Source: an uncultured Gemmatimonadales bacterium (GTDB lineage Bacteria > Gemmatimonadota > Gemmatimonadetes > Gemmatimonadales > Gemmatimonadaceae). Taken from it: 64,000 nt of DNA. Made by a program: the position numbers and the translations under genes. Location: positions 2,176,001 through 2,240,000 of the forward strand of contig CAWKMU010000003.1 in the NCBI GenBank assembly GCA_963850905.1, in the 5' to 3' direction. The notes under the pieces are model-generated. The model was not told the DNA's origin and did not search any database. It worked only from the letters and a program-made list of their open reading frames with translations. Positions 1-64,000 of the stretch are shown one piece after another (position 1 is the first letter of the stretch; the number at the start of each line of letters is the position of its first letter).

Positions 1-181
1 CTCGCCGGCAGGTGGCGCACGACAGCGCGTGATCGAACACCGCGAGCCGTGCCGCCTCGGGGCCGCGGCCGAGCGCCGCGTCCGCCAGTTGGTCCGCGTC
101 GGGGTGCGGCGTGTCCGGGGCATTGGCGGCGTGGGCGCCGTAGAGTGCACGGAGCCGGTTGTCCGAGAAGTCGCTCGTCAC
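1..181 (-). CDS. Zinc-binding anti-sigma factor (zf-HC2), N-terminal part; runs off the window
   Basis: Not in the ORF track. GTG at 181 overlaps the sigma stop (GTGA). Manual translation MTSDFSDNRLRALYGAHAANAPDTPHPDADQLADAALGRGPEAARLAVFDHALSCATCRRE contains HxxxCxxC. Confidence 0.8.
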   Translation of the reverse strand, partial: MTSDFSDNRLRALYGAHAANAPDTPHPDADQLADAALGRGPEAARLAVFDHALSCATCRR

Positions 182-726
182 GCCGTCCCTCCGGGGCCGA
201 TCCCGCGCCGCCGCAACTCTTCCCGCAAATCGTCCAGACCTCGATACAGCAGGTTCCGTGTCTTGGCCTCCGACCATCGCAGGTGCTGGGCGATCTCTTC
301 TCTCGTGTATCCGGAAAGGTACATGCGCACCGGCACGCGGCGGCTTTCCGCGAGGGTGCGGATGGCCGCGGCGACCGCGTGGGCTTCCTCCGAGCGCTCG
401 AGGCGCTCGGCCGGATCCGCGCTTTCAGGCGCTGCTGGATCGTCCGCGATCTCCTCGAGCGATGCCTGGTTGCGGCGAGCGCGTCGCTCGCGGATCACAT
501 CGAGCGCCGCTGATATCCCGGCGCGATAGATGTACGAGCTGCCGAGACCGGAGATCGCCTCCGCCTCGCCGTGCGCGCGCCAAAGTCGAAGGCGGAGGTT
601 CTGCAACACCTCCGCGATCTCATCCTCCGGGACCCCACGCTGCAGCGCGATATGCCGCAGCATGCCGGCGAAGCGTGCGAGGAGAGCATCGAGGGCAGAA
701 GATATCGGGTCCGTAGCGTCAGGCAC
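178..726 (-). CDS. ECF-family RNA polymerase sigma-70 factor
   Basis: Region 2-like EVLQNLRLRLWR...YIYRAGISAALDVIR and region 4 GYTREEIAQHLRWSEAKTRNLLYRGL. Start placed at GTG 726 (approximate) within ORF 178..873. Confidence 0.85.
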   Translation of the reverse strand: MPDATDPISSALDALLARFAGMLRHIALQRGVPEDEIAEVLQNLRLRLWRAHGEAEAISGLGSSYIYRAGISAALDVIRERRARRNQASLEEIADDPAAPESADPAERLERSEEAHAVAAAIRTLAESRRVPVRMYLSGYTREEIAQHLRWSEAKTRNLLYRGLDDLREELRRRGIGPGGTA

Positions 727-1141
727 GGCGGATGGACGAAGACACGGCCGGGCCACAAAGCGGCGGGCCGCGGGGCCGGTGTCGGCAAGCGTATCCGCGG
801 TGCCGGTGACCGTCAAGAGACGCGCTTGCCGCGGCGCCAGGCCGGCAACTCGGCGCAAGCCGCCGCGTGCCACCCCGCGGTCGCGGACAGGTGTGGTGAG
901 CCAGCGAGTTGATCGTCGAACGCGGTCATCGTCACGACCCCGCGCGGGAGCACGGCCGGGTGGCAGCTACAGAGATTCGATCAGGCTATACGCTCGGACT
1001 CCTCCGTCCTTCTCACTCCGCCGCAAAACGCATGTGAGGACCGTGCGCGGTGAGAATAATTACGACGACACTGCGTACCACTGGGGTCACGTCGAGGCCG
1101 CCACGCGCTCGCATTACGTCTTCAACAAAGAGGTAACTCCC

Positions 1142-3280
1142 GTGTTGCGCAAATCCCGGGTTGCCATTCTGATTGCGCTTGCCGGCCTGTGCGCATGCGG
1201 CAAGAGCTCGACGGCCCCCGCTTCCAACGGTGGGGGCGGGGGCGGCGGTGGAGGAAGCGGAGGGAGCACCACCACCGCCACCTACATCGGAACGGTCGCG
1301 AGCGCCGTTGCCACCGGCTCATTCGCCGCGACCTTCACGACGCCAGCATCGAGCAAGGTCGCCTCCGAGCGGTCCGTGGAGGTCGGCCCATCCGGTCATC
1401 GCATTCGGCTCCGGAGCGGACCGGGTGCGTCCATCACGATCACGCTGCTCAACGGGCAGACGTTGACGCTCACCGGATCGTTGAGCGGTTCTTCCTTCAC
1501 ACTGAACGATAGCAACGGCGATTCGTGTTCGGGCACCCTCGCCAACGTCCTGGCCGCAACTTGCACATTTGCCATCGACCCCGGAGCGTCGATTGGGCTG
1601 ATTGGCGCGCTGCAAATCGAAGGGGCGACCGCGGGCCTCACCACCTATTGCGGACTCGTGCACATCCCTGGCGTCGTCTCGCCCTATGCATCGATGCTGC
1701 TCGGCGTGTCCGGATCGCAGTCGTTCGTCGCCACCATCGGCATCCCCAATAACATTCCCATCTTCTACGCGGGGAGCGTGACCGGCTCGAGCTTCCGGGA
1801 CACGTCGGTCACGCCCCACTTCACTGATTTCTATTCTGGCACTCTCTCGGCGACGACGGCCAGCGGTTTCGACAGCGTGACGACAGCCACCTTGGGGGAC
1901 TTCAGCGCGACGACGCCATGCACACTGACCGCGGCGTCGATCAGTGCCACGAGTGCGACGTTCACCGCCTCCGCCGGTTCGGCGCCGGCGCCGGTCAAGC
2001 TGATCGTTTCGCCGAACACGCTGGGCCCGATGACTGCCGTCGTGCCATCGGGGGCGACCTGGCTCAAAGCCAGCACTGCCTACGATACGCTGATCCTGGC
2101 CCCGGCGTCTCAGCCCACGAGCGGCACGTTCAACACGGCTGTGACGCTGTATCCACAGTTTGCGAGCTCACCTTTGACCGTCAACGTCTCCTATACGGTG
2201 ACGGGCGGCACCGGCGGTGGCGGATCGACGGGGCTCTGGCTCGGCAACAGCGACGGGCAGCTGCTCGAGTTTACGGCCCTGACCGGCCCGACGATTCTAC
2301 CGAGCATCTCCACCGGCACCGGCGGCGCGACCGGCGTTGGCTATCTCGCCGCCGACCAGCAAGGGAACCTGTGGATGTCGTCGGCATTCCGTGGCACGGT
2401 CGACAAACTTCCGCCCTCGAACTTCTCGAGCGGGAGCCCGAGCCTCGATATCCAGATTCCACGGGCGCCCTCCGGCCCGTCGCCCCAGCCCGTGGGGATC
2501 GCATTCGATCACAACGGAACGCTCTGGGTGGCCGACAGCGCGAACAGCGGATGGTTCTACAGCTATACGCAGGCGCAGCTCTCCATGGCGACCCCCACGG
2601 CCAACCCGTTCACGCTCACGGGTGTCGTCACTGGTCCCACCTCGCTCGGTCACCTGAAGCTCGCAGCGGTCGCGTTCGACGCCAACGGCAATCTCTGGCT
2701 GTCCGACGAGGCGTCGTCGCTTGTGTTCGAGGTCCTTGCCGGCCAACTCAATGGCTCGAATGTCGACTTGCAGGCCTTTGGGTTCATTGCCGTCGGTGGC
2801 AACGGCGGCAGTCAGCCGCAATCGATGGCATTCGACGCGCAGGGGAACCTCTGGGTAAGCTTCCTCGGGTTCTCGGCCGGCGGGGCGGTGTACGAGTATG
2901 CGAAGTCAGACTTGAACAACATCCAGCACGATCAGAGTCCATCGCCCCTGGCCGAAGTGCAGATCAACGGGGTGGCCGACTCCATCACTTCGATCGCGTT
3001 CGATCAGGCGGGGAACCTGTGGCTCGTGGAGTCGGCCAAGGCCAACGTCACGACGGCGTTGGCGATGGTGCCGAAGGCGAGTATCGCGGCCGCCGGCACC
3101 TACCAGGTCACGCCGACCGTCACGTACGCCGCGACCACGAACGCGCAACTTCCGACGTCGATAGCGTTCGGTCCGCCGCCGTCGAATCTGCCAATGTACA
3201 GCGTGCCAGGTCGGGGGCCAACGCCTCCAAACGCCTCGCCACTCGCTTCTACGCGGACGATGGTCAGGCGCCGCCCTTAG
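1142..3280 (+). CDS. Large surface lipoprotein with Gly/Thr-rich linkers, a BACON/Ig-like segment and a C-terminal NHL/Vgb-like beta-propeller
   Basis: RBS AAAGAGGT before GTG 1142. Signal peptide with lipobox (LAGLCACG), poly-G linkers, and repeated (I/L)AFDxxGNLW(V/L) blades. Confidence 0.7.
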   Translation: MLRKSRVAILIALAGLCACGKSSTAPASNGGGGGGGGGSGGSTTTATYIGTVASAVATGSFAATFTTPASSKVASERSVEVGPSGHRIRLRSGPGASITITLLNGQTLTLTGSLSGSSFTLNDSNGDSCSGTLANVLAATCTFAIDPGASIGLIGALQIEGATAGLTTYCGLVHIPGVVSPYASMLLGVSGSQSFVATIGIPNNIPIFYAGSVTGSSFRDTSVTPHFTDFYSGTLSATTASGFDSVTTATLGDFSATTPCTLTAASISATSATFTASAGSAPAPVKLIVSPNTLGPMTAVVPSGATWLKASTAYDTLILAPASQPTSGTFNTAVTLYPQFASSPLTVNVSYTVTGGTGGGGSTGLWLGNSDGQLLEFTALTGPTILPSISTGTGGATGVGYLAADQQGNLWMSSAFRGTVDKLPPSNFSSGSPSLDIQIPRAPSGPSPQPVGIAFDHNGTLWVADSANSGWFYSYTQAQLSMATPTANPFTLTGVVTGPTSLGHLKLAAVAFDANGNLWLSDEASSLVFEVLAGQLNGSNVDLQAFGFIAVGGNGGSQPQSMAFDAQGNLWVSFLGFSAGGAVYEYAKSDLNNIQHDQSPSPLAEVQINGVADSITSIAFDQAGNLWLVESAKANVTTALAMVPKASIAAAGTYQVTPTVTYAATTNAQLPTSIAFGPPPSNLPMYSVPGRGPTPPNASPLASTRTMVRRRP

Positions 3281-3311
3281 CCCGCCCGGATCGGTTCCGC
3301 GCGGCCCATCA

Positions 3312-3343
3312 GGCCCCCGTGTGGTGACCACCACACGGGGGCC
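3312..3343. terminator. Perfect 14-bp GC-rich hairpin after the lipoprotein gene (terminator-like, no U-tract)
   Basis: GGCCCCCGTGTGGT-GACC-ACCACACGGGGGCC. Confidence 0.55.
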
Positions 3344-3460
3344 GCTCGTGTGCAGAGGCGTGAACGCACGGGCGACGGCAAGTCCTCTTGCGCACGGTGG
3401 GATGGAGGTCGACCTTGGCGGCGAGAGATCGCCGCCAAGCCTTCGACTGCCTCACTGACC

Positions 3461-4054
3461 ATGCGCCGCACGCTGCTCGCCCTGCTGCTCGCCGTCCCCG
3501 TCGTCGCGACTGGGGCACAGCGTCCACAGACCTACCAGGTCGGTCGCATCCAGACCCGCCTCGGGGAGATCCTCTTCGTTCTCCACGATGAGACGCCGCG
3601 CCACAAGGCGAGCTTTATCAAGCTCGCGTCCGGCCACTACTGGGACTCGCTCACGTTCAATCGCGTGATCAAGAACTTCGTTGCTCAGGGAGGTTGCCCC
3701 GACACGCCGCAGGGATTCGGCGGGTCGCCGTATCTCCTCGCCCCAGAGTTCAGCGACCATCTCAAGCATGTGTACGGGGCCGTCGGGGCCGGTCGTGACG
3801 ACAACCCGGGGCAGCTCTCCGCTGGCTGCCAGTTCTACATCGTGGTCAACAAAGCTGGACTGGCCCGGCTGGACAACCACTATACGGTGTACGGCCAGGT
3901 CTTCAAAGGCATGGATGTCGTCGAAAAGATCGTTTCGGTTCCCACTGACTCGACGAACAAGCCGTTCACGCCGATTCCGCTGCACGTCGACGTGATTACC
4001 TTGACGGCGGACCAGTTGAAGGCGGACGGCTACGTCGCGACGGACGCGCGATAA
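3461..4054 (+). CDS. Exported cyclophilin-type peptidyl-prolyl cis-trans isomerase
   Basis: Signal peptide; motifs [44 protein letters not shown]. Confidence 0.9.
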
Positions 4055-4158
4055 GCACGGGCCGACTCGACCTCGGGCCGTGGCAGCGGGTATTCTACGG
4101 TGAGTGGGACGGACAGCGCCCCAGACGCATACTCCTCAAAGCAATGGGTGAATGAGCG

Positions 4159-6510
4159 ATGGCTCTCTGTGGTCTTGGTACGATTGGCACGTCCTTGTCA
4201 CAGCCGGTGCATGCCCTGGTTGCCCGTGTCGCCCGAACAAGGGTCTTGCTGGCGGCCTTCGTGGCCGGAGCGCTGCTGGCCGTGACGGCAGGCGCCCAGA
4301 CGATTCGCGGCAGCGTGCAGAGCGGGAACGAGCCCATCGTCGGAGCGACCGTGCGGCTGCTGGAGCTGGATCGTGAGCAGCGCACGGACGCGCAGGGACA
4401 ATTCAGCTTTTCCAATGTGCCCAAGGGCACCTATCGGATCTATGCCGGGGGCATCCTCGGGTACGTGGCCGCGACCGACACGGTCCAGGTGAGCGGCGGC
4501 GAGGTCTCGGTGTCGTTCAAGCTGGTTGCCTCGGCCATCCCGCTCCAGCAGATCGTGATCTCAGGCTCACCAACACCACGTCCCGCCGATGAGCAGTACC
4601 AGTCCGTCGAGTCCAAGTCGGGGGTCGAGTTGGACAACAGCTCGGGGATGACGTTTGCGGAGAAGATCGATGACCTGCCGGGCGTGACGGCCCGGTGGAA
4701 TGGCTCCGCACCGGCGCGCCCGATTCTGCGAGGCCTCGGCGACAACGAGGTGCTCGTTCTGGAGAACGGGCTCCGCATGGGCGATATCGCGACGTACGAC
4801 CCTGCGCATGCGACCCCGATCGACGCGCTGAGTATCGCGCAAATCGACGTCGTGCGGGGGCCGTCGGCGATTCTCTACGGTCCCAACACGATCGGCGGTC
4901 TGGTCAACATCGTGACGAACCTCGTCCCGACGGCGTCGGACCGCGCGCTCTCCGGAACCGCTGCCGTCGAAGGGAACTCGGTCAGCAACGAGTACTCCGG
5001 CTACTTCAATAACGTCTATACGCTCGGCAATTCCGCATTCCGCGTGTCCGCCGGCGGGTTGCACTCCGGCAATATCGACATTCCGGGCGGTATCTATCGC
5101 GACCCTGTCTCCGGCGCCGACTTTCACCTGCATGAGATCCCGCAGTCTGACGACCGCACGGGGGAGGGTGGCGTCGGATACTCGTATCAGGGTGCCTTCG
5201 GCATGGTCGGGATCGGCGCCAACCACTTCGAGACCAACTACGGAATTCCCGGCGTGCCGCCGAACGCCGACTGGGAGACCGTTCCCCCGACCACGTCGCG
5301 CATATCGCAGCAGCGGAATACGCTCGAGCTGCGGAGCCTCTTGAACGTCGGGAGTGGGTGGTTCGACCGCGTCAAGGTCACGGCAGGATACAACAGCTAC
5401 ACGCACTCCGAGTTCCCGACGCTGCAGGATTCGACCGGCGTGTCCGACCCGCAGGCGAACCACTTCCATATGGAAGAATTCAACGCGGTGCTGCAGGTCG
5501 AGCAGGCGCCGCGGGGCAAGTGGGATGGCACGCTTGGTTTATGGACTGATCTCCAGAATCTCACGATCGAGGGGCAGCAGCCCCTCGGACCCAACTCTCT
5601 CACGAGCGGCCTGGCGGGGTACGCCTATGAGGAATACCAGGTGAGCCCGCAGACCCGGATCGAGGCAGCTGCACGGTTCGACTACAATGCGATCCAAACG
5701 CACCCGTACCCGGTGTCCCAGGACTCGACGTTCCAGACTCTGGACGTGTCGCGAACCAACAATGCGGTGACTGGGTCTGTCGGGGCCATCCAGGAGATTG
5801 GCTCCAATCTCACTGCCACCGTGAGTCTTGCGCGGTCATTCCGAGCTCCCACGGTACAGGAGCTCTTCGCCAACGGACTGGACGCGTCCAGCGGCACCTA
5901 CTCGATCGGCAATGCCAATCTCGGTCCCGAAAGCGGCTACGGTGTCGATGCATCGCTGAAGGGCAATTTTGCGCAGGCGACGTTCGAGGTCTCCCCGTAT
6001 CTCAACTACATCAGTGACTACATCTACGGGTTCCTGACCGGCGACACGATTCAGGGCTTTCCGGTGCGGCACTTCACCGCGAGCGACGCACGGCTGGTGG
6101 GCTTCGAGGCGTCGGCCGCCGTGATGCCGATGCCCTATCTCGCGCTCCTCGCCAGCTCGGACTATGTGAATGCGGAGAACACGCAATTGAACGTCCCACT
6201 GCCCTTCATCCCGCCCTTGCGTGGGCTGTTGCGGGCGACGTATCAAGACCAGAAGTACATGGGGATGATCGAGTGGCGCGCGGCGGCGAGCCAAACACGA
6301 CTCGGCGTCGGCGATACGCCGACCGCCGGGTGGGCCATCTTCAATTTTGGTGCGGGCATCCGGTTCACGCAGAAGGATCTGGTTCACAACGTCAGCGTTC
6401 ATATCGACAACGCGTTCAACCGGGTCTATCGGGACAACCTCTCTGTGATCAAAGACTTTGTGCCGCAACCTGGGCGGGGTATTCGGCTGAACTACGTGCT
6501 CACCTACTAG
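4159..6510 (+). CDS. TonB-dependent receptor (plug resembles ZnuD-like metal receptors) with N-terminal CarboxypepD_reg-like domain
   Basis: Plug motifs RPILRGL and IDVVRGPSAILYG, RAPTVQELF, C-terminal PGRGIRLNYVLTY. Start uncertain. Confidence 0.88.
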   Translation: MALCGLGTIGTSLSQPVHALVARVARTRVLLAAFVAGALLAVTAGAQTIRGSVQSGNEPIVGATVRLLELDREQRTDAQGQFSFSNVPKGTYRIYAGGILGYVAATDTVQVSGGEVSVSFKLVASAIPLQQIVISGSPTPRPADEQYQSVESKSGVELDNSSGMTFAEKIDDLPGVTARWNGSAPARPILRGLGDNEVLVLENGLRMGDIATYDPAHATPIDALSIAQIDVVRGPSAILYGPNTIGGLVNIVTNLVPTASDRALSGTAAVEGNSVSNEYSGYFNNVYTLGNSAFRVSAGGLHSGNIDIPGGIYRDPVSGADFHLHEIPQSDDRTGEGGVGYSYQGAFGMVGIGANHFETNYGIPGVPPNADWETVPPTTSRISQQRNTLELRSLLNVGSGWFDRVKVTAGYNSYTHSEFPTLQDSTGVSDPQANHFHMEEFNAVLQVEQAPRGKWDGTLGLWTDLQNLTIEGQQPLGPNSLTSGLAGYAYEEYQVSPQTRIEAAARFDYNAIQTHPYPVSQDSTFQTLDVSRTNNAVTGSVGAIQEIGSNLTATVSLARSFRAPTVQELFANGLDASSGTYSIGNANLGPESGYGVDASLKGNFAQATFEVSPYLNYISDYIYGFLTGDTIQGFPVRHFTASDARLVGFEASAAVMPMPYLALLASSDYVNAENTQLNVPLPFIPPLRGLLRATYQDQKYMGMIEWRAAASQTRLGVGDTPTAGWAIFNFGAGIRFTQKDLVHNVSVHIDNAFNRVYRDNLSVIKDFVPQPGRGIRLNYVLTY

Positions 6511-8220
6511 ATGCGCAACCTTCGTCGAACACTCCTTGCGTGCGTGTGTGCGGCCCTCGCTACGGGCTGCGCGACGTCGCTCTACGCGCAGGCGCGCCAC
6601 TACGATGTCCTCATTACCGGCGGACGGGTCGTCGACGGCACCGGCGCACCCTGGGTGCGGGCCGACGTCGCGATCGTCGGCGACCGGATCGCGGCGATCG
6701 GGGACCTGCACGATGCCACAGCCGACAGGCGGATCGATGCCACGGGGTTGGTCGTGGCCCCGGGCTTCATCGATCTGCAAGGGCAGTCGGAGTTCAACCT
6801 CCTCGTTGACAATCGTGCGGCCAGCAAGATTACGCAGGGTGTGACCACCGAGATCACCGGTGAGGGGACCTCGATCGCACCGGCGAACGACCGGATGCTG
6901 CAGGACCGGGCGGACGAGGCCAAGAAATACGGCGTGCCGCTGGACTGGCACACATTGGCGGAATATCTCCGGCACCTCGAGCGTGCCAAACCGGCGATCA
7001 ACCTGGGGACGTTCGTCGGAGAGGGGACGATTCGCGACTACGTCATCGGCAAGTACAACCGCCCCGCGACCCCCGTGGAGCTCGATCAGATGCGGAAGCT
7101 GGTGGCGCAGGCGATGGAGGAGGGCGCCTTCGGCTTGAGCACCGCGTTGCAGTATGTCCCGGATCAGTACGCGTCCACGGATGAAATCGTCGAGCTGGCC
7201 AAGGTCGCGCGCCGGTACGGCGGCGTGTACTTCACGCATCAGCGCTCCGAAGGTGACCGCATTTTCCCCTCGTTGGATGAGGTGTTCACGATCGGAGAGC
7301 GGAGCGGCATCTCCGCCACGATCTGGCACTTGAAAACCGCCTACAGCGAGAATTGGGGCAAGATGCCCGAGGTCCTGCATCGCATCGCCGACGCCCGCGC
7401 GCGCGGTATCGACGTCGCCGCGACTGTGTACCCCTACGCCCGTGCGTCGAACGGCCTCACCGCGTGCTTCCCGCCGTGGGTTTCCGAAGGCGGCACCGAC
7501 AAGCTGCTCGAGCGGCTCAAGGATCCGGCACAACGCGCACGCGCGAAGGAGGAGATGGATGCGACCGGGACGACGTGGGAAAATGAGTGGCGTGGCTCCG
7601 GCGGGCCTGATGGCGTGCAGTTGATCGAGGTCGTGAACCCCGCGCTCGCGAAGTACGAGGGCATGACATTGACCGAGATCGGTCGCGCAATGGGTAAGGA
7701 TCCCAGAGATGCCGCCATGGATCTTGCCATCGCCGACCATGGCGAGAGCCAGGTCGTGATCTCCATCATGGACGAGTCGGACGTGCGAGCGGCCGTGTCA
7801 GACCCGATGGTCAGTTATGGGTCGGACTCGCCCGCGCAAGCCGAGGATGGCCCGCTGAGCAAGACCAAAGCGCACCCGCGAGCCTTTGGCACCTTTCCGC
7901 GGATCCTCGCGAAGTACGTACGTGAGGAGCACACGATGCGGCTGGAGGAAGCGGTTCGAAAGATGACGTCGCAGGCTGCGAGCAGAGTGGGGATCACGGA
8001 TCGCGGCACGCTCCGGATAGGGATGATGGCCAATGTTACGGTGTTCGATCCCGCAACCATCCGAGACGTTGCGACATATCAGGACCCGCTCCACTACTCG
8101 GTCGGCGTCAAGGACGTGTTGGTGAACGGCCGCCCGGTCGTCTTGGACGGGGCGATCACAGCCGAGCGGCCGGGACGGGCGCTTCGTGGATCAGCCTATA
8201 AGGCCGTAGCTGCCCGGTAG
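6511..8220 (+). CDS. N-acyl-D-amino-acid deacylase (D-aminoacylase) family amidohydrolase, exported
   Basis: GLVVAPGFIDLQGQS, QGVTTEITGEG, HPRAFGTFPR, LEEAVRKMTS; N-terminal signal peptide. Confidence 0.9.
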   Translation: MRNLRRTLLACVCAALATGCATSLYAQARHYDVLITGGRVVDGTGAPWVRADVAIVGDRIAAIGDLHDATADRRIDATGLVVAPGFIDLQGQSEFNLLVDNRAASKITQGVTTEITGEGTSIAPANDRMLQDRADEAKKYGVPLDWHTLAEYLRHLERAKPAINLGTFVGEGTIRDYVIGKYNRPATPVELDQMRKLVAQAMEEGAFGLSTALQYVPDQYASTDEIVELAKVARRYGGVYFTHQRSEGDRIFPSLDEVFTIGERSGISATIWHLKTAYSENWGKMPEVLHRIADARARGIDVAATVYPYARASNGLTACFPPWVSEGGTDKLLERLKDPAQRARAKEEMDATGTTWENEWRGSGGPDGVQLIEVVNPALAKYEGMTLTEIGRAMGKDPRDAAMDLAIADHGESQVVISIMDESDVRAAVSDPMVSYGSDSPAQAEDGPLSKTKAHPRAFGTFPRILAKYVREEHTMRLEEAVRKMTSQAASRVGITDRGTLRIGMMANVTVFDPATIRDVATYQDPLHYSVGVKDVLVNGRPVVLDGAITAERPGRALRGSAYKAVAAR

Positions 8221-8225
8221 CGGTC

Positions 8226-9116
8226 TCAGCGTCGGGCGACGCGCATCGGAGGAGCGGGCACCTGCAGTGCGGGGGCGGGGTACGACCGCTCCTTGTGGAG
8301 CTCCGCCGCCAACTGACCGCCGGCGATCACAGCCAGCATGGAGAGGTACATCCAGGTCAGCAGGACGATGACCGCGCCGATCGCCCCATAGGTCTCGTTG
8401 TACTTCGTGAAGTGCTGGACGTACACTCGGAAGCCGACGGTCACGAGCAACCAGAGCGCGGTGGCGACGCCGGATCCTATGAACGCCTCGCTCCATGCGA
8501 GACGTACGCTCGGCAGGAATCGGAACACCGTCGCCCCGAGTGCGACCACGATCACGATCACCACGGCCGTTTGGGTGACCAACCACGCGACGCGTGTGCC
8601 GTTTCCGAGGCCAGCCATGTCGCCGACGGCGTTGACGATGGGTTGCCCGAACACCAACGCCGCCGTCGCGACGCCCGTCGTGACCGCCGCGACGAGGACG
8701 AATCCCATCGAGAGCAGGAAGATCTGCCAGTACGGCCTTTTTTCATGCACGCTCGCCGCCCGGTTGAGCGCATCGGCCAGGGCGACAAACACGTTCGATC
8801 CGGCCCAGAGTGCCAGCACCGCTCCGACGGAAAGCAGCCCGGGCGCGCTGCCCACGAATACCACGTCATGCAGCACGTGCTCGATAACGGCCATCGCGTC
8901 GCCCGGTGCGGCGGGCGCAATGGTGTTCAGAAGCAGCTGAAACGTTTGCTCGCGGTCGCCGACCAGGCTCAGGATTGACGCCGTGAACAGCAGGATCGGA
9001 AAGAGGGAATAAAAGCACCAGTACGCCGTCTGCGCGGCGAGCGCGAGGACGTCGTTCGCCCACAGGTCTTGCAACGTCCGCCAGACGAGCGTGTGGACTT
9101 GGCGAAAGCGATACAC
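8226..9116 (-). CDS. YihY/virulence factor BrkB family membrane protein
   Basis: LAAQTAYWCFYSLFP, ALNRA, YNETYGAIGAVIVLLTWMYLS. Start approximate. Confidence 0.85.
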   Translation of the reverse strand: MYRFRQVHTLVWRTLQDLWANDVLALAAQTAYWCFYSLFPILLFTASILSLVGDREQTFQLLLNTIAPAAPGDAMAVIEHVLHDVVFVGSAPGLLSVGAVLALWAGSNVFVALADALNRAASVHEKRPYWQIFLLSMGFVLVAAVTTGVATAALVFGQPIVNAVGDMAGLGNGTRVAWLVTQTAVVIVIVVALGATVFRFLPSVRLAWSEAFIGSGVATALWLLVTVGFRVYVQHFTKYNETYGAIGAVIVLLTWMYLSMLAVIAGGQLAAELHKERSYPAPALQVPAPPMRVARR

Positions 9117-9232
9117 CGTGTTCAGCCGCAGAGGATGCTTTCCGCGCAACGGGCATGCCGCTAAACTGTCTCGGCGCCACCTTCCGCAGCTTCGAGCATC
9201 GGATCCTGCCGGAGCGATTCCCTGAGCCATCC

Positions 9233-10702
9233 ATGAAAACTGCGAGTGCGCTCTGCTGCGCCACCCTGCTGTTCCTGGGAGTCGGTCATCCTGGGCCCTC
9301 TCGTGTTGCCACAGCCCTCGCGCGCCGATCGTACGTTCGCAGGCCACCGCGGGTAAGGGATACCACCGCAGCCAGCCGCGACTGGCCACAGTTCGGGTGG
9401 GACGCCGCTCGGTCGAGTGCGTCGACGGCCCCGACGGGGATTACCGCCGCCAACGTGGCTTCGTTGCGTCGGCAGCAAGTGACGGTCGATGGCACCGTCG
9501 ACGCCTCGGCGATCTACCTGGCAGGGGTGCAAGTGAAGGGTGGGGCTCACGATGTCGCGTTCGTGACCACGACGTTTGGTAAGACGCTCGCTATCGATGC
9601 CAACCACGGGTCCGTGCTCTGGGAGTTCACCCCGGCTGGGTTCGCCTCATGGGCTGGGAGCGCGCGCATCACGAACTCCACGCCAATCGCCGACCCGAAC
9701 CGACTGTTCATCTACGCGGCATCGCCCGACGGCCACGTGCAGAAGCTGGCGGTCGCCGACGGCCACGCGGTGTGGAGCACGCCAATCACACTCCTGGCTG
9801 ACCGCGAGAAGATTGCCTCGCCACTCAGTCTCGTCGGAGGGAGAGTCATCGCCGTGACCGGTGGTTACATCGGTGACGCGCCGCCATATCAGGGACACGT
9901 GGCCATCCTCGACGCAGCAACAGGACAGCTGCTTCACGTATGGAATTCCCTCTGCAGCGACCGGCTCGGCCTCATCCAACCGGCCTCATGCGCGCAGAGC
10001 GGGTCTGCGATCTGGGGGCGTGCCGGTGCCGTCGTCGACTCGACCGGAGAAATTCTCGTCGCGACTGGTAACGGCCATTGGGATGGCCAGACCAACTGGG
10101 GCGACGCCACGCTCGTGCTCGACGCCGACGCGACGCGTCTCGTCGCCAACGAGACGCCCACAAACACCGAGGCGCTCGACGAGACCGATCTTGATGTCGG
10201 GTCGACGTCACCCGTCATCCTCGGCGGCGGTTATGTCGCGCAGGGTGGCAAAGACGGCCAGATCCGCCTCCTGGCGCTGACGCAGATCGCAGGTGCCTCA
10301 CCGCACCGCGGCGTGGAGGTCGAATCCGTGCCCACGCCATCCCGGGCTGGTCTCTTCTCCGCTCCGGCGGTACTCCGCGCGAAGGACGCGACCTGGCTCT
10401 TTGTTGCCGACCGCGCCGGGACGGCGGCGTGGACGTTTGCCGGAGGCCGGCTGCAATCCGCCTGGTCGAATCGGAATCCTGGCACCAGCCCCGTCGCGGC
10501 TGGCGGGCTGCTGTACGTATATGACCCCGGCGGTTTGCTGCGCGTCTACGAGCCCGAAAGCGGGCGAGTTGTGGCGGAGCTCCCGTGTGGTGCTGGACAC
10601 TGGAGCAGTCCCATCGTGATCGACGGGAAGATCATCCTGCCGGAGGGCAACGCGAACCGGCACGAAACGCAGGGGATCGTCAACATCTGGCGGGTACCGT
10701 GA
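9233..10702 (+). CDS. Exported PQQ-like beta-propeller repeat protein
   Basis: DWPQFGWD N-terminal motif, repeated ALDA/AxDGxxxW blades, SSPIVIDGKI. Confidence 0.75.
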   Translation: MKTASALCCATLLFLGVGHPGPSRVATALARRSYVRRPPRVRDTTAASRDWPQFGWDAARSSASTAPTGITAANVASLRRQQVTVDGTVDASAIYLAGVQVKGGAHDVAFVTTTFGKTLAIDANHGSVLWEFTPAGFASWAGSARITNSTPIADPNRLFIYAASPDGHVQKLAVADGHAVWSTPITLLADREKIASPLSLVGGRVIAVTGGYIGDAPPYQGHVAILDAATGQLLHVWNSLCSDRLGLIQPASCAQSGSAIWGRAGAVVDSTGEILVATGNGHWDGQTNWGDATLVLDADATRLVANETPTNTEALDETDLDVGSTSPVILGGGYVAQGGKDGQIRLLALTQIAGASPHRGVEVESVPTPSRAGLFSAPAVLRAKDATWLFVADRAGTAAWTFAGGRLQSAWSNRNPGTSPVAAGGLLYVYDPGGLLRVYEPESGRVVAELPCGAGHWSSPIVIDGKIILPEGNANRHETQGIVNIWRVP

Positions 10703-10748
10703 CCAGGGGCAGGAACGGCGAGACTCGAGACCGCACGGCGGCGCGTCT

Positions 10749-11981
10749 TTGAGCGGCACGGTCACGGTGCAGCCGGCCCGCGAGGACGCGCCACCAACTC
10801 CCGCGAGCCGCACGAACTTCTCCATCCTCGCGGCGATCAGCGCCAGTCACTTTCTGAACGACATGGTCCAGTCGTTGATCCCCGCCATCTATCCACTGCT
10901 GCAGGCGGCGTATCATCTGGCGTTGTGGAAAGTGGGGTTGATCACGTTCACGAACCAGGCGACCGCGTCGCTGCTGCAACCGCTCGTCGGGCACTACACC
11001 GATCGCAGACCAATGCCGTATTCGCTGCTCATCGGCATGGTGTTCACGCTCGTCGGCATCATGCTGCTCGCAGGCGCGCCGACCTATCTGTTCCTGCTCC
11101 TGGCGGTTGCGCTCGTCGGCGTCGGCTCAGCTGTGTTCCACCCAGAGTCTTCGCGCGTCGCGCGTCTGGCGTCCGGCGGACAACATGGACTTGCCCAGTC
11201 GCTGTTTCAGGTCGGAGGCAACGCCGGCGCGTCGCTGGGCCCTCTCCTTGTCGCGTTCATCGTATTGCCATATGGACAACGGAGTGTCGCGTGGTTCTCG
11301 CTCGCGGTACTCCTCGCGATCGCGCTGCTGTCGATCGTCGGACGCTGGTACAAACGGCGCCAGCAGCGGGCCGACCGTGTGCGGCGGGATCTCGGCACGA
11401 CGCGTCCGCTGCTCCCGCGCCGGCGCGTGGCCAGTGCCCTTGCGGTTCTCATCGCGCTCGTCTTCTCGAAGTACGTCTATCTTGTCAGCCTGACCACCTA
11501 CTACACCTTCTTTCTTCGCAGCAAGTTCAACGTCTCCGTCGAGAGCGCGGAATTCTACCTCTTCGCGTTCCTCGCCGCGGTCGCGGCAGGCACCTTCATC
11601 GGCGGGCCCGTCGGGGATCGAGTCGGACGCAAGTATGTCATTTGGGCGTCGATCCTCGGCGTTCTGCCGTTCACGCTCATCCTGCCGCATGCCAATCTGT
11701 TCTGGACTGGCGTGCTGAGCGTCGTCATTGGCCTCGTCCTGGCCTCGGCGTTTTCGGCAATTCTGGTCTACGCGCAGGAGCTGGTTCCGGGACGAGTCGG
11801 GATGATATCGGGACTCTTTTTCGGCCTGGCGTTCGGTATCGCTGGCCTTGGCGCGGTCCTGCTCGGGGTTCTCGCCGGTCATACCAGCCTGTCGTTCGTG
11901 TATCAGCTCTGTGCCTTCTTGCCTGCCATCGGCCTGCTGGCCGCGTGGCTCCCGGATCTCGACCGCTTGTCGAACGCCTAG
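10749..11981 (+). CDS. fsr: MFS transporter, fosmidomycin-resistance (Fsr) family
   Basis: SHFLNDMVQSLIPAIYP, FHPESSRVAR, GLAQSLFQVGGNAG, SAFSAILVYAQELVPGRVGMISGLFFG. Confidence 0.88.
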   Translation: MSGTVTVQPAREDAPPTPASRTNFSILAAISASHFLNDMVQSLIPAIYPLLQAAYHLALWKVGLITFTNQATASLLQPLVGHYTDRRPMPYSLLIGMVFTLVGIMLLAGAPTYLFLLLAVALVGVGSAVFHPESSRVARLASGGQHGLAQSLFQVGGNAGASLGPLLVAFIVLPYGQRSVAWFSLAVLLAIALLSIVGRWYKRRQQRADRVRRDLGTTRPLLPRRRVASALAVLIALVFSKYVYLVSLTTYYTFFLRSKFNVSVESAEFYLFAFLAAVAAGTFIGGPVGDRVGRKYVIWASILGVLPFTLILPHANLFWTGVLSVVIGLVLASAFSAILVYAQELVPGRVGMISGLFFGLAFGIAGLGAVLLGVLAGHTSLSFVYQLCAFLPAIGLLAAWLPDLDRLSNA

Positions 11982-12736
11982 GCGGGCGCGAGGCGGGCCG
12001 CTGTCGCGCCGGACAGCCGTAGACCGGCGTACAAGACGGCGACGGCGGCGACCGCGATGATGAGCTCCGTGTGCAGCGCGAGCAAGTGTCGATTGAGTAC
12101 CACAGCCGCGGCATCGAATACGGTATGAGTGACGATCGCGACCAGAAGCCACACGCGGTCGCCCCTGGCGAAAACCTGTAACACGATCAGTGAAAGCCCG
12201 ACGTGCAGCGCGACGGCGCTGGCTCGTTCGAGGACCGCGAGTTGCACGCCCCATGCCCCGAGTGCCTCGAGCTGCTGCTGGATGGCCTGAGTCCCGGGCC
12301 CGGGGGCGACATGTCCCTGCGCCGCAAGCGCCCACGCGGCGAGCAACCCCACCATGGGGAGACCGACGAGCAAGATCGATTCGCACCCGCCATGACCAAG
12401 GCCGTACATCACCGCGACGGGCTGCGTCCGCTGGGTGCGCAAGACCGTGCGGTATCCGACCCATCGGCCAACCTCTTCGAACACCCCCGCGGTACACGCC
12501 GAAAACATGACGAACCACATGCTCCATGATGGGTGGGCCGAGTGGATCCATCGACCGAGCGGAAACTGCCAGACCCGCAGAATCAAAGCGACCGCGAAGA
12601 CGACCATGCCCCACCCGAACGCACCGCTCGCCACCCCCGTACGTTGCCGCCACAGAATCCCGAGCACGAAGGGGCCCAAGAGACACACGATGGCGGCGAG
12701 CGCGATACTGAGAGCGATGATCGGGTCGAATCGCAT
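11978..12736 (-). CDS. YhfC-family intramembrane glutamic/metallo-protease
   Basis: AGVFEEVGR, YGLGHGGCES, ERASAVALH, HTVFD motifs. Confidence 0.85.
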   Translation of the reverse strand: MRFDPIIALSIALAAIVCLLGPFVLGILWRQRTGVASGAFGWGMVVFAVALILRVWQFPLGRWIHSAHPSWSMWFVMFSACTAGVFEEVGRWVGYRTVLRTQRTQPVAVMYGLGHGGCESILLVGLPMVGLLAAWALAAQGHVAPGPGTQAIQQQLEALGAWGVQLAVLERASAVALHVGLSLIVLQVFARGDRVWLLVAIVTHTVFDAAAVVLNRHLLALHTELIIAVAAVAVLYAGLRLSGATAARLAPA

Positions 12737-12929
12737 GAAGGGACGACGTCCGCCCGGCGGTCGGCGTCACTGGCGCCGGCGACGCGGCCACCGCCTCTCA
12801 TGCGGATCCGAGCCGCGGCAACTGGATTCGCGGCGCCCGCCAGGTAGTATTGCACCGAGCGCCCGCACCGGCGGGTTCGCAGCGGCGCAGACCAGACGAT
12901 TGGGAATGGACAACGACCGAGGAGCACAC

Positions 12930-13874
12930 ATGGACGTCAGTCGATCGGGTCGCATGGCAGGCCTCGTGTCCGCGGCCGCGTTCGCGTGCGTCACATTGGG
13001 GGTGGGCATCCCCCACGCACCTGAAAGGTCCGTCCTGCGGTCGGACATGGCGGCGCGCGAGGTCCCTGCGGCGGCGAGCTACGAGATCTATGGCGTGCGG
13101 TTCGCCGGGTACCACGCGTTTCCAGTCTCGGACCTCGTCCTCGGCGCCGACACGACTCGCCGGACCGACCTGGCTTTCATTGTTTGGGTGCTGAAGCCGG
13201 CCGGCGCGTCGACGGCCACGCCGTCGGGCACCTCACACGTCGTGCTGTTCGACGCGGGCTTCTACCGCAACGAGTTCCTGTCGCAATGGAAGCCCTTTGA
13301 CTTCGTGAAGCCGTCCGTTGCAATCGAAAAGGTAGGAATCCACGCGGCGGATGTCACCGACATCATCATCTCCCATATCCATTGGGATCATGTGGACGGC
13401 GCCGATCTGTTCCCGCGCGCCCGGGTGTGGCTGCAGCGGGCTGAATACGAGCACTACGTCGGCGCCGATGGGAAGGCGCTCGCCCGCGGGATCGACACCG
13501 CCAATGCCGCGATGCTCGCTCGGCTGCAGCGCCAAGGACGCATCGGCTTGATCGATGGGGACGCGAAGATGGTCGTTCCGGGGATCATCGCCTATACGGG
13601 CGGCCGCCACACCTACGCGTCCGAGTACATCACGGTGCAGGCGCCCCACGGGACTGTCGTGCTCGCCTCCGACAATGTCTACACGTACGAGAACCTGGAA
13701 AAGCACCTTCCCATCGCGGCGACGTTCACGCCAGCAGACAGTACATCCAATCGGCAGGCACAAGACCGGATGCATCAGCTCGCAAGCGACCCGCGATTCA
13801 TTCTTCCCGGGCACGATCCGGCGATCTTTATCCGATTCCCAACGCCGGGGAACGGCGTCGCGTTGATTCAGTAG
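12930..13874 (+). CDS. Exported MBL-fold metallo-hydrolase, N-acyl-homoserine-lactonase-like
   Basis: HIHWDH (HxHxDH), GGRHT, ASD, PGHD; RBS GAGGAG; hydrophobic N-terminus. Confidence 0.8.
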   Translation: MDVSRSGRMAGLVSAAAFACVTLGVGIPHAPERSVLRSDMAAREVPAAASYEIYGVRFAGYHAFPVSDLVLGADTTRRTDLAFIVWVLKPAGASTATPSGTSHVVLFDAGFYRNEFLSQWKPFDFVKPSVAIEKVGIHAADVTDIIISHIHWDHVDGADLFPRARVWLQRAEYEHYVGADGKALARGIDTANAAMLARLQRQGRIGLIDGDAKMVVPGIIAYTGGRHTYASEYITVQAPHGTVVLASDNVYTYENLEKHLPIAATFTPADSTSNRQAQDRMHQLASDPRFILPGHDPAIFIRFPTPGNGVALIQ

Positions 13875-13911
13875 CGATCGTGAGGGCCTCTCTTCAGTGC
13901 TCGGAACCGTC

Positions 13912-14628
13912 ATGGATATGCAGATCGCAGCTCGCCTTTCCTCCAGTCCCTGGACCGCAATTCCGCTCCTCTTCGGCGCGGGGGTGCTGACGAGCCTCAC
14001 GCCGTGCATCTACCCCATGATCCCGATCACGGCAGCGGTGGTGGGAGGGAAGGCCGTCGGTCGCGGGGACGGCCGGTCCTGGTTTCGGCCGTTGGCGCTC
14101 AGTGTGACCTACGCGCTCGGACTCGCGGCGGTCTACGCCTCGCTGGGTGTCCTCGCCGGGCTGACGGGCACCTTGTTTGGGTCGGTCAGTTCGAACCCGT
14201 GGCTGTATTTCGCGATGGCCAACCTGCTGCTCCTTTTCAGCTTCGCCATGCTCGACGTCATTCCTGTCCGCGTGCCTGCGGCACTTCTCGGCCGGCTAAG
14301 CCAGGCGGGCAAGGGTGGTGACTTCGCGGGCGCTCTGGTCATGGGAGCGGCGTCGGGTCTCGTGGCGGCGCCGTGCTCCGCGCCGGTCATGGCGGCGGTG
14401 CTGACGTGGGTGGGCACGACGCGAAGCGCGGTCCTAGGTTTCGTGTACTTGTTCGTGTTCTCCCTCGGCATGTGCACGTTTCTGATCATCGCGGGCATCT
14501 CGAGCAGCGCGCTCGCTCGCCTGCCCCGAGCCGGGGAGTGGATGGTCTGGATCAAGCGTGGGTTCGCGCTCGTGATGCTCGGGATGGCGGAATACTACCT
14601 CATCCTCACAGGACAACAGCTGATTTGA
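13912..14628 (+). CDS. ccdA: CcdA/DsbD-beta family transmembrane electron transporter
   Basis: Two catalytic Pro-Cys motifs, SLTPCIYPMIP and AAPCSAPV; LPRAGEWMVWIK. Confidence 0.88.
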   Translation: MDMQIAARLSSSPWTAIPLLFGAGVLTSLTPCIYPMIPITAAVVGGKAVGRGDGRSWFRPLALSVTYALGLAAVYASLGVLAGLTGTLFGSVSSNPWLYFAMANLLLLFSFAMLDVIPVRVPAALLGRLSQAGKGGDFAGALVMGAASGLVAAPCSAPVMAAVLTWVGTTRSAVLGFVYLFVFSLGMCTFLIIAGISSSALARLPRAGEWMVWIKRGFALVMLGMAEYYLILTGQQLI

Positions 14629-14633
14629 CACGT

Positions 14634-15146
14634 ATGACGATCCCCTTGTTTCGCATCGCAGTGGCTTTTCTCGTCCCAACGGCAGTCGTCGCGATGACCC
14701 CGTCGCGAGCGCGTGCGCAGGACGGAGGCATTGAGGTTGGGGCGCATGCACCCTCGGCTGCTGTCCGTACACTGGATGGCAAGACCGTCGACCTGTCGCA
14801 GCTCATCGGCCCGGGACCGGCAGTGATCGAGTTCTGGGCGGCGTGGTGTCCGAACTGCAAGGAGCTGGAGCCAGCGCTAACGGCGGCCCAGAGCAAATAT
14901 GGGAGCCAGGTCCGGTTCGTGACTGTCGCGGTGGCGATCAACGAGTCCATGGAGCGCGTCCAGAAGCACGTCGCGGCCCACAAGATCCCGGGAACCGTCG
15001 TGTACGACGCTCAAGGCAATGCCGCGGGCGCGTACGACGCGCCCGCCACGTCCTACGTCGTCGTCATCGACCGGACAGGCCGTGTGGCCTATACGGGAGT
15101 CGGCGGCACGCAGGACGTGGACGCGGCGATAAAAAAGGTGCTATGA
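14634..15146 (+). CDS. Exported TlpA/ResA-like thioredoxin (disulfide reductase)
   Basis: Signal peptide ending ARA-Q; EFWAAWCPNCKEL (CxxC); VVIDRTG. Confidence 0.88.
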   Translation: MTIPLFRIAVAFLVPTAVVAMTPSRARAQDGGIEVGAHAPSAAVRTLDGKTVDLSQLIGPGPAVIEFWAAWCPNCKELEPALTAAQSKYGSQVRFVTVAVAINESMERVQKHVAAHKIPGTVVYDAQGNAAGAYDAPATSYVVVIDRTGRVAYTGVGGTQDVDAAIKKVL

Positions 15147-15737
15147 CGTCGGCGCTGGCGTGACCTTGCTCACCGCGTCCGCCAGATCCGTGTAGGCCGC
15201 CGGCGACAGCACGTTGAATGGCTTCACGACGTGCGAGATCCGGCCGTCGGGTCCCACGACGAACAGGGACCGATTGTCCAGGTTGTTCTTGACGTCGAAT
15301 GCGCCGTAGGTCTTCCCGATCTTGCCAGCGCTGTCGCTCGCAAACACTACGGGGAAGTCGGCCTCACGCGCCCAGTTGGCCAGCGTGGTGTCCGGATCCA
15401 CGCTGATGCCAATGACTGTAACGTTACGTCCGTTGTGGAACAGCGTCGCGTACTGATCACGGTACGCGTCCATTTGGATCGTTCAGCCCTTGGTCCTGGC
15501 CTTGAAGAAGAACGCCAGCACGACTGTGCGGCCCTTATAGTCGCTGAGTCGAACGGGTGCCTTGAGCAGCCCGTACCGGGTGGCTCCGGGCAGCGTAAAG
15601 TCGGGCGCGACCGCGCCGACGCCAGGGCCCGCGGTATCTGCTTGCGCTTCCGCTGGCGAAGCCGACGCGACCATCGCGAGGGTGACACCCCCCGCCGCGA
15701 GGCTGACAACCCCCGCCCATCTCGACCAGGTCTTCAT
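15141..15737 (-). CDS. Exported BCP/PrxQ-type peroxiredoxin with in-frame UGA (probable selenocysteine)
   Basis: ORFs 15483..15737 and 15141..15473 share a frame and are joined by TGA-ACG-ATC-CAA. This gives APDFTL...VVLAFFFKARTKG-U-TIQMDAYRD...VIGISVD...RSLFVVGPDG, with UGA at the peroxidatic TxxC position. Confidence 0.85.
15447..15468 (-). promoter_or_regulatory. Putative bacterial SECIS hairpin
   Basis: On the mRNA, UGA is followed by 14 nt and then CGCGUAC-CGUGAUCA-GUACGCG. The 7-bp stem is perfect, the loop starts 21 nt after UGA and G is the second loop base. Confidence 0.7.
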
Positions 15738-15801
15738 GGAGGCACTCGCCGGTTGACGTGTGCGCCGAATCTAGCCAGGGGGACGCCAATGAGCCAGCGA
15801 C

Positions 15802-16793
15802 TCAACGCGTCGCTGGCCGTCCGAGCCGCGAGCGGCGTTTCGGTGAGCCTCCGGTCCCGTCGTCCCGTGCAGTAGTTGGCTGAGCCACCGCCGTGGAACG
15901 AGCGGCCGTGGGTTCATCGAGGAAACCGCCGAACGCACGGGCAGCCGCGCTCTCGCCGGCGGCGGTCAGGGAAAGCCGCATGAGCGGTCGTCGAATGGCG
16001 AGGCCTGTCACGTCGACCACCTGAAGTCGCCCGAGCGCGAGGGCATCCGCGGCCGCCGACCGTGACACGACCGCAAAGCCGAGTCCTGCCGCCACGAGCT
16101 GGATGATGGCTTCAGCGGTGTCGACTTCGAGCCGCCGTTTCGGGACCACCCCAACCTGGCGCAGGCCGCGCATCACCGTGCTGTAAGTTCCCGAGCCCGG
16201 CTCACGGGTCACGAGTAACTCGTGGACGAGCGCAGTCGGTGCGATGGGTGCGCGTCGGCACAACGGGTGCGTCGGCGCCGCTACTACGACCAGTCTCGTC
16301 CTCACCCCATACCGCCGAGCCCAGGCGCGGGTCCTCCACTGGCGTCTCGACGAGCGCCACGTCGACTTCCCGCTCGGCGAGGAGCCGCGCGATCGCGCGC
16401 GACGGCGCTGACGTGAGTCGCAGCTCGACACCCGGGTAGCGGCTGTGGAAGCGCTGCGAGCAGCGGTGGCAGCAGATAGGTCGCGATCGTCGGACTCCCG
16501 CCGACGCGCAGCGTGCCCTGCGTCAGTCCGGCCAGCGCATCCAGATCCTCCTCTGCCGCCCGCGCCTCGGCCATGATGTTGCGGGCGTGTGCCAGCAGGG
16601 CCTGCCCGGCCTCGGTGAGACGCACGCCCGAGGGTGTCCGCTCCAGCAGCGTCGCACCGATCTGTCGCTCCAGCTCGCGCACGGACCGCGACACCGACGG
16701 TTGCGACACGCCGAGGTCGGCTGCGGCCTGCGTGATGTTTTTGCGGTGCGCGATGGCGAGGAAAACGCGAATGAGCCGTAGATTGAATGGCAT
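15802..16793 (-). CDS. LysR-family regulator, CysL/YeiE-like (frameshifted, probably sequence error)
   Basis: HTH NITQAAADLGVSQPSVSRSVRELE; effector domain with REPGSGT. Split across ORFs 16302..16823 and 15802..16431. Confidence 0.85.
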
Positions 16794-16808
16794 AACAGGA
16801 TAGTTATG
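16791..16808. promoter_or_regulatory. Putative LysR operator overlapping the lysR start codon
   Basis: Inverted repeat CATAAC-AGGATA-GTTATG in an AT-rich divergent intergenic region. The spacing is one base longer than the canonical T-N11-A. Confidence 0.5.
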
Positions 16809-16950
16809 GGGAGATATCCACATCTGCTATTGGTGTAATATCTGCGATGAGTATAACATTGTGAAGCTACGTCGCGCACCTGGCCGCGAGGGCTATGGTG
16901 CCGATCGGGCCGCCCCGCTCGGGGCCTCGCTCATGTGAGTGTCGCCGCCC

Positions 16951-19900
16951 ATGTGGATCGTTCGTCTCGCTCTGCGTCAGCCGTACACGGTCGCCGTCAT
17001 GTCGCTCGTGATCCTGCTCATGGGCTGGCTCGCCATGCGCAGGATGCCGGTCGACATCTTCCCGGTCATCGACATTCCCGTCGTCGCGGTCGTCTGGAAC
17101 TACAACGGCTTCTCGGCGCAGGACATGGAGAGCCGCATTGTGCTCCTCAGCGAGCGCAACCTGTCGGCGACCGTCAACGGCATCTCCCGGATCGAATCCG
17201 AGTCGATCCCCGGTGTCGGGCTTGATCAAGGTCTTCTTCCAGCCGGGCGTCGACATCGGGAACGCGATCGCGCAGATCACCTCGTCCTCTCAGACCGCGT
17301 TGCGCGCCATGCCGCCCGGGGTCACGCCGCCCTACGTCGTCCAGTCCAACGCGTCCAGCGTACCAGTGGCTCAGCTGACGCTGACGTCGCAGACCATGCC
17401 CGAGCAGAACATCTCCGACTACGGGCAGAACTTCATCCGTCTCCAGCTCTTCACCATCCCGGGGCTCGCGACGCCGTCTCCATACGGCGGCAAGCTGCGC
17501 GAGATCACCGTCGATGTGGACCCCAAGGCGCTGGCGGGCAAGGGATTGTCGGCCGAGGATGTGCTCAGCGCGCTCCTGTCGTCCAACCTGCTGATCCCTG
17601 CCGGCACGGCGCGCATCGGCGATCGTGACTACAACGTGGCGATGAACTCGAGCCCATCGAATGTCGCCGATTTCAACAACATCCCGGTCAAGGTGGTCAA
17701 CGGTGCGCCGGTGCTGATCGGCGACGTGGCGACCGTGCGCGATGGATTCGCCGAGCAGGAGAACATCGTCCGGATCGACGGGCGACGGGCGGCGTACTTG
17801 ACGATTCTCAAGAAGGCCGATGCCTCGACGCTGGCGGTCGTCGATGCCGCCAAGGCGATGCTGCCACGCATCCGCGCGGTCGCCCCCGCAGGGGCTCAGG
17901 TGCGGCTCGACTTCGATCAATCGGTCTTCGTGCGTGCCGCCGTTTCGAGTGTCGTGCGCGAGGCGATCATCGCCGCGGTCCTCGTCTCGCTCATGATCCT
18001 GGTCTTCGTCGGGAGCTGGCGAAGCGTACTCATCGCCGTGACGTCGATCCCGCTCTCGATCGCCATGGCGGTCATCGTGCTCCACGCCACCGCCAACGGC
18101 TTCAACGTCATGACCCTCGGTGGGCTGTCGCTGTCGATCGGATTGCTCGTCGACAACGCGATCGTCACCGTCGAGAACGTGCACCGCAACCTGAGTCTCG
18201 GGAAACCGCTGACGGTCGCGATTCTCGATGCCGCGGCCCAGATCTCGACTCCGCTCATCGTCGCGACGCTCGCGATCTGTATTGTTTTCTTCCCCGTCGT
18301 GCTGCTCGTGGGACCCGCGCGATTCCTGTTCATCCCGATGGCGATCGCGGTCGTAAGCGCCGTCGCCGCGTCCTGGCTGCTGTCGCGAACCCTCGTCAAG
18401 ACACTCTCGCGTATGTTGCTCGGCGCCGAGGTGCACCATCAGACCGTCCCTGACGTGCAAAAGGGTGATGTCACGTCTGCTGGCATGCAGCCGCCCGCCC
18501 TCCTCCACAGCGAACCCGCCCCCCGCCGCGAGGGCGCAATCGCGCGCGCAGGGCGGCGATTCAACGAGGTGCGCGACCGGTGGTTCGCGCAATTCCAGGA
18601 GGCCTACGGCCGGTTCGTGGAGCTCCTCATCGTGCACCGCAGCTACGTGCTGACGGTCGTGGGGCTGCTTCATCGTCGCCACGCTGCTGCTCCCGAGCAT
18701 TACCGGGACGGACTTCTTCCCGTCGACCGACGCCGGGATGATGAAGATCCATTTCCGTGCACCATCGGGGACCCGTATCGAGCAGACGGAGCAGCTTCGT
18801 TGCGCGGGCCGAGCAGGTCATTCGCGGCATCGTGCCGCCGGCGGAGCTGCAAACGATCAACTCGACAATCGGGCGTCCCGCAGCCTCTCAACATGGCGTT
18901 CGTCCCGACTGATAACGTGAGTGAGATGGACGCCGAGATCCTCGTTGCGCTGAATCCGGGTCACGCGCCGACCGAGGGGTACGTCGATCGGATCCGGAAT
19001 GCGCTGCAGACGGGATTTCCGGGATCGGCGGTCTACTTCCAAACAGCCGACATCGTCGGGCAGGTGCTCAACTTCGGACTGTCGGCACCGATCGACGTGC
19101 AGATCATGGACCAAAATCTGGATCAGGCGTACGCGACGGCGCGGACGCTGCGCGATGCGATCAGCGAGGTGCCCGGGGCAACCGACGTGTCACGATCAAG
19201 CAGACTCTCGATTATCCGACGCTGTTCGTGAACGTCGACCGGGAGCGCGCCGCGCAGCTCGGCCTCAGCCAGCGTGACGTAGCGAACAGCATGCTGGTGT
19301 CGCTCTCCTCGAGCGCCGTCGTCAACCCCGACCTACTACATCAATCCCGAAAACCACGTCAACTATCTCGTCGCCGTCGAGGTTCCATTGCCACAGATGA
19401 CGTCGACGCGCGACCTGATGAACACGCCGGTGTCCCGCTTCGGGCTGTCGCTCGACCAGCACGTTATGCCTGCGCGCCGCACGACCGATCCGGTGCCGCA
19501 CGCACCGGTTCAGACGCTGGACAATGTCGCTCAAGTCACGCCGACGGCGGTTCCGGACGTCATCAACCACTACACGGTGGCGCGGGTGCTGGACGTGACG
19601 GCGAGCGTGACGGGTCGCGACCTGGGGTCTGTGGTTGCCGGGATCGATCAAAGGATTGCAGCGCTCGGTAAACTCCCAACCGGGATGTACATCACCGTTC
19701 GGGGACAGGGCGAAGTCATGGACGAGGCGTTCTCGAGTCTTGGCCTCGGGTTCGTCGTGGCCATTCTCCTCGTGTACTTCCTGATGGTCGTCCTGTTTCA
19801 ATCCTGGATCGATCCGCTGATCATCATGGCGGCAATCCCCGGCGCCATCGTCGGCATTTTGTGGATCCTCGTGCTGACGCACACGACGATCAACGTCGTC

Positions 19901-20293
19901 TCGCTCATGGGATCGATCATGGCCGTGGGGATCGGCGTATCCAACTCGATCTTGGTCGTGACATTCGCCCATGATATTCGCGTCGAGCGCCGGATGTCCG
20001 CGGCCGCTGCGGCCGTGGAGGCTGGCAAGACGCGACTCCGACCGGTGTTGATGACGGCACTGGCGATGATCCTCGGGATGGTCCCGACCGCGATCGGACT
20101 GGGTGAAGGCAGCAGTCAGAACGCCCCACTCGGTATAGCCGTGATCGGTGGCTTGTTCATGGCGACCCTCTTCACACTCTGCTTTGTCCCGGTGGTGTAT
20201 TCACTCGTACGGCGTCCCGTTCCGGAGCGATTCTCGCTCGAGGAACGTTTCAAGGCCGAAGAGCAAGGGTTGACCTATGATGAGGGTTACTGA
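16951..20293 (+). CDS. RND efflux permease (AcrB/AcrD/AcrF superfamily), several frameshifts
   Basis: MWIVRLALRQPYT, VDIFPVIDIPVV, GLLVDNAIVTVEN, RLRPVLMTALAMILGMVP. Frame changes near 17220, 18670, 18800, 18870, 19190 and 19330. Confidence 0.88.
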
Positions 20294-21496
20294 ATGACAT
20301 CCACCCGATCCTCGTCGCCGTCACCCCGAGGCGGCCCGCAGGAGCCGTCGTGGACGCCGAGCTACAGGCCGAGCAGCCGAGCGCGCTCCCTGCTCTATAT
20401 CGGTGGCGCGATCGTCCTGGTCGCCGCGATCGTGACCGTCATCGCGCTCTCGGCATTCAAACGCACATCGGTGGCCCAAGAGCGTCGTGATCGGATCGCG
20501 TCTGTGACGAAAGGGCCCGTTGTGCAGGTCGTCCCGGTCGAGCTGTCGCCGGGCGCGCGTGTCATCTCGTTGACGGGTGAGACGCGGCCATTTCTGTCGG
20601 TTGCGCTCTACGCCAAGGTGAGTGGGTATCTCAAGGAGGTCAGAGTCGACAAGGGAGACCGCGTCACGCGCGGTGAGGTCCTGGCTGTGGTCGAATCGCC
20701 GGAGACGGACCAGGAGGTCGAAGGCGCGATCGCCGATGCGAAAAACAAACGCACCATCGCGGACCGGGATACCGCGTTGATTGCGCAGAAGCTCATCGCC
20801 CCCGAAGAGGCGGAGCAGGCGGAGACCAACGCGCAGGTCGCCGCTTCTACCGCGGATCGATTGAGGGCTCTCAAAGACTACGAGTTGATCCACGCGCCCT
20901 TCAATGGGACGGTGACTGCTCGTTATGCGGATCCGGGGGCCCTGGTCCAGAACGCTGCCGGTTCGCAAACGAGCGCACTCCCGGTGGTGGAGGTTGGCAC
21001 GACGGACAGCTTGCGCATCTTCGTCTACCTGGCGCAGCGGGATGCGGCAGACATCCGGCGCGGGCAACCCGTCACAATAACAGATCCCAGTCGCCCAGGC
21101 GTGCATGTCATCGGCGCCGTGACGCGCTACACTGGCGAACTCGATCCGAATACGCGCACCCTGCTTGCCGAGATCGACCTCAGCAATCGCCATGGCAGCA
21201 TCGTTCCGGGAAGCTTCGTACAGGTATCGCTCGCAGTCGCGGGGCCGCGCTACCTCGAGATCCCGGCCGAAGCACTGATCGTACGGGGAACCAAAGACTT
21301 CGTCGCCGTTGTGTCCTCTGACAACCGCGTGACGTTCCGGGAAGTCCACATCCTCGACACCGACGGCGTGACCGTGCGCTTGGTCAGCGGTGTTCAGGAA
21401 GGCGAGCGAGTGGCGTTGAACCTCGGCGACAGCGTGCCCGAGGGCCAACACGTCCAGCCCTTTGGTGACAGCGCGGCCGCACGCAGCGTGTCATGA
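20294..21496 (+). CDS. RND periplasmic adaptor (membrane fusion protein)
   Basis: AKVSGYLKEVRVDKGDRV, IHAPFNGTVTARYADPG, LDPNTRTL. Confidence 0.9.
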   Translation: MTSTRSSSPSPRGGPQEPSWTPSYRPSSRARSLLYIGGAIVLVAAIVTVIALSAFKRTSVAQERRDRIASVTKGPVVQVVPVELSPGARVISLTGETRPFLSVALYAKVSGYLKEVRVDKGDRVTRGEVLAVVESPETDQEVEGAIADAKNKRTIADRDTALIAQKLIAPEEAEQAETNAQVAASTADRLRALKDYELIHAPFNGTVTARYADPGALVQNAAGSQTSALPVVEVGTTDSLRIFVYLAQRDAADIRRGQPVTITDPSRPGVHVIGAVTRYTGELDPNTRTLLAEIDLSNRHGSIVPGSFVQVSLAVAGPRYLEIPAEALIVRGTKDFVAVVSSDNRVTFREVHILDTDGVTVRLVSGVQEGERVALNLGDSVPEGQHVQPFGDSAAARSVS

Positions 21497-23010
21497 CATC
21501 GCGTGATGCGCGCTACGCGCGTTGGCGAGCACGCGGTCGGGTACTCGCGACGCTCGGCGCGACCATCGCCACGATCGCCGCCCCGTGCATCTCGAGTGCG
21601 CAGCAACCAGGGCTGACGCGAGACACGACCCGGGCCGGTCTCCCGGTCGCGATCCCGTTGCCGGTCACGCCACGACCGGCAACGGCCATGAGCACGCCGC
21701 CCCCGACGGTTCTGACCCTCGACACCGCGGTGGCCCTCGCCCTCGCGATCGGTACACCGGTGCAGCAGGCACGGTTGGCGAGCGCCAATGCGCGCACAGA
21801 GGCTACCCGGAGCTATTCCGGCATCCTGCCCTCGATCGTGGGCACCGGTGCTCGCACGCTCACGAACGGCAATCCACTAGTTGGATCCCGCGCAACCGCG
21901 CCGTGGAACACGCAGTTCGAGGTCATGGGGTACTCGCTCCAGACCTCGCTCAATCTTCTCGGCGCGGTCAGCGCCTACCCAGGCATCCGATCGGCAGACT
22001 ATACCCGTCAGACGTATGACCTGTCGCTGGAGCGGACGCGCCAGTCCGTGGCACTCGACGTCTCGCAGGCATTTTTGCAGACAGTTCTCGACAGCCAACT
22101 CGTCGTCATAGCGGCGCAGAATTATGCGCTATCGCAGGAACAGGTGGTCCAGCTGCAAGGCCTCGTACGTGTTGGCAAGCGTCCACCAGCCGACATGTAT
22201 CAAGCGCAGGCACAAGCCAGCGCGAACCAATCGCTGTACCTCGACGCCATCAACCGCCAGCGAGTCGATGAGATCGGGCTGTTGCAGCGAGTGCACATCG
22301 ATCCGCAGCAAACCGTCGCGATCGCGACTCCGGCATTGGACACGAGCCTGCTGAGCGCCCAGTACCTGGACACCACGCGAGTCGCCACCGCGGCGCTTGA
22401 CCGCCGTCCGGACCTGCAGTCGGCTCAAACGGGGGTGGATGCCGCCCGGTGGGGCATTCGTCGCGCGTCGAGCGAGAATATGCCCTCGTTGTCAGTGGGG
22501 TTCACCCTCTTTTCGACCGGCCGAGTCTTCGACTACGCGTATCAAGACGGTGTCCCACAGGTCACGACGCCGCAATCACCGCTCGGCACGCAGATCGGCA
22601 GCCAGGCGACGCGCATTTTCTCTATTGGCCTGGGCTACAACCTGTTCGACCTGTGGAGGTCGAATCTCGACCGTCAGGAGGCGCAAGCCGCGTATGGGCT
22701 GGCGCAGGTAGCTGAAGGTGATGTGAAGCGCGCGGTAACCGGCGATGTGGCACGCGCCATCGGCGAGTACAGCGTGTCGGTGCAACGCATGGCGTCGACC
22801 GCCTCGGGCCTCACCGCCGCGCAAGCGGCGTTTGACCTGGTCAGGGGCCGATACAACGTCGGATTTGCGTCGATTGTGGATTTGCTCACGGCGCAGGCCG
22901 CCCTCGCGCAAGCGCAAAGCTTGCGCGCGCAGGCCATCGTCCAGATGTCGTTGGCGAAACGGGCGGTTGCCTACGCAATGGGATTCCAGCCCACCGATCG
23001 CCTACCGTAG
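21493..23010 (+). CDS. TolC-family outer membrane efflux protein
   Basis: Signal peptide, ALDRRPDLQSA, RYNVGFASIVDLLTAQ; ATGA overlap with the adaptor gene. Confidence 0.88.
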   Translation: MTSRDARYARWRARGRVLATLGATIATIAAPCISSAQQPGLTRDTTRAGLPVAIPLPVTPRPATAMSTPPPTVLTLDTAVALALAIGTPVQQARLASANARTEATRSYSGILPSIVGTGARTLTNGNPLVGSRATAPWNTQFEVMGYSLQTSLNLLGAVSAYPGIRSADYTRQTYDLSLERTRQSVALDVSQAFLQTVLDSQLVVIAAQNYALSQEQVVQLQGLVRVGKRPPADMYQAQAQASANQSLYLDAINRQRVDEIGLLQRVHIDPQQTVAIATPALDTSLLSAQYLDTTRVATAALDRRPDLQSAQTGVDAARWGIRRASSENMPSLSVGFTLFSTGRVFDYAYQDGVPQVTTPQSPLGTQIGSQATRIFSIGLGYNLFDLWRSNLDRQEAQAAYGLAQVAEGDVKRAVTGDVARAIGEYSVSVQRMASTASGLTAAQAAFDLVRGRYNVGFASIVDLLTAQAALAQAQSLRAQAIVQMSLAKRAVAYAMGFQPTDRLP

Positions 23011-23033
23011 CGTCTCTTCGCTGGAGGCTGGAA

Positions 23034-23901
23034 TTGATCGCCGCTCCTTTGCTCGGTACGCCGCACAGTCTGGCGGCCTTCGCGCTCCTCGTCGGCCTCG
23101 TTTCAATGGTCGCGGGTCTGCTGGGCGCCCTGACCGGTCTCGGCGGGGGAGTCGTGATCGTCCCCGTCCTGACGATCGGTTTTGGCGTCAACATCCGCTA
23201 CGCAATGGGAGCATCGCTCGTCTCGGTGATCGCCACGTCGTCCGGCGCGGCGGCCAGCTACGTGCGAGAGGGTTTCTCGAACATACGTATCGGCATCTTC
23301 CTGGAGGTCGCCACGACCCTGGGCGCACTCACCGGCGCGTTCCTGACCGGACTCGTTCCGGCTGATCTCATCGCGATCGTCTTCGGTCTCGTCTTGCTCG
23401 GCTCCGCGTACGTGTCTTCGCATATCACGACTGATATCGTCGGATCGGCGCCGCCCGACCCGCTCGCGGCCCGTTTTCATCTCGAGGGGACCTATCCCAC
23501 GCCGACTGGCTTGCGACACTATGTAGCTCGGGGCGTGCGCACGGGATTCGGCCTCATGCTCGGCGCCGGTGCGCTCTCGGGCTTGCTCGGCATCGGGTCG
23601 GGAGCCGTCAAGGTCTTGGCGATGGACTACGCCATGCGCCTGCCGTTCAAGGTCTCCACGACCACCAGCAACTTCATGATCGGCGTCACGGCTGCAGCCA
23701 GTGCCGGCGTCTACCTGCACAGAGGCTACATCGATCCCACGGTGACGATGCCGGTGATGCTGGGCATTCTCGCGGGCGCGACCCTGGGGACGCGTGTGCT
23801 CCTCGTCGCCGGGGTTGGCGCGCTCCGTCGGCTCTTTACTGGAGTGATTGTCTTGCTCGGCATCGAGAATGCTCTACAAGGGGCTGACCCATGGCTTCTG
23901 A
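23034..23901 (+). CDS. TauE/SafE (TSUP) family sulfite exporter, frameshift near the 3' end
   Basis: GALTGLGGGVVIVP, LSGLLGIGSGAVKV, STTTSNFMIGVT. Removing one base near 23868 restores ...IEMLYKGLTHGF*. Confidence 0.85.
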
Positions 23902-24322
23902 TGTCTCCCCATCCGGCGATCCCGCGTCCGCGCCGTCACCCGGGCGAGGCCACGCGATCGAGACGGATGATCCGCTCGCGCGTGCAGTCGGCGTCGTGCT
24001 CCAGGTCGGCGTCGCCGCGGCTGCCGTCATCACGGCTATTGGTGGCCTGCTCCTGCTTCGTGCTCATGGCGCGGACGTCCCGCAGTTCGCGCGGTTCGTG
24101 GGTCCCACGCCGTCGTCCACAGTCATGGGCGCGCTGCGCGGGGCGGCGCACGGCGACAGCGCATCGCTGATCCAAACCGGGTTGCTCGTACTGATCGCGA
24201 CTCCGGTTGCACGAGTCGTGATGCTCCTCATCGGTTTCATTCGCGAGCGCCGCTGGCTCTATGTCGCGCTGTCGACCATCGTGCTGGGTGCGCTGGCGGT
24301 GAGCGTACTCCAGTTGGGGTAG
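23891..24322 (+). CDS. DUF1634 family membrane protein
   Basis: LIQTGLLVLIATPVARV motif; usual partner of this TauE subfamily. Confidence 0.85.
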   Translation: MASDVSPSGDPASAPSPGRGHAIETDDPLARAVGVVLQVGVAAAAVITAIGGLLLLRAHGADVPQFARFVGPTPSSTVMGALRGAAHGDSASLIQTGLLVLIATPVARVVMLLIGFIRERRWLYVALSTIVLGALAVSVLQLG

Positions 24323-24330
24323 CGATCGCC

Positions 24331-24358
24331 GGACGTCAGACGTTGGACGTTGGACGTT
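24331..24358. repeat. Four tandem heptamers RGACGTY between convergent gene ends
   Basis: GGACGTC-AGACGTT-GGACGTT-GGACGTT; overlaps the DUF72 stop codon. Confidence 0.7.
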
Positions 24359-25052
24359 GCGCATGCAGAAACGCGCCCACGGCAGTCGGCCCCGATCCCG
24401 CGGTGTGATCGTGCTTGAAGAAGACGTAGGCATCGTGCCACGGCTGCGCGGCGATTCGGCCCGCCCAATCGGCCAGCGCCGGCGCGTCGTAGTCGAAGCG
24501 ATGTAGCCGCAAGTAGCCCCATGACGCGGTCGCCAAGAGCGGGGCGTGAAAGTCCTCCTGCTCCGAAACGCACAGCGCGATGTCGTGCGCCCGCAACACG
24601 GTGATCACGTCCTCATCGAACCAGCTCGGGTGGCGAAACTCGATGGTGAAGCGACGCCCGCTGGGCAGGAGCGGCAGAAACGACTGGAGGCGTCCGATGT
24701 CCTTCTTGAGATTGGGAGGAAGCTGAAAGAGAATCGGTCCGAGCTTGCTGCCGAGCAGCGCGGTGGCGCGAATCAGGTAGTCGACCAGTTCTGCCGATTC
24801 CGGCTTGAGCCGCGCATGGTGGGTAATGCGCTGGCTCGCCTTGATGGCAAATGTGAAACCGTCGGGTACTTGCGAGGCCCACCCGGCGAGCACGCTCTCT
24901 CGAGGCAGGCGATAGAAGGTGTTGTTGATCTCGACCGTCGGAAACCGGCTCGCGTAGTAACCCAGCATGTCACTGTCCGCGAGGTCATCGGGATAGAACG
25001 GGCCTTTCCACTCCTTGAACGCATACCCGCTCGTTCCCACGAGCACGTTCAC
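24336..25052 (-). CDS. DUF72 (YecE-like) domain protein
   Basis: VGTSGYAFKEWKGPFYP, VEINNTFYRLP, LFQLPP, EFRHPSW, YLRLH, YVFFKHD. Confidence 0.92.
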   Translation of the reverse strand: MNVLVGTSGYAFKEWKGPFYPDDLADSDMLGYYASRFPTVEINNTFYRLPRESVLAGWASQVPDGFTFAIKASQRITHHARLKPESAELVDYLIRATALLGSKLGPILFQLPPNLKKDIGRLQSFLPLLPSGRRFTIEFRHPSWFDEDVITVLRAHDIALCVSEQEDFHAPLLATASWGYLRLHRFDYDAPALADWAGRIAAQPWHDAYVFFKHDHTAGSGPTAVGAFLHAQRPTSNV

Positions 25053-25858
25053 GAGACTTTCCGCGCCGTCCCGCCGGTCTCCGGCTGCTCACGAGCCAGG
25101 CTCGCTTTCAGCGCCTCCATCAGGTCGAGAATCTTGCCACCGCCCTCGGGTGTCACGTCAGCCGTGATGGCCTGGCCGTCGATCTTGCCCTGAATGGCCT
25201 CGAGCACGCGGTCACGAACGGTGTCGTGATACTTTTCCGGCTCAAAGGTCTCGCTTGCCGACTGCTCGATGAGTTGTTTGGCGAGAGCGAGCTCGGTGGG
25301 CTTTACGTCGCCAGCGCCCAGCGGCACGTCGCTGGGTGACCGCACCTCGTCCGAATAGTGCAACTGCTCCATCACCAGCACGCCGTCGCGCGGCCGAAGC
25401 AGGACGAGATGTTGTTGACCCCGGGCGGCGTATTGGCCAAGCGCAGCCCGCCCCGTTTCCTTCAGCGCTTCCGCAAGGAGCCGGTAGGCACGATCTCCGC
25501 CTTTGTCAGGACCCAGATAGTACACTTTTTCGAGATATTCCCGGTCGACCTGTGCGAGGGGCACGAACTCCACGACATCGATGGTGCCTGTGGCCTTCTC
25601 CTCGAGAGCCTTGAGGTCCTCTGCTGTGAACGTCACGTATTGGTCCTTCGCGAACTCGTACCCCTTGATCGTTTCGTCCCGCCCGACCACTTCGCTGTCC
25701 TTCGGGCAGATGTATTGTTGCTTGAGACGCGTGCCACATTTCTTGTGAAGCATGTTGAAGGACACGCCGGACTTGGACTCGGCCGAGGAATACAGGTTGA
25801 CCGGAACCGAAACGAGCCCGAAGGAAATGGTGGCGGTGCCGATGGATCGAGCGGGCAT
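25049..25858 (-). CDS. ku: Non-homologous end-joining protein Ku
   Basis: MPARSIGTATISFGLVSVPVNLYS, KGYEFAKDQYV, FEPEKYHD, ILDLMEALKASL. Confidence 0.95.
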   Translation of the reverse strand: MPARSIGTATISFGLVSVPVNLYSSAESKSGVSFNMLHKKCGTRLKQQYICPKDSEVVGRDETIKGYEFAKDQYVTFTAEDLKALEEKATGTIDVVEFVPLAQVDREYLEKVYYLGPDKGGDRAYRLLAEALKETGRAALGQYAARGQQHLVLLRPRDGVLVMEQLHYSDEVRSPSDVPLGAGDVKPTELALAKQLIEQSASETFEPEKYHDTVRDRVLEAIQGKIDGQAITADVTPEGGGKILDLMEALKASLAREQPETGGTARKVS

Positions 25859-25974
25859 TGGCAGTCGGGTGGAGGTTCGCAGGTAGACAGCGAGTCGACA
25901 CGCAGCCCGGGGTTTGCAGACTCTGCCGAAGCCCGAGCCTACGGCGAAGAAATGTAGCCTGATACGAGAGGCCG

Positions 25975-28614
25975 ATGCCCGCAAGAGGTGATCCACCTGG
26001 CAAGCCGGTCGAGCCCGCAGACGACGCCCTAAGCGCGTACCGCGCGAAACGATCACCCGACCGCTCTCCGGAGCCGGTCGGCACCGTCTCCCCGGTACCG
26101 GGCCGATTGTTCGTGGTCCACAAGCACGCCGCACGCCAGTTGCACTTCGATTTGCGGCTCGAGATGGACGGCGTGTTGCGTTCATGGGCCGTCCCGAAAG
26201 GGCCGTCGTACGACATGCACGACAAGCGGCTGGCCGTGAAGGTGGAGGATCACCCGCTCGAGTACGGGGACTTCGAGGGCATCATCCCGGCGGGGAACTA
26301 TGGCGCGGGCGGCGTGATCGTATGGGACCGCGGTGAGTGGATCCCGCTCGAGGACCCCCGCACAGGCCTCGAAAAGGGCAAGCTGCTCTTCGAGCTCAAA
26401 GGTTACAAGCTCCATGGAAAGTGGACGCTGGTCAAAATCAAGAAGAGCGAGAAGGATTGGCTCCTCATCAAGGAGCGAGATAGCTGGGTGAAGGAGCCCG
26501 GGGATCAGTTCCCCGAAGAGTCCGTGCTGTCGGGTTTGACGGTCGAAGAGGTGAAGGCAGGGGCCAATCCCGCGAGCCGGCTCCGAACGGCCGTCGCGGA
26601 TGCAGGCGCCACGCGGGCGGATGTCGACCCGAGGTCGGTCGAGGTGATGCTGGCGGAGCCCGCGGAGGACGCGTTCACTCGAGACGGTTGGGTGTTCGAG
26701 CTCAAGCTCGATGGCTACCGACTACTCGCGAGCAAGGTGCACGGCGAGGCGCTGCTCCTCACTCGAAATGGGAATGACTACACTGGGGTCTTCCCCGAGG
26801 TTGCGAGGGGGATCCAGGCGCTTCCTGTCGATGAGTGCATCATCGACGGCGAAGTCGTCGTGCTGGATCCCCAAGGGAAACCCAGTTTTGCCCTCTTACA
26901 AAAGCGTGGGCGACTCACCGCGGCCCCGGACGTCAAGCGCGCTGCCGTCGAGCTGCCCGCCACGTTCTTCGCGTTCGACCTGCTTGCTGCGGAGGGGTAC
27001 GACCTCCGCTCGCTACCCCTCGTGCGCCGGAAGCAGCTGCTTCGCGACTTCCTTCCCGCGCTCGGCCCGCTCCGATTCCTCGATCACATCGATCGCGAGG
27101 GGGAAACGGTTCTCCAGCATGTCGAAGGGCTCGGTCTCGAGGGGATTATCGCCAAGAAGGCGGACGCGCCATATCGGGCAGGTCGATCGGCGCAGTGGCT
27201 GAAGATCAAATCTGAACCCACCGATGACTTCGTAATCGTCGGATTCACACAGCCCAAGGGGAGCCGCAGCGGGCTGGGTGCACTCCAACTGGCGGACTAC
27301 GTCAACGGTACGCTGGTGTATGCCGGGCGCGTGGGCACTGGCTTCAATGCATCGCAGTTGGAGGAGTTGCGCGCGCGCCTGGCCGAACACCCACGCGCGA
27401 CCGCCGCGTGCTTCGGCCCGGTCGTCGCGCCCGGTGCCGAGCCGCTGCCAAGCGATGCGATCCCCGAAACACGGACCACGAGCTGGGTCGACCCGATGCT
27501 CGTGTGCGAGGTCCGCTTTCGGGAATGGACGCCCGACGGCGTGCTGCGCCACCCGGCGTTCCTCCGGATGCGGTTCGACAAGAATCCGCAGGACTGCGAG
27601 CGGCAGCGATGGGGCACTGGCCCGGCGACCGTCGCGGACGAGGGCGCGTCGATCGTGGCCGATCGGCCAGAAGACTTGCCCCGCGTCGCGACACCTCCCG
27701 TACAGAAGACCGTCACGATCTCGAATCCCAACAAGACATTTTGGCCAGCCGAGCGATACACGAAAGGAGATCTCATTGCGTACTACCGGGACGTGTCGCG
27801 GTGGATTCTCCCGTACCTTCGCAATCGACCCGTGGTGCTGACGCGATTTCCGGACGGAATCGACGGAAAGTCGTTCTATCAAAAGGACGCGCCAGAGTTC
27901 GCGCCCGAGTGGATACGGACCGTCGCGATCTGGAGCGAGGATACGCAGCGCGATATTCGATATTTCGTCTGCGACGACGAGGAGTCGCTGCTGTACATCG
28001 CCAACATGGGATCGATCCCGTTGCACATCTGGGCGAGCCGCGTCGGGTCGCTCGAGCTGCCCGACTGGTGTGTCATCGATCTGGATCCAAAGGAGGCGCC
28101 GTTCAGCGATGTGATCCGCGCGGCACAGGTGCTGCACGGGATTTGTGATTCGATCGGACTGCCGAACTATGTGAAAACGACCGGCAAGACGGGTCTGCAT
28201 ATCCTCGTGCCGCTGGGACGACAGCTGACCTACGCGCAGTCACGCACGCTGGGGGAGTTGCTCGCACGCATCGTGCTCCGGGATTTGCATGATGTCGCGA
28301 CGATTACTCGACACGTGACGAAGCGCGGCGACAAGGTATACCTCGACTATCTGCAGAATCGCCACGGCCAGCTCATCGTAGCGCCATTCAGCGTGCGGCC
28401 GCTACCGGGTGCACCAGTGTCCATGCCGCTCCGCTGGTCGGAGGTTGACAACACCCTCGACCCCAAGGCGTTCACCATCAAGACCGCGATCGATCGCATG
28501 CAATCGCTGGGCACCGACCCGGTGCTCCCGGTGCTGGAAGAGAAGCCCGACCTGCAGGCGGCTCTGCAGCAACTTGGCGCGCTCCTCGCCGCCGTGCCGG
28601 GTGGAACGGGGTAA
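25975..28614 (+). CDS. ligD: DNA ligase D (phosphoesterase-ligase-polymerase order)
   Basis: PE domain HAARQLHFDLRLE/SWAVPKGPS; ligase ELKLDGYR/EGIIAK; polymerase DLDP/KTTGKTGLH/DYLQN. Confidence 0.95.
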   Translation: MPARGDPPGKPVEPADDALSAYRAKRSPDRSPEPVGTVSPVPGRLFVVHKHAARQLHFDLRLEMDGVLRSWAVPKGPSYDMHDKRLAVKVEDHPLEYGDFEGIIPAGNYGAGGVIVWDRGEWIPLEDPRTGLEKGKLLFELKGYKLHGKWTLVKIKKSEKDWLLIKERDSWVKEPGDQFPEESVLSGLTVEEVKAGANPASRLRTAVADAGATRADVDPRSVEVMLAEPAEDAFTRDGWVFELKLDGYRLLASKVHGEALLLTRNGNDYTGVFPEVARGIQALPVDECIIDGEVVVLDPQGKPSFALLQKRGRLTAAPDVKRAAVELPATFFAFDLLAAEGYDLRSLPLVRRKQLLRDFLPALGPLRFLDHIDREGETVLQHVEGLGLEGIIAKKADAPYRAGRSAQWLKIKSEPTDDFVIVGFTQPKGSRSGLGALQLADYVNGTLVYAGRVGTGFNASQLEELRARLAEHPRATAACFGPVVAPGAEPLPSDAIPETRTTSWVDPMLVCEVRFREWTPDGVLRHPAFLRMRFDKNPQDCERQRWGTGPATVADEGASIVADRPEDLPRVATPPVQKTVTISNPNKTFWPAERYTKGDLIAYYRDVSRWILPYLRNRPVVLTRFPDGIDGKSFYQKDAPEFAPEWIRTVAIWSEDTQRDIRYFVCDDEESLLYIANMGSIPLHIWASRVGSLELPDWCVIDLDPKEAPFSDVIRAAQVLHGICDSIGLPNYVKTTGKTGLHILVPLGRQLTYAQSRTLGELLARIVLRDLHDVATITRHVTKRGDKVYLDYLQNRHGQLIVAPFSVRPLPGAPVSMPLRWSEVDNTLDPKAFTIKTAIDRMQSLGTDPVLPVLEEKPDLQAALQQLGALLAAVPGGTG

Positions 28615-28624
28615 GAAGCCGGCG

Positions 28625-29899
28625 TCAGGGGTCAGCAGCGTGCGTGGACGAGCACTCGCGCTGCCGGCGCTCCAGGAACTCCCGCTCGACACGCTGCGTC
28701 GTCAGTGACAGCGCTCGGCCGTATGCACGTGCGGCGTCGTCCAGCCGCCCCAGACGCCTCAGGCAATCCGCGCGCGCCGCATGCGCGTGAGCATAGTCGG
28801 CCAGGGCGCCGCTCGCGAGAATCGTGTCGATCAGGGTCAGACCTGCACCCGGTCCGTCGCGCATCGCGACCGCAGCGGCGCGATTGAGCGCGACGACGGG
28901 CAATGGTTCGAGCCGTTGCAGCACATCGTACAGCCCAACGATTTCATTCCAATCGGTGTCTTCCGCACTCGGCGCTTCGGCGTGGAGGGCGGCAATCGCC
29001 GCTTGCAGCGTGTATGGCCCGACGCGCTTCGACGCCAGCGCGCGCTCGACCAACGAGACCCCCTCGGCGATTTGGCTACGATTCCAGAGCGTGCGATTCT
29101 GTTCGCTGAGAAGGACGAGTTGCCCGCTGTCCGTGGATCGCGCGTCGCGTCGCGCGTCATGCAGGAGCATCAACGCGAGCAGTCCAACGGCTTCTGGGTC
29201 GGGGAGAAGCTCGACGAGCAGCCGTCCGAGGCGGATTGCCTCTCCGGTGAGGTCATGACGCGTGAGAGCGTCGCCCGCTGAGGCGGCGTAGCCTTCGTTG
29301 AACACCAGATAGATGACGCGGAGGACCGCGTCCAAGCGCTCCGGCAAGTCGGCCGGGCTCGGAACCTCGTACGGTATCTGGGCATCCCGGATCTTGCCCT
29401 TTGCGCGCACGATGCGTTGCGCGACGGTCGGCGGCGACGTCAGAAACGCCCTCGCAATCGCCTCTGTCGTGAGCCCACAGACCTCACGGAGGGTGAGTGC
29501 CACCTGCGCATCGCTTGGCAACGCGGGGTGGCAACACACGAAGACGAGTCGCAGCTGGTCATCGCGGAGGTGCTCGTCATCGATATCGGGAGCGACCGGG
29601 GCATCCGTCTCGAATTGCCCTGCCAGCGCTGCCAGCGCGACATCGAACGTTGCCCGGCGGCGCAAACGATCGATGGCCTGAAATCGGCCGACGGAGACGA
29701 GCCAGGCGTATGGGTTCGCGGGAATGCCCTGCGTCGGCCATTGTTCCAACGCCGCCACAAATGCGTCGTGCAGCGCCTCCTCGGCGATGTCGAAATCACC
29801 GAGAAGGCGGATGAGTGTCGCGAGCACGCGCCTCGACTCCGCGCGATACAAGGTCTCGAGGCGTCCGCGCACATGCCCGGCTGTCTCCTCAGCAGGCAT
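28625..29899 (-). CDS. ECF42-type sigma factor with C-terminal TPR-like extension (DUF6596)
   Basis: DDQLRLVFVCCHPAL, AQRIVRAK, YLVFNEGY, GPYTLQAAIAALH; adjacent YciI gene. Confidence 0.9.
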   Translation of the reverse strand: MPAEETAGHVRGRLETLYRAESRRVLATLIRLLGDFDIAEEALHDAFVAALEQWPTQGIPANPYAWLVSVGRFQAIDRLRRRATFDVALAALAGQFETDAPVAPDIDDEHLRDDQLRLVFVCCHPALPSDAQVALTLREVCGLTTEAIARAFLTSPPTVAQRIVRAKGKIRDAQIPYEVPSPADLPERLDAVLRVIYLVFNEGYAASAGDALTRHDLTGEAIRLGRLLVELLPDPEAVGLLALMLLHDARRDARSTDSGQLVLLSEQNRTLWNRSQIAEGVSLVERALASKRVGPYTLQAAIAALHAEAPSAEDTDWNEIVGLYDVLQRLEPLPVVALNRAAAVAMRDGPGAGLTLIDTILASGALADYAHAHAARADCLRRLGRLDDAARAYGRALSLTTQRVEREFLERRQRECSSTHAADP

Positions 29900-29907
29900 T
29901 CGGCCGT

Positions 29908-30264
29908 TCAGGAGGTTGGCATCTCCATGATGGGCCGCACTTCGATCGAGCCATAGCGCGACCCCGGGATCCTCGCCGCCAGCTGGATCGCCTCGTTGAG
30001 ATCCTTGGCTTCGACGAGATAGTAACCGCCGAGCTGCTCCTTGGTCTCGGCGAACGGCCCGTCGGTCGTCGACGCCTTGCCGTTGCGCATGCGGACGGTG
30101 GTCGCCGCCTGGGTCGGCTGCAGGGCGTTGCCGCCCAGGTAGTGGCCGCTCTTCTTGATCGCTTCAGTGTAGGCGAAGTATTCGGCCGACACTTTTTCCG
30201 TCTCCGCCTTGGGCATCTTGGTCCACTGCACCTGCTCACTGTAGATCAGGCAAAGGTATTTCAT
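29908..30264 (-). CDS. YciI/DGPF-domain protein
   Basis: MKYLCLIY...TDGPFAETKEQLGGYYLVEA...IEVRPI; RBS GGAGG. Confidence 0.92.
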   Translation of the reverse strand: MKYLCLIYSEQVQWTKMPKAETEKVSAEYFAYTEAIKKSGHYLGGNALQPTQAATTVRMRNGKASTTDGPFAETKEQLGGYYLVEAKDLNEAIQLAARIPGSRYGSIEVRPIMEMPTS

Positions 30265-30308
30265 GACGGGCCTCCGGATTGGGTTCGACACTGCGTGATC
30301 GGCAGATA

Positions 30309-30335
30309 GTCGTTCAGGGCCGGCTGATTTCGACA
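30309..30335 (-). promoter_or_regulatory. Putative ECF42-dependent (autoregulatory) promoter
   Basis: TGTCGA-N17-CGAC on the minus strand upstream of yciI, matching the described ECF42 -35 TGTCGA / -10 CG(A/T)C. Confidence 0.6.
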
Positions 30336-30414
30336 GGCGTTGCGAAAATAGTCGGGCTGCGCCATAAAGAATCCAACCAGGCGGCCGGAAGTGTTCCAAA
30401 AAAAAGGGTGCACC

Positions 30415-32094
30415 ATGCAATCGACAACGTACGACGCAATCGTCGTGGGATCGGGGATATCGGGAGGCTGGGCGGCAAAGGAGCTGACCGAACGCGGCTT
30501 GCACGTCCTCGTGCTCGAGCGTGGGCGCGACATCCCCCATATCACGGGCTACGTCAACGCGACCAAGGCCCCGTGGGAATACCCACACCGCGGTGGCCGA
30601 ACCCGGGATATGGTGCACCGGTATCCGGTGCTCGAGCGAGACTTCCCGTTGAGCGAGCGGAATCTCGACTACTGGGCGTCGGACGAAGACTCGCCATATA
30701 CGGAGGTCAAGCGCTTCGACTGGTTCCGTGGTTACCACGTCGGTGGTCGCTCGCTGATGTGGGGCCGCTGCAGCTTCCGATGGAGCGACATCGACTTCGA
30801 GGCGAACGCACGTGAGGGAATAGCAGTCGATTGGCCGATCCGCTACGCGGATCTCGAGTCCTGGTACAGCCATGTCGAGCGCTTCGTTGGGATCGCGGGA
30901 TCGAGGGAGGGGCTTCCGCAACTCCCCGATGGCGAGTTCCAGCCGGCGATGCCGTTGAACTGTGCCGAGTCGGTCATCGCCGACCGTTTGACGAGGCTCT
31001 TCGACGGGAAGCGTCGGTTGATTTCCAGCCGGACGGCGAATCTGACCCGGCCATTGCCCGGGCGGAGCGCCTGTCAGTATCGCAATGCCTGTTCGCTGGG
31101 TTGTCCCTATGGAGCCTACTTCAGCACCCAGTCGTCCACATTGCCCGCCGCGCTTGCCACGGGTCGCCTCACGCTCAGGGTATTCGCGATCGCGACCGAG
31201 GTCCTCTACGACCGCGATCGTAAGCGTGCGACCGGCGTGCGGGTGCTCGACGCAGTGACCAACCAGGTGACGGATTACCGCGCGAAAGTGGTGTTCCTGT
31301 GCGCATCGACGCTCAACACGGCGTGGCTCCTGTTGAGATCGGCGACCGATATCTGGCCAGGCGGGCTCGGGAGCAGCTCTGGCGAGCTGGGCCACAATCT
31401 CATGGACCATCACTTTCGGGCCGGTGCAGAGGGATACCTCGACGGTCTCGACGGTCGATACCTCTTTGGAAGGCGACCAAACCCGTCGTACATCCCGCGC
31501 TATCGAAACCTCTTCGGTGAGAAGCGTCCCTATCTGCGGGGGTTCGGCTACGAGGGGAGCGCCGCCCGCGACGGCTGGTCCCGGGCCGTGGCGGAACTGG
31601 GAGTCGGCGGTGCATTCAAGGACGCGATGGCCGAGCCGGGGCGGTGGTCGATCGGAGGCGTCGCGTTTGGCGAAATGCTACCTAACCACGAGAACATGGT
31701 CGGGCTGGACGAGACCAGAAAGGATAAATGGGGGCTGCCAGTGCTCAAGATCGATTGTGGCACCGGCGAGAACGAGCGACTGATGCGGTTGGACATGATG
31801 GCTGACATGGCAGAAACGCTCGAGGCGACGGGCGCAAAGGACGTCAAGACGTTCGACAGAGGATATTTTCCGGGCGCGGGCATCCACGAGATGGGGACCG
31901 CGCGCATGGGACGAAGTCCAACGACGTCGGTGTTGAACCGCTGGAACCAGATTTGGGATGCGCCGAACGTGTTTGTGACGGACGGTGCATGCATGGTCTC
32001 GACGGCGTGCCAGAATCCCTCGTTGACCTATATGGCGCTCACGGCGCGGGCGGCCGATCACGCGGTTCGGGAGCTGAACCGACGCAACCTATGA
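30415..32094 (+). CDS. GMC-family FAD oxidoreductase (glucoside 3-dehydrogenase-like flavoprotein subunit)
   Basis: GSGISGG, VGGRSLMWGR, CQYRNACSLGC, HEMGTARMG, QNPSLTYMALTARA. Confidence 0.9.
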   Translation: MQSTTYDAIVVGSGISGGWAAKELTERGLHVLVLERGRDIPHITGYVNATKAPWEYPHRGGRTRDMVHRYPVLERDFPLSERNLDYWASDEDSPYTEVKRFDWFRGYHVGGRSLMWGRCSFRWSDIDFEANAREGIAVDWPIRYADLESWYSHVERFVGIAGSREGLPQLPDGEFQPAMPLNCAESVIADRLTRLFDGKRRLISSRTANLTRPLPGRSACQYRNACSLGCPYGAYFSTQSSTLPAALATGRLTLRVFAIATEVLYDRDRKRATGVRVLDAVTNQVTDYRAKVVFLCASTLNTAWLLLRSATDIWPGGLGSSSGELGHNLMDHHFRAGAEGYLDGLDGRYLFGRRPNPSYIPRYRNLFGEKRPYLRGFGYEGSAARDGWSRAVAELGVGGAFKDAMAEPGRWSIGGVAFGEMLPNHENMVGLDETRKDKWGLPVLKIDCGTGENERLMRLDMMADMAETLEATGAKDVKTFDRGYFPGAGIHEMGTARMGRSPTTSVLNRWNQIWDAPNVFVTDGACMVSTACQNPSLTYMALTARAADHAVRELNRRNL

Positions 32095-32729
32095 CACACG
32101 CCGAACTGCCTGCCGATTCGCTCGTGCGCTCGGAGGAGCCGTCGATTGACCGCCGGGAAGCCATTCGGCGGGTTAGTGCGCTGCTCGGAGGTGCTGCACT
32201 CATCGGCGAGGGCGCGCTGTGGGCATCCTGCTCGAGTCGCGAGTCCGCACGGACGGCGAGCATTGGCGCGTTCTCGCCAGCCGACATTGCGTTCCTCGAC
32301 GAGATCGCCGAGACCATACTCCCCGAAACGCAGACGCCCGGCGCACGAGCTGCGGGCGTCGGACCGTTTATGGCCCTTATGGTGACTGACTGCTATGAGG
32401 CACTCGATCAGCAGATCTTCCACGCGGGCTTGAAGCAGCTCGACGATGCGTCCCGAAAGGCGACCGGGTCATCCTTCATATCTGCGTCCCCGGAAGAGCG
32501 ACTCTCGGTGCTCCAGGCACTGGACCGAGAGCAAAAGGCCTATATGGACGCCAAGCAGCCGGATGAGTCGAACCATTACTTCCGCATGATGAAGGAGCTC
32601 GCGCTCCTCGGGTACTTCACTTCGCAGATCGGCTGCACACGAGCGCAACGCTACGTGGAGTCCCCGGGGAGGTACGATCCCTGTACGCTATACACGCCGG
32701 GCGGTCCATCCTGGGCCGCGCATGCCTGA
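32091..32729 (+). CDS. Gluconate 2-dehydrogenase subunit 3 family protein (Tat signal)
   Basis: SIDRREAI, ETILPETQTPGA, YFRMMKELALLGYFTS; ATGA overlap with the GMC gene. Confidence 0.88.
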   Translation: MTHAELPADSLVRSEEPSIDRREAIRRVSALLGGAALIGEGALWASCSSRESARTASIGAFSPADIAFLDEIAETILPETQTPGARAAGVGPFMALMVTDCYEALDQQIFHAGLKQLDDASRKATGSSFISASPEERLSVLQALDREQKAYMDAKQPDESNHYFRMMKELALLGYFTSQIGCTRAQRYVESPGRYDPCTLYTPGGPSWAAHA

Positions 32730-32789
32730 TGCGTCTCCTTTCCCCTTTCCGTCCCTCTCCTCTCTCGACGCCCGAAGCGCCCATCCCCT

Positions 32790-33175
32790 ATGCCACTGGA
32801 CTATCTGCTGAAGACGGAGCCGTCCGAGTATTCGTTCGCTGACTTGCAGCGTGACGGCGAGACGCTGTGGGATGGCGTGGCGAATCCGGTTGCTGTCAGA
32901 CACTTGCGAGAGATGAGTCGCGGGGCTCGGCTCGTCATTACGAGACCGGCACCCACAAGAGCGCGATCGGCACGGCGTCAGTAGTCTCGGTCGATAATAC
33001 GGACCCAAAGGGGCCGCGGGTCACCATCAAGGTAGGTCGACCCCTCGGCCAGCCTGTGACGTTGGCGACGATCAAGAGCAACCGCTTATTCGCCGACTCC
33101 CCGCTCGTGCGCCAAGGACGGCTGTCCGTCGTGCCGCTGACTGCGTCCCAATACGCGTTCTTGACCAAATCCTAG
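32790..33175 (+). CDS. EVE domain protein (frameshift near 32940)
   Basis: YLLKTEPSEYSFADL...WDGVANP in one frame, continuing as YETG...VTLATIK...LVRQGRLSVVP in the next. Confidence 0.85.
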
Positions 33176-33191
33176 GCCAGCCTCGAATTCG

Positions 33192-33220
33192 TTGACAGCG
33201 GTTGGGCCGGTCCGTAGCCT
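33192..33220 (+). promoter_or_regulatory. Sigma70-type promoter
   Basis: TTGACA-N17-TAGCCT upstream of the tonB-like gene. Confidence 0.6.
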
Positions 33221-33315
33221 TCGATTTATCTCATCCGCCACGGCAGAGTGGGCCGTACGATGACGGATCGCTCCGATTGGCTCCCATTGGGTGTCTCGAA
33301 CGGTACGGAGAGGGC

Positions 33316-34047
33316 GTGACGCGATCGTTTGTCCTGCCTCCCGCACCGCCTCTTGTCTCGCCAGGCGCGATGTCGCTGGCTACCGCGACCATCGGACTGA
33401 TCTTGTTTGCGGCGATTTGGCAGCCGCCCGTAGCCATGATCCAGCCCCACATATCGCGGGACCGGGAAGACGTGCGATTCTTGTTGCCGCTGCGACCTCC
33501 GCGCATCCCGATCTCGCAGACGACGCTCCTGTGGCGTCCCGATCGGTTTGCCAACGGACTGTGGGGAACCGGCCAGCAGCTCGTCGCGGCGGCCCAACGG
33601 GCGGCCACGTCCGGCGCGGCCCCACGAAGTGCCCCGGGAGCCCACCACGCGCGGCCCGTCGTACACGAAGTAGGACCGGACACCACGAAAGGGACGGTTT
33701 ATATCGAGTCTGAGCTCGACCGACCCGTCGAACGGGACCCGTTGAGTGGGGGTCCGGAATATCCCAAGTGGCTCGAGCAGGACCACATCGAAGGCGCCGT
33801 CACTGCCTCGTTCATCGTCGACTCGACGGGACTCGCCGACAGTTCATCGCTGAGCATCCGCTCGGCGACGAATCCGGCGTTCGCGGAGGCTGTGCGCGCG
33901 GCGATTCCCCTGATGCGATTTCGGCCGGCGGAGCTGAACGGGCGGCACGTCCGCCAGCTCGTGATGCAGGAATTTCGCTTTGTGATTGGGCCGCCGGCGC
34001 CCGTCACCCCACAACCTGGCCTTCCGGCGCCAGCGAGCGTGCATTAG
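33316..34047 (+). CDS. TonB C-terminal domain protein (energy transducer TonB-like)
   Basis: N-terminal TM segment; PEYPKWLEQDHIEGAVTASFIVDSTG...RFRPAELNGRHVRQLVMQEFRF. Start approximate. Confidence 0.8.
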   Translation: MTRSFVLPPAPPLVSPGAMSLATATIGLILFAAIWQPPVAMIQPHISRDREDVRFLLPLRPPRIPISQTTLLWRPDRFANGLWGTGQQLVAAAQRAATSGAAPRSAPGAHHARPVVHEVGPDTTKGTVYIESELDRPVERDPLSGGPEYPKWLEQDHIEGAVTASFIVDSTGLADSSSLSIRSATNPAFAEAVRAAIPLMRFRPAELNGRHVRQLVMQEFRFVIGPPAPVTPQPGLPAPASVH

Positions 34048-34050
34048 GGC

Positions 34051-34177
34051 TAGACGCTAGACGCTAGGGACGCTAGACGTTAAGACGTTAGACGTTGGAA
34101 GACAAACCTCGGGGCCGGCGAAGTGCGCCGCTGCTGGCCCCGAGGTTTCTTTCCAGCGTCTAACGTCTAGCGTCTAA
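34051..34177. repeat. Terminator-like 13-bp hairpin nested in inverted TAGACGY heptamer arrays
   Basis: About six TAGACG(C/T) units, then AAACCTCGGGGCC (34104-34116) / GGCCCCGAGGTTT (34136-34148) plus CTTTCC, then three RCGTCTA units. Confidence 0.8.
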
Positions 34178-34198
34178 CGCCTTGATGAGAGGAGCGCC

Positions 34199-34453
34199 GT
34201 GAAGCGACGGGAGGTGTTGGTAACACTGGCAATGTCCGGAGCGGTCGCAATGCTGCCCGACTGTGCGCGGGTCGAAGCCGCGCCTGGCGTGCTAACTGAA
34301 GAGCAGATGCGTGCCGTGCTTCGACTGAATGGCCTGGAGTTGAGTCCAGGCGAAGGGCCGGCCGTCCTGGCCTCCTTCAACTCGAGTCGGTTTCCCGCGG
34401 CCGTGGATCCGACGATTCAACCGACGGATTTCGACGCCGACGTCAATGTATGA
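34199..34453 (+). CDS. Small Tat-signal protein, possible GatC/AtzG-like amidase partner
   Basis: RBS GAGGAG, MKRREVL twin-arginine motif, ATGA overlap with the amidase. Confidence 0.6.
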   Translation: MKRREVLVTLAMSGAVAMLPDCARVEAAPGVLTEEQMRAVLRLNGLELSPGEGPAVLASFNSSRFPAAVDPTIQPTDFDADVNV

Positions 34454-35871
34454 CAAGTGAGAGCGCGTTTGCGACCATCGCCGAGCTCGGTCCTGAGATT
34501 CGGCGACGCCAAATATCCTGCGTTGAACTGGTGCGGGCGGCGCTCGATCGAACGCAGCGGTTCGAGCATGTCTTGAACACGTATATCACTCTGCTGCCGG
34601 ATCAGGCCCTCGCAGACGCGAAGGTGCTTGACGAGGAACTCGCGCGTGGTCACTATCGCGGACCGCTTCACGGAATACCCATCAGCATCAAGGACCACAT
34701 TGCCACGGCCGGAATTCGAACGACGGCGGGTGCGAAATCGCGCATCTCCAACGTGCCGACGGCAGATGCCGCCGTAGTTCGGCGCATGAAGCAAGCCGGC
34801 ACGGTGCTGATCGGCAAAGCGAACATGAACAAATTCGCGGACGGTGAGTCCGGTGTGAACCCTGACTTCGGCAAGATCGGGAACCCATGGAATGCGACGT
34901 TCTCACCCGGAGGATCGAGCGGCGGATCCGGCGCACAGGTGGCGGCCGGCCTTGTCCCGCTGTCCGTGGGGTCGGACAATGGGGGATCAGTTCGTATCCC
35001 GGCAGCGGTCTGCGGTGTCGTCGGGCTCAAGCCGACGCACGGGCGCGTCAGCCTGGAAGGTATTTTCCCCCGGCTCTACTCTCTCGATCACGCCGGCCCA
35101 TTGACCAGAACTGTCACTGACTGCGCCATCGCTCTCCAGGCACTCGCGGGACACGACGCTGGCGACCTCACCACCGCCCGGAAACCGGTTCCCGACTACT
35201 CGAAGGATCTGCGCTCGGGCGTCAAGGGCATGGTCATTGGCGTCGACCGAGCCTTCACGACGATCGGTGAGCCCGATGTATTGGCCGCGTTCACCCGGGC
35301 GCTCGATTCGTTCCGGTCGCTCGGTGCATCCATCGCGGATGTGTCATTCCCCGGCTACGAGCAGTGCGGAGCCGTTGGGAACACGATCGGGGCGTGCGAG
35401 GAGACCGTGGGGATCGTGGGTCTCTATCACGCCCATCCAAGTGATTTCGAGAACACGCAGCCTCCGGCGTCGAGCACGGCGGATATCAAGGCGGGTGCCC
35501 TCATACCGGCGGTCGACTACATCCGCGCGACGCAACAGCGTCGGGTGTTGCAGGCCGCGTATGCTCGCGCAACAGGGGGCGTGTCGGTCCTCGTGGCACC
35601 GACGTACCCCTTTGCGCCGCGTCCCTACGGGGCATACCCGAGAGTCCAAGGCCGACAGTACACGGCCGACAATGCCATCCACTACACGTTTCCCTTCAAT
35701 GTGCTGGGCGTGCCGGCGATCTCGGTGCCCTGTGGGTTTTCGGGTGCCGGTTCGCCGATCGGCCTGCAGATCGTCGGCCGACCCTTCGACGAAGCTACGG
35801 TCTTGCGCGCCGCATACGCGTACGAGCAAGCGACCGAGTGGCACACGCATCACCCGGTGGTTACAAGTTGA
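34450..35871 (+). CDS. Amidase signature family protein
   Basis: GPLHGIPISIKD (Lys), PGGSSGGS, GSDNGGSVRIPA (Ser nucleophile), GLKPTHGRVS. Confidence 0.92.
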   Translation: MTSESAFATIAELGPEIRRRQISCVELVRAALDRTQRFEHVLNTYITLLPDQALADAKVLDEELARGHYRGPLHGIPISIKDHIATAGIRTTAGAKSRISNVPTADAAVVRRMKQAGTVLIGKANMNKFADGESGVNPDFGKIGNPWNATFSPGGSSGGSGAQVAAGLVPLSVGSDNGGSVRIPAAVCGVVGLKPTHGRVSLEGIFPRLYSLDHAGPLTRTVTDCAIALQALAGHDAGDLTTARKPVPDYSKDLRSGVKGMVIGVDRAFTTIGEPDVLAAFTRALDSFRSLGASIADVSFPGYEQCGAVGNTIGACEETVGIVGLYHAHPSDFENTQPPASSTADIKAGALIPAVDYIRATQQRRVLQAAYARATGGVSVLVAPTYPFAPRPYGAYPRVQGRQYTADNAIHYTFPFNVLGVPAISVPCGFSGAGSPIGLQIVGRPFDEATVLRAAYAYEQATEWHTHHPVVTS

Positions 35872-36887
35872 AGGTTGGCGAGGTCGACGTCGTCGAGTTG
35901 GCGCGCGAGTTGGTCGCGGTGCCATCGGTATCTGGCGCCGAGTGTGATGTCGCGACGTGGGTTGCGCAATGGCTCATCGACCGAGGCTGGCGTGTCACCG
36001 AGCAACCGGTGACGGCCGGTCGGAGCAACGTCTGGGCTACCCGGGATGCACAGGCACTGGTCACCTTGTCGACGCATCTCGACACGGTGCCGCCCTACAT
36101 CGCGCCTCGGATCAATGGTGGGAGATTGTACGGCCGCGGGGCGTGCAATGCCAAAGGCATCGCTGCGGCCATGTTGGCCGCCGGGGATCGGCTCGTTCAG
36201 TCTGGCGAGCCTCGCGTCGGGCTGCTCTTTGTCGTTGGTGAAGAGGAGGGCTCCGACGGAGCGCGCGCCGCCAACCGGCTGCCAACGAACAGCCACTATC
36301 TGATTAACGGCGAGCCGACGGAAAGTCGCATGGCGAGCGGGGCCAAAGGTTCTTTGCGCATCCTGGTGCGCACGACGGGACGCGAAGCCCATTCCGCCTA
36401 TCCATCGCTCGGCCGCTCGGCCATCGTACCGCTCGTTGAGCTGCTCGCGCGACTGCCATCCCTCCCGCTGCCCTCCGACCCGGTACTGGGGGAGACGACG
36501 ATCAACGTCGGCATCGTGCGCGGTGGCTCCGCTGGCAACGTCATCCCAGGGCAGGCCGAAGCTGAGCTCTTGGCGCGGGTCGTCGGTCCGGTGCAGGAGT
36601 TGCGCGACCTCATCGACCAGTGGGCCGGATCCACTGCTTCCATCGAGTACGGCGCGTTCATTCCCCCGCAACGGTTCCGTACGCTGCCGGGGTTCGACGT
36701 GGCGGCAATGGCATACACGTCGGATATCCCGTTGTTGGATCGGTGGGGGGCCCCGCTACTCTTCGGGCCGGGATCGATCCACGTGGCGCACACCGCAGAC
36801 GAATACATTGATCTAACCGAGCTACGCGCAAGCGTCGATGCATACGAGCGACTGGTGCGCATGCTGTTAGCCTCTGACGCAGCGTGA
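35868..36887 (+). CDS. M20 family metallopeptidase (ArgE/DapE-like deacylase)
   Basis: STHLDTVPP, LYGRGACNAKG, VGEEEG, NGEPT, GPGSIHVAHTADE. Confidence 0.85.
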   Translation: MKVGEVDVVELARELVAVPSVSGAECDVATWVAQWLIDRGWRVTEQPVTAGRSNVWATRDAQALVTLSTHLDTVPPYIAPRINGGRLYGRGACNAKGIAAAMLAAGDRLVQSGEPRVGLLFVVGEEEGSDGARAANRLPTNSHYLINGEPTESRMASGAKGSLRILVRTTGREAHSAYPSLGRSAIVPLVELLARLPSLPLPSDPVLGETTINVGIVRGGSAGNVIPGQAEAELLARVVGPVQELRDLIDQWAGSTASIEYGAFIPPQRFRTLPGFDVAAMAYTSDIPLLDRWGAPLLFGPGSIHVAHTADEYIDLTELRASVDAYERLVRMLLASDAA

Positions 36888-37759
36888 TGTCTGCCCCGCA
36901 TTCTGATTCGAATAGCCGTCAGGTCGCGTCCCTCCGGGAGGCGGTCGAACGCCTGAGTGAGGCGCCCAGCCGTGATGTCATCGACGACCTGCTTGCGGCG
37001 CTCGAGTCCGCCGTGGTCCGCGCGGCGGTGCGCAACGCCGAGGGGAAGTGGGAAGCGGTGCCCTGGGTCAAACGGGGCATTCTTGCAGCATTCCGGGTGG
37101 GCGTCATGGCCGACCTCTCGCCACGAGAGAGTACAGGCGACCGCATCGCGCCATTCACTTTCATTGACAAGGACACGCTGCCTGCACGGTCGTTCACGGT
37201 TGATGACGGGGTGCGAATCGTGCCAGGCGGTTCGACGATTCGCCGGGGCGCGCATGTCTCCCACGGCGTGGTCTGCATGCCACCGATCTACGTGAATGTG
37301 GGCGCATTCGTCGATAGCGACACCATGGTCGACTCGCATGTCCTGGTCGGCTCGTGTGCCCAGGTTGGCGCGCGCGTCCATCTGAGCGCCGGCGTCCAGA
37401 TTGGCGGTGTACTCGAGCCGGTGAATGCCTCACCGGTCATCATCGAGGACGACGTCGTGATCGGCGGGAACTGTGGCGTGTACGAGGGCGTTGTCGTCCG
37501 AGAGCGCGCGGTGCTGGGTGCTGGTGTGGTCCTGACCAGGAGCATGCCGGTGTACGATCTCGTCCGCCGCGCCGTCTACCGCTCCACGTCTACCGCGGCG
37601 CTCGAGATCCCAGCGGGAGCAGTCGTTGTCCCGGGCACGCGACCAGCGGCGGGTGAGTGGGCGCGTGATGAGGGGCTTGCGTTGGCGACCGCGATCATCG
37701 TCAAATACCGCGACGCGAAGACAGACGCCGCTACGGTGCTCGAATCGGCGCTTCGGTAG
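36884..37759 (+). CDS. dapD: 2,3,4,5-tetrahydropyridine-2,6-dicarboxylate N-succinyltransferase
   Basis: WVKRGIL, DKD, RIVPGG, YVNVGAFVD, VGSCAQVG, IGGVLEP. Confidence 0.93.
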   Translation: MMSAPHSDSNSRQVASLREAVERLSEAPSRDVIDDLLAALESAVVRAAVRNAEGKWEAVPWVKRGILAAFRVGVMADLSPRESTGDRIAPFTFIDKDTLPARSFTVDDGVRIVPGGSTIRRGAHVSHGVVCMPPIYVNVGAFVDSDTMVDSHVLVGSCAQVGARVHLSAGVQIGGVLEPVNASPVIIEDDVVIGGNCGVYEGVVVRERAVLGAGVVLTRSMPVYDLVRRAVYRSTSTAALEIPAGAVVVPGTRPAAGEWARDEGLALATAIIVKYRDAKTDAATVLESALR

Positions 37760-37762
37760 ACG

Positions 37763-39059
37763 CTAGCGGTGGGAGGCGCGGTGATCCAGCACGCGGAGGG
37801 CTTTCCCCTCGCTTCGCGGCAGCTCGTGGTGCGCAGTGACTTCGACCCGGAAGGTCAGTCCGGTTTCCCTGTGCAGCGCCCGTTCCACCTGCGTGCGCAG
37901 CGCCGATCGGTCGACGGTCTCGCTCACGGGCTCGCATCGCACCAACAACTCATCGAGTGTGCCCGGACGCGTCACGACGAGTTGGTAGTGCGGAGCGACA
38001 TCGCCGATGCTCAGCAGGATCCGCTCCACCTCGGAGGGGAAAAGATTCACGCCACGAATGATCAGCATGTCGTCGTAGCGTCCCCTGATACGCGCCATCC
38101 GCGACGTGGTGCGCCCGCACGGGCATGGTGCGATGTCGAGTGCGGACATATCGCCGGTCCGGTATCGGATGAGCGGCATTGCCTCCTTGGACAGCGTGGT
38201 GAACACCAATTCGCCCGGCTCGCCCGGCGACAATGGCTGGCCGCTGACAGGGTCAATGACCTCAGGGTAGAAGTGGTCTTCATTCACGTGAGAGCCGTTT
38301 CGCCCTTCGACGCATTCGGCTGACACGCCCGGGCCGACGATTTCGGACAACCCATAAATGTTGAGGGCGACAATGTGCAGTCGCCGCTCGATCGCGCTTC
38401 GCAATTCTTCCGTCCAGGGTTCAGCACCGAAGATGCCAATCGCGAGCCGCAGACTGCTCAGGTCGATATGCGCGGCATCGAGCGCCTCGGCGATGCTGAC
38501 CGCGTAGGATGGTGTACAGCAGAGCACCTGAGCGCCGAGATCCCGCAGCAACATCGCCTGGCGCTCGGTGAAGCCACCTGAAATGGGCAGGACCTGGCAC
38601 CCGAGTCGCTCGGCACCCTGATGAAGACCGAGGCCCCCAGTGAACAGGCCGTATCCGTACGCGTTCTGAATGAGCATCCCCGGTCGCACACCGGCCATCG
38701 CAAGGCAGCGAGCGACGACCTCCGACCAGACATCGAGATCATGGCGCGTGTAACCGACGACGGTCGGCTTGCCAACGCGTGCCGCTCAATGCATGAATGC
38801 GCGTCAGGCGGTCGACCGGTACCGCGAGCAATCCGAAGGGGTAATGGTCCCGCAAATCCGACTTGGTGGCGAAAGGCAGGTGCCCGAGGTCGGCGAGCGA
38901 GCGAATGTCGCTGGCGGAGGTCAGGCCGGACGTTCGCAGGCGTTCCGCGAAGACGGGGACATGGGCGAGGACGCGCGCGACCGTCGCTCGCAGGCGTTCG
39001 AGTTGTAGAGCCCGCAACGCTTCGAGAGGCAGGCTCTCCGCATCAGGTTGCCAGATCAC
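37763..39059 (-). CDS. paaK: Phenylacetate-CoA ligase (frameshift near 38780)
   Basis: KSDLRDHYPFG, IHA(S)SGT, YGYGLFTGGLG, IYGLSEIVGPGV, LIRYRTGD, LPRSEGKA. GTG start overlaps the upstream stop. Confidence 0.9.
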
Positions 39060-39967
39060 GGAGAGTGAGGCTGGGTACGTCCGGTGCTGTCGGCGGGCCG
39101 CGGGGAGACGCCCGCCCGCCCTGCGGGCGAATGGGCGCGTGGCGCGACGCAATGAAACAGGGCGCGGTTCCGGTAGAGGACAAAGCCGCCAACGAACAGC
39201 AGAAACACCGCAAAGATTTGCCGCAGCCGGTGCGGCGGGACGCCGCCGACCACCGCGGCGCCGACAACCGATCCGATGACCGCGACCGCGGTGAACAGCG
39301 CGGTGTCGCCCCACGGAACTGCAACGTGGCCGACGTAGCCAAGCAGACCAGTGGCGCAGTTCAACGATATCACGATCAGGGACGTGCCCACGGCTGTCGG
39401 CATCGACACACCGCCCCACAGGACAAGCGCCGGCACGATGAGGAAGCCGCCTCCGACGCCGATGATGCCCGTCAACAGGCCGACCGCCAGCCCGACGGGC
39501 GCAAGTCGGCGGAGGTGCTGCAGCAAACCGATCGGTCCTTCCCCCTCCGGATGGGCGCGAGCAGCGGTGGGGCTCGAAGCCAGAGACGGTTGCGGGCGGA
39601 GCATCAGGACTGCCGCTACCAGCGTCACAATGGCGAGGAGCACCAACTGCACACCTCCCGCGAGGTGGAGGGCCAGTCGGGCACCGGCAAACGCAGCTGC
39701 CATTGTCAGCGCACCGAATGCGGTTGCGATGCGAATGTCGACGCGGCCCGCGCGCCAGTGACGCATTGCGCCCATGAGGCTCGCGGCCCCGACGACGCCC
39801 AAGCTCGTGGGGACGGCGACCTTGGGGTCATAGCCAAGGAGATACACCAGCACCGGCACCGTCAGCACGGAGCCGCCGCCGCCGAGTGTGCCAAGGGCAA
39901 GGCCGATCCCGGCGGCAAACACCAGCGCGATCAACGGCATCGAGGAGTGCGGCATCCCGGAAAGCAA
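39056..39967 (-). CDS. TauE/SafE family exporter
   Basis: LGTLGGGGSVLTVPVL, GIIGVGGGFLIVPAL, AVGTSL. Start uncertain. Confidence 0.88.
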   Translation of the reverse strand: MLSGMPHSSMPLIALVFAAGIGLALGTLGGGGSVLTVPVLVYLLGYDPKVAVPTSLGVVGAASLMGAMRHWRAGRVDIRIATAFGALTMAAAFAGARLALHLAGGVQLVLLAIVTLVAAVLMLRPQPSLASSPTAARAHPEGEGPIGLLQHLRRLAPVGLAVGLLTGIIGVGGGFLIVPALVLWGGVSMPTAVGTSLIVISLNCATGLLGYVGHVAVPWGDTALFTAVAVIGSVVGAAVVGGVPPHRLRQIFAVFLLFVGGFVLYRNRALFHCVAPRAHSPAGRAGVSPRPADSTGRTQPHSP

Positions 39968-40016
39968 CGCCGCGCGCGAGCGCGGGCCTCGCCGCGACCG
40001 AGCTGCCCGATGTCAG

Positions 40017-40520
40017 CTAGGACGTGATCGGCGTGCACCCCTCGGTTCGGTGGGTATCGGCAACCTGGAAGATCTTCCACCCGTCAGGACCCTTGCGAAG
40101 GACGAACAAATCCACGCCGCAATGGTCGATCTGGGTCTGCCCGCCACGCTTGAACGTGAAGTACGCCCAAAGGGTGGCGAGGGGCAGGTCGATCTGCACC
40201 TTTGGATCCTTGATCTGCTCGTTGCCCCCCGGTCCGGTTCCTTTGCCAACTCGGTCGATGAACTGGTCGATGGGGGTCGTCTGACCGAGGCCGGTCGGGC
40301 CGGTCGCCGACTGCAGCGTCGTCGAGGGCACGACGGTGGATCGCAGGAGAGCCGTGTCGCGCGCTCTCATGCCATCGAAGAACTTCGTGACCACCGCGAC
40401 GACCGCTTGCTCATCGGACTGCGCGTGAAGGGTTGTTGCGGTCGTCGCAGTGAGTGCGAGGCCCGCGCTCAGCGCGGCGAGCCCGGCGATGGCCGTGTGT
40501 GAGCGAGCGAATAGTGGCAT
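40017..40520 (-). CDS. Exported NTF2-like (DUF4440/SnoaL-type) protein
   Basis: Signal peptide; VVTKFFDGMRARDT...HCGVDLFVL...GWKI. Confidence 0.75.
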   Translation of the reverse strand: MPLFARSHTAIAGLAALSAGLALTATTATTLHAQSDEQAVVAVVTKFFDGMRARDTALLRSTVVPSTTLQSATGPTGLGQTTPIDQFIDRVGKGTGPGGNEQIKDPKVQIDLPLATLWAYFTFKRGGQTQIDHCGVDLFVLRKGPDGWKIFQVADTHRTEGCTPITS

Positions 40521-40573
40521 GACCGTGAGTGGTGACCTCTATCGAAAGTGAACCAGCTTGACCGCGTGTGGAG

Positions 40574-42764
40574 CTATCGCATCGCGATGCCGCCAGGCCG
40601 GCCGACGGGCACGATCGGCAATCGCCGGATAGGCGTCCCGGTGGCAGAAAAAATGGCGTTCGCGATCGCCGGCGCAATTGGCGGGACCCCTGGCTCCCCA
40701 ATGCCACCCTGCTTCGCGGTGCTCGGTAGGATGTGCACCTCGATGCGCGGCATCTCGTTCATCCGCAGCACGGGGTAATCATTGAAATTTCCCTGCCGCG
40801 CCCGCCCGCCCTCGATCGTGATCTCCCCATAGAGCGCTGCGCTAAGACCGTAGACGATCCCACCCTGCATCTGGGCCTCGATTGTGTCCGGATTCACCGT
40901 CGGCCCGCAGTCGACTACGCACACCACGCGATGGACGTGCACCTTGCCGTCATCGCTCAGTGTGATGTCCGCCACCTCTGCGACATAAGACCCGAACGCC
41001 TCGGCCACGGCGATCCCGCGATGGTGGCCTTCCGGGAGCGACTTCCCCCAGCCTGCCCGGTCAGCTGCCATTTCAAGCACCGCCAGGTGCCGGGGTTGAT
41101 CGCGCAGCAGGGTACGTCGCAGCTCAAACGGGTCTTTGCCACCTGCCCGCGCCAACTCGTCGAAGAAGCTCTCTGTCACGTAGGCATTGTGAGAGCTGCC
41201 GACCGACCGCCAGTACCCGCACGGGATCGGGAGATCAACCGCCGTTTGCTCGACCAAGATGTTGGGGATTGCGTACGGGACGTTCGCCGCGCCTTCGACC
41301 AGAGAGCCGTCGATCCCATTCTCGAGCGAATGATGCTTCGACAATGAAATTGAAGCGCCCACGATGTGGTGAGTCCACACAACCGGATTCCCGTTCGCGT
41401 CGAGGCCGCCGACAAACCGATTGTATGTCGCCGGACGATAGAAGTCGTGCCGCACATCATCCTCGCGCGTCCAGATGACCTGGACGGGCGCGCCAACCTC
41501 CTTCGACAGTCGGACGGCTTCAGCCGCGAAGTCGGTCTCGCTGCGTCGACCAAAGCCACCACCGAGGTATGTGGTGTGGACACGCACCTTGTCGATCGGC
41601 AGTCCTGACACCTGCGCCGCGATCTGCTGCACGCCCGTCTGTCCTTGCGTCGCGACCCAGACATCGCACCCGTCGCTTCGGACTGAAGCCGTGCAGTTCA
41701 TCGGTTCCATCGGAGCGTGCGCGAGATACGGCACTTCGTAAACGGCTTCGATCTTCTTCGCCACGCCTACCAGCGCTGAGCCCGCATCGCCCTCCGCGCG
41801 GGCGCGCACGCCTGGCTGTCCGGCGAGCGTCGCGAACCTCGCCGTAATGGCCGGTGTGTCGAGCGGGGTTGCGGGGGGCGTCCATTGCACGCCGAGCGTG
41901 CGGCGCGCGGTCACCGCCTGCCAGTAGTGGTCGGCGACAACGGCGACGCTCGCCTCGGTCCGAGCCGCCTTGAGTTCCTCCGGCGACCACTCGAGGCTCA
42001 CGACACGCCGTACGCCTGGCTGGGCCTTGGCGCGCGAGTCGTCGACGTGCTGGACGCCGCCGCCGAAAGCGGGGGACCGTTCGACCGACGCGTAGAGCAT
42101 CCCTGGCACGCGCACATCGATACCGAACTCCGCGCGTCCGTCGACCTTGAGCGGAGTGTCAAATCGCCGCACGCGTGTGCCTAGCACGCGAAAGTCCCTG
42201 GGATCCTTCAATGGCACGTCCGCAGGTACTGGAAGGGATGCCGCGCGGGTGGCCAGCTGGCCGTAGGTCGCTGTCCGTTTGTGAGTTGTGTCGACCACGG
42301 TGCCGCGCTCTGCCCGACACGATTCCAGAGTGACGCCCCACTGCTGTGCCGCGGCCGAAACGAGCATCATTCGCGCTGTCGCTCCGGCTTTCCGCAGGAT
42401 GTCGTACGACGAACGCACGCTGCTGCTGCCACCCGTGCCCATACGCCTGGTCCAGGCAGCCGGGTTGTCGGGTGTTGGTCCGACCTTCACCAGCACAGGG
42501 TCAACCTCCAGTTCCTCCGCGATCAGCATGAGGTACGCCGTGGTGACCCCTTGGCCCATTCTCGGACTTGTCGACCGTCACCGTGACGAGGTTATCGGTG
42601 CCGATGTGTACCCATCCGTTGGGTGCGAGGCCGACATCCGGGGCCTCGTGAGCAAACCGTTGCAACAGGCGAGGGGGCAGGTAAAACGCAATCGTCAGAC
42701 CGGTACCAAGTGCCGTGCTGGCCTTCAGGAAGTCGCGGCGTGAGACGGCAGAGTCAGCCGGCAT
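40574..42764 (-). CDS. Xanthine dehydrogenase-family molybdopterin subunit (IorB-like, Tat-exported; frameshift near 42560)
   Basis: SRRDFLK Tat motif, [38 protein letters not shown]. Confidence 0.9.
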
Positions 42765-43227
42765 TGGTCACCTCCGTTCCAGCAGCACGGTGGATCGCCA
42801 GGCGGATGCGTTGATAGGTGCCGCACCGACAAATATTGCCGGACATGGCCGCGTCGATATCGGCGTCCGTCGGCCTGGGATTCTTGACGAGGAGCGCGGC
42901 GGCCGACATGAGCTGGCCGGATTGGCAGTAGCCACACTGCGGCACTTCCGCGGCGATCCACGCGGCTTGCAGCCGCCGTCCGACATCGGAGCTCAGCCCC
43001 TCGATCGTCGTGATCTGTTTGCCGACAGCCGCTGCGATCGGCGTGCTGCAGGATCGCACGGGGCGGCCCTCCAGATGCACCGTGCAGGCGCCGCACAACC
43101 CCATGCCACACCCGAACTTCGTGCCGGTGAGATTGAGGTGATCGCGGATGGCCCAGAGGAGAGGGGTATCCGGTGTCGCATCGACGGTTTGTCGATGCCC
43201 GTTGATCAGGAGGACATGGGCGCTCAT
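42754..43227 (-). CDS. (2Fe-2S)-binding subunit (IorA-like)
   Basis: [36 protein letters not shown]. Confidence 0.93.
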
Positions 43228-43429
43228 TGCGACAAGCTCCTGGTATGTATTCTCGTCGTATCGGGCAAGGCTGTCCGACGAATCATAGCAATCCCCCCAG
43301 CGGACCGCGACCTACCCGACGGGCTGCCGCAGCCGCTGCCTGCCCACTCCTGGCGCTGTACCTTTCGCGGGCAGACGGGCGCTGATGCGCCGGGGCAGGG
43401 GAAAGCAGAGAGGAGACAGGAGAGGCAGC

Positions 43430-44218
43430 ATGGCCTATCGGTTTGTGCTCGTCGACATCAGCAGCGACGTCATGACGGTTACGATGAATCGGCCGGAGGT
43501 GCTGAACAGTTGCAATGCCGCGATGGTGAGCGAGCTGCGCGATGCGTTCACGGGGGCCGCGACCGCCCCCTCCGTGCGGGCCGTCGTGCTCACCGGCGCC
43601 GGGCGTGCTTTCTGCGCGGGGCAGGACTTGGGGGAAGCCGTGCCGAGCGACGGGTCACCGGCGCCCGATCTCGGCGCCATCGTCACTGCCTATAACGGCC
43701 TCGTGACCGCCATTCGGCGGTTGGAGAAACCCGTGGTTGCGGCCGTCAACGGGGCGGCTGCCGGCGCCGGCGCGAACATCGCGCTGGCCTGTGACCTTGT
43801 CATTGCCGCGGAGAATGCGTCGTTCATCCAGGCCTTCGTCCGCATCGGGTTGATCCCGGACAACGGCGGAACGTTTGTCCTGCCGCGACTCGTCGGCCTC
43901 GCGCGCGCAACTGCCATGATGATGCTCGGGGAACGGGTGACGGCACAGCAAGCCAAGGACTGGGGAATGATCTATGACGTCGTGCTGCCCGGCGCACTCG
44001 CCGAAGTGGCGGGGGAGCTGGCGCGACGACTCGCGACGCAGCCGACCCGTGCGCTGGGTCTGATCAAGCGCGCGGTCAACGCGTCACTCGCCAACGACCT
44101 CGATGCCCAGCTGGCTCTGGAGGCGACACTGCAGGCCGAGGCCGGGCGCACGGCCGACTATCAGGAAGGGGTTCGAGCGTTTCAGGAGAAGCGCACTCCC
44201 GTCTTCGTAGGGCGATAG
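43430..44218 (+). CDS. paaG: 1,2-epoxyphenylacetyl-CoA isomerase (crotonase family)
   Basis: GRAFCAGQDL, AVNGAAAGAGANIALACD, FIQAFVRIGLIPD; paa context. Confidence 0.85.
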   Translation: MAYRFVLVDISSDVMTVTMNRPEVLNSCNAAMVSELRDAFTGAATAPSVRAVVLTGAGRAFCAGQDLGEAVPSDGSPAPDLGAIVTAYNGLVTAIRRLEKPVVAAVNGAAAGAGANIALACDLVIAAENASFIQAFVRIGLIPDNGGTFVLPRLVGLARATAMMMLGERVTAQQAKDWGMIYDVVLPGALAEVAGELARRLATQPTRALGLIKRAVNASLANDLDAQLALEATLQAEAGRTADYQEGVRAFQEKRTPVFVGR

Positions 44219-44224
44219 TCGATC

Positions 44225-45412
44225 GTGCGCATTGATGCGAACGTGCCGATCGGCGTGGTTGGCGCAGGCGCGATGGGCAGCGGCATCGCGCAGATCGCCG
44301 CCACGAACGGCCACACCGTGGTCGTCGCAGATGCCGATCCTGTCGCTGGTGCGCGCGGGAAAGGGGCGATTGACGCCGCCATTGCGCGCGACGTCGAAAA
44401 GGGGCGTCTCGACGCAGGCCGCGCACGCGAAATCCTCGATCGGGTGTCCTTCGTCGCCATTCCCTCTACAGACGAGATGACGGCGTTGGCCGCGTGCGGG
44501 TTCGTCATCGAGGCAATTGTCGAGCGCATCGATGCAAAGCGTGACATGTTCGCGCGCCTCGAGAAGGCCGTGGCGTCCGACTGCGTGCTCGCGACGAACA
44601 CCTCATCGCTGCCGATCGCGGGCATCGCCGCGGCATGCAAGCGTGCGGAGCGTGTGCTCGGCGTGCATTTCTTCAATCCCGCGCCGGTGATGCCGCTCGT
44701 GGAGATCATTCCTTGGGTCGGGACATCACAGGCCGTGGCGGACGATGCCCGCGCGGTGGTTGACCGGTGGGGCAAGACGACGGTAATCGCCAGCGACACC
44801 CCCGGATTCATCGTCAACCGTGTGGCGCGGCCGTTCTACGGTGAGGCGCTGCGTCTGCTCGACGAGAGGATCGCGAGCGCCGCTACCATTGATTGGGCCA
44901 TGCGGGAGCTTGGAGGGTTCCGGATGGGTCCGTTCGAGTTGATGGACCTCATCGGGCACGATGTCAATTTTGCGGTGACGAGTTCGGTGTTCGCTGGATT
45001 CTTCTACGATCGGCGCTATACGCCGTCGATCACGCAGCAGCGGCTCGTCGAAGCCGGCATGCTCGGGCGCAAGACCGGCCGGGGGTTCTATGACTACGGG
45101 CCCAACGCCGCCAAGCCCGCCCCGGTGATGGATCGCGCGCTCGGCGCCGAGATTCTCGAGCGTATCCTGGTGATGCTCATCAACGAAGCGGTTGACGCCG
45201 TACACTGGGGAGTCGCCTCCCCCCAGGACATCGATCTGGCGGTCCGGAAGGGAGTAAATTACCCCAAGGGCCTGCTGGCATGGGGCGAAGAGTTGGGCTG
45301 GCCTCGCGTGCTCACGCGACTCACGGCTCTCTACGACGAGTACGGGGAGGATCGATACCGGCCGAGCGTGCTCCTCAAGCGGATAGCGCGAGGGGAGGCG
45401 CAGCCGGCGTGA
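44225..45412 (+). CDS. paaH: 3-hydroxyacyl-CoA dehydrogenase
   Basis: GAGAMGSGIA, ATNTSSL, HFFNPAP, PGFIVNRV, MGPFELMD. Confidence 0.88.
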   Translation: MRIDANVPIGVVGAGAMGSGIAQIAATNGHTVVVADADPVAGARGKGAIDAAIARDVEKGRLDAGRAREILDRVSFVAIPSTDEMTALAACGFVIEAIVERIDAKRDMFARLEKAVASDCVLATNTSSLPIAGIAAACKRAERVLGVHFFNPAPVMPLVEIIPWVGTSQAVADDARAVVDRWGKTTVIASDTPGFIVNRVARPFYGEALRLLDERIASAATIDWAMRELGGFRMGPFELMDLIGHDVNFAVTSSVFAGFFYDRRYTPSITQQRLVEAGMLGRKTGRGFYDYGPNAAKPAPVMDRALGAEILERILVMLINEAVDAVHWGVASPQDIDLAVRKGVNYPKGLLAWGEELGWPRVLTRLTALYDEYGEDRYRPSVLLKRIARGEAQPA

Positions 45413-45933
45413 ACGGCAATCGACGACGCGGCGCCGCGCCTCCGGCGGATGCTGCCGACGCGCCTCGGCGACCCGAACGCTCGGACGCAGGTGCAGAGGC
45501 AGCGGAGGAACAGGCGCTGGCGGAGCGTGCGGTGAGTCTCATGCGGGAGCACGACGCCTTCAGCCGGTGGTTGGGTGTCGAGGTCGTGTCACTCGCCCCC
45601 CGGTCGTGTACCGTGCGCGCGACGGTTCGCGAGGACATGCTGAACGGGTTCGGAGTGTGTCACGGAGGGGTGACGTTCGCGCTCGCGGACAGCGCGCTGG
45701 CATTCGCGTCGAATACGCACGGGCGGCTGACGATGAGTGTTGAGAATGGGATTTCGTACGTCGCGCCGGTTCGCCTGCGCGATGTGTTGACGGCGACGGC
45801 TGTCGAAGAGGCGGCCGGTGGGCCGCTGGCGTGCTACCGAGTGACCGTCCGCAATCAGGCGGATCAATCCGTGGCGCTCTTTCGCGGCACGGTGTATCGA
45901 ACGAAACGGGCATTAGCGGATGAGACCAGATGA
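45409..45933 (+). CDS. paaI: Hydroxyphenylacetyl-CoA thioesterase (hotdog fold)
   Basis: MLNGFGVCHGGVTFALADSALAFASN. Confidence 0.88.
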   Translation: MNGNRRRGAAPPADAADAPRRPERSDAGAEAAEEQALAERAVSLMREHDAFSRWLGVEVVSLAPRSCTVRATVREDMLNGFGVCHGGVTFALADSALAFASNTHGRLTMSVENGISYVAPVRLRDVLTATAVEEAAGGPLACYRVTVRNQADQSVALFRGTVYRTKRALADETR

Positions 45934-47138
45934 GTGACGCGTACATTATCGATGGCGTGAGGACCCCGATCGGCTCCTTTGGCGGAAGCCTGAGCGAGGT
46001 GCGCCCTGACGATATGGCGGCGTTGGTGATCGAGCGACTGCTCGCTCGCCTGCCTCAGGTGGAGCCGTCTCAGATCTCCGACGTCATTTTCGGGTGCGCC
46101 AACCAGGCGGGTGAGGACAACCGCAACGTTGCGCGGATGGCGCTTTTGCTCGCAGGGCTCCCCGCCTCCGTGCCCGGTGAGACGGTCAACCGATTATGCG
46201 CGTCGGGACTCAGTGCCGTCGCTCACGCGGCTCGAGCCGTGCGCTTGGGCGAGGGCGACCTGTATGTCGCTGGCGGCGTCGAGAGCATGACCCGGGCGCC
46301 ATATGTCCTTTCGAAAAGCGGCAAGGCGTTCGCGCGTGATGCGCAGCTCTACGATACCAGCATCGGGTGGCGATTCGTGAATCCCCGGATGCAGCAGCGG
46401 TACGGCACCGATAGCATGGGCGAAACCGCTGAGAATGTGGCCACCGACTTCGGCGTTTCGCGCGAGGACCAGGACCGGTTCGCGTGCGCCACGCAAGCAC
46501 GGGCGGTGGCCGCGCGCGCGCGCGGGCGCTTTGCGGTCGAGATCACACCGGTCGACGTTCCTGGTGAGAAGCGCGGTGAGGTGCGTCGGTTCGATCAGGA
46601 TGAGTTCATTCGCCCCGACACGACGATCGAGAAGCTGAGCAAGCTGAAGCCGGCCTTTCGGTCCGGCGGATCCGTCACCGCGGGTAACTCCTCCGGTATC
46701 AACGATGGAGCCGCTGCGCTCTTGATTGCATCGGAGCACGCCGTCAAGACCTTGGGTCTCGAGCCGATCGCCCGCGTGGCCGCGACCGCGGCTGCGGGTG
46801 TCGAGCCGCGGACGATGGGGATCGGCCCCGTACCCGCGACCCGTCAGGTGCTCGAGCGTGCGAGCCTGTCGCTCGACCAGATCGATGTCATCGAGCTCAA
46901 CGAGGCGTTCGCAGCCCAGGTCCTGGCGTCGTTGCGGAAGCTCGGCCTGGCGGGGGACGATCCCCGCGTGAACCCCAACGGCGGTGCGATCGCCCTCGGC
47001 CATCCGTTGGGTATGTCGGGGGCGCGCCTTGTGCTGTCGGCCGCGCGGGAGCTCGAGGCATCCAACGGGCGCTACGCGCTCGCTACGATGTGCGTCGGAG
47101 TCGGGCAGGGAATGGCCATGGTGATCGAGCGAACCTAA
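45930..47138 (+). CDS. paaJ: 3-oxoadipyl-CoA/3-oxo-5,6-dehydrosuberyl-CoA thiolase
   Basis: [46 protein letters not shown]. Confidence 0.9.
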
Positions 47139-47150
47139 GGGAGACGAGCG

Positions 47151-47753
47151 ACGTTCTACGAATTCGAGGGTACGCGACCTATCGTCCATCCGTCAGCCTT
47201 CGTCCACCCGGCGGCGACCATCGTGGGTGATGTCATCATCGGGCGTGACGTGTACGTCGGCCCCGCGGCAGCCATTCGCGGCGATTGGGGAGCCATCGTG
47301 ATCGAGGATGGCTGCAACGTGCAGGAGACGTGCGTCATTCATTCGTTCCCGGGCGTGACCGTGCACCTGCATCCCGGGGCGCACATCGGGCATGGTGCCG
47401 TCATCCACGGCGCATCGATCGGCTCCAACGTCCTCGTCGGGATGAACGCGGTCGTGATGGATCGCGCCACAATTGGCGCGGGTTCGATCATCGGCGCGCT
47501 CACGTTCGTGCCGGCAGACATGCAGATTCCCGAGCGCAAGGTCGTCGTGGGCAACCCCGCCAGGATCGTCAAAGACGTCAGCGACGAGATGCTGAGCTGG
47601 AAGACCGAGGGAACGCGCCTCTACCAGGAGTTGCCCGGCCGACTGCACGCGGGCCTTCGCGCCTGCGAACCCCTACGAGAACCGCCCGCCGAACGACGCC
47701 AGCAGGCTGCGGTGTACGAAACGTGGCACGAGCGGCGCGGGGACGCGAAGTAA
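47151..47753 (+). CDS. paaY: PaaY gamma-carbonic-anhydrase-like hexapeptide protein
   Basis: FYEFEGTRPIVHPSAFVHP..., IRGDWG, HIGHGAVIHG, WKTEGTRLYQEL. Homology extends upstream of the called GTG to an ACG at 47151. Confidence 0.85.
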   Translation, partial: TFYEFEGTRPIVHPSAFVHPAATIVGDVIIGRDVYVGPAAAIRGDWGAIVIEDGCNVQETCVIHSFPGVTVHLHPGAHIGHGAVIHGASIGSNVLVGMNAVVMDRATIGAGSIIGALTFVPADMQIPERKVVVGNPARIVKDVSDEMLSWKTEGTRLYQELPGRLHAGLRACEPLREPPAERRQQAAVYETWHERRGDAK

Positions 47754-47804
47754 GGCGCGTGGTGACGCGCGACCAGTGAACAAGACCGACCAGGAGTGCG
47801 TGAC

Positions 47805-49980
47805 ATGCGACTGAAGAACTACGTGCACGGCGATTGGGTGACCACGAGCGGGCGCGGGACGGAGTTGTACAATGCCGTGACCGGCGAACCGATCGCTGAC
47901 GCCAGCACCGAGGGCATCAATTTTCGGGACGTGCTCGCCTACGCGAGAGAGGTTGGCGGACCGAAGCTCCGGGCCATGACCTTCCACCAGCGAGCCAGGA
48001 CGCTGAAGGCACTGGCGCAGTACCTCAATGCCCGTAAGGAACAGTTCTACGAGGTCTCCAAGGCGACAGGCGCGACAAAGGGCGACAGCTGGATCGATAT
48101 TGATGGAGGCATTGGGACTCTGTTCGCGTACGCCAGCCGTGGCCGACGCGAGTTTCCGGACGAGACAGTTCTACGTCGATGGTCCGGTCGAGGCGATTTC
48201 GAAAGGCGGCTCGTTCGTGGGACGCCACATGTGCGTGCCGCTCGAGGGCGCGGCGATTCAGATCAACGCCTTCAACTTCCCGGTGTGGGGGATGCTCGAA
48301 AAGCTGTCGACCGCGCTGCTCGCGGGCGTGCCATCGATCGTGAAGCCGGCGACCGTGACTGCCTTTCTCACGGAGGCAGTCGCGCGCTCGATCGTGGAGT
48401 CGGGCCTGTTGCCGACTGGTGCATTCCAGCTCCTCTGCGGCAGTGCGGGCGATCTGCTGGACCACGTCGGCTGTCAGGACGCGGTGGCGTTCACTGGGTC
48501 GGCCGCGACTGGGCATATGCTCAAGACGGACCGCGCGATGGTCGAGCATTCCGTGCGCTTCAATCAGGAAGCGGATTCGCTCAACTTCTCGATGCTCGGA
48601 CCCGATGCCGCGCCCGGGACCGAGGAATTCGATCTGTTCATCAAGGAAGTCGTGCGGGAGATGACGGTGAAGGCGGGGCAGAAATGCACGGCCATCCGAC
48701 GCACGATCGTGCCGGCGTCAATGGTGGAGGACAGTCGATGGCGGCCCTCAAGAAGCGCCTCGATGGCGTCACGATCGGAGACCCCAGCGTTGACGGCGTC
48801 CGCATGGGACCCCTGGCCGGTCGCACGCAGGTGAAAGAGGTCGGCCCAGAACGTCGATCAGCTGCGACGCGCGACCGAAGTCGTGTACGGCGGGTTCGAG
48901 ACATGAAGGTCGTGGGCGCGGACGCCGAGCGGGGCGCGTTCTTCCCGACCGTGCTGCTCTACGACGAATCGACCCTTCGAGCAGACGGCGCCGCACAGAT
49001 GTCGAAGCGTTCGGTCCGGTGAATACGGTCATGCCCTATGCAATCGATCGACGAGGCCGTGTCGCTCGCCAATCTTGGACGCGGGTCCCTGGTCGGCTCG
49101 CTGTTCACGGCGGATGCACGACGTCGCGCGGAAGGTGACACTGGGGACGGCCGCCTATCACGGGCGTCTCATGATCGTGGATCGCACGAGCGCCAAAGAA
49201 TCGACCGGACACGGGTCGCCGCTTGCCGCATCTCGTGCACGGCGGACCTGGCCGCGCCGGCGGCGGTGAGGAGATGGGTGGCGTGCGAGGCGTGCTCCAC
49301 TACATGCAGCGCACGGCGCTGCAGGGCTCACCGACCGTGATCGCCGCGATCACGAAGGAGTGGATCCCCAAGGCGGCGGAGCGCCACGATCGCATCCATC
49401 CGTTCCGGAAGTATTTCGACGAGCTCGAGATCGGCGAGACGCTGCACACGCATCGGTCGGACGGTGACCGAGAGCGACATCGTCGAGCTTCGCTGGGATC
49501 AGCGGTGACTTCTTCTACGCCCACACGGACGACGTCGCGGCCAAGGACTCGATCTTCGAGCGACGCGTCGCGCACGGATACTTCGTGCTGTCGGCGGCGG
49601 CCGGACTGTTCGTCGATCCTGCGCCGGGCCCGGTGCTCGCGAACTACGGACTCGAGAATCTCCGGTTCGTCAAGCCGGTCTACATTGGCGACACGATACG
49701 GGTGCGCCTCACGTGCAAGCAGAAGACGGCCAAAGAGGATCGGGAGGGTCAGATCCCGCAGGGCGTCGTCGCGTGGGATGTCGAAGTCACCAACCAGCGC
49801 GACGAGCCGGTGGCGGTCTACACGATTCTCACCCTCGTTCGGCGGCGATCCGGTGCGGAAGCACCGGAGACGAGGCCCGAGCTGGAGCGGGCGTTGCGCG
49901 GCGAGGCACCGGCGGCCCTCACGGCGCCGGCCGTGATGCAGCAGACGCAGCCTGGGGATTCGCCTGCACGCGTGGCTTAG
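47805..49980 (+). CDS. paaZ: Bifunctional oxepin-CoA hydrolase/aldehyde dehydrogenase (several frameshifts)
   Basis: [55 protein letters not shown], MaoC domain [10 protein letters not shown]. Confidence 0.9.
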
Positions 49981-50147
49981 GGACGGCCCAGGCGCGGTCT
50001 GCTGCTACCGGGGCGTACAGCGGGGTGTACAGTCTGGGCTCGTACGGGGCAGACCGGTAGATTTCGCACAGTCGGCCGTTGCCGGGCTCGACGGCCGCGG
50101 ATACGGGCACTGGATGCCGGTCGTCGACACGATACGAGGGACGCACG

Positions 50148-51102
50148 ATGTCGGAACCTGAAGCTGGCGCGAAAGAGTTCGAGGCCCGGATCGCCGCGGG
50201 CGAGACGATCGAGCCCAAGGATTGGATGCCGGAGCGATACCGGAAGCAGCTGATCCGGATGATGTCGCAGCACGCGCACTCCGAGGTCGTCGGGTATGCT
50301 CCCCGAGGGGAACTGGATCACCCGGGCACCTACCCTCCGCCGCAAGATGGGCTTGCTGGCCAAAGTGCAGGATGAGGCCGGCCACGGACTCTACATCTAT
50401 TGTGGCACCGAGACGCTGGGGGTCGGGCGCGACGAAGCTGATCGATCAGCTGCTGACTGGCAAGGCGAAGTACTCCAGCATCTTCAACTATCCGACGCTG
50501 ACCTGGGCCGACATCGGCGCGATCGGGTGGTTCGTGGATGGCGCCGCGATCGTGAACCAGACCATGCTGGCGAAGGCGTCGTACGGACCCTACGCGCGAG
50601 CGATGGTGCGCATCTGCAAGGAGGAGAATTTTCACAAGCGGCAGGGGTACGAGATCATGATGACGCTGGCGGCGGGCACGCCCGGGCAGCGTCGCATGGC
50701 GCAGGACGCCGTCGAACCGCTGGTGGTGGCCGTCGCTGATGATGTTTGGCCCTCGGACAAGGACTCGCCGAACTCAGCGGAGCTGACCCGGTGGGGCGTG
50801 AAGCGGAAGAGCAACGACGAGCTGCGGCAGCGCTTCGTGAATCTGACGGTCGCGCAGGCGAAGGCGATCGACCTCATCTCTACCCGATCCCGCGCTCCGC
50901 TACGATGAGACGTCGGGCGACTGGCTGATCGGCCCGATCGACTGGGACCGAGTTCGATCGTGTCATTCATGGCGAGGGACCGCTCAATCGCGAGCGCCTC
51001 GCGGCACGCAACGCGGCGCATCGCGAAGGCGCCTGGGTCCGTGCGGCTGCGGAAGCGTATGCAGCCAAGCACGCCGCGGACGCCGCCAGTGCGGCCGCGT
51101 AA
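50148..51102 (+). CDS. paaA: Phenylacetyl-CoA epoxidase subunit A (frameshifted)
   Basis: [44 protein letters not shown]. Confidence 0.92.
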
Positions 51103-51144
51103 TCCCGCGGGATCGTGGCGCGACCAGATGACCGGGATGTCCCG

Positions 51145-51477
51145 ATGACCGCCCAGACACCAACCGCGGACCTCGCGCGCGCCACAAGCGGCGACGCCGG
51201 GCAGTGGCCCTTGTGGGAGGTGTTTTTGCAGCCACCCAAGGGGGCACCGTTCGAGCATGCAGGCAGCGTGCACGCGGTGGATGCGGAAAGCGCACTCCAA
51301 AACGCGCGCGATGTCTATGCGCGACGCGGAGAGGCGGTCAACATTTGGGTCGTACCGACTGCCGCGATCACCGCGTCTACACCCGAGGACGTGGGACCGT
51401 TCTTCGATCCCGGAAACGACAAGCCCTACCGGCATCCGCAGTTCTACTCGGCGCCGCGCGGCGTTCGCGTCTTCTGA
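51145..51477 (+). CDS. paaB: Phenylacetyl-CoA epoxidase subunit B
   Basis: WPLWEVF, HAGSVHA, ARDVYARR, DKPYRHPQFY. Confidence 0.92.
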   Translation: MTAQTPTADLARATSGDAGQWPLWEVFLQPPKGAPFEHAGSVHAVDAESALQNARDVYARRGEAVNIWVVPTAAITASTPEDVGPFFDPGNDKPYRHPQFYSAPRGVRVF

Positions 51478-52300
51478 CCCGGGCGCCGCTCTCGCCGTCC
51501 CCGGTGGTGCCTGCCCCGCGACCCACTGCGGAGTTGGAATCACCCACGAAGCAGGCCTTCGTCGAGTACCTCCTGCGGCTCGGGGACGACCGGTTGGTGC
51601 TGGGCCACCGGCTCTCGGAGTGGTGCGGGCACGCGCCCATTCTCGAAGAGGACATCGCGCTCGCCAACATCGCACTCGATCTTGATCGGGCAGGCGACCG
51701 CGATGCTCGAGCTGGCGGCGCAAATCGAAGGCGCTGGGCGCGACGCCGACGCACTGGCTTATCTGCGCGAGGCGATCGACTACCGCAACGTGCTTCTCGT
51801 CGAGCTGCCGCGTGGAGATTTCGCCTTCACGATGTGCGGCAGTTCCTGTTCAGCGTCGCGGCGTACTACCAGCTCGAAGGCCTCACCACGAGCCGCGATG
51901 CGACCTTGGCGGGCATTGCGGCAAAAGCGCTCAAGGAGACACGGTACCACGTCCGTCATGCGGGCGAGTGGGTGATCAAGCTGGGCGATGGCACCGAGGA
52001 GAGCCATGCGCGTGCACAGGCCGCACTGGACGCGCTCTGGCGGTTCACGGGTGAGCTGTTTCTCATGGACGACGTCGACGAGCGACTCGTGGCCGCCGGT
52101 CTCGCGGTGGATTTCAGCGCGCTCGAACGCTCGTGGCGCATGCAGGTCGGTGAGATCATCGACCGCGCGACGCTGACGATCCCGAGCACGCCGTACATGC
52201 AGCGCGGTGGGCGCGCTGGCCGGCACACCGAACATCTCGGTCATCATGCTTGAGCGAGATGCAAATCCTTCAGCGTTCGTATCCGGGAGCGAAATGGTGA
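51474..52300 (+). CDS. paaC: Phenylacetyl-CoA epoxidase subunit C (frameshifted; start uncertain)
   Basis: LGDDRLVLGHRLSEWCGHAPILEEDIALANIALD, KETRYH, HTEHLGH...EMQILQRSYPGAKW. Confidence 0.9.
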
Positions 52301-52334
52301 GCCACGACGTGGGGCATCAGTTCGGTGAGCCCGG

Positions 52335-52854
52335 ATGACGGCCTCGGCGCGCTCGACACCCGAGACGACGGCCGTGTGGGCGGTGCTCGACCGGGTGATG
52401 GATCCCGAAGTCCCTGTGTTGAGCGTGGTTGAGCTCGGCATCGTGCGGGATGTGGAGATCGGGCCGGACCGGACGGTCACCGTGTGTGTCACGCCGACCT
52501 ACTCCGGCTGCCCCGCGATGCGGGTAATCGAGCAAGACATCGTGTCGGCGCTCGCGGCCGCCGGTTGGGCGCGACGCCCGAATCCGGACTGTGTACGCGC
52601 CCGCGTGGACGACCGACTGGATGACCGAGGAAGCGCGCACAAAGCTCAGAGAGTACGGCATCGCGCCGCCGCCAGCTCGTCACGACGAGACCACGGAGTT
52701 GGTGCCGCTGCGGCGCACTCAGCGGCGCGTCCCATGTCCGTATTGCGGGTCTACCGCGACCACGAGCCGCAGCGAGTTCGGGTCGACTGCGTGCAAGGCA
52801 CTGATGTATTGCGACGAGTGCCGACAACCGTTCGAGTTGTTCAAAGCCCTGTGA
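52335..52854 (+). CDS. paaD: Phenylacetyl-CoA epoxidase subunit D (frameshift near 52575)
   Basis: DPEVPVLSVVELG, TPTYSGCPA, PAWTTDW, CPYCGS...FGSTACKALMYCDECRQPF. Confidence 0.9.
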
Positions 52855-55023
52855 CGCGGACGTCGCGGTCACCGGCGTCGCACCAGGCGGATCAGCCGGC
52901 TGTAGGCGGTACGGCTGTGCAGCCGGGTACGTCGCGCCACCACCTGAACAAACCGACATGGCGCGGCATCGCGTACCACGCTCTGGTCTCGCGGAAGCTG
53001 GATGACATCGAGGAGGAGACGAATCGCAATCAGGAACGTCGTGCCGCGTGAGCACCTCGTGCTCTACCAATTCTCGGCCCGAGGCCACGAGGTCGCACAG
53101 GCCATCCTGGGGTCATTGCTCGACCACCCCCACGATGCGGTTGGTGCGTACTATCGCTCGCGACCAGTCCTGTTGTCTCTCGGCCTCTCGATCGAGGACG
53201 CGCTCGCCAGTCCGCTGGGACGGAGCGGTGGCTTCAGCGACGGCAGAGACATCGGCGTCGTCTGCAATTTTCCCAACCCGAGCGGTCCGATCGTACTACC
53301 GATGTCAGGCGATGTCGGGTCGCAGTACACACCGGTCGCCGGTTGGGCCCAAGCTATCGAGTACCATCGCGGAGTGCTCGAGGACGCGAGCTACACAGGA
53401 TCAATCGCCGTCGCGCTCGGTGGCGAGGCGTCGGTGGCTACGAACGGATTCTGGTCGGCGCTCACGATGGCGACGACGCTCCGCCTCCCGATGCTCTTCT
53501 ACATCGAGGACAATGGGCTTGGCATTTCGGTGCGGCGCGAAATGCAAACCCCGGGTGGGAACATCGCCGACAACCTGGCGTCCTTCGGCAATCTGCTCGT
53601 ACGTGACGGCGACGGGACGGACCCCGTTGCATCGTCGCGGCTCCTCGAGGAGGTCGTTCGTCACGTGCGCTCAGGACTCGGTCCTGCCCTGATTCACCTG
53701 ACCGTCCCGCGCCTGGCAAGCCACTCGGGACCGGACAACCAGAAAGGCTACCGGAGCGAGGCCGAGATCGCCGCCGACTGGTTGCGCGACCCGTTGCCGA
53801 AGCTGCGGAGCACCTTGGTACCTGCCGTGCTGAGTGAACGGGACTGGACGGCGCTAGAGCAGGAGGTTGCGCGCGACGTCGAGGCTGCGCTCGCGGCCGC
53901 CCGCGCACGGGGAGTGCCGCAGGCGGAGACGGTGAAGCGGTTCATTTACGCGGAGACGCCTCAGCCCGATGACCCTGCGACCGTCGGCGGACTATCCGAC
54001 CTCGAGCTCGCATCGCTCAATGGGACGACCGTCGCGGATGCAGCGGGGCCAATCGTGCGGTTTCCCGAAGCAATCCGGCGAACGATTGCGCACGAGCTGA
54101 CGCGCAATCCGAAGGTGCTCGTGTTTGGGGAGGACGTCGGCGTCAAGGGTGGCGTGCACCTCGTGACTGAAGGTCTGCAGAAACAGTTCGGTGTATCACG
54201 AGTGTTCGACACGAGCCTGTCCGAGGAAGGCATTGTCGGCCGGGCCGTTGGCATGGCCATTTCTGGGCTCATGCCGGTAACAGAAATCCAATTCCGGAAA
54301 TACGCCGACCCCGCGACCGAGCAGCTGAACAACTGCGGCACCATGCGATGGCGTACCCACAACCAGTTCGCCTCACCCATCGTCGTGCGCATGCCGGGCG
54401 GCTTTGGCAAGGACGTGGGCGATCCCTGGCATTCGCTGAGCAGCGAGGTCACCTGGGCGCACGCGATCGGCTGGCAGGTGCTGGTTCCATCGAATGCTGC
54501 AGATGCGGCGGGGTTGCTGAGGTCGGCAATGAGGAGCAGAAACCCGAGCATCTTCTTCGAGCACCGGTCGCTGCTCATGACGAGCGACGGGAGCGCTCGC
54601 TATCCGGGCGATGAGTACCTCGTTCCCATTGGACGGGCCCGGCGAGTCCGTGCAGGCTCGGATCTCACGCTGGTCACGTGGGGTGCGATGCTGCATCGAT
54701 GCGCCAGCGCGGCGGAGCACTTTGGCGATCGGGTCGACCTCCTCGACCTGCGGACGATCGCGCCGTGGGATCGAGAGGTCGTGCTCGACAGTGTGCGGCG
54801 CACTGGTCGCTGCCTGATCGTGCACGAAGACACGCTGACGGCAGGGTTCGGTGCCGAAATCGCTGCCGTCGTGGCCCAGGAGGCGTTCTGGTGGCTCGAC
54901 ACGCCTGTCGAACGGATCGCTGTCGAAGACGTGCCGATGCCATATCACGAAGTGTTGTTGGGTGCGGTGCTTCCCAGTGCAGAGCGCATCGCAGCCGCCG
55001 TCGAACGCATGCTTTCCGGCTGA
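52851..55023 (+). CDS. Fused 2-oxoacid dehydrogenase E1 alpha/beta subunit (frameshift near 53030)
   Basis: SRKLDDIEE, YQFSARGHE, ThDP-type GGEAS...IEDN, GEDVG, FDTSLSE, EIQF, FFEH, DLRTIAPWD. Confidence 0.88.
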
Positions 55024-55029
55024 CAACCC

Positions 55030-55845
55030 ATGATGACCCGCCCACAGGTGAACCCCGCGAGTCCGACCGTGACGGACGAGGGCTCGGTCCGAGTCGAGAC
55101 CGCCCGCGGAATCGCGACGATCGAATTCGGCCATCCCAAGGGCAACTCGCTGCCGGCCGGGTTGCTCGCGGCAATGACATCGACGCTGGACGCCGTGGCC
55201 GCCGATCCCGCTTCACGAGTCGTCGTACTTCGGAGCCGCGAGCCAGGGCCGTTCTGTGCGGGGGCCTCGTTCGATGAGTTGCGCCGGATCGAAGACCGCG
55301 CTGCCGGTGTCGAGTTCTTCATGGGCTTCGCGCGACTCATTCTGGCGATTCGGCGATGTCCCAAGTTCGTCATCGCCCGGGTGCACGGGAAGGCCGTCGG
55401 AGGCGGCATCGGCATCATTGCGGCTGCGGACTACGCGATTGCGGCGCCTGCGGCGGCCATCCGCCTGAGCGAGTTGGCGGTCGGCATTGGGCCCTTCGTT
55501 GTGGGACCAGCGATTGAGCGGAAGATCGGACACGGCGCCTTCCAGGCGCTGGCGATCGACGCCGCCACCTGGCGCGACGCGGCGTGGGCCGAGCGACATG
55601 CGTTGTTCGCTCAGGTGGTCGGCGACACGGTGTCGCTCGATGCGGCGGTCGAGGTCCTCGCCGGTCGCCTGGCCAACTCGAGCGGGGAGGCGATGGCGCG
55701 TCTCAAGCGCATCTTTTGGGAAGGTACGGAGCACTGGGAGACACTCCTCCACCAACGTGCCGCGTTGAGCGGTGAGCTGGTGCTGTCGGAGGCCAGTCGT
55801 CACGCCATCGCGGCGTTCGCGGCGCGAGATCGAGGGGGGCAATAA
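55030..55845 (+). CDS. Enoyl-CoA hydratase/isomerase family protein (methylglutaconyl-CoA hydratase-like)
   Basis: FCAGASFDEL, GKAVGGGIG, LSELAVGIGPFVV. Confidence 0.85.
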   Translation: MMTRPQVNPASPTVTDEGSVRVETARGIATIEFGHPKGNSLPAGLLAAMTSTLDAVAADPASRVVVLRSREPGPFCAGASFDELRRIEDRAAGVEFFMGFARLILAIRRCPKFVIARVHGKAVGGGIGIIAAADYAIAAPAAAIRLSELAVGIGPFVVGPAIERKIGHGAFQALAIDAATWRDAAWAERHALFAQVVGDTVSLDAAVEVLAGRLANSSGEAMARLKRIFWEGTEHWETLLHQRAALSGELVLSEASRHAIAAFAARDRGGQ

Positions 55846-55850
55846 GGAGC

Positions 55851-56096
55851 GGGTCTGGGGTTTGGGGTCTAGGGTTTAGGGTTTAGGGGACTACAACCCG
55901 CAACGACAACGCAACTACGGGCGGGCTGAAGCCCGCCCCTACATGTCGGCGTGGAAGGCGAGTGATCGGGATGGCCTCCCGCATTCGCGTGGGCAGGTCG
56001 ACGAATCCGACGAAATCGCCGCCCGCAGCGACATGTAGGGGCGGGCTTCAGCCCGCCCCGTAGTTGTCCGACCCCAAACCCCCAGACCCCAAACCC
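55851..56096. repeat. Composite element: inverted GTAG-type REP pair flanked by inverted GGGTYTR heptamer arrays
   Basis: The inverted repeats at 55912-55948 and 56029-56066 differ by one G and each contains GTAGGGGCGGGCTTCAGCCCGCCC or its complement. Heptamer arrays lie at 55851-55889 and 56071-56096. Confidence 0.85.
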
Positions 56097-56101
56097 GCAG
56101 T

Positions 56102-57028
56102 TCAATCCCAAATATTCCGCACCACAAACCAGACATTCGCCGGCCGCTCAGCAAGCCGGCGCATGTACCACGGGAACCAGTGCGTCCCGTAGCTGATCAG
56201 CACGCGCGTGACAGTGCCCGCGTCTGTGAGGCGGCGAAGCTCGGCCGACTTGATTCCGTAGAGCATGTGAATCTCAAATCCGTTCGCGGGTAGGCTGAGA
56301 GCGGCCGCTCGGGCGCGTACGTGCTCTACCAATTTCAGATCGTGGGTGCCAAACGCCGGGGCGGGGCCGCCGGCCGCTCGTTGAGCGAGTAATCGCTCGG
56401 ACAGGGTCGCGTATGCCGTGTCCACGTCAGACTTCTTGGGCAAGGCGACCGACGGCGGCTCACGGTACGCACCTTTGACGAGACGAATCGCCGGTGACAA
56501 CGGCGCAAGCGCGTCGAGATCTGCTGGCGTCCGGTGCAAATAGGCCTGGAGGCACACACCGACCTTGGCGTGGGCGGCACGGACACGGCGAAAGAGCGCG
56601 AGTGTCGCGTCGACGTACTCCGATTCCTCCATATCGATCCAGAGAAACGTTCCAGCCGCGGCCGCTGCGCCAGCGAGCGCATCGACGCTTCGCGCGCATG
56701 CCTCCGGGTCGAGCGTGAGCCCAAGGTGCGTCAGTTTCACCGAGACGTGGGCGGGTAGCGCTCGCGTCCGGATCGCGTCGATGACGCCGCGGTAGTGCTG
56801 CTCCACGGCCGCCGCCTCGCCAGCGCTCGTTACACGCTCGCCCAGATTCGTGAGTACCGTGCCAATGTGGCTTTGCCCGAGCGTCGCGGCGGCACCGAGC
56901 GCGGCATCCAACTCCTCGCCCGGCATGAACCGCTGCACAGCGCGGCGTGTGAAGGCGCGGCGTCGCACCTGGTCAGCGAGCCAGGGGCTGCGGGATGCAC
57001 GAAGCAAGAGCGATCGACTGAGTGACAT
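56102..57028 (-). CDS. Monofunctional proline dehydrogenase
   Basis: RFMPGE, SVKLTHLG, IDMEE, QAYLHRT, RLVKGAY, GTHD, WYMRRLAERPAN. Confidence 0.92.
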   Translation of the reverse strand: MSLSRSLLLRASRSPWLADQVRRRAFTRRAVQRFMPGEELDAALGAAATLGQSHIGTVLTNLGERVTSAGEAAAVEQHYRGVIDAIRTRALPAHVSVKLTHLGLTLDPEACARSVDALAGAAAAAGTFLWIDMEESEYVDATLALFRRVRAAHAKVGVCLQAYLHRTPADLDALAPLSPAIRLVKGAYREPPSVALPKKSDVDTAYATLSERLLAQRAAGGPAPAFGTHDLKLVEHVRARAAALSLPANGFEIHMLYGIKSAELRRLTDAGTVTRVLISYGTHWFPWYMRRLAERPANVWFVVRNIWD

Positions 57029-57351
57029 GCGGGCGGTCCTGGCTCGAAACGAGGGTGGAGGCGGCTGAGTGCGCGTCGGCGCTGGGCAGGCGGTCGCTAC
57101 TACATACCACCCGACGGCGCCGGGCGCGACCGTGGGCACGGTCTGAGAAACAAATGATGGGTACCGGTCGTGAGCGCTGCAGTCCCCGGTCGGAACGCGC
57201 ATGCCGCCGGACGAGACCGGTGGGGCCGACTGGCCGCGAGGCGGCCGAGCCGAGGGTGGACCTGGGACTCGCGAGACGTCATGTTATGGTAACGAACGAG
57301 CAACCGCCGCCTGTATGGCCATGGCCGAACGCCCCACCGAAGGAGGATGGC

Positions 57352-57690
57352 ATGCGGTACATCGAGCGTGTCGTGTGGAAGCCGCTGGACCGGTACACCG
57401 AATCCGCCGATACACACACGGAAGGCGCGCGGGCGAAGCCTCACGGTCTCGTTGTCGATTTGGGCGACGGCCGAATGCTCATGGCTGGTGCACCGTTTAA
57501 GGGTTCCTCCGTCACGATCGGCGTTACCGGCGGGTTGCGAATCAGTATCCCCGCCGAGAAGGCGGAAGACGTGGCTGAAGCGATTCTGTACGCCCACCGT
57601 TGCGCGTGCGACCATGAGTATGCTCCACCCGGTCTCGTGATGCCCGCGAGTGAAATGCGGGACGGAGTGAGCGCGACGGCGCGATCGTAG
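57352..57690 (+). CDS. Hypothetical protein (112 aa)
   Basis: Strong RBS AAGGAGG before ATG 57352; protein-like composition; no family recognised. Confidence 0.6.
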   Translation: MRYIERVVWKPLDRYTESADTHTEGARAKPHGLVVDLGDGRMLMAGAPFKGSSVTIGVTGGLRISIPAEKAEDVAEAILYAHRCACDHEYAPPGLVMPASEMRDGVSATARS

Positions 57691-57736
57691 GGCGACCGGT
57701 AGGCGTATGTACCGGTGCATCATGACCGGCCTTGCA

Positions 57737-57814
57737 CCGGTAGGGGCGACGCATCGCGTCGCCCGTTGTTGTAGCCCGTTGTTCCGGTAGGGGCGACGCA
57801 TGGCGTCGCCCGTT
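57737..57814. repeat. Two direct-repeat GTAG-type REP elements
   Basis: CCGGTAGGGGCGACGCAT(C/G)GCGTCGCCCGTT at 57737-57767 and 57784-57814. Confidence 0.85.
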
Positions 57815-60800
57815 ATCGGGTGTCAATGGTTGGCAATCCCGATTCCTTCAACTGCGCGTTGGTCACTGTTGCGGCCTTTTTGAGCTGCGCCCAACGATCG
57901 AGCGCACTGCCCAGGGCAGTCTGGAGATCGCGCCAGGCGGTCCACGCCTGAGTCGTCGGCGCCGCGTCGGCGCCCTCGACGACAGTGAAGAGTGTTGCCA
58001 GCTGTCCGTTGAGCAAGGGAAGCGTGGGCCGCCCACCCCGCCGGGGCGGGGGGCCCTCTTCCTCGTCAGCGCTGTCGGGGCCGGTCAACTCTGCCGCTTG
58101 GCGATCCAGTGAATCGAGCGCAGCAGACACCTTGGCGTCGGTCGTCCGAGCGGCCAGCGCGTGGAGTTGGCTGCGTAGCGCTCGGGCGTGCCGGAGTGCG
58201 GTCATGTTATCGGTCGCGCCCCGAGCGATGTCGCTCGCCAGGTCGAATTGCTCCTGTAGTCCTTGATCCGAGGTCGTCACCCGCGGATCTATCTTGAGCC
58301 GTAGCGGCTGGACGACGGTCTGGCCGTCGGCGATCAATCGCACCTGGTAGAGGCCGGGCAACCGGAGGACGCCAAGCGGCTCCAGCGGCGTATCGTGCAC
58401 GATCGCGGAAATCGGGAAGTCTCGGCGGACGACATCAATGGGTGCCGATCGTTGATCCCACAGCCAACGATGCATCCCTGGCGTGTTCGGCAGCGTGCGA
58501 GGTGCTCGGGCCCAGTACATAGGAACCCTGAAGCGCGTCGGGTCAATCGAGTCGGCTGGAGTGTCACTGCTGTATCGCCGGACGAGTCGGCTCTGTTGAT
58601 CGAGGATCTCGATGGTCACCCGGCCGCTCGTCCCCTGCGGCAGCGCGTAGTCGATGATCGCGCCATCTGGGGGATTCTTCCCCGCCGGCTCCTCCGGGGG
58701 CAGTGGCGTGTCGGTCCACGTATCACGCCGCATGCGGTACGAGTCCTGGGGACGGAACAACGTCACCTCGGCTGCCGTACGTGGTGTCACCTGGCGCAGC
58801 GGCGTGACGTCGTCCAGAATCCAGAACGAGCGGCCGTGGGTGCCGACCACGATGTCATCGTGATGGATGACGAGATCCCGAATTGACGTCGCTGGCATGT
58901 TGAGCCGCAGCGATTGCCAGTGGTCGCCATCGTCGAACGAGACGTACACTTGTCGCTCCGTTCCGGCGTACAACAGCCCCTGCCGGACTGGATCCTCTCG
59001 AACCGTGTTGACAGCACCTTCGTTCGCGGGGATTCCGGTCGTGATCTCCGTCCATGTCTTGCCGCGATCGTGCGTCCGATAGATGTGTGGCCGGAGATCG
59101 TCAAGCCGGAAGGCGTTGACCGCCGCATAGACGGTGTTGTCGTCGAAGTGCGACGCGTCGAGTTGAGCGACCTTCATCCACGGTGTGAGGGCTTTGGGCG
59201 TGATGTCGGTCCAGTGCAGACCGCCGTCCCGTGTCATCTGGATGAGTCCGTCGTCGGTGCCAGCCCAGATCGTATTCACATTCCGACGCGACGGCGCGAC
59301 GGCGTAGATCACCCCGCCGTGGTGCGCGAGCGCCGCGGGTTGGGTGCTGTACACACCGACGCTCGACGGGACGGTTGAATCGGTCGTCCGCGTCAGATCC
59401 GGACTGATCACGGTCCAGCTGTGTCCGCCGCTCGTGGTCTTGAACAGCACGTTGCCAGCCAGATACAGGACGTGTGGGTCGACCTCTGAGAACAGGATCG
59501 GCATCGTGCGCACGAATCGATACCGTCCGGTCCGCAATGGATCCGGGCTGACGTTTTGCGTCTGGTGCGTCGTCCAGTCGAATCGCGTCGCCTTGCCGCC
59601 GAAGACGATGTTCGTATCGAGCGGGTCGGGTGCTACGTACCCATACTCCTCGACCCCGACGGGGTGCCAGTCGCGGAATGTGATCGCGCCGTCGTCGCCG
59701 CGGCTCGCGATGCCGACCGATCCCGATTCCTGTTGACCCCCATAAACCCAGTAGGGGAAGCGATTGTCGGTGCTGACATGATAGAGTTGCGCGGTCGGCT
59801 GGTTGTACCACGAGCTCCACGTCCGGCCGCCGTTTACCGTGATGGTCGCGCCCTGATCGACGGCGAGCAGGATGATCTGCGGGTTCTCGGGATTGATCCA
59901 GATCGTATGGTAGTCGTCTCCCCCCGGCGCACCCTTCCATGCGACGAACGTGCTGCCTGCATCGGTCGACTTGTACGCTGACGTATTCGCGACGTAGAGG
60001 ATGTCAGGATTCCTGGGATCGACCTGCACGTTCGCGAAATCCGAGCCGCGCCCTGACACCCGCCCTTCCGCGTTGACTCGTCGCCAGCTTTCGCCTGCAT
60101 CGTCCGATCGATAGAGCCCAGTGTGAAAGCCCGCGTCGACCAGCGCGTACATTCGGCGGGCGTCACTCGGGGCAATGGCGATGCCGATGCGACCCAGTCC
60201 CTCGGCCGTCGATGGAAGGCCTGACGTCAGCTGACGCCAGGTGGTGCCTCCATCGCTCGATTTGAAGAGTCCCGAATTGGGACCTTGAAACGCGCCGTTT
60301 TCCCAGGGTGCCTGCCGGGCGGCCCACAGCGTCGCGTAAATCGTCTGCGCATTCGTCGGGTCGAACGCAAGCGCGATCGCGCCCGTATTCTCGTCCTTGT
60401 AGAGGACCTTGTCCCAGCTCTGCCCGCCGTTGAGCGAACGATAGACGCCCCGCTCGGCATTGGGGCCATAGGGGTGTCCGAGCACCGCCACGAACACGCG
60501 ATTGGGATCATGCGGGTCGACGAGAATCGCTCCGATCTGCTGTGCATCGGACAGCCCCAGGTGCGTCCAGGTTTTGCCCGCATCCGAGGACCGAAACAGA
60601 CCGTCGCCGGTGGAGAGGTCCGGACGCTGCAGCCCTTCGCCGCTACCGACGTAGATGATGTTCGGATCGGACGGCGCGATGGTCACCGCACCGACCGACC
60701 CGGTAGGCTCATCGTCGAAGATCGGCGTCCAGGTCCTGCCGGCGTCATCGGTCTTCCACACGCCGCCGTTGTTGACGCCAATGTAGAACACGTTGGGTGC

Positions 60801-60965
60801 GCTCGGCACGCCGGCTGCACCAACGGTGCGTCCGCCGCGATACGGCCCGATCATGCGCCAATGCATGTCGGCAAAAAGCGACGGACTGTACTGTTGAGCG
60901 GGGATTGACTGCGCGGCGAGCAGCCACAATGCGCTCACCGCGCACGACAGAATCACCTTCGACAT
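57813..60965 (-). CDS. Exported BNR/Asp-box repeat glycosyl hydrolase-like protein (VPS10/sortilin-type propeller)
   Basis: WRMIGPYRGGR, many SxDxGxTW boxes, NQPTAQLYHV, VGTHGRSFWILDD. Confidence 0.88.
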   Translation of the reverse strand: MSKVILSCAVSALWLLAAQSIPAQQYSPSLFADMHWRMIGPYRGGRTVGAAGVPSAPNVFYIGVNNGGVWKTDDAGRTWTPIFDDEPTGSVGAVTIAPSDPNIIYVGSGEGLQRPDLSTGDGLFRSSDAGKTWTHLGLSDAQQIGAILVDPHDPNRVFVAVLGHPYGPNAERGVYRSLNGGQSWDKVLYKDENTGAIALAFDPTNAQTIYATLWAARQAPWENGAFQGPNSGLFKSSDGGTTWRQLTSGLPSTAEGLGRIGIAIAPSDARRMYALVDAGFHTGLYRSDDAGESWRRVNAEGRVSGRGSDFANVQVDPRNPDILYVANTSAYKSTDAGSTFVAWKGAPGGDDYHTIWINPENPQIILLAVDQGATITVNGGRTWSSWYNQPTAQLYHVSTDNRFPYWVYGGQQESGSVGIASRGDDGAITFRDWHPVGVEEYGYVAPDPLDTNIVFGGKATRFDWTTHQTQNVSPDPLRTGRYRFVRTMPILFSEVDPHVLYLAGNVLFKTTSGGHSWTVISPDLTRTTDSTVPSSVGVYSTQPAALAHHGGVIYAVAPSRRNVNTIWAGTDDGLIQMTRDGGLHWTDITPKALTPWMKVAQLDASHFDDNTVYAAVNAFRLDDLRPHIYRTHDRGKTWTEITTGIPANEGAVNTVREDPVRQGLLYAGTERQVYVSFDDGDHWQSLRLNMPATSIRDLVIHHDDIVVGTHGRSFWILDDVTPLRQVTPRTAAEVTLFRPQDSYRMRRDTWTDTPLPPEEPAGKNPPDGAIIDYALPQGTSGRVTIEILDQQSRLVRRYSSDTPADSIDPTRFRVPMYWARAPRTLPNTPGMHRWLWDQRSAPIDVVRRDFPISAIVHDTPLEPLGVLRLPGLYQVRLIADGQTVVQPLRLKIDPRVTTSDQGLQEQFDLASDIARGATDNMTALRHARALRSQLHALAARTTDAKVSAALDSLDRQAAELTGPDSADEEEGPPPRRGGRPTLPLLNGQLATLFTVVEGADAAPTTQAWTAWRDLQTALGSALDRWAQLKKAATVTNAQLKESGLPTIDTR

Positions 60966-61051
60966 GAGACGCGATCTCCGTGGGGGCAGTCGGCGGAGAA
61001 AATGCGCCGACGGACGGGCCCGCCGCAACAACGGCTATCCAGCGAGGAGCA

Positions 61052-61681
61052 ATGCCTTCAACACGTCAGCAAGCCGCGATATCCCATTGGGGGCCAGTCT
61101 TCCTGGCGCTGTGCGTCGCCGCGCCCACTGGTCTCGGTGCGCAAACCCGGCACGTGGGGACGGTCCAGGTCACACTCGAGACGACGGCGGGTCGCATCAC
61201 CCTCGCGATCGACACCCTGCATGCCCCGGTCAGCGGCAAGAATTTCCTGAAGTATGTCGACGACCATTTCTATGATGGTGGCCGGTTCTTCCGCACCGTG
61301 CGCGCTGACAACCAGGCGACGGACCCGGTGCACATCGCCGTGATTCAGGCGGTTGCCGACTCGGCCCGCTCGCGCGAGCAGTTCCCGCCGATCGCGCTCG
61401 AGCGCACGACCGTCACCGGGTTGCACCACCTGGACGGCACGCTGTCAATGGCGCGAAACGTCCCCAACTCGGCGACCTCGAGCTTTTTCATCTGTGTCGG
61501 CGACCAACCCGCGCTCGACTTCGGCGGCGCCCGCAATGCCGACGGGCAAGGATTTGCCGCTTTCGGACACGTCATCGAGGGAATGGATGTCGTTCGGACG
61601 ATCTGGAGTGCTCGCGCCGACGGCCAACGTCTCACGCCGCCCGTCGCCATCGTCCGCGCCTATCGCGCGCACGGCGCTTGA
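61052..61681 (+). CDS. Exported cyclophilin-type peptidyl-prolyl isomerase
   Basis: APVSGKNFLKYVD, HLDGTLSMAR, SATSSFFIC, GFAAFGHVIEGMDVV. Confidence 0.88.
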   Translation: MPSTRQQAAISHWGPVFLALCVAAPTGLGAQTRHVGTVQVTLETTAGRITLAIDTLHAPVSGKNFLKYVDDHFYDGGRFFRTVRADNQATDPVHIAVIQAVADSARSREQFPPIALERTTVTGLHHLDGTLSMARNVPNSATSSFFICVGDQPALDFGGARNADGQGFAAFGHVIEGMDVVRTIWSARADGQRLTPPVAIVRAYRAHGA

Positions 61682-61879
61682 CACGGCTCTAACCAACGAC
61701 CAATTGCGCCTAAGTGCTCCCCCCAAGCTGACTTAAGCGTAAAGGCAAGAAGCGCGCATCGCGCGGGGTCGCTAAGCGGTCCTGCGGCGCGCTGTCATCC
61801 CAACCCCAACGAGGAGGAACCGTTCTGGCGATCAATCCAAGGCGAACGAGCACAAACGAACAACCAATGGGGGTATCGA

Positions 61880-64000
61880 GTGCTGACAATTCTGTGGAAG
61901 CACTGGCCGCGCGTACTGTCTGCGTTGGCCGTTTTGAGTGGCGTGCTAGCGTTCAGTCCACGAGCAGATGCTCAGGCCACGACTCGCCGACTCACCGGGC
62001 ACGTGGTCGACGCGGAGGGTGGCGCCCCAGTGCCGGGGGCGACCGTGTTGGTCAACGGCACCACCCTGGGCACGCAGACGAGTGACAGCGGAGCCTTTGG
62101 GGTACGTGTGCCCGACGGACCGCTAACCCTTACGGTGCGAAGGCTCGGATACACCGCAGCGACGGTGAACGTCTCGGCAACAGACGACAACCTGCGGGTG
62201 AGTCTCACGCGGGACGTCCTGCATCTGCAAGAGCAGGTTGTGACCGGTGTGACCACAACGGTGGGATCCGAGAACGCTGCCAACGACGTGGCGGTCGTGA
62301 ACTCGGACGAGCTTAACCGCGTACCAGCGCCGACGATCGAGAACGCGCTTCAGGGGAAGGTGCCGGCCGCAATCATCCAACAGAACAACGGAGGAGCTCC
62401 CGGCGGCGGCATGCAGATCCAGATCCGCGGAGTCACATCGATCTTCGCCAATGCCTATCCGCTCTACGTTATCGACGGCATCATGGTCAACAACGAGACC
62501 GCCAACAGCGGTCTCAACACAATTAGCCAGGCAGGTGGCGGTACCAACGGCTCGGGCGTCGGACCGGACGAGCAGGACACGAGCCCCAATCGGATTGCAG
62601 ACATCAATCCTGATGACATCCAGAGCATCGAGGTGTTGAAAGGAGCCTCCGCTTCAGCGATTTACGGCTCGAAGGCGTCGGCGGGCGTGATCATCATCAC
62701 GACCAAGAAAGGAACTGCAGGTAAGCCGCAGTGGACCTTCTCACAGAAAGTCGGGCAGTTCGCCATCTCGAACACCTACGGGCTGCGCACCTTCCCGACG
62801 CTCGCCAGCGCAGAGGCGTGGGGGAACGAGTACGGCTACACCCAGGAGTTCATCAACAGCGTGTACGGCGGTCCGCAAGACTACCAGGCGCAGCTGTTCG
62901 GCAACAACCAGCTGTCGTACGAGACTGACCTGAGCGTCAGCGGCACGTCTGGCCAGACGCAGTATTTCATCTCGGGTCTCGCCAAGTACGACAACGGATC
63001 CCAGTTGAATACCGGCTACAACAAGCAGACGCTGCGGGCCAACGTGACCCAGGGCATCCTGACGAACCTGTCCGCCACGCTGAACCTCAATTTCGCGCAC
63101 TCCCTCACCCGTCGAGGACTCACGGGAAACGACAACATCGGCGCTAGCCCGTATACCGTTTTCTCGTATACGCCACAACTGGTGTCCCTCAACCACGAGA
63201 ACCCGGACGGGAGTTGGCCACTGAATCCGTTCGGACCGGCGAATCCGTTCGCGGACGCGGCCGAGATGCAAACACCCGAGGAAGTCTCTCGTGGGATCGC
63301 CGGCGGGAACATCGACTGGACTCCTTGGCAGACCGAGCATCAGTCGTTGCGCGTGACGCTGGTCGGAGGCGCCGATTACACGTACCAGAGCGACTTGTTT
63401 TTCGCACCCCCCAGCCTGCAGGTCGAACAGGTCATTCCCTCGGGCCTGCCGGGCGTGTCGCAGGACAACTATGCCAACACCACGTATCTGACCTATTCGA
63501 TCAACCTGGTCCATCACTACACCGGACTGTCGTGGTTGGATGCGACGACCTCCATCGGATACGTGCGTGAGAAGCGATCGCTCGACAACCCGACGGCCGC
63601 TGGCCAGAATCTGATCGCGGGTGCGAACGCGCCGACACTCGGCGCGGTGCAGACGGTCACGTATAGCGCGTACGAGACGAAAGACCAGTCGCTGTACGCT
63701 CAGGAGCAGGCTTTGCTGCTGCAACAGCGCCTGGCGCTGACCGCCGGCATCACCGCCGAGAAAACGACGAACGACGGCGACATCAACAAGTTCTATCCGT
63801 TTCCGCGGTTCTCGGCGTCGTACCGCATCCCCCAGTTTGCCAGCTGGTTCGATGAGCTCAAACTGCGCGCGGCGTATGGCCAGTCTGGGACGCAGCCGAA
63901 CTACGGCGTCAAGTACACGCCATTCAACGAGGGAACCACGAGCGGCGTGGCCGGGGTGTATTCAAACCTGTTGATCGGCAACCCGAACATTACACCTGAA
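61880..64000 (+). CDS. SusC/RagA-family TonB-linked outer membrane protein, truncated by the window end
   Basis: Absent from the ORF track because it has no stop in the window. Manual translation gives a signal peptide, VPGATVLV, PLYVIDG, DINPDDIQSIEVLKGASASAIYGSKASAGVIIITTKKG. Confidence 0.9.
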   Translation, partial: MLTILWKHWPRVLSALAVLSGVLAFSPRADAQATTRRLTGHVVDAEGGAPVPGATVLVNGTTLGTQTSDSGAFGVRVPDGPLTLTVRRLGYTAATVNVSATDDNLRVSLTRDVLHLQEQVVTGVTTTVGSENAANDVAVVNSDELNRVPAPTIENALQGKVPAAIIQQNNGGAPGGGMQIQIRGVTSIFANAYPLYVIDGIMVNNETANSGLNTISQAGGGTNGSGVGPDEQDTSPNRIADINPDDIQSIEVLKGASASAIYGSKASAGVIIITTKKGTAGKPQWTFSQKVGQFAISNTYGLRTFPTLASAEAWGNEYGYTQEFINSVYGGPQDYQAQLFGNNQLSYETDLSVSGTSGQTQYFISGLAKYDNGSQLNTGYNKQTLRANVTQGILTNLSATLNLNFAHSLTRRGLTGNDNIGASPYTVFSYTPQLVSLNHENPDGSWPLNPFGPANPFADAAEMQTPEEVSRGIAGGNIDWTPWQTEHQSLRVTLVGGADYTYQSDLFFAPPSLQVEQVIPSGLPGVSQDNYANTTYLTYSINLVHHYTGLSWLDATTSIGYVREKRSLDNPTAAGQNLIAGANAPTLGAVQTVTYSAYETKDQSLYAQEQALLLQQRLALTAGITAEKTTNDGDINKFYPFPRFSASYRIPQFASWFDELKLRAAYGQSGTQPNYGVKYTPFNEGTTSGVAGVYSNLLIGNPNITPE

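Follow-up and report, generated by a model that had tools for sequence, protein, structure and literature searches.

A probable selenocysteine peroxiredoxin with a predicted signal peptide and a replaced motif proline in Gemmatimonadota

The peroxiredoxin locus and its interrupted frame

The window, by which we mean the whole stretch of 64,000 nucleotides of an uncultured Gemmatimonadales bacterium that was analysed, carries on its minus strand a peroxiredoxin gene of 198 codons in one frame, broken only by a single in-frame TGA (Table 1). The open reading frames on either side of this codon, of 84 and 110 amino acids, share that frame, and the translation across it runs FFFKARTKG, then TGA, then TIQMDAYRD. 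Behind the TGA lies a hairpin with the stem CGCGUAC/GUACGCG. On the opposite strand are ccdA, the start codon of which is uncertain, and tlpA, which is convergent with the peroxiredoxin gene, their stop codons overlapping by 6 bp. The original prediction, made from the letters of the sequence, had joined two separately listed frames into one cysteine-free product with an AxA-type signal peptide, a conserved peroxiredoxin Arg, a Phe in place of the motif Pro, and a perfect 7-bp hairpin 14 nt downstream of the TGA. The sequence features behind this were found at the locus: the sequence agrees with one frame split by the TGA, the translated frame contains no Cys codon, the N-terminal stretch ends in AEA-Q, residue 78 is Phe, Arg156 is present and invariant among the homologues, and the hairpin lies at the predicted distance.

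Table 1. Features of the peroxiredoxin locus, in window positions
Feature	Position	Strand	Basis
Peroxiredoxin gene (Prx), TGA almost certainly read as Sec (U85)	15141..15737	-	Sequence; Pfam; AlphaFold2; Prx fold
In-frame TGA, predicted Sec85 at the peroxidatic position	15483..15485	-	Homologues; contigs; alignment with the AhpE catalytic Cys
Predicted bacterial SECIS, 7-bp stem, 8-nt loop CGUGAUCA	15447..15468	-	Folding; covariation; consensus constraints
Predicted signal peptide, residues 1-31, cleavage AEA-Q	15645..15737	-	Sequence; conservation; low pLDDT
Phe78, at the place of the canonical Pro of PxxxTxxC	15504..15506	-	Sequence
Thr82 of the TxxU motif	15492..15494	-	Thr 98, Ser 6, Gly 1 of 105 Sec forms
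Arg156, conserved peroxiredoxin Arg	15270..15272	-	Invariant in 74/74 proteins; aligned with AhpE Arg
TlpA/ResA-like thioredoxin, WCPNC, signal peptide; candidate reductant	14634..15146	+	Profile matches; synteny
CcdA (DsbD transmembrane domain), TPCIYP and APCSAP cysteines; candidate electron conduit	13897..14628	+	Pfam DsbD_TM, 171 bits

Checking the codon itself mattered, because the assembly contains other mid-gene TGAs as well as frameshifts, which affect two genes next to the locus, LysR and RND. The LysR regulator gene (window 15802-16823, minus strand) is split over overlapping frames, which suggests indel errors or a pseudogene, and an RND-type transporter gene (window 16939-20293, plus strand; labelled from its translations) is split likewise, with the same possible explanations. 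TGAs in the middle of genes, outside Cys-like motifs and in a coding-like context, occur elsewhere in the genome and are likely nonsense changes or miscalls. An example is the TGA at G000:C3:1984812 (minus strand), which falls in a motif like that of phosphate-binding proteins, at a place where we take Arg to be usual. At the peroxiredoxin locus, contigs (not raw reads) from three of four public runs span the TGA with zero differing letters, at low depth, the best run being possibly the source sample, and at this level the codon withstood the check for a miscall.

Decoding of the in-frame TGA

Among 110 homologous loci (L025-L134; 30 from genomes and the best 80 of 329 contig matches, the window locus and four duplicates included), the codon at this site is TGA in 106 and TGC in 4, and in 105 of the 106 Sec genes no Cys follows downstream of the site. 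The expected alternation with Cys codons is found in this set, with close homologues mostly in the TGA form and followed by a conserved and covarying hairpin. Judged by those homologous records that carry a name, the family belongs to Gemmatimonadota. A TGA-containing match is present in 47 of 60 relatives (34 were checked at the site; the count is 46 of 59 when the unpublished genome G016 is excluded), while 10 relatives have only Cys forms and 3 have no match. All 47 also have a match for selA or selD, and the eight genomes that have neither gene (G010, G014, G015, G019, G026, G027, G030 and G031), which are 68-100% complete with three under 90%, and which include kin and are not independent, contain Cys forms only. 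Five relatives with sel genes gave no Sec form with the window query, G012, G023 and G040 having no match, and G043 and G053 only a distant Cys paralogue. Phylum-wide, a match was obtained in 256 of 301 genomes, and 136 of the 150 matches listed contain TGA; no match was seen in 24 genomes of five distant families. A site check in 20 stretches, picked mostly as Cys forms, yielded 14 TGA genes and 13 Cys genes. Several loci hold more than one copy: in L160, L162, L163 and L168 a Cys paralogue is followed in tandem by a Sec paralogue that keeps Pro, L170 and L174 carry two Sec copies each, and L169 carries two Cys copies.

In the available part of a published consensus (PMC13188914), a bacterial SECIS element has a loop of 3-9 nt, a stem of 4-16 bp, a distance of 16-37 nt from the UGA, a G in the first two loop positions and a folding energy of at most -7.5 kcal/mol. 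The window hairpin, compared by hand, agrees with the four constraints of this consensus (8 nt, 7 bp, C-G-U, a loop from 21 nt after the UGA, and -9.4 kcal/mol for the 22-nt core). Taken alone, the hairpin in the window sequence is not beyond chance. Its stability was rejected as stand-alone evidence (folding z-scores of -0.14 to -1.48), and a genome-wide SECIS pattern scan was discarded as too unspecific, since 707 of 47,568 open-frame-flanked TGAs have a loosely SECIS-like hairpin. The hairpin stands above chance because it is conserved and covaries across homologues. In a set of 106 Sec genes, reached by removing two truncated and three duplicate loci and adding six others, all seven pairs are formed in 104, the codons at +6, +7, +8 and +11 are identical in all 106, and the outer pair is C-G in 41, U-A in 39, G-C in 23, U-G in 1 and mismatched in 2. 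The CGT codon that is invariant in the SECIS accounts for 100 of 1061 CGN codons elsewhere in the same genes, and the full seven pairs and CGT are both absent from all 10 close Cys forms. For 80 distinct sequences, 99.6% of the cells are paired (3-54% in slid controls) and 40 two-sided changes were counted, compared to 10.8 after shuffling (0 of 500 shuffles), with cell counts that are inflated by kin; as six of the seven stem pairs are constant, the covariation comes from a single pair. A metagenome sample has a Watson-Crick combination at this outer pair in 61 of 78. The codon for Gln88 (window 15476-15474, minus strand) is CAA in 90 of the 106 Sec genes, compared to 20 of 237 Gln codons elsewhere in Sec genes and 0 of 10 at this site in close Cys forms; this bias points to an RNA-level constraint between the UGA and the hairpin, one that selD does not share. 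An A-rich spacer (A at +9) was considered as a SECIS feature of the lineage and rejected, as among selD genes it occurs in only 3 of 10 with Sec and 2 of 10 with Cys.

The genes for Sec insertion were found in the window genome (4.49 Mb, 82% complete), namely selA (E 5e-139), selB (333 bits, cut-off 242), tRNA-Sec (69 bits against 47) and selD, which carries its own TGA in a CAG-U-ASK motif. The gene for tRNA-Sec lies about 100 bp downstream of the Sec-form selD (G000:C3:3126708-3127833), with selA and selB elsewhere. A selA match is present in 50 of the 60 relatives. The model for the alpha subunit of formate dehydrogenase (Sec) matches 14 of 60 genomes, mostly with one TGA, and gave no match in the 82% complete window genome. 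Six genomes (G006, G007, G008, G011, G020 and G055) have a Cys-type SelD and no formate dehydrogenase match, yet carry the TGA form of the peroxiredoxin. Two further candidates were seen in the window genome. A peroxiredoxin-like gene (L137:1498-2040; G000:C3, from 1623792, plus strand) with GDW-TGA-PFC, a UxxC motif, is a second probable selenoprotein gene, its best NCBIfam matches being PrxQ and SelL-related models, all below cut-off. A thioredoxin-like gene at G000:C3:763039 (minus strand) with FWTYG-TGA-INC, also UxxC, followed by 448 open codons, probably encodes a third.

From these comparisons, the TGA is almost certainly decoded as Sec, with SelB, bound to the in-frame SECIS, predicted to bring Sec-tRNA to UGA85. 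A true stop or a miscall, which would make the locus a pseudogene or a pair of genes for small proteins of 84 and 110 amino acids, is very improbable. Such a reading can draw on the two halves being stored as separate proteins in public collections, on an ATG four codons after the TGA in 105 of 106 Sec genes, and on the frameshifts and other mid-gene TGAs in the same assembly; however, more than 100 diverse genes have TGA at this site and never TAA or TAG, the TGA form tracks the sel genes, the hairpin covaries, the codon is unchanged in the contigs of three runs, and splitting the gene would cost the protein its sole catalytic residue. That UGA is read as Cys or Trp instead of Sec is scarcely credible. 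Four database entries have W (P0002 and P0040) or L (P0008 and P0044) at the Sec site, with Phe or Tyr at -7, and are probably gene-calling artefacts, the W entries being most simply explained by the genetic code used by the gene caller. Against a Cys or Trp reading, tRNA-Sec is the only tRNA with a UCA anticodon at the default threshold, and many of the same genes end on TGA as their terminal stop.

Active site and the motif proline

The protein matches Pfam AhpC-TSA (PF00578) with 94 bits (cut-off 26), whereas no NCBIfam model reaches its cut-off for it. The BCP/PrxQ models stay below theirs (PRK09437, 60 against 140; NF053650, 48 against 260), and in a PDB sequence search AhpE (48.9 bits) and BCP (45.5 bits) tie, with similar TM-scores, so that the BCP/PrxQ assignment of the original prediction is not demonstrated. 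The AlphaFold2 model, built from a 74-row alignment of mostly Cys relatives, has a pLDDT of 88.9, and the structural matches listed are all peroxiredoxins, the TM-score on the AhpE chain being 0.85. In the sequence alignment with AhpE the TGA falls on the catalytic Cys, which agrees with the earlier placement of the stop on the peroxidatic Cys. Of the canonical PxxxT/SxxC motif and its distal Arg, the window protein has the Thr, in the TxxU sequence T82-K-G-U85, and the Arg, and lacks the Pro seven residues before the catalytic residue. In addition, position 88 is Gln, whereas Glu is the residue there in distant Cys forms and in the alignment with AhpE. Because of the missing motif Pro and of Gln88 in place of Glu, canonical peroxidase chemistry is not guaranteed. 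A selenolate held by Thr82 and Arg156 would reduce H2O2 or organic peroxides and thereby be converted to selenenic acid, and the fold and the retained residues make such peroxidase activity quite likely. For BCP, a kcat/Km level of about 1e5 per M per s is given in the available part of PMC3322552.

A genuine selenoprotein with another main job, such as selenol-thiol exchange, periplasmic Cys repair or redox sensing, would fit the aromatic residue seven positions before the catalytic residue, which is thioredoxin-like (the neighbouring TlpA has Trp there), and also the basic KAR/RAR loop and Gln88, which are unlike classical BCP. We consider this improbable, since Thr82 and Arg156 are kept, the top structural matches listed are all peroxiredoxins, and close Cys orthologues with a canonical PxxxTxxC motif stand in for the Sec form in genomes without sel genes.

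In the available parts of two papers, the motif Pro is called absolutely conserved (PMC3322552) or highly conserved (PMC13188914). In an alignment of 264 rows, Pro occupies position -7 in 144 of the 145 Cys forms, some of which are protein-database rows that carry no DNA-level check, and the 119 Sec forms divide into Phe (82), Tyr (29), Pro (6), Ile (1) and Val (1). The single Cys form with Phe at this position is P0083. A metagenome sample collected with the SECIS pattern, and thus blind to position -7, gave Phe in 63, Tyr in 41, Pro in 12 and Ile in 1 of 119 readable matches, with 2 frameshifted. Cys almost requires Pro, whereas Sec tolerates Pro but mostly takes an aromatic residue.

A single Sec clade was rejected (AU p 0.006) with a quick tree of 123 rows in which both sites were masked. 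The tree of 119 de-duplicated rows calls for 14 Sec/Cys changes, of which well-supported branches force at least 9; its bootstrap was still unsettled, at a correlation of 0.954. It contains 9 independent pairs, in about 8 of which Pro goes with Cys, and never the reverse (p about 0.008). With the 92 DNA-verified rows, 5 independent pairs were obtained, about 4 pointing the same way and none the opposite way (p 0.125), and the first trees gave only 3 independent pairs. The changes are given without a direction (Sec gain or loss), because the base of the tree is not fixed and the outgroup branches are long. What appears to be new here is the coupling of Pro loss to Sec across repeated Sec/Cys switches. 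The pattern is observed, and as its cause we infer that selenium would free the active site from the motif Pro, with Phe or Tyr then being preferred, and that lineages without the Sec machinery would use Cys and Pro together.

Export, recycling and relation to known peroxiredoxins

The predicted signal peptide has neither a lipobox Cys nor a twin Arg. In a set of 74 full-length proteins, Ala31 and Gln32 are each conserved to 90% or more, the pLDDT is low over residues 1-30 of the AlphaFold2 model, and a hydrophobicity screen with a low threshold and no control was positive for 125 of 125 proteins. The general secretion translocon would export the peroxiredoxin, and cleavage at AEA-Q would release a soluble protein into the periplasm, a location that we consider very probable. 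Taken jointly, Sec decoding, export with cleavage, and peroxide reduction by the selenolate are likely.

Recycling in trans is to be expected because the protein has no resolving Cys, and the neighbouring genes provide candidates for it. In the flanks of 100 Sec loci (at least 900 nt downstream, flanks of 1.5-4 kb, duplicates included), tlpA was found in 67 and ccdA in 62, in the convergent orientation, whereas among 20 Cys loci the numbers were 5 and 4. Four Cys loci show a second arrangement, in which a distant paralogue lies co-directionally just after tlpA, in three of them also with ccdA. The TlpA protein scores 63 bits on the ResA model, compared to a cut-off of 170, and reaches the cut-off of no specific model. 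The ccdA-tlpA pair has other known jobs, for example in cytochrome maturation. The idea that the upstream LysR is a selenium regulator was rejected: against NF040786, which has a cut-off of 250, it reaches 89 and 53 bits and does no better than with general LysR models, and the window locus is the only one at which it adjoins the peroxiredoxin gene.

With the single Sec as its partner, the CxxC of TlpA would form and resolve a mixed Se-S bond, and CcdA would pass electrons from thioredoxin in the cytoplasm on to TlpA. The model for this is the ScsB-TlpA-PprX chain of Caulobacter, in which, according to the available part of the report, ScsB reduces TlpA and TlpA reduces the periplasmic PprX (PMC3322552). 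From the gene order and this analogy, recycling by TlpA and CcdA appears somewhat favoured. The alternative, which concerns the recycling step only, is that the Sec peroxidase depends on a small thiol or on some other reductant of the periplasm and that ccdA-tlpA is inherited gene order. In favour of this alternative, ccdA-tlpA is convergent with the peroxiredoxin gene, on the opposite strand and not operonic, the fetched flanks lack tlpA at 33 of the 100 Sec loci and at 15 of the 20 Cys loci, and TlpA stays below every specific model cut-off; the adjacency, however, is kept across three families and Longimicrobiales records, the second orientation recurs with a distant Cys paralogue, and TlpA does reduce PprX in Caulobacter (PMC3322552), which leaves another reductant as a possible but less favoured explanation.

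Sec peroxiredoxins with a TxxU motif are a catalogued family, as seen in the available parts of four sources (PMC9312934, PMC13188914, PMC1088965, PMC2398784), and the window protein has PF00578, TxxU and UGA with SECIS in common with the entry "Prx, TxxU" (COG1225/PF00578). The supplement of the 2005 selenoproteome from the Sargasso Sea (PMC1088965) already includes an orthologue, AACY01587908, among its Sec peroxiredoxins, so that calling the gene hidden, as had been done, was an overstatement. This entry shares FFF at the motif, YRDQY and an 18-nt SECIS core with the window gene, and differs in that its translation starts at an internal Met and has no signal peptide. Three GOS reads of the 2008 dataset (PMC2398784) belong to the clade. 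In the available parts of these sources (PMC1088965, PMC2398784), the other marine entries keep Pro, and nothing is said on export, the lost Pro or Gemmatimonadota. In open-licence PMC and bioRxiv texts, no description of the clade, its export or the Pro change was found; supplements of recent surveys may list it. Against PrxU, the window protein scores 68 bits on NF040737 (cut-off 270). PrxU of Eubacterium acidaminophilum, a strict anaerobe, is said to have Sec at the peroxidatic site (reportedly the work of Sohling et al., 2001), and PrxU is cytoplasmic. Mycobacterial AhpE (1-Cys; PDB 1xvw, 1xxu) resembles the window protein in fold (TM 0.83-0.86 on the target) and in its single catalytic residue, and differs in sequence (about 30% identity), in having no signal peptide and in using Cys with Pro. 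PprX of Caulobacter crescentus, an exported BCP/PrxQ-like protein, receives electrons from TlpA and the DsbD family, and the window protein is predicted to resemble it in export and electron supply. PprX has Cys in a canonical PxxxTxxC motif, a resolving Cys and ScsB, where the window has Sec without a further Cys, Phe at the place of Pro, and CcdA (PMC3322552, available part). The window protein is a variant of a known family, and its predicted export, single Sec, Sec-linked Pro loss and ccdA-tlpA link recommend it as a system for testing. It represents neither a new recoding mechanism nor a new protein family.

The 60 relatives are presumably aerobes. The presence of selA in 50 of 60 of them contrasts with the statement, in the available part of a 2026 review, that aerobic bacteria rarely keep selenoproteins. 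A tentative idea is that the family represents a natural Sec/Cys swap, in which Pro may be needed only for sulfur chemistry and Sec prefers an aromatic residue, and that the periplasmic peroxidase, recycled by TlpA and CcdA, could be among the main reasons for which most Gemmatimonadota keep the Sec machinery. Retention for this purpose is supported because formate dehydrogenase is found in only 14 of 60 genomes and six genomes with Cys-type SelD still have the TGA form, a support drawn from SelD and formate dehydrogenase. Since Cys forms hold on to Pro and most Sec forms have another residue, over many independent switches, a comparison of the four Sec/Cys and Pro/Phe variants would directly show the role of Pro and what selenium makes unnecessary. 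The peroxiredoxin gene, which has a match in 256 of 301 genomes of a common soil phylum, is stored as two fragments in public collections and is covered by none of the NCBIfam models. It suggests a selenium-based peroxide defence in the cell envelope.
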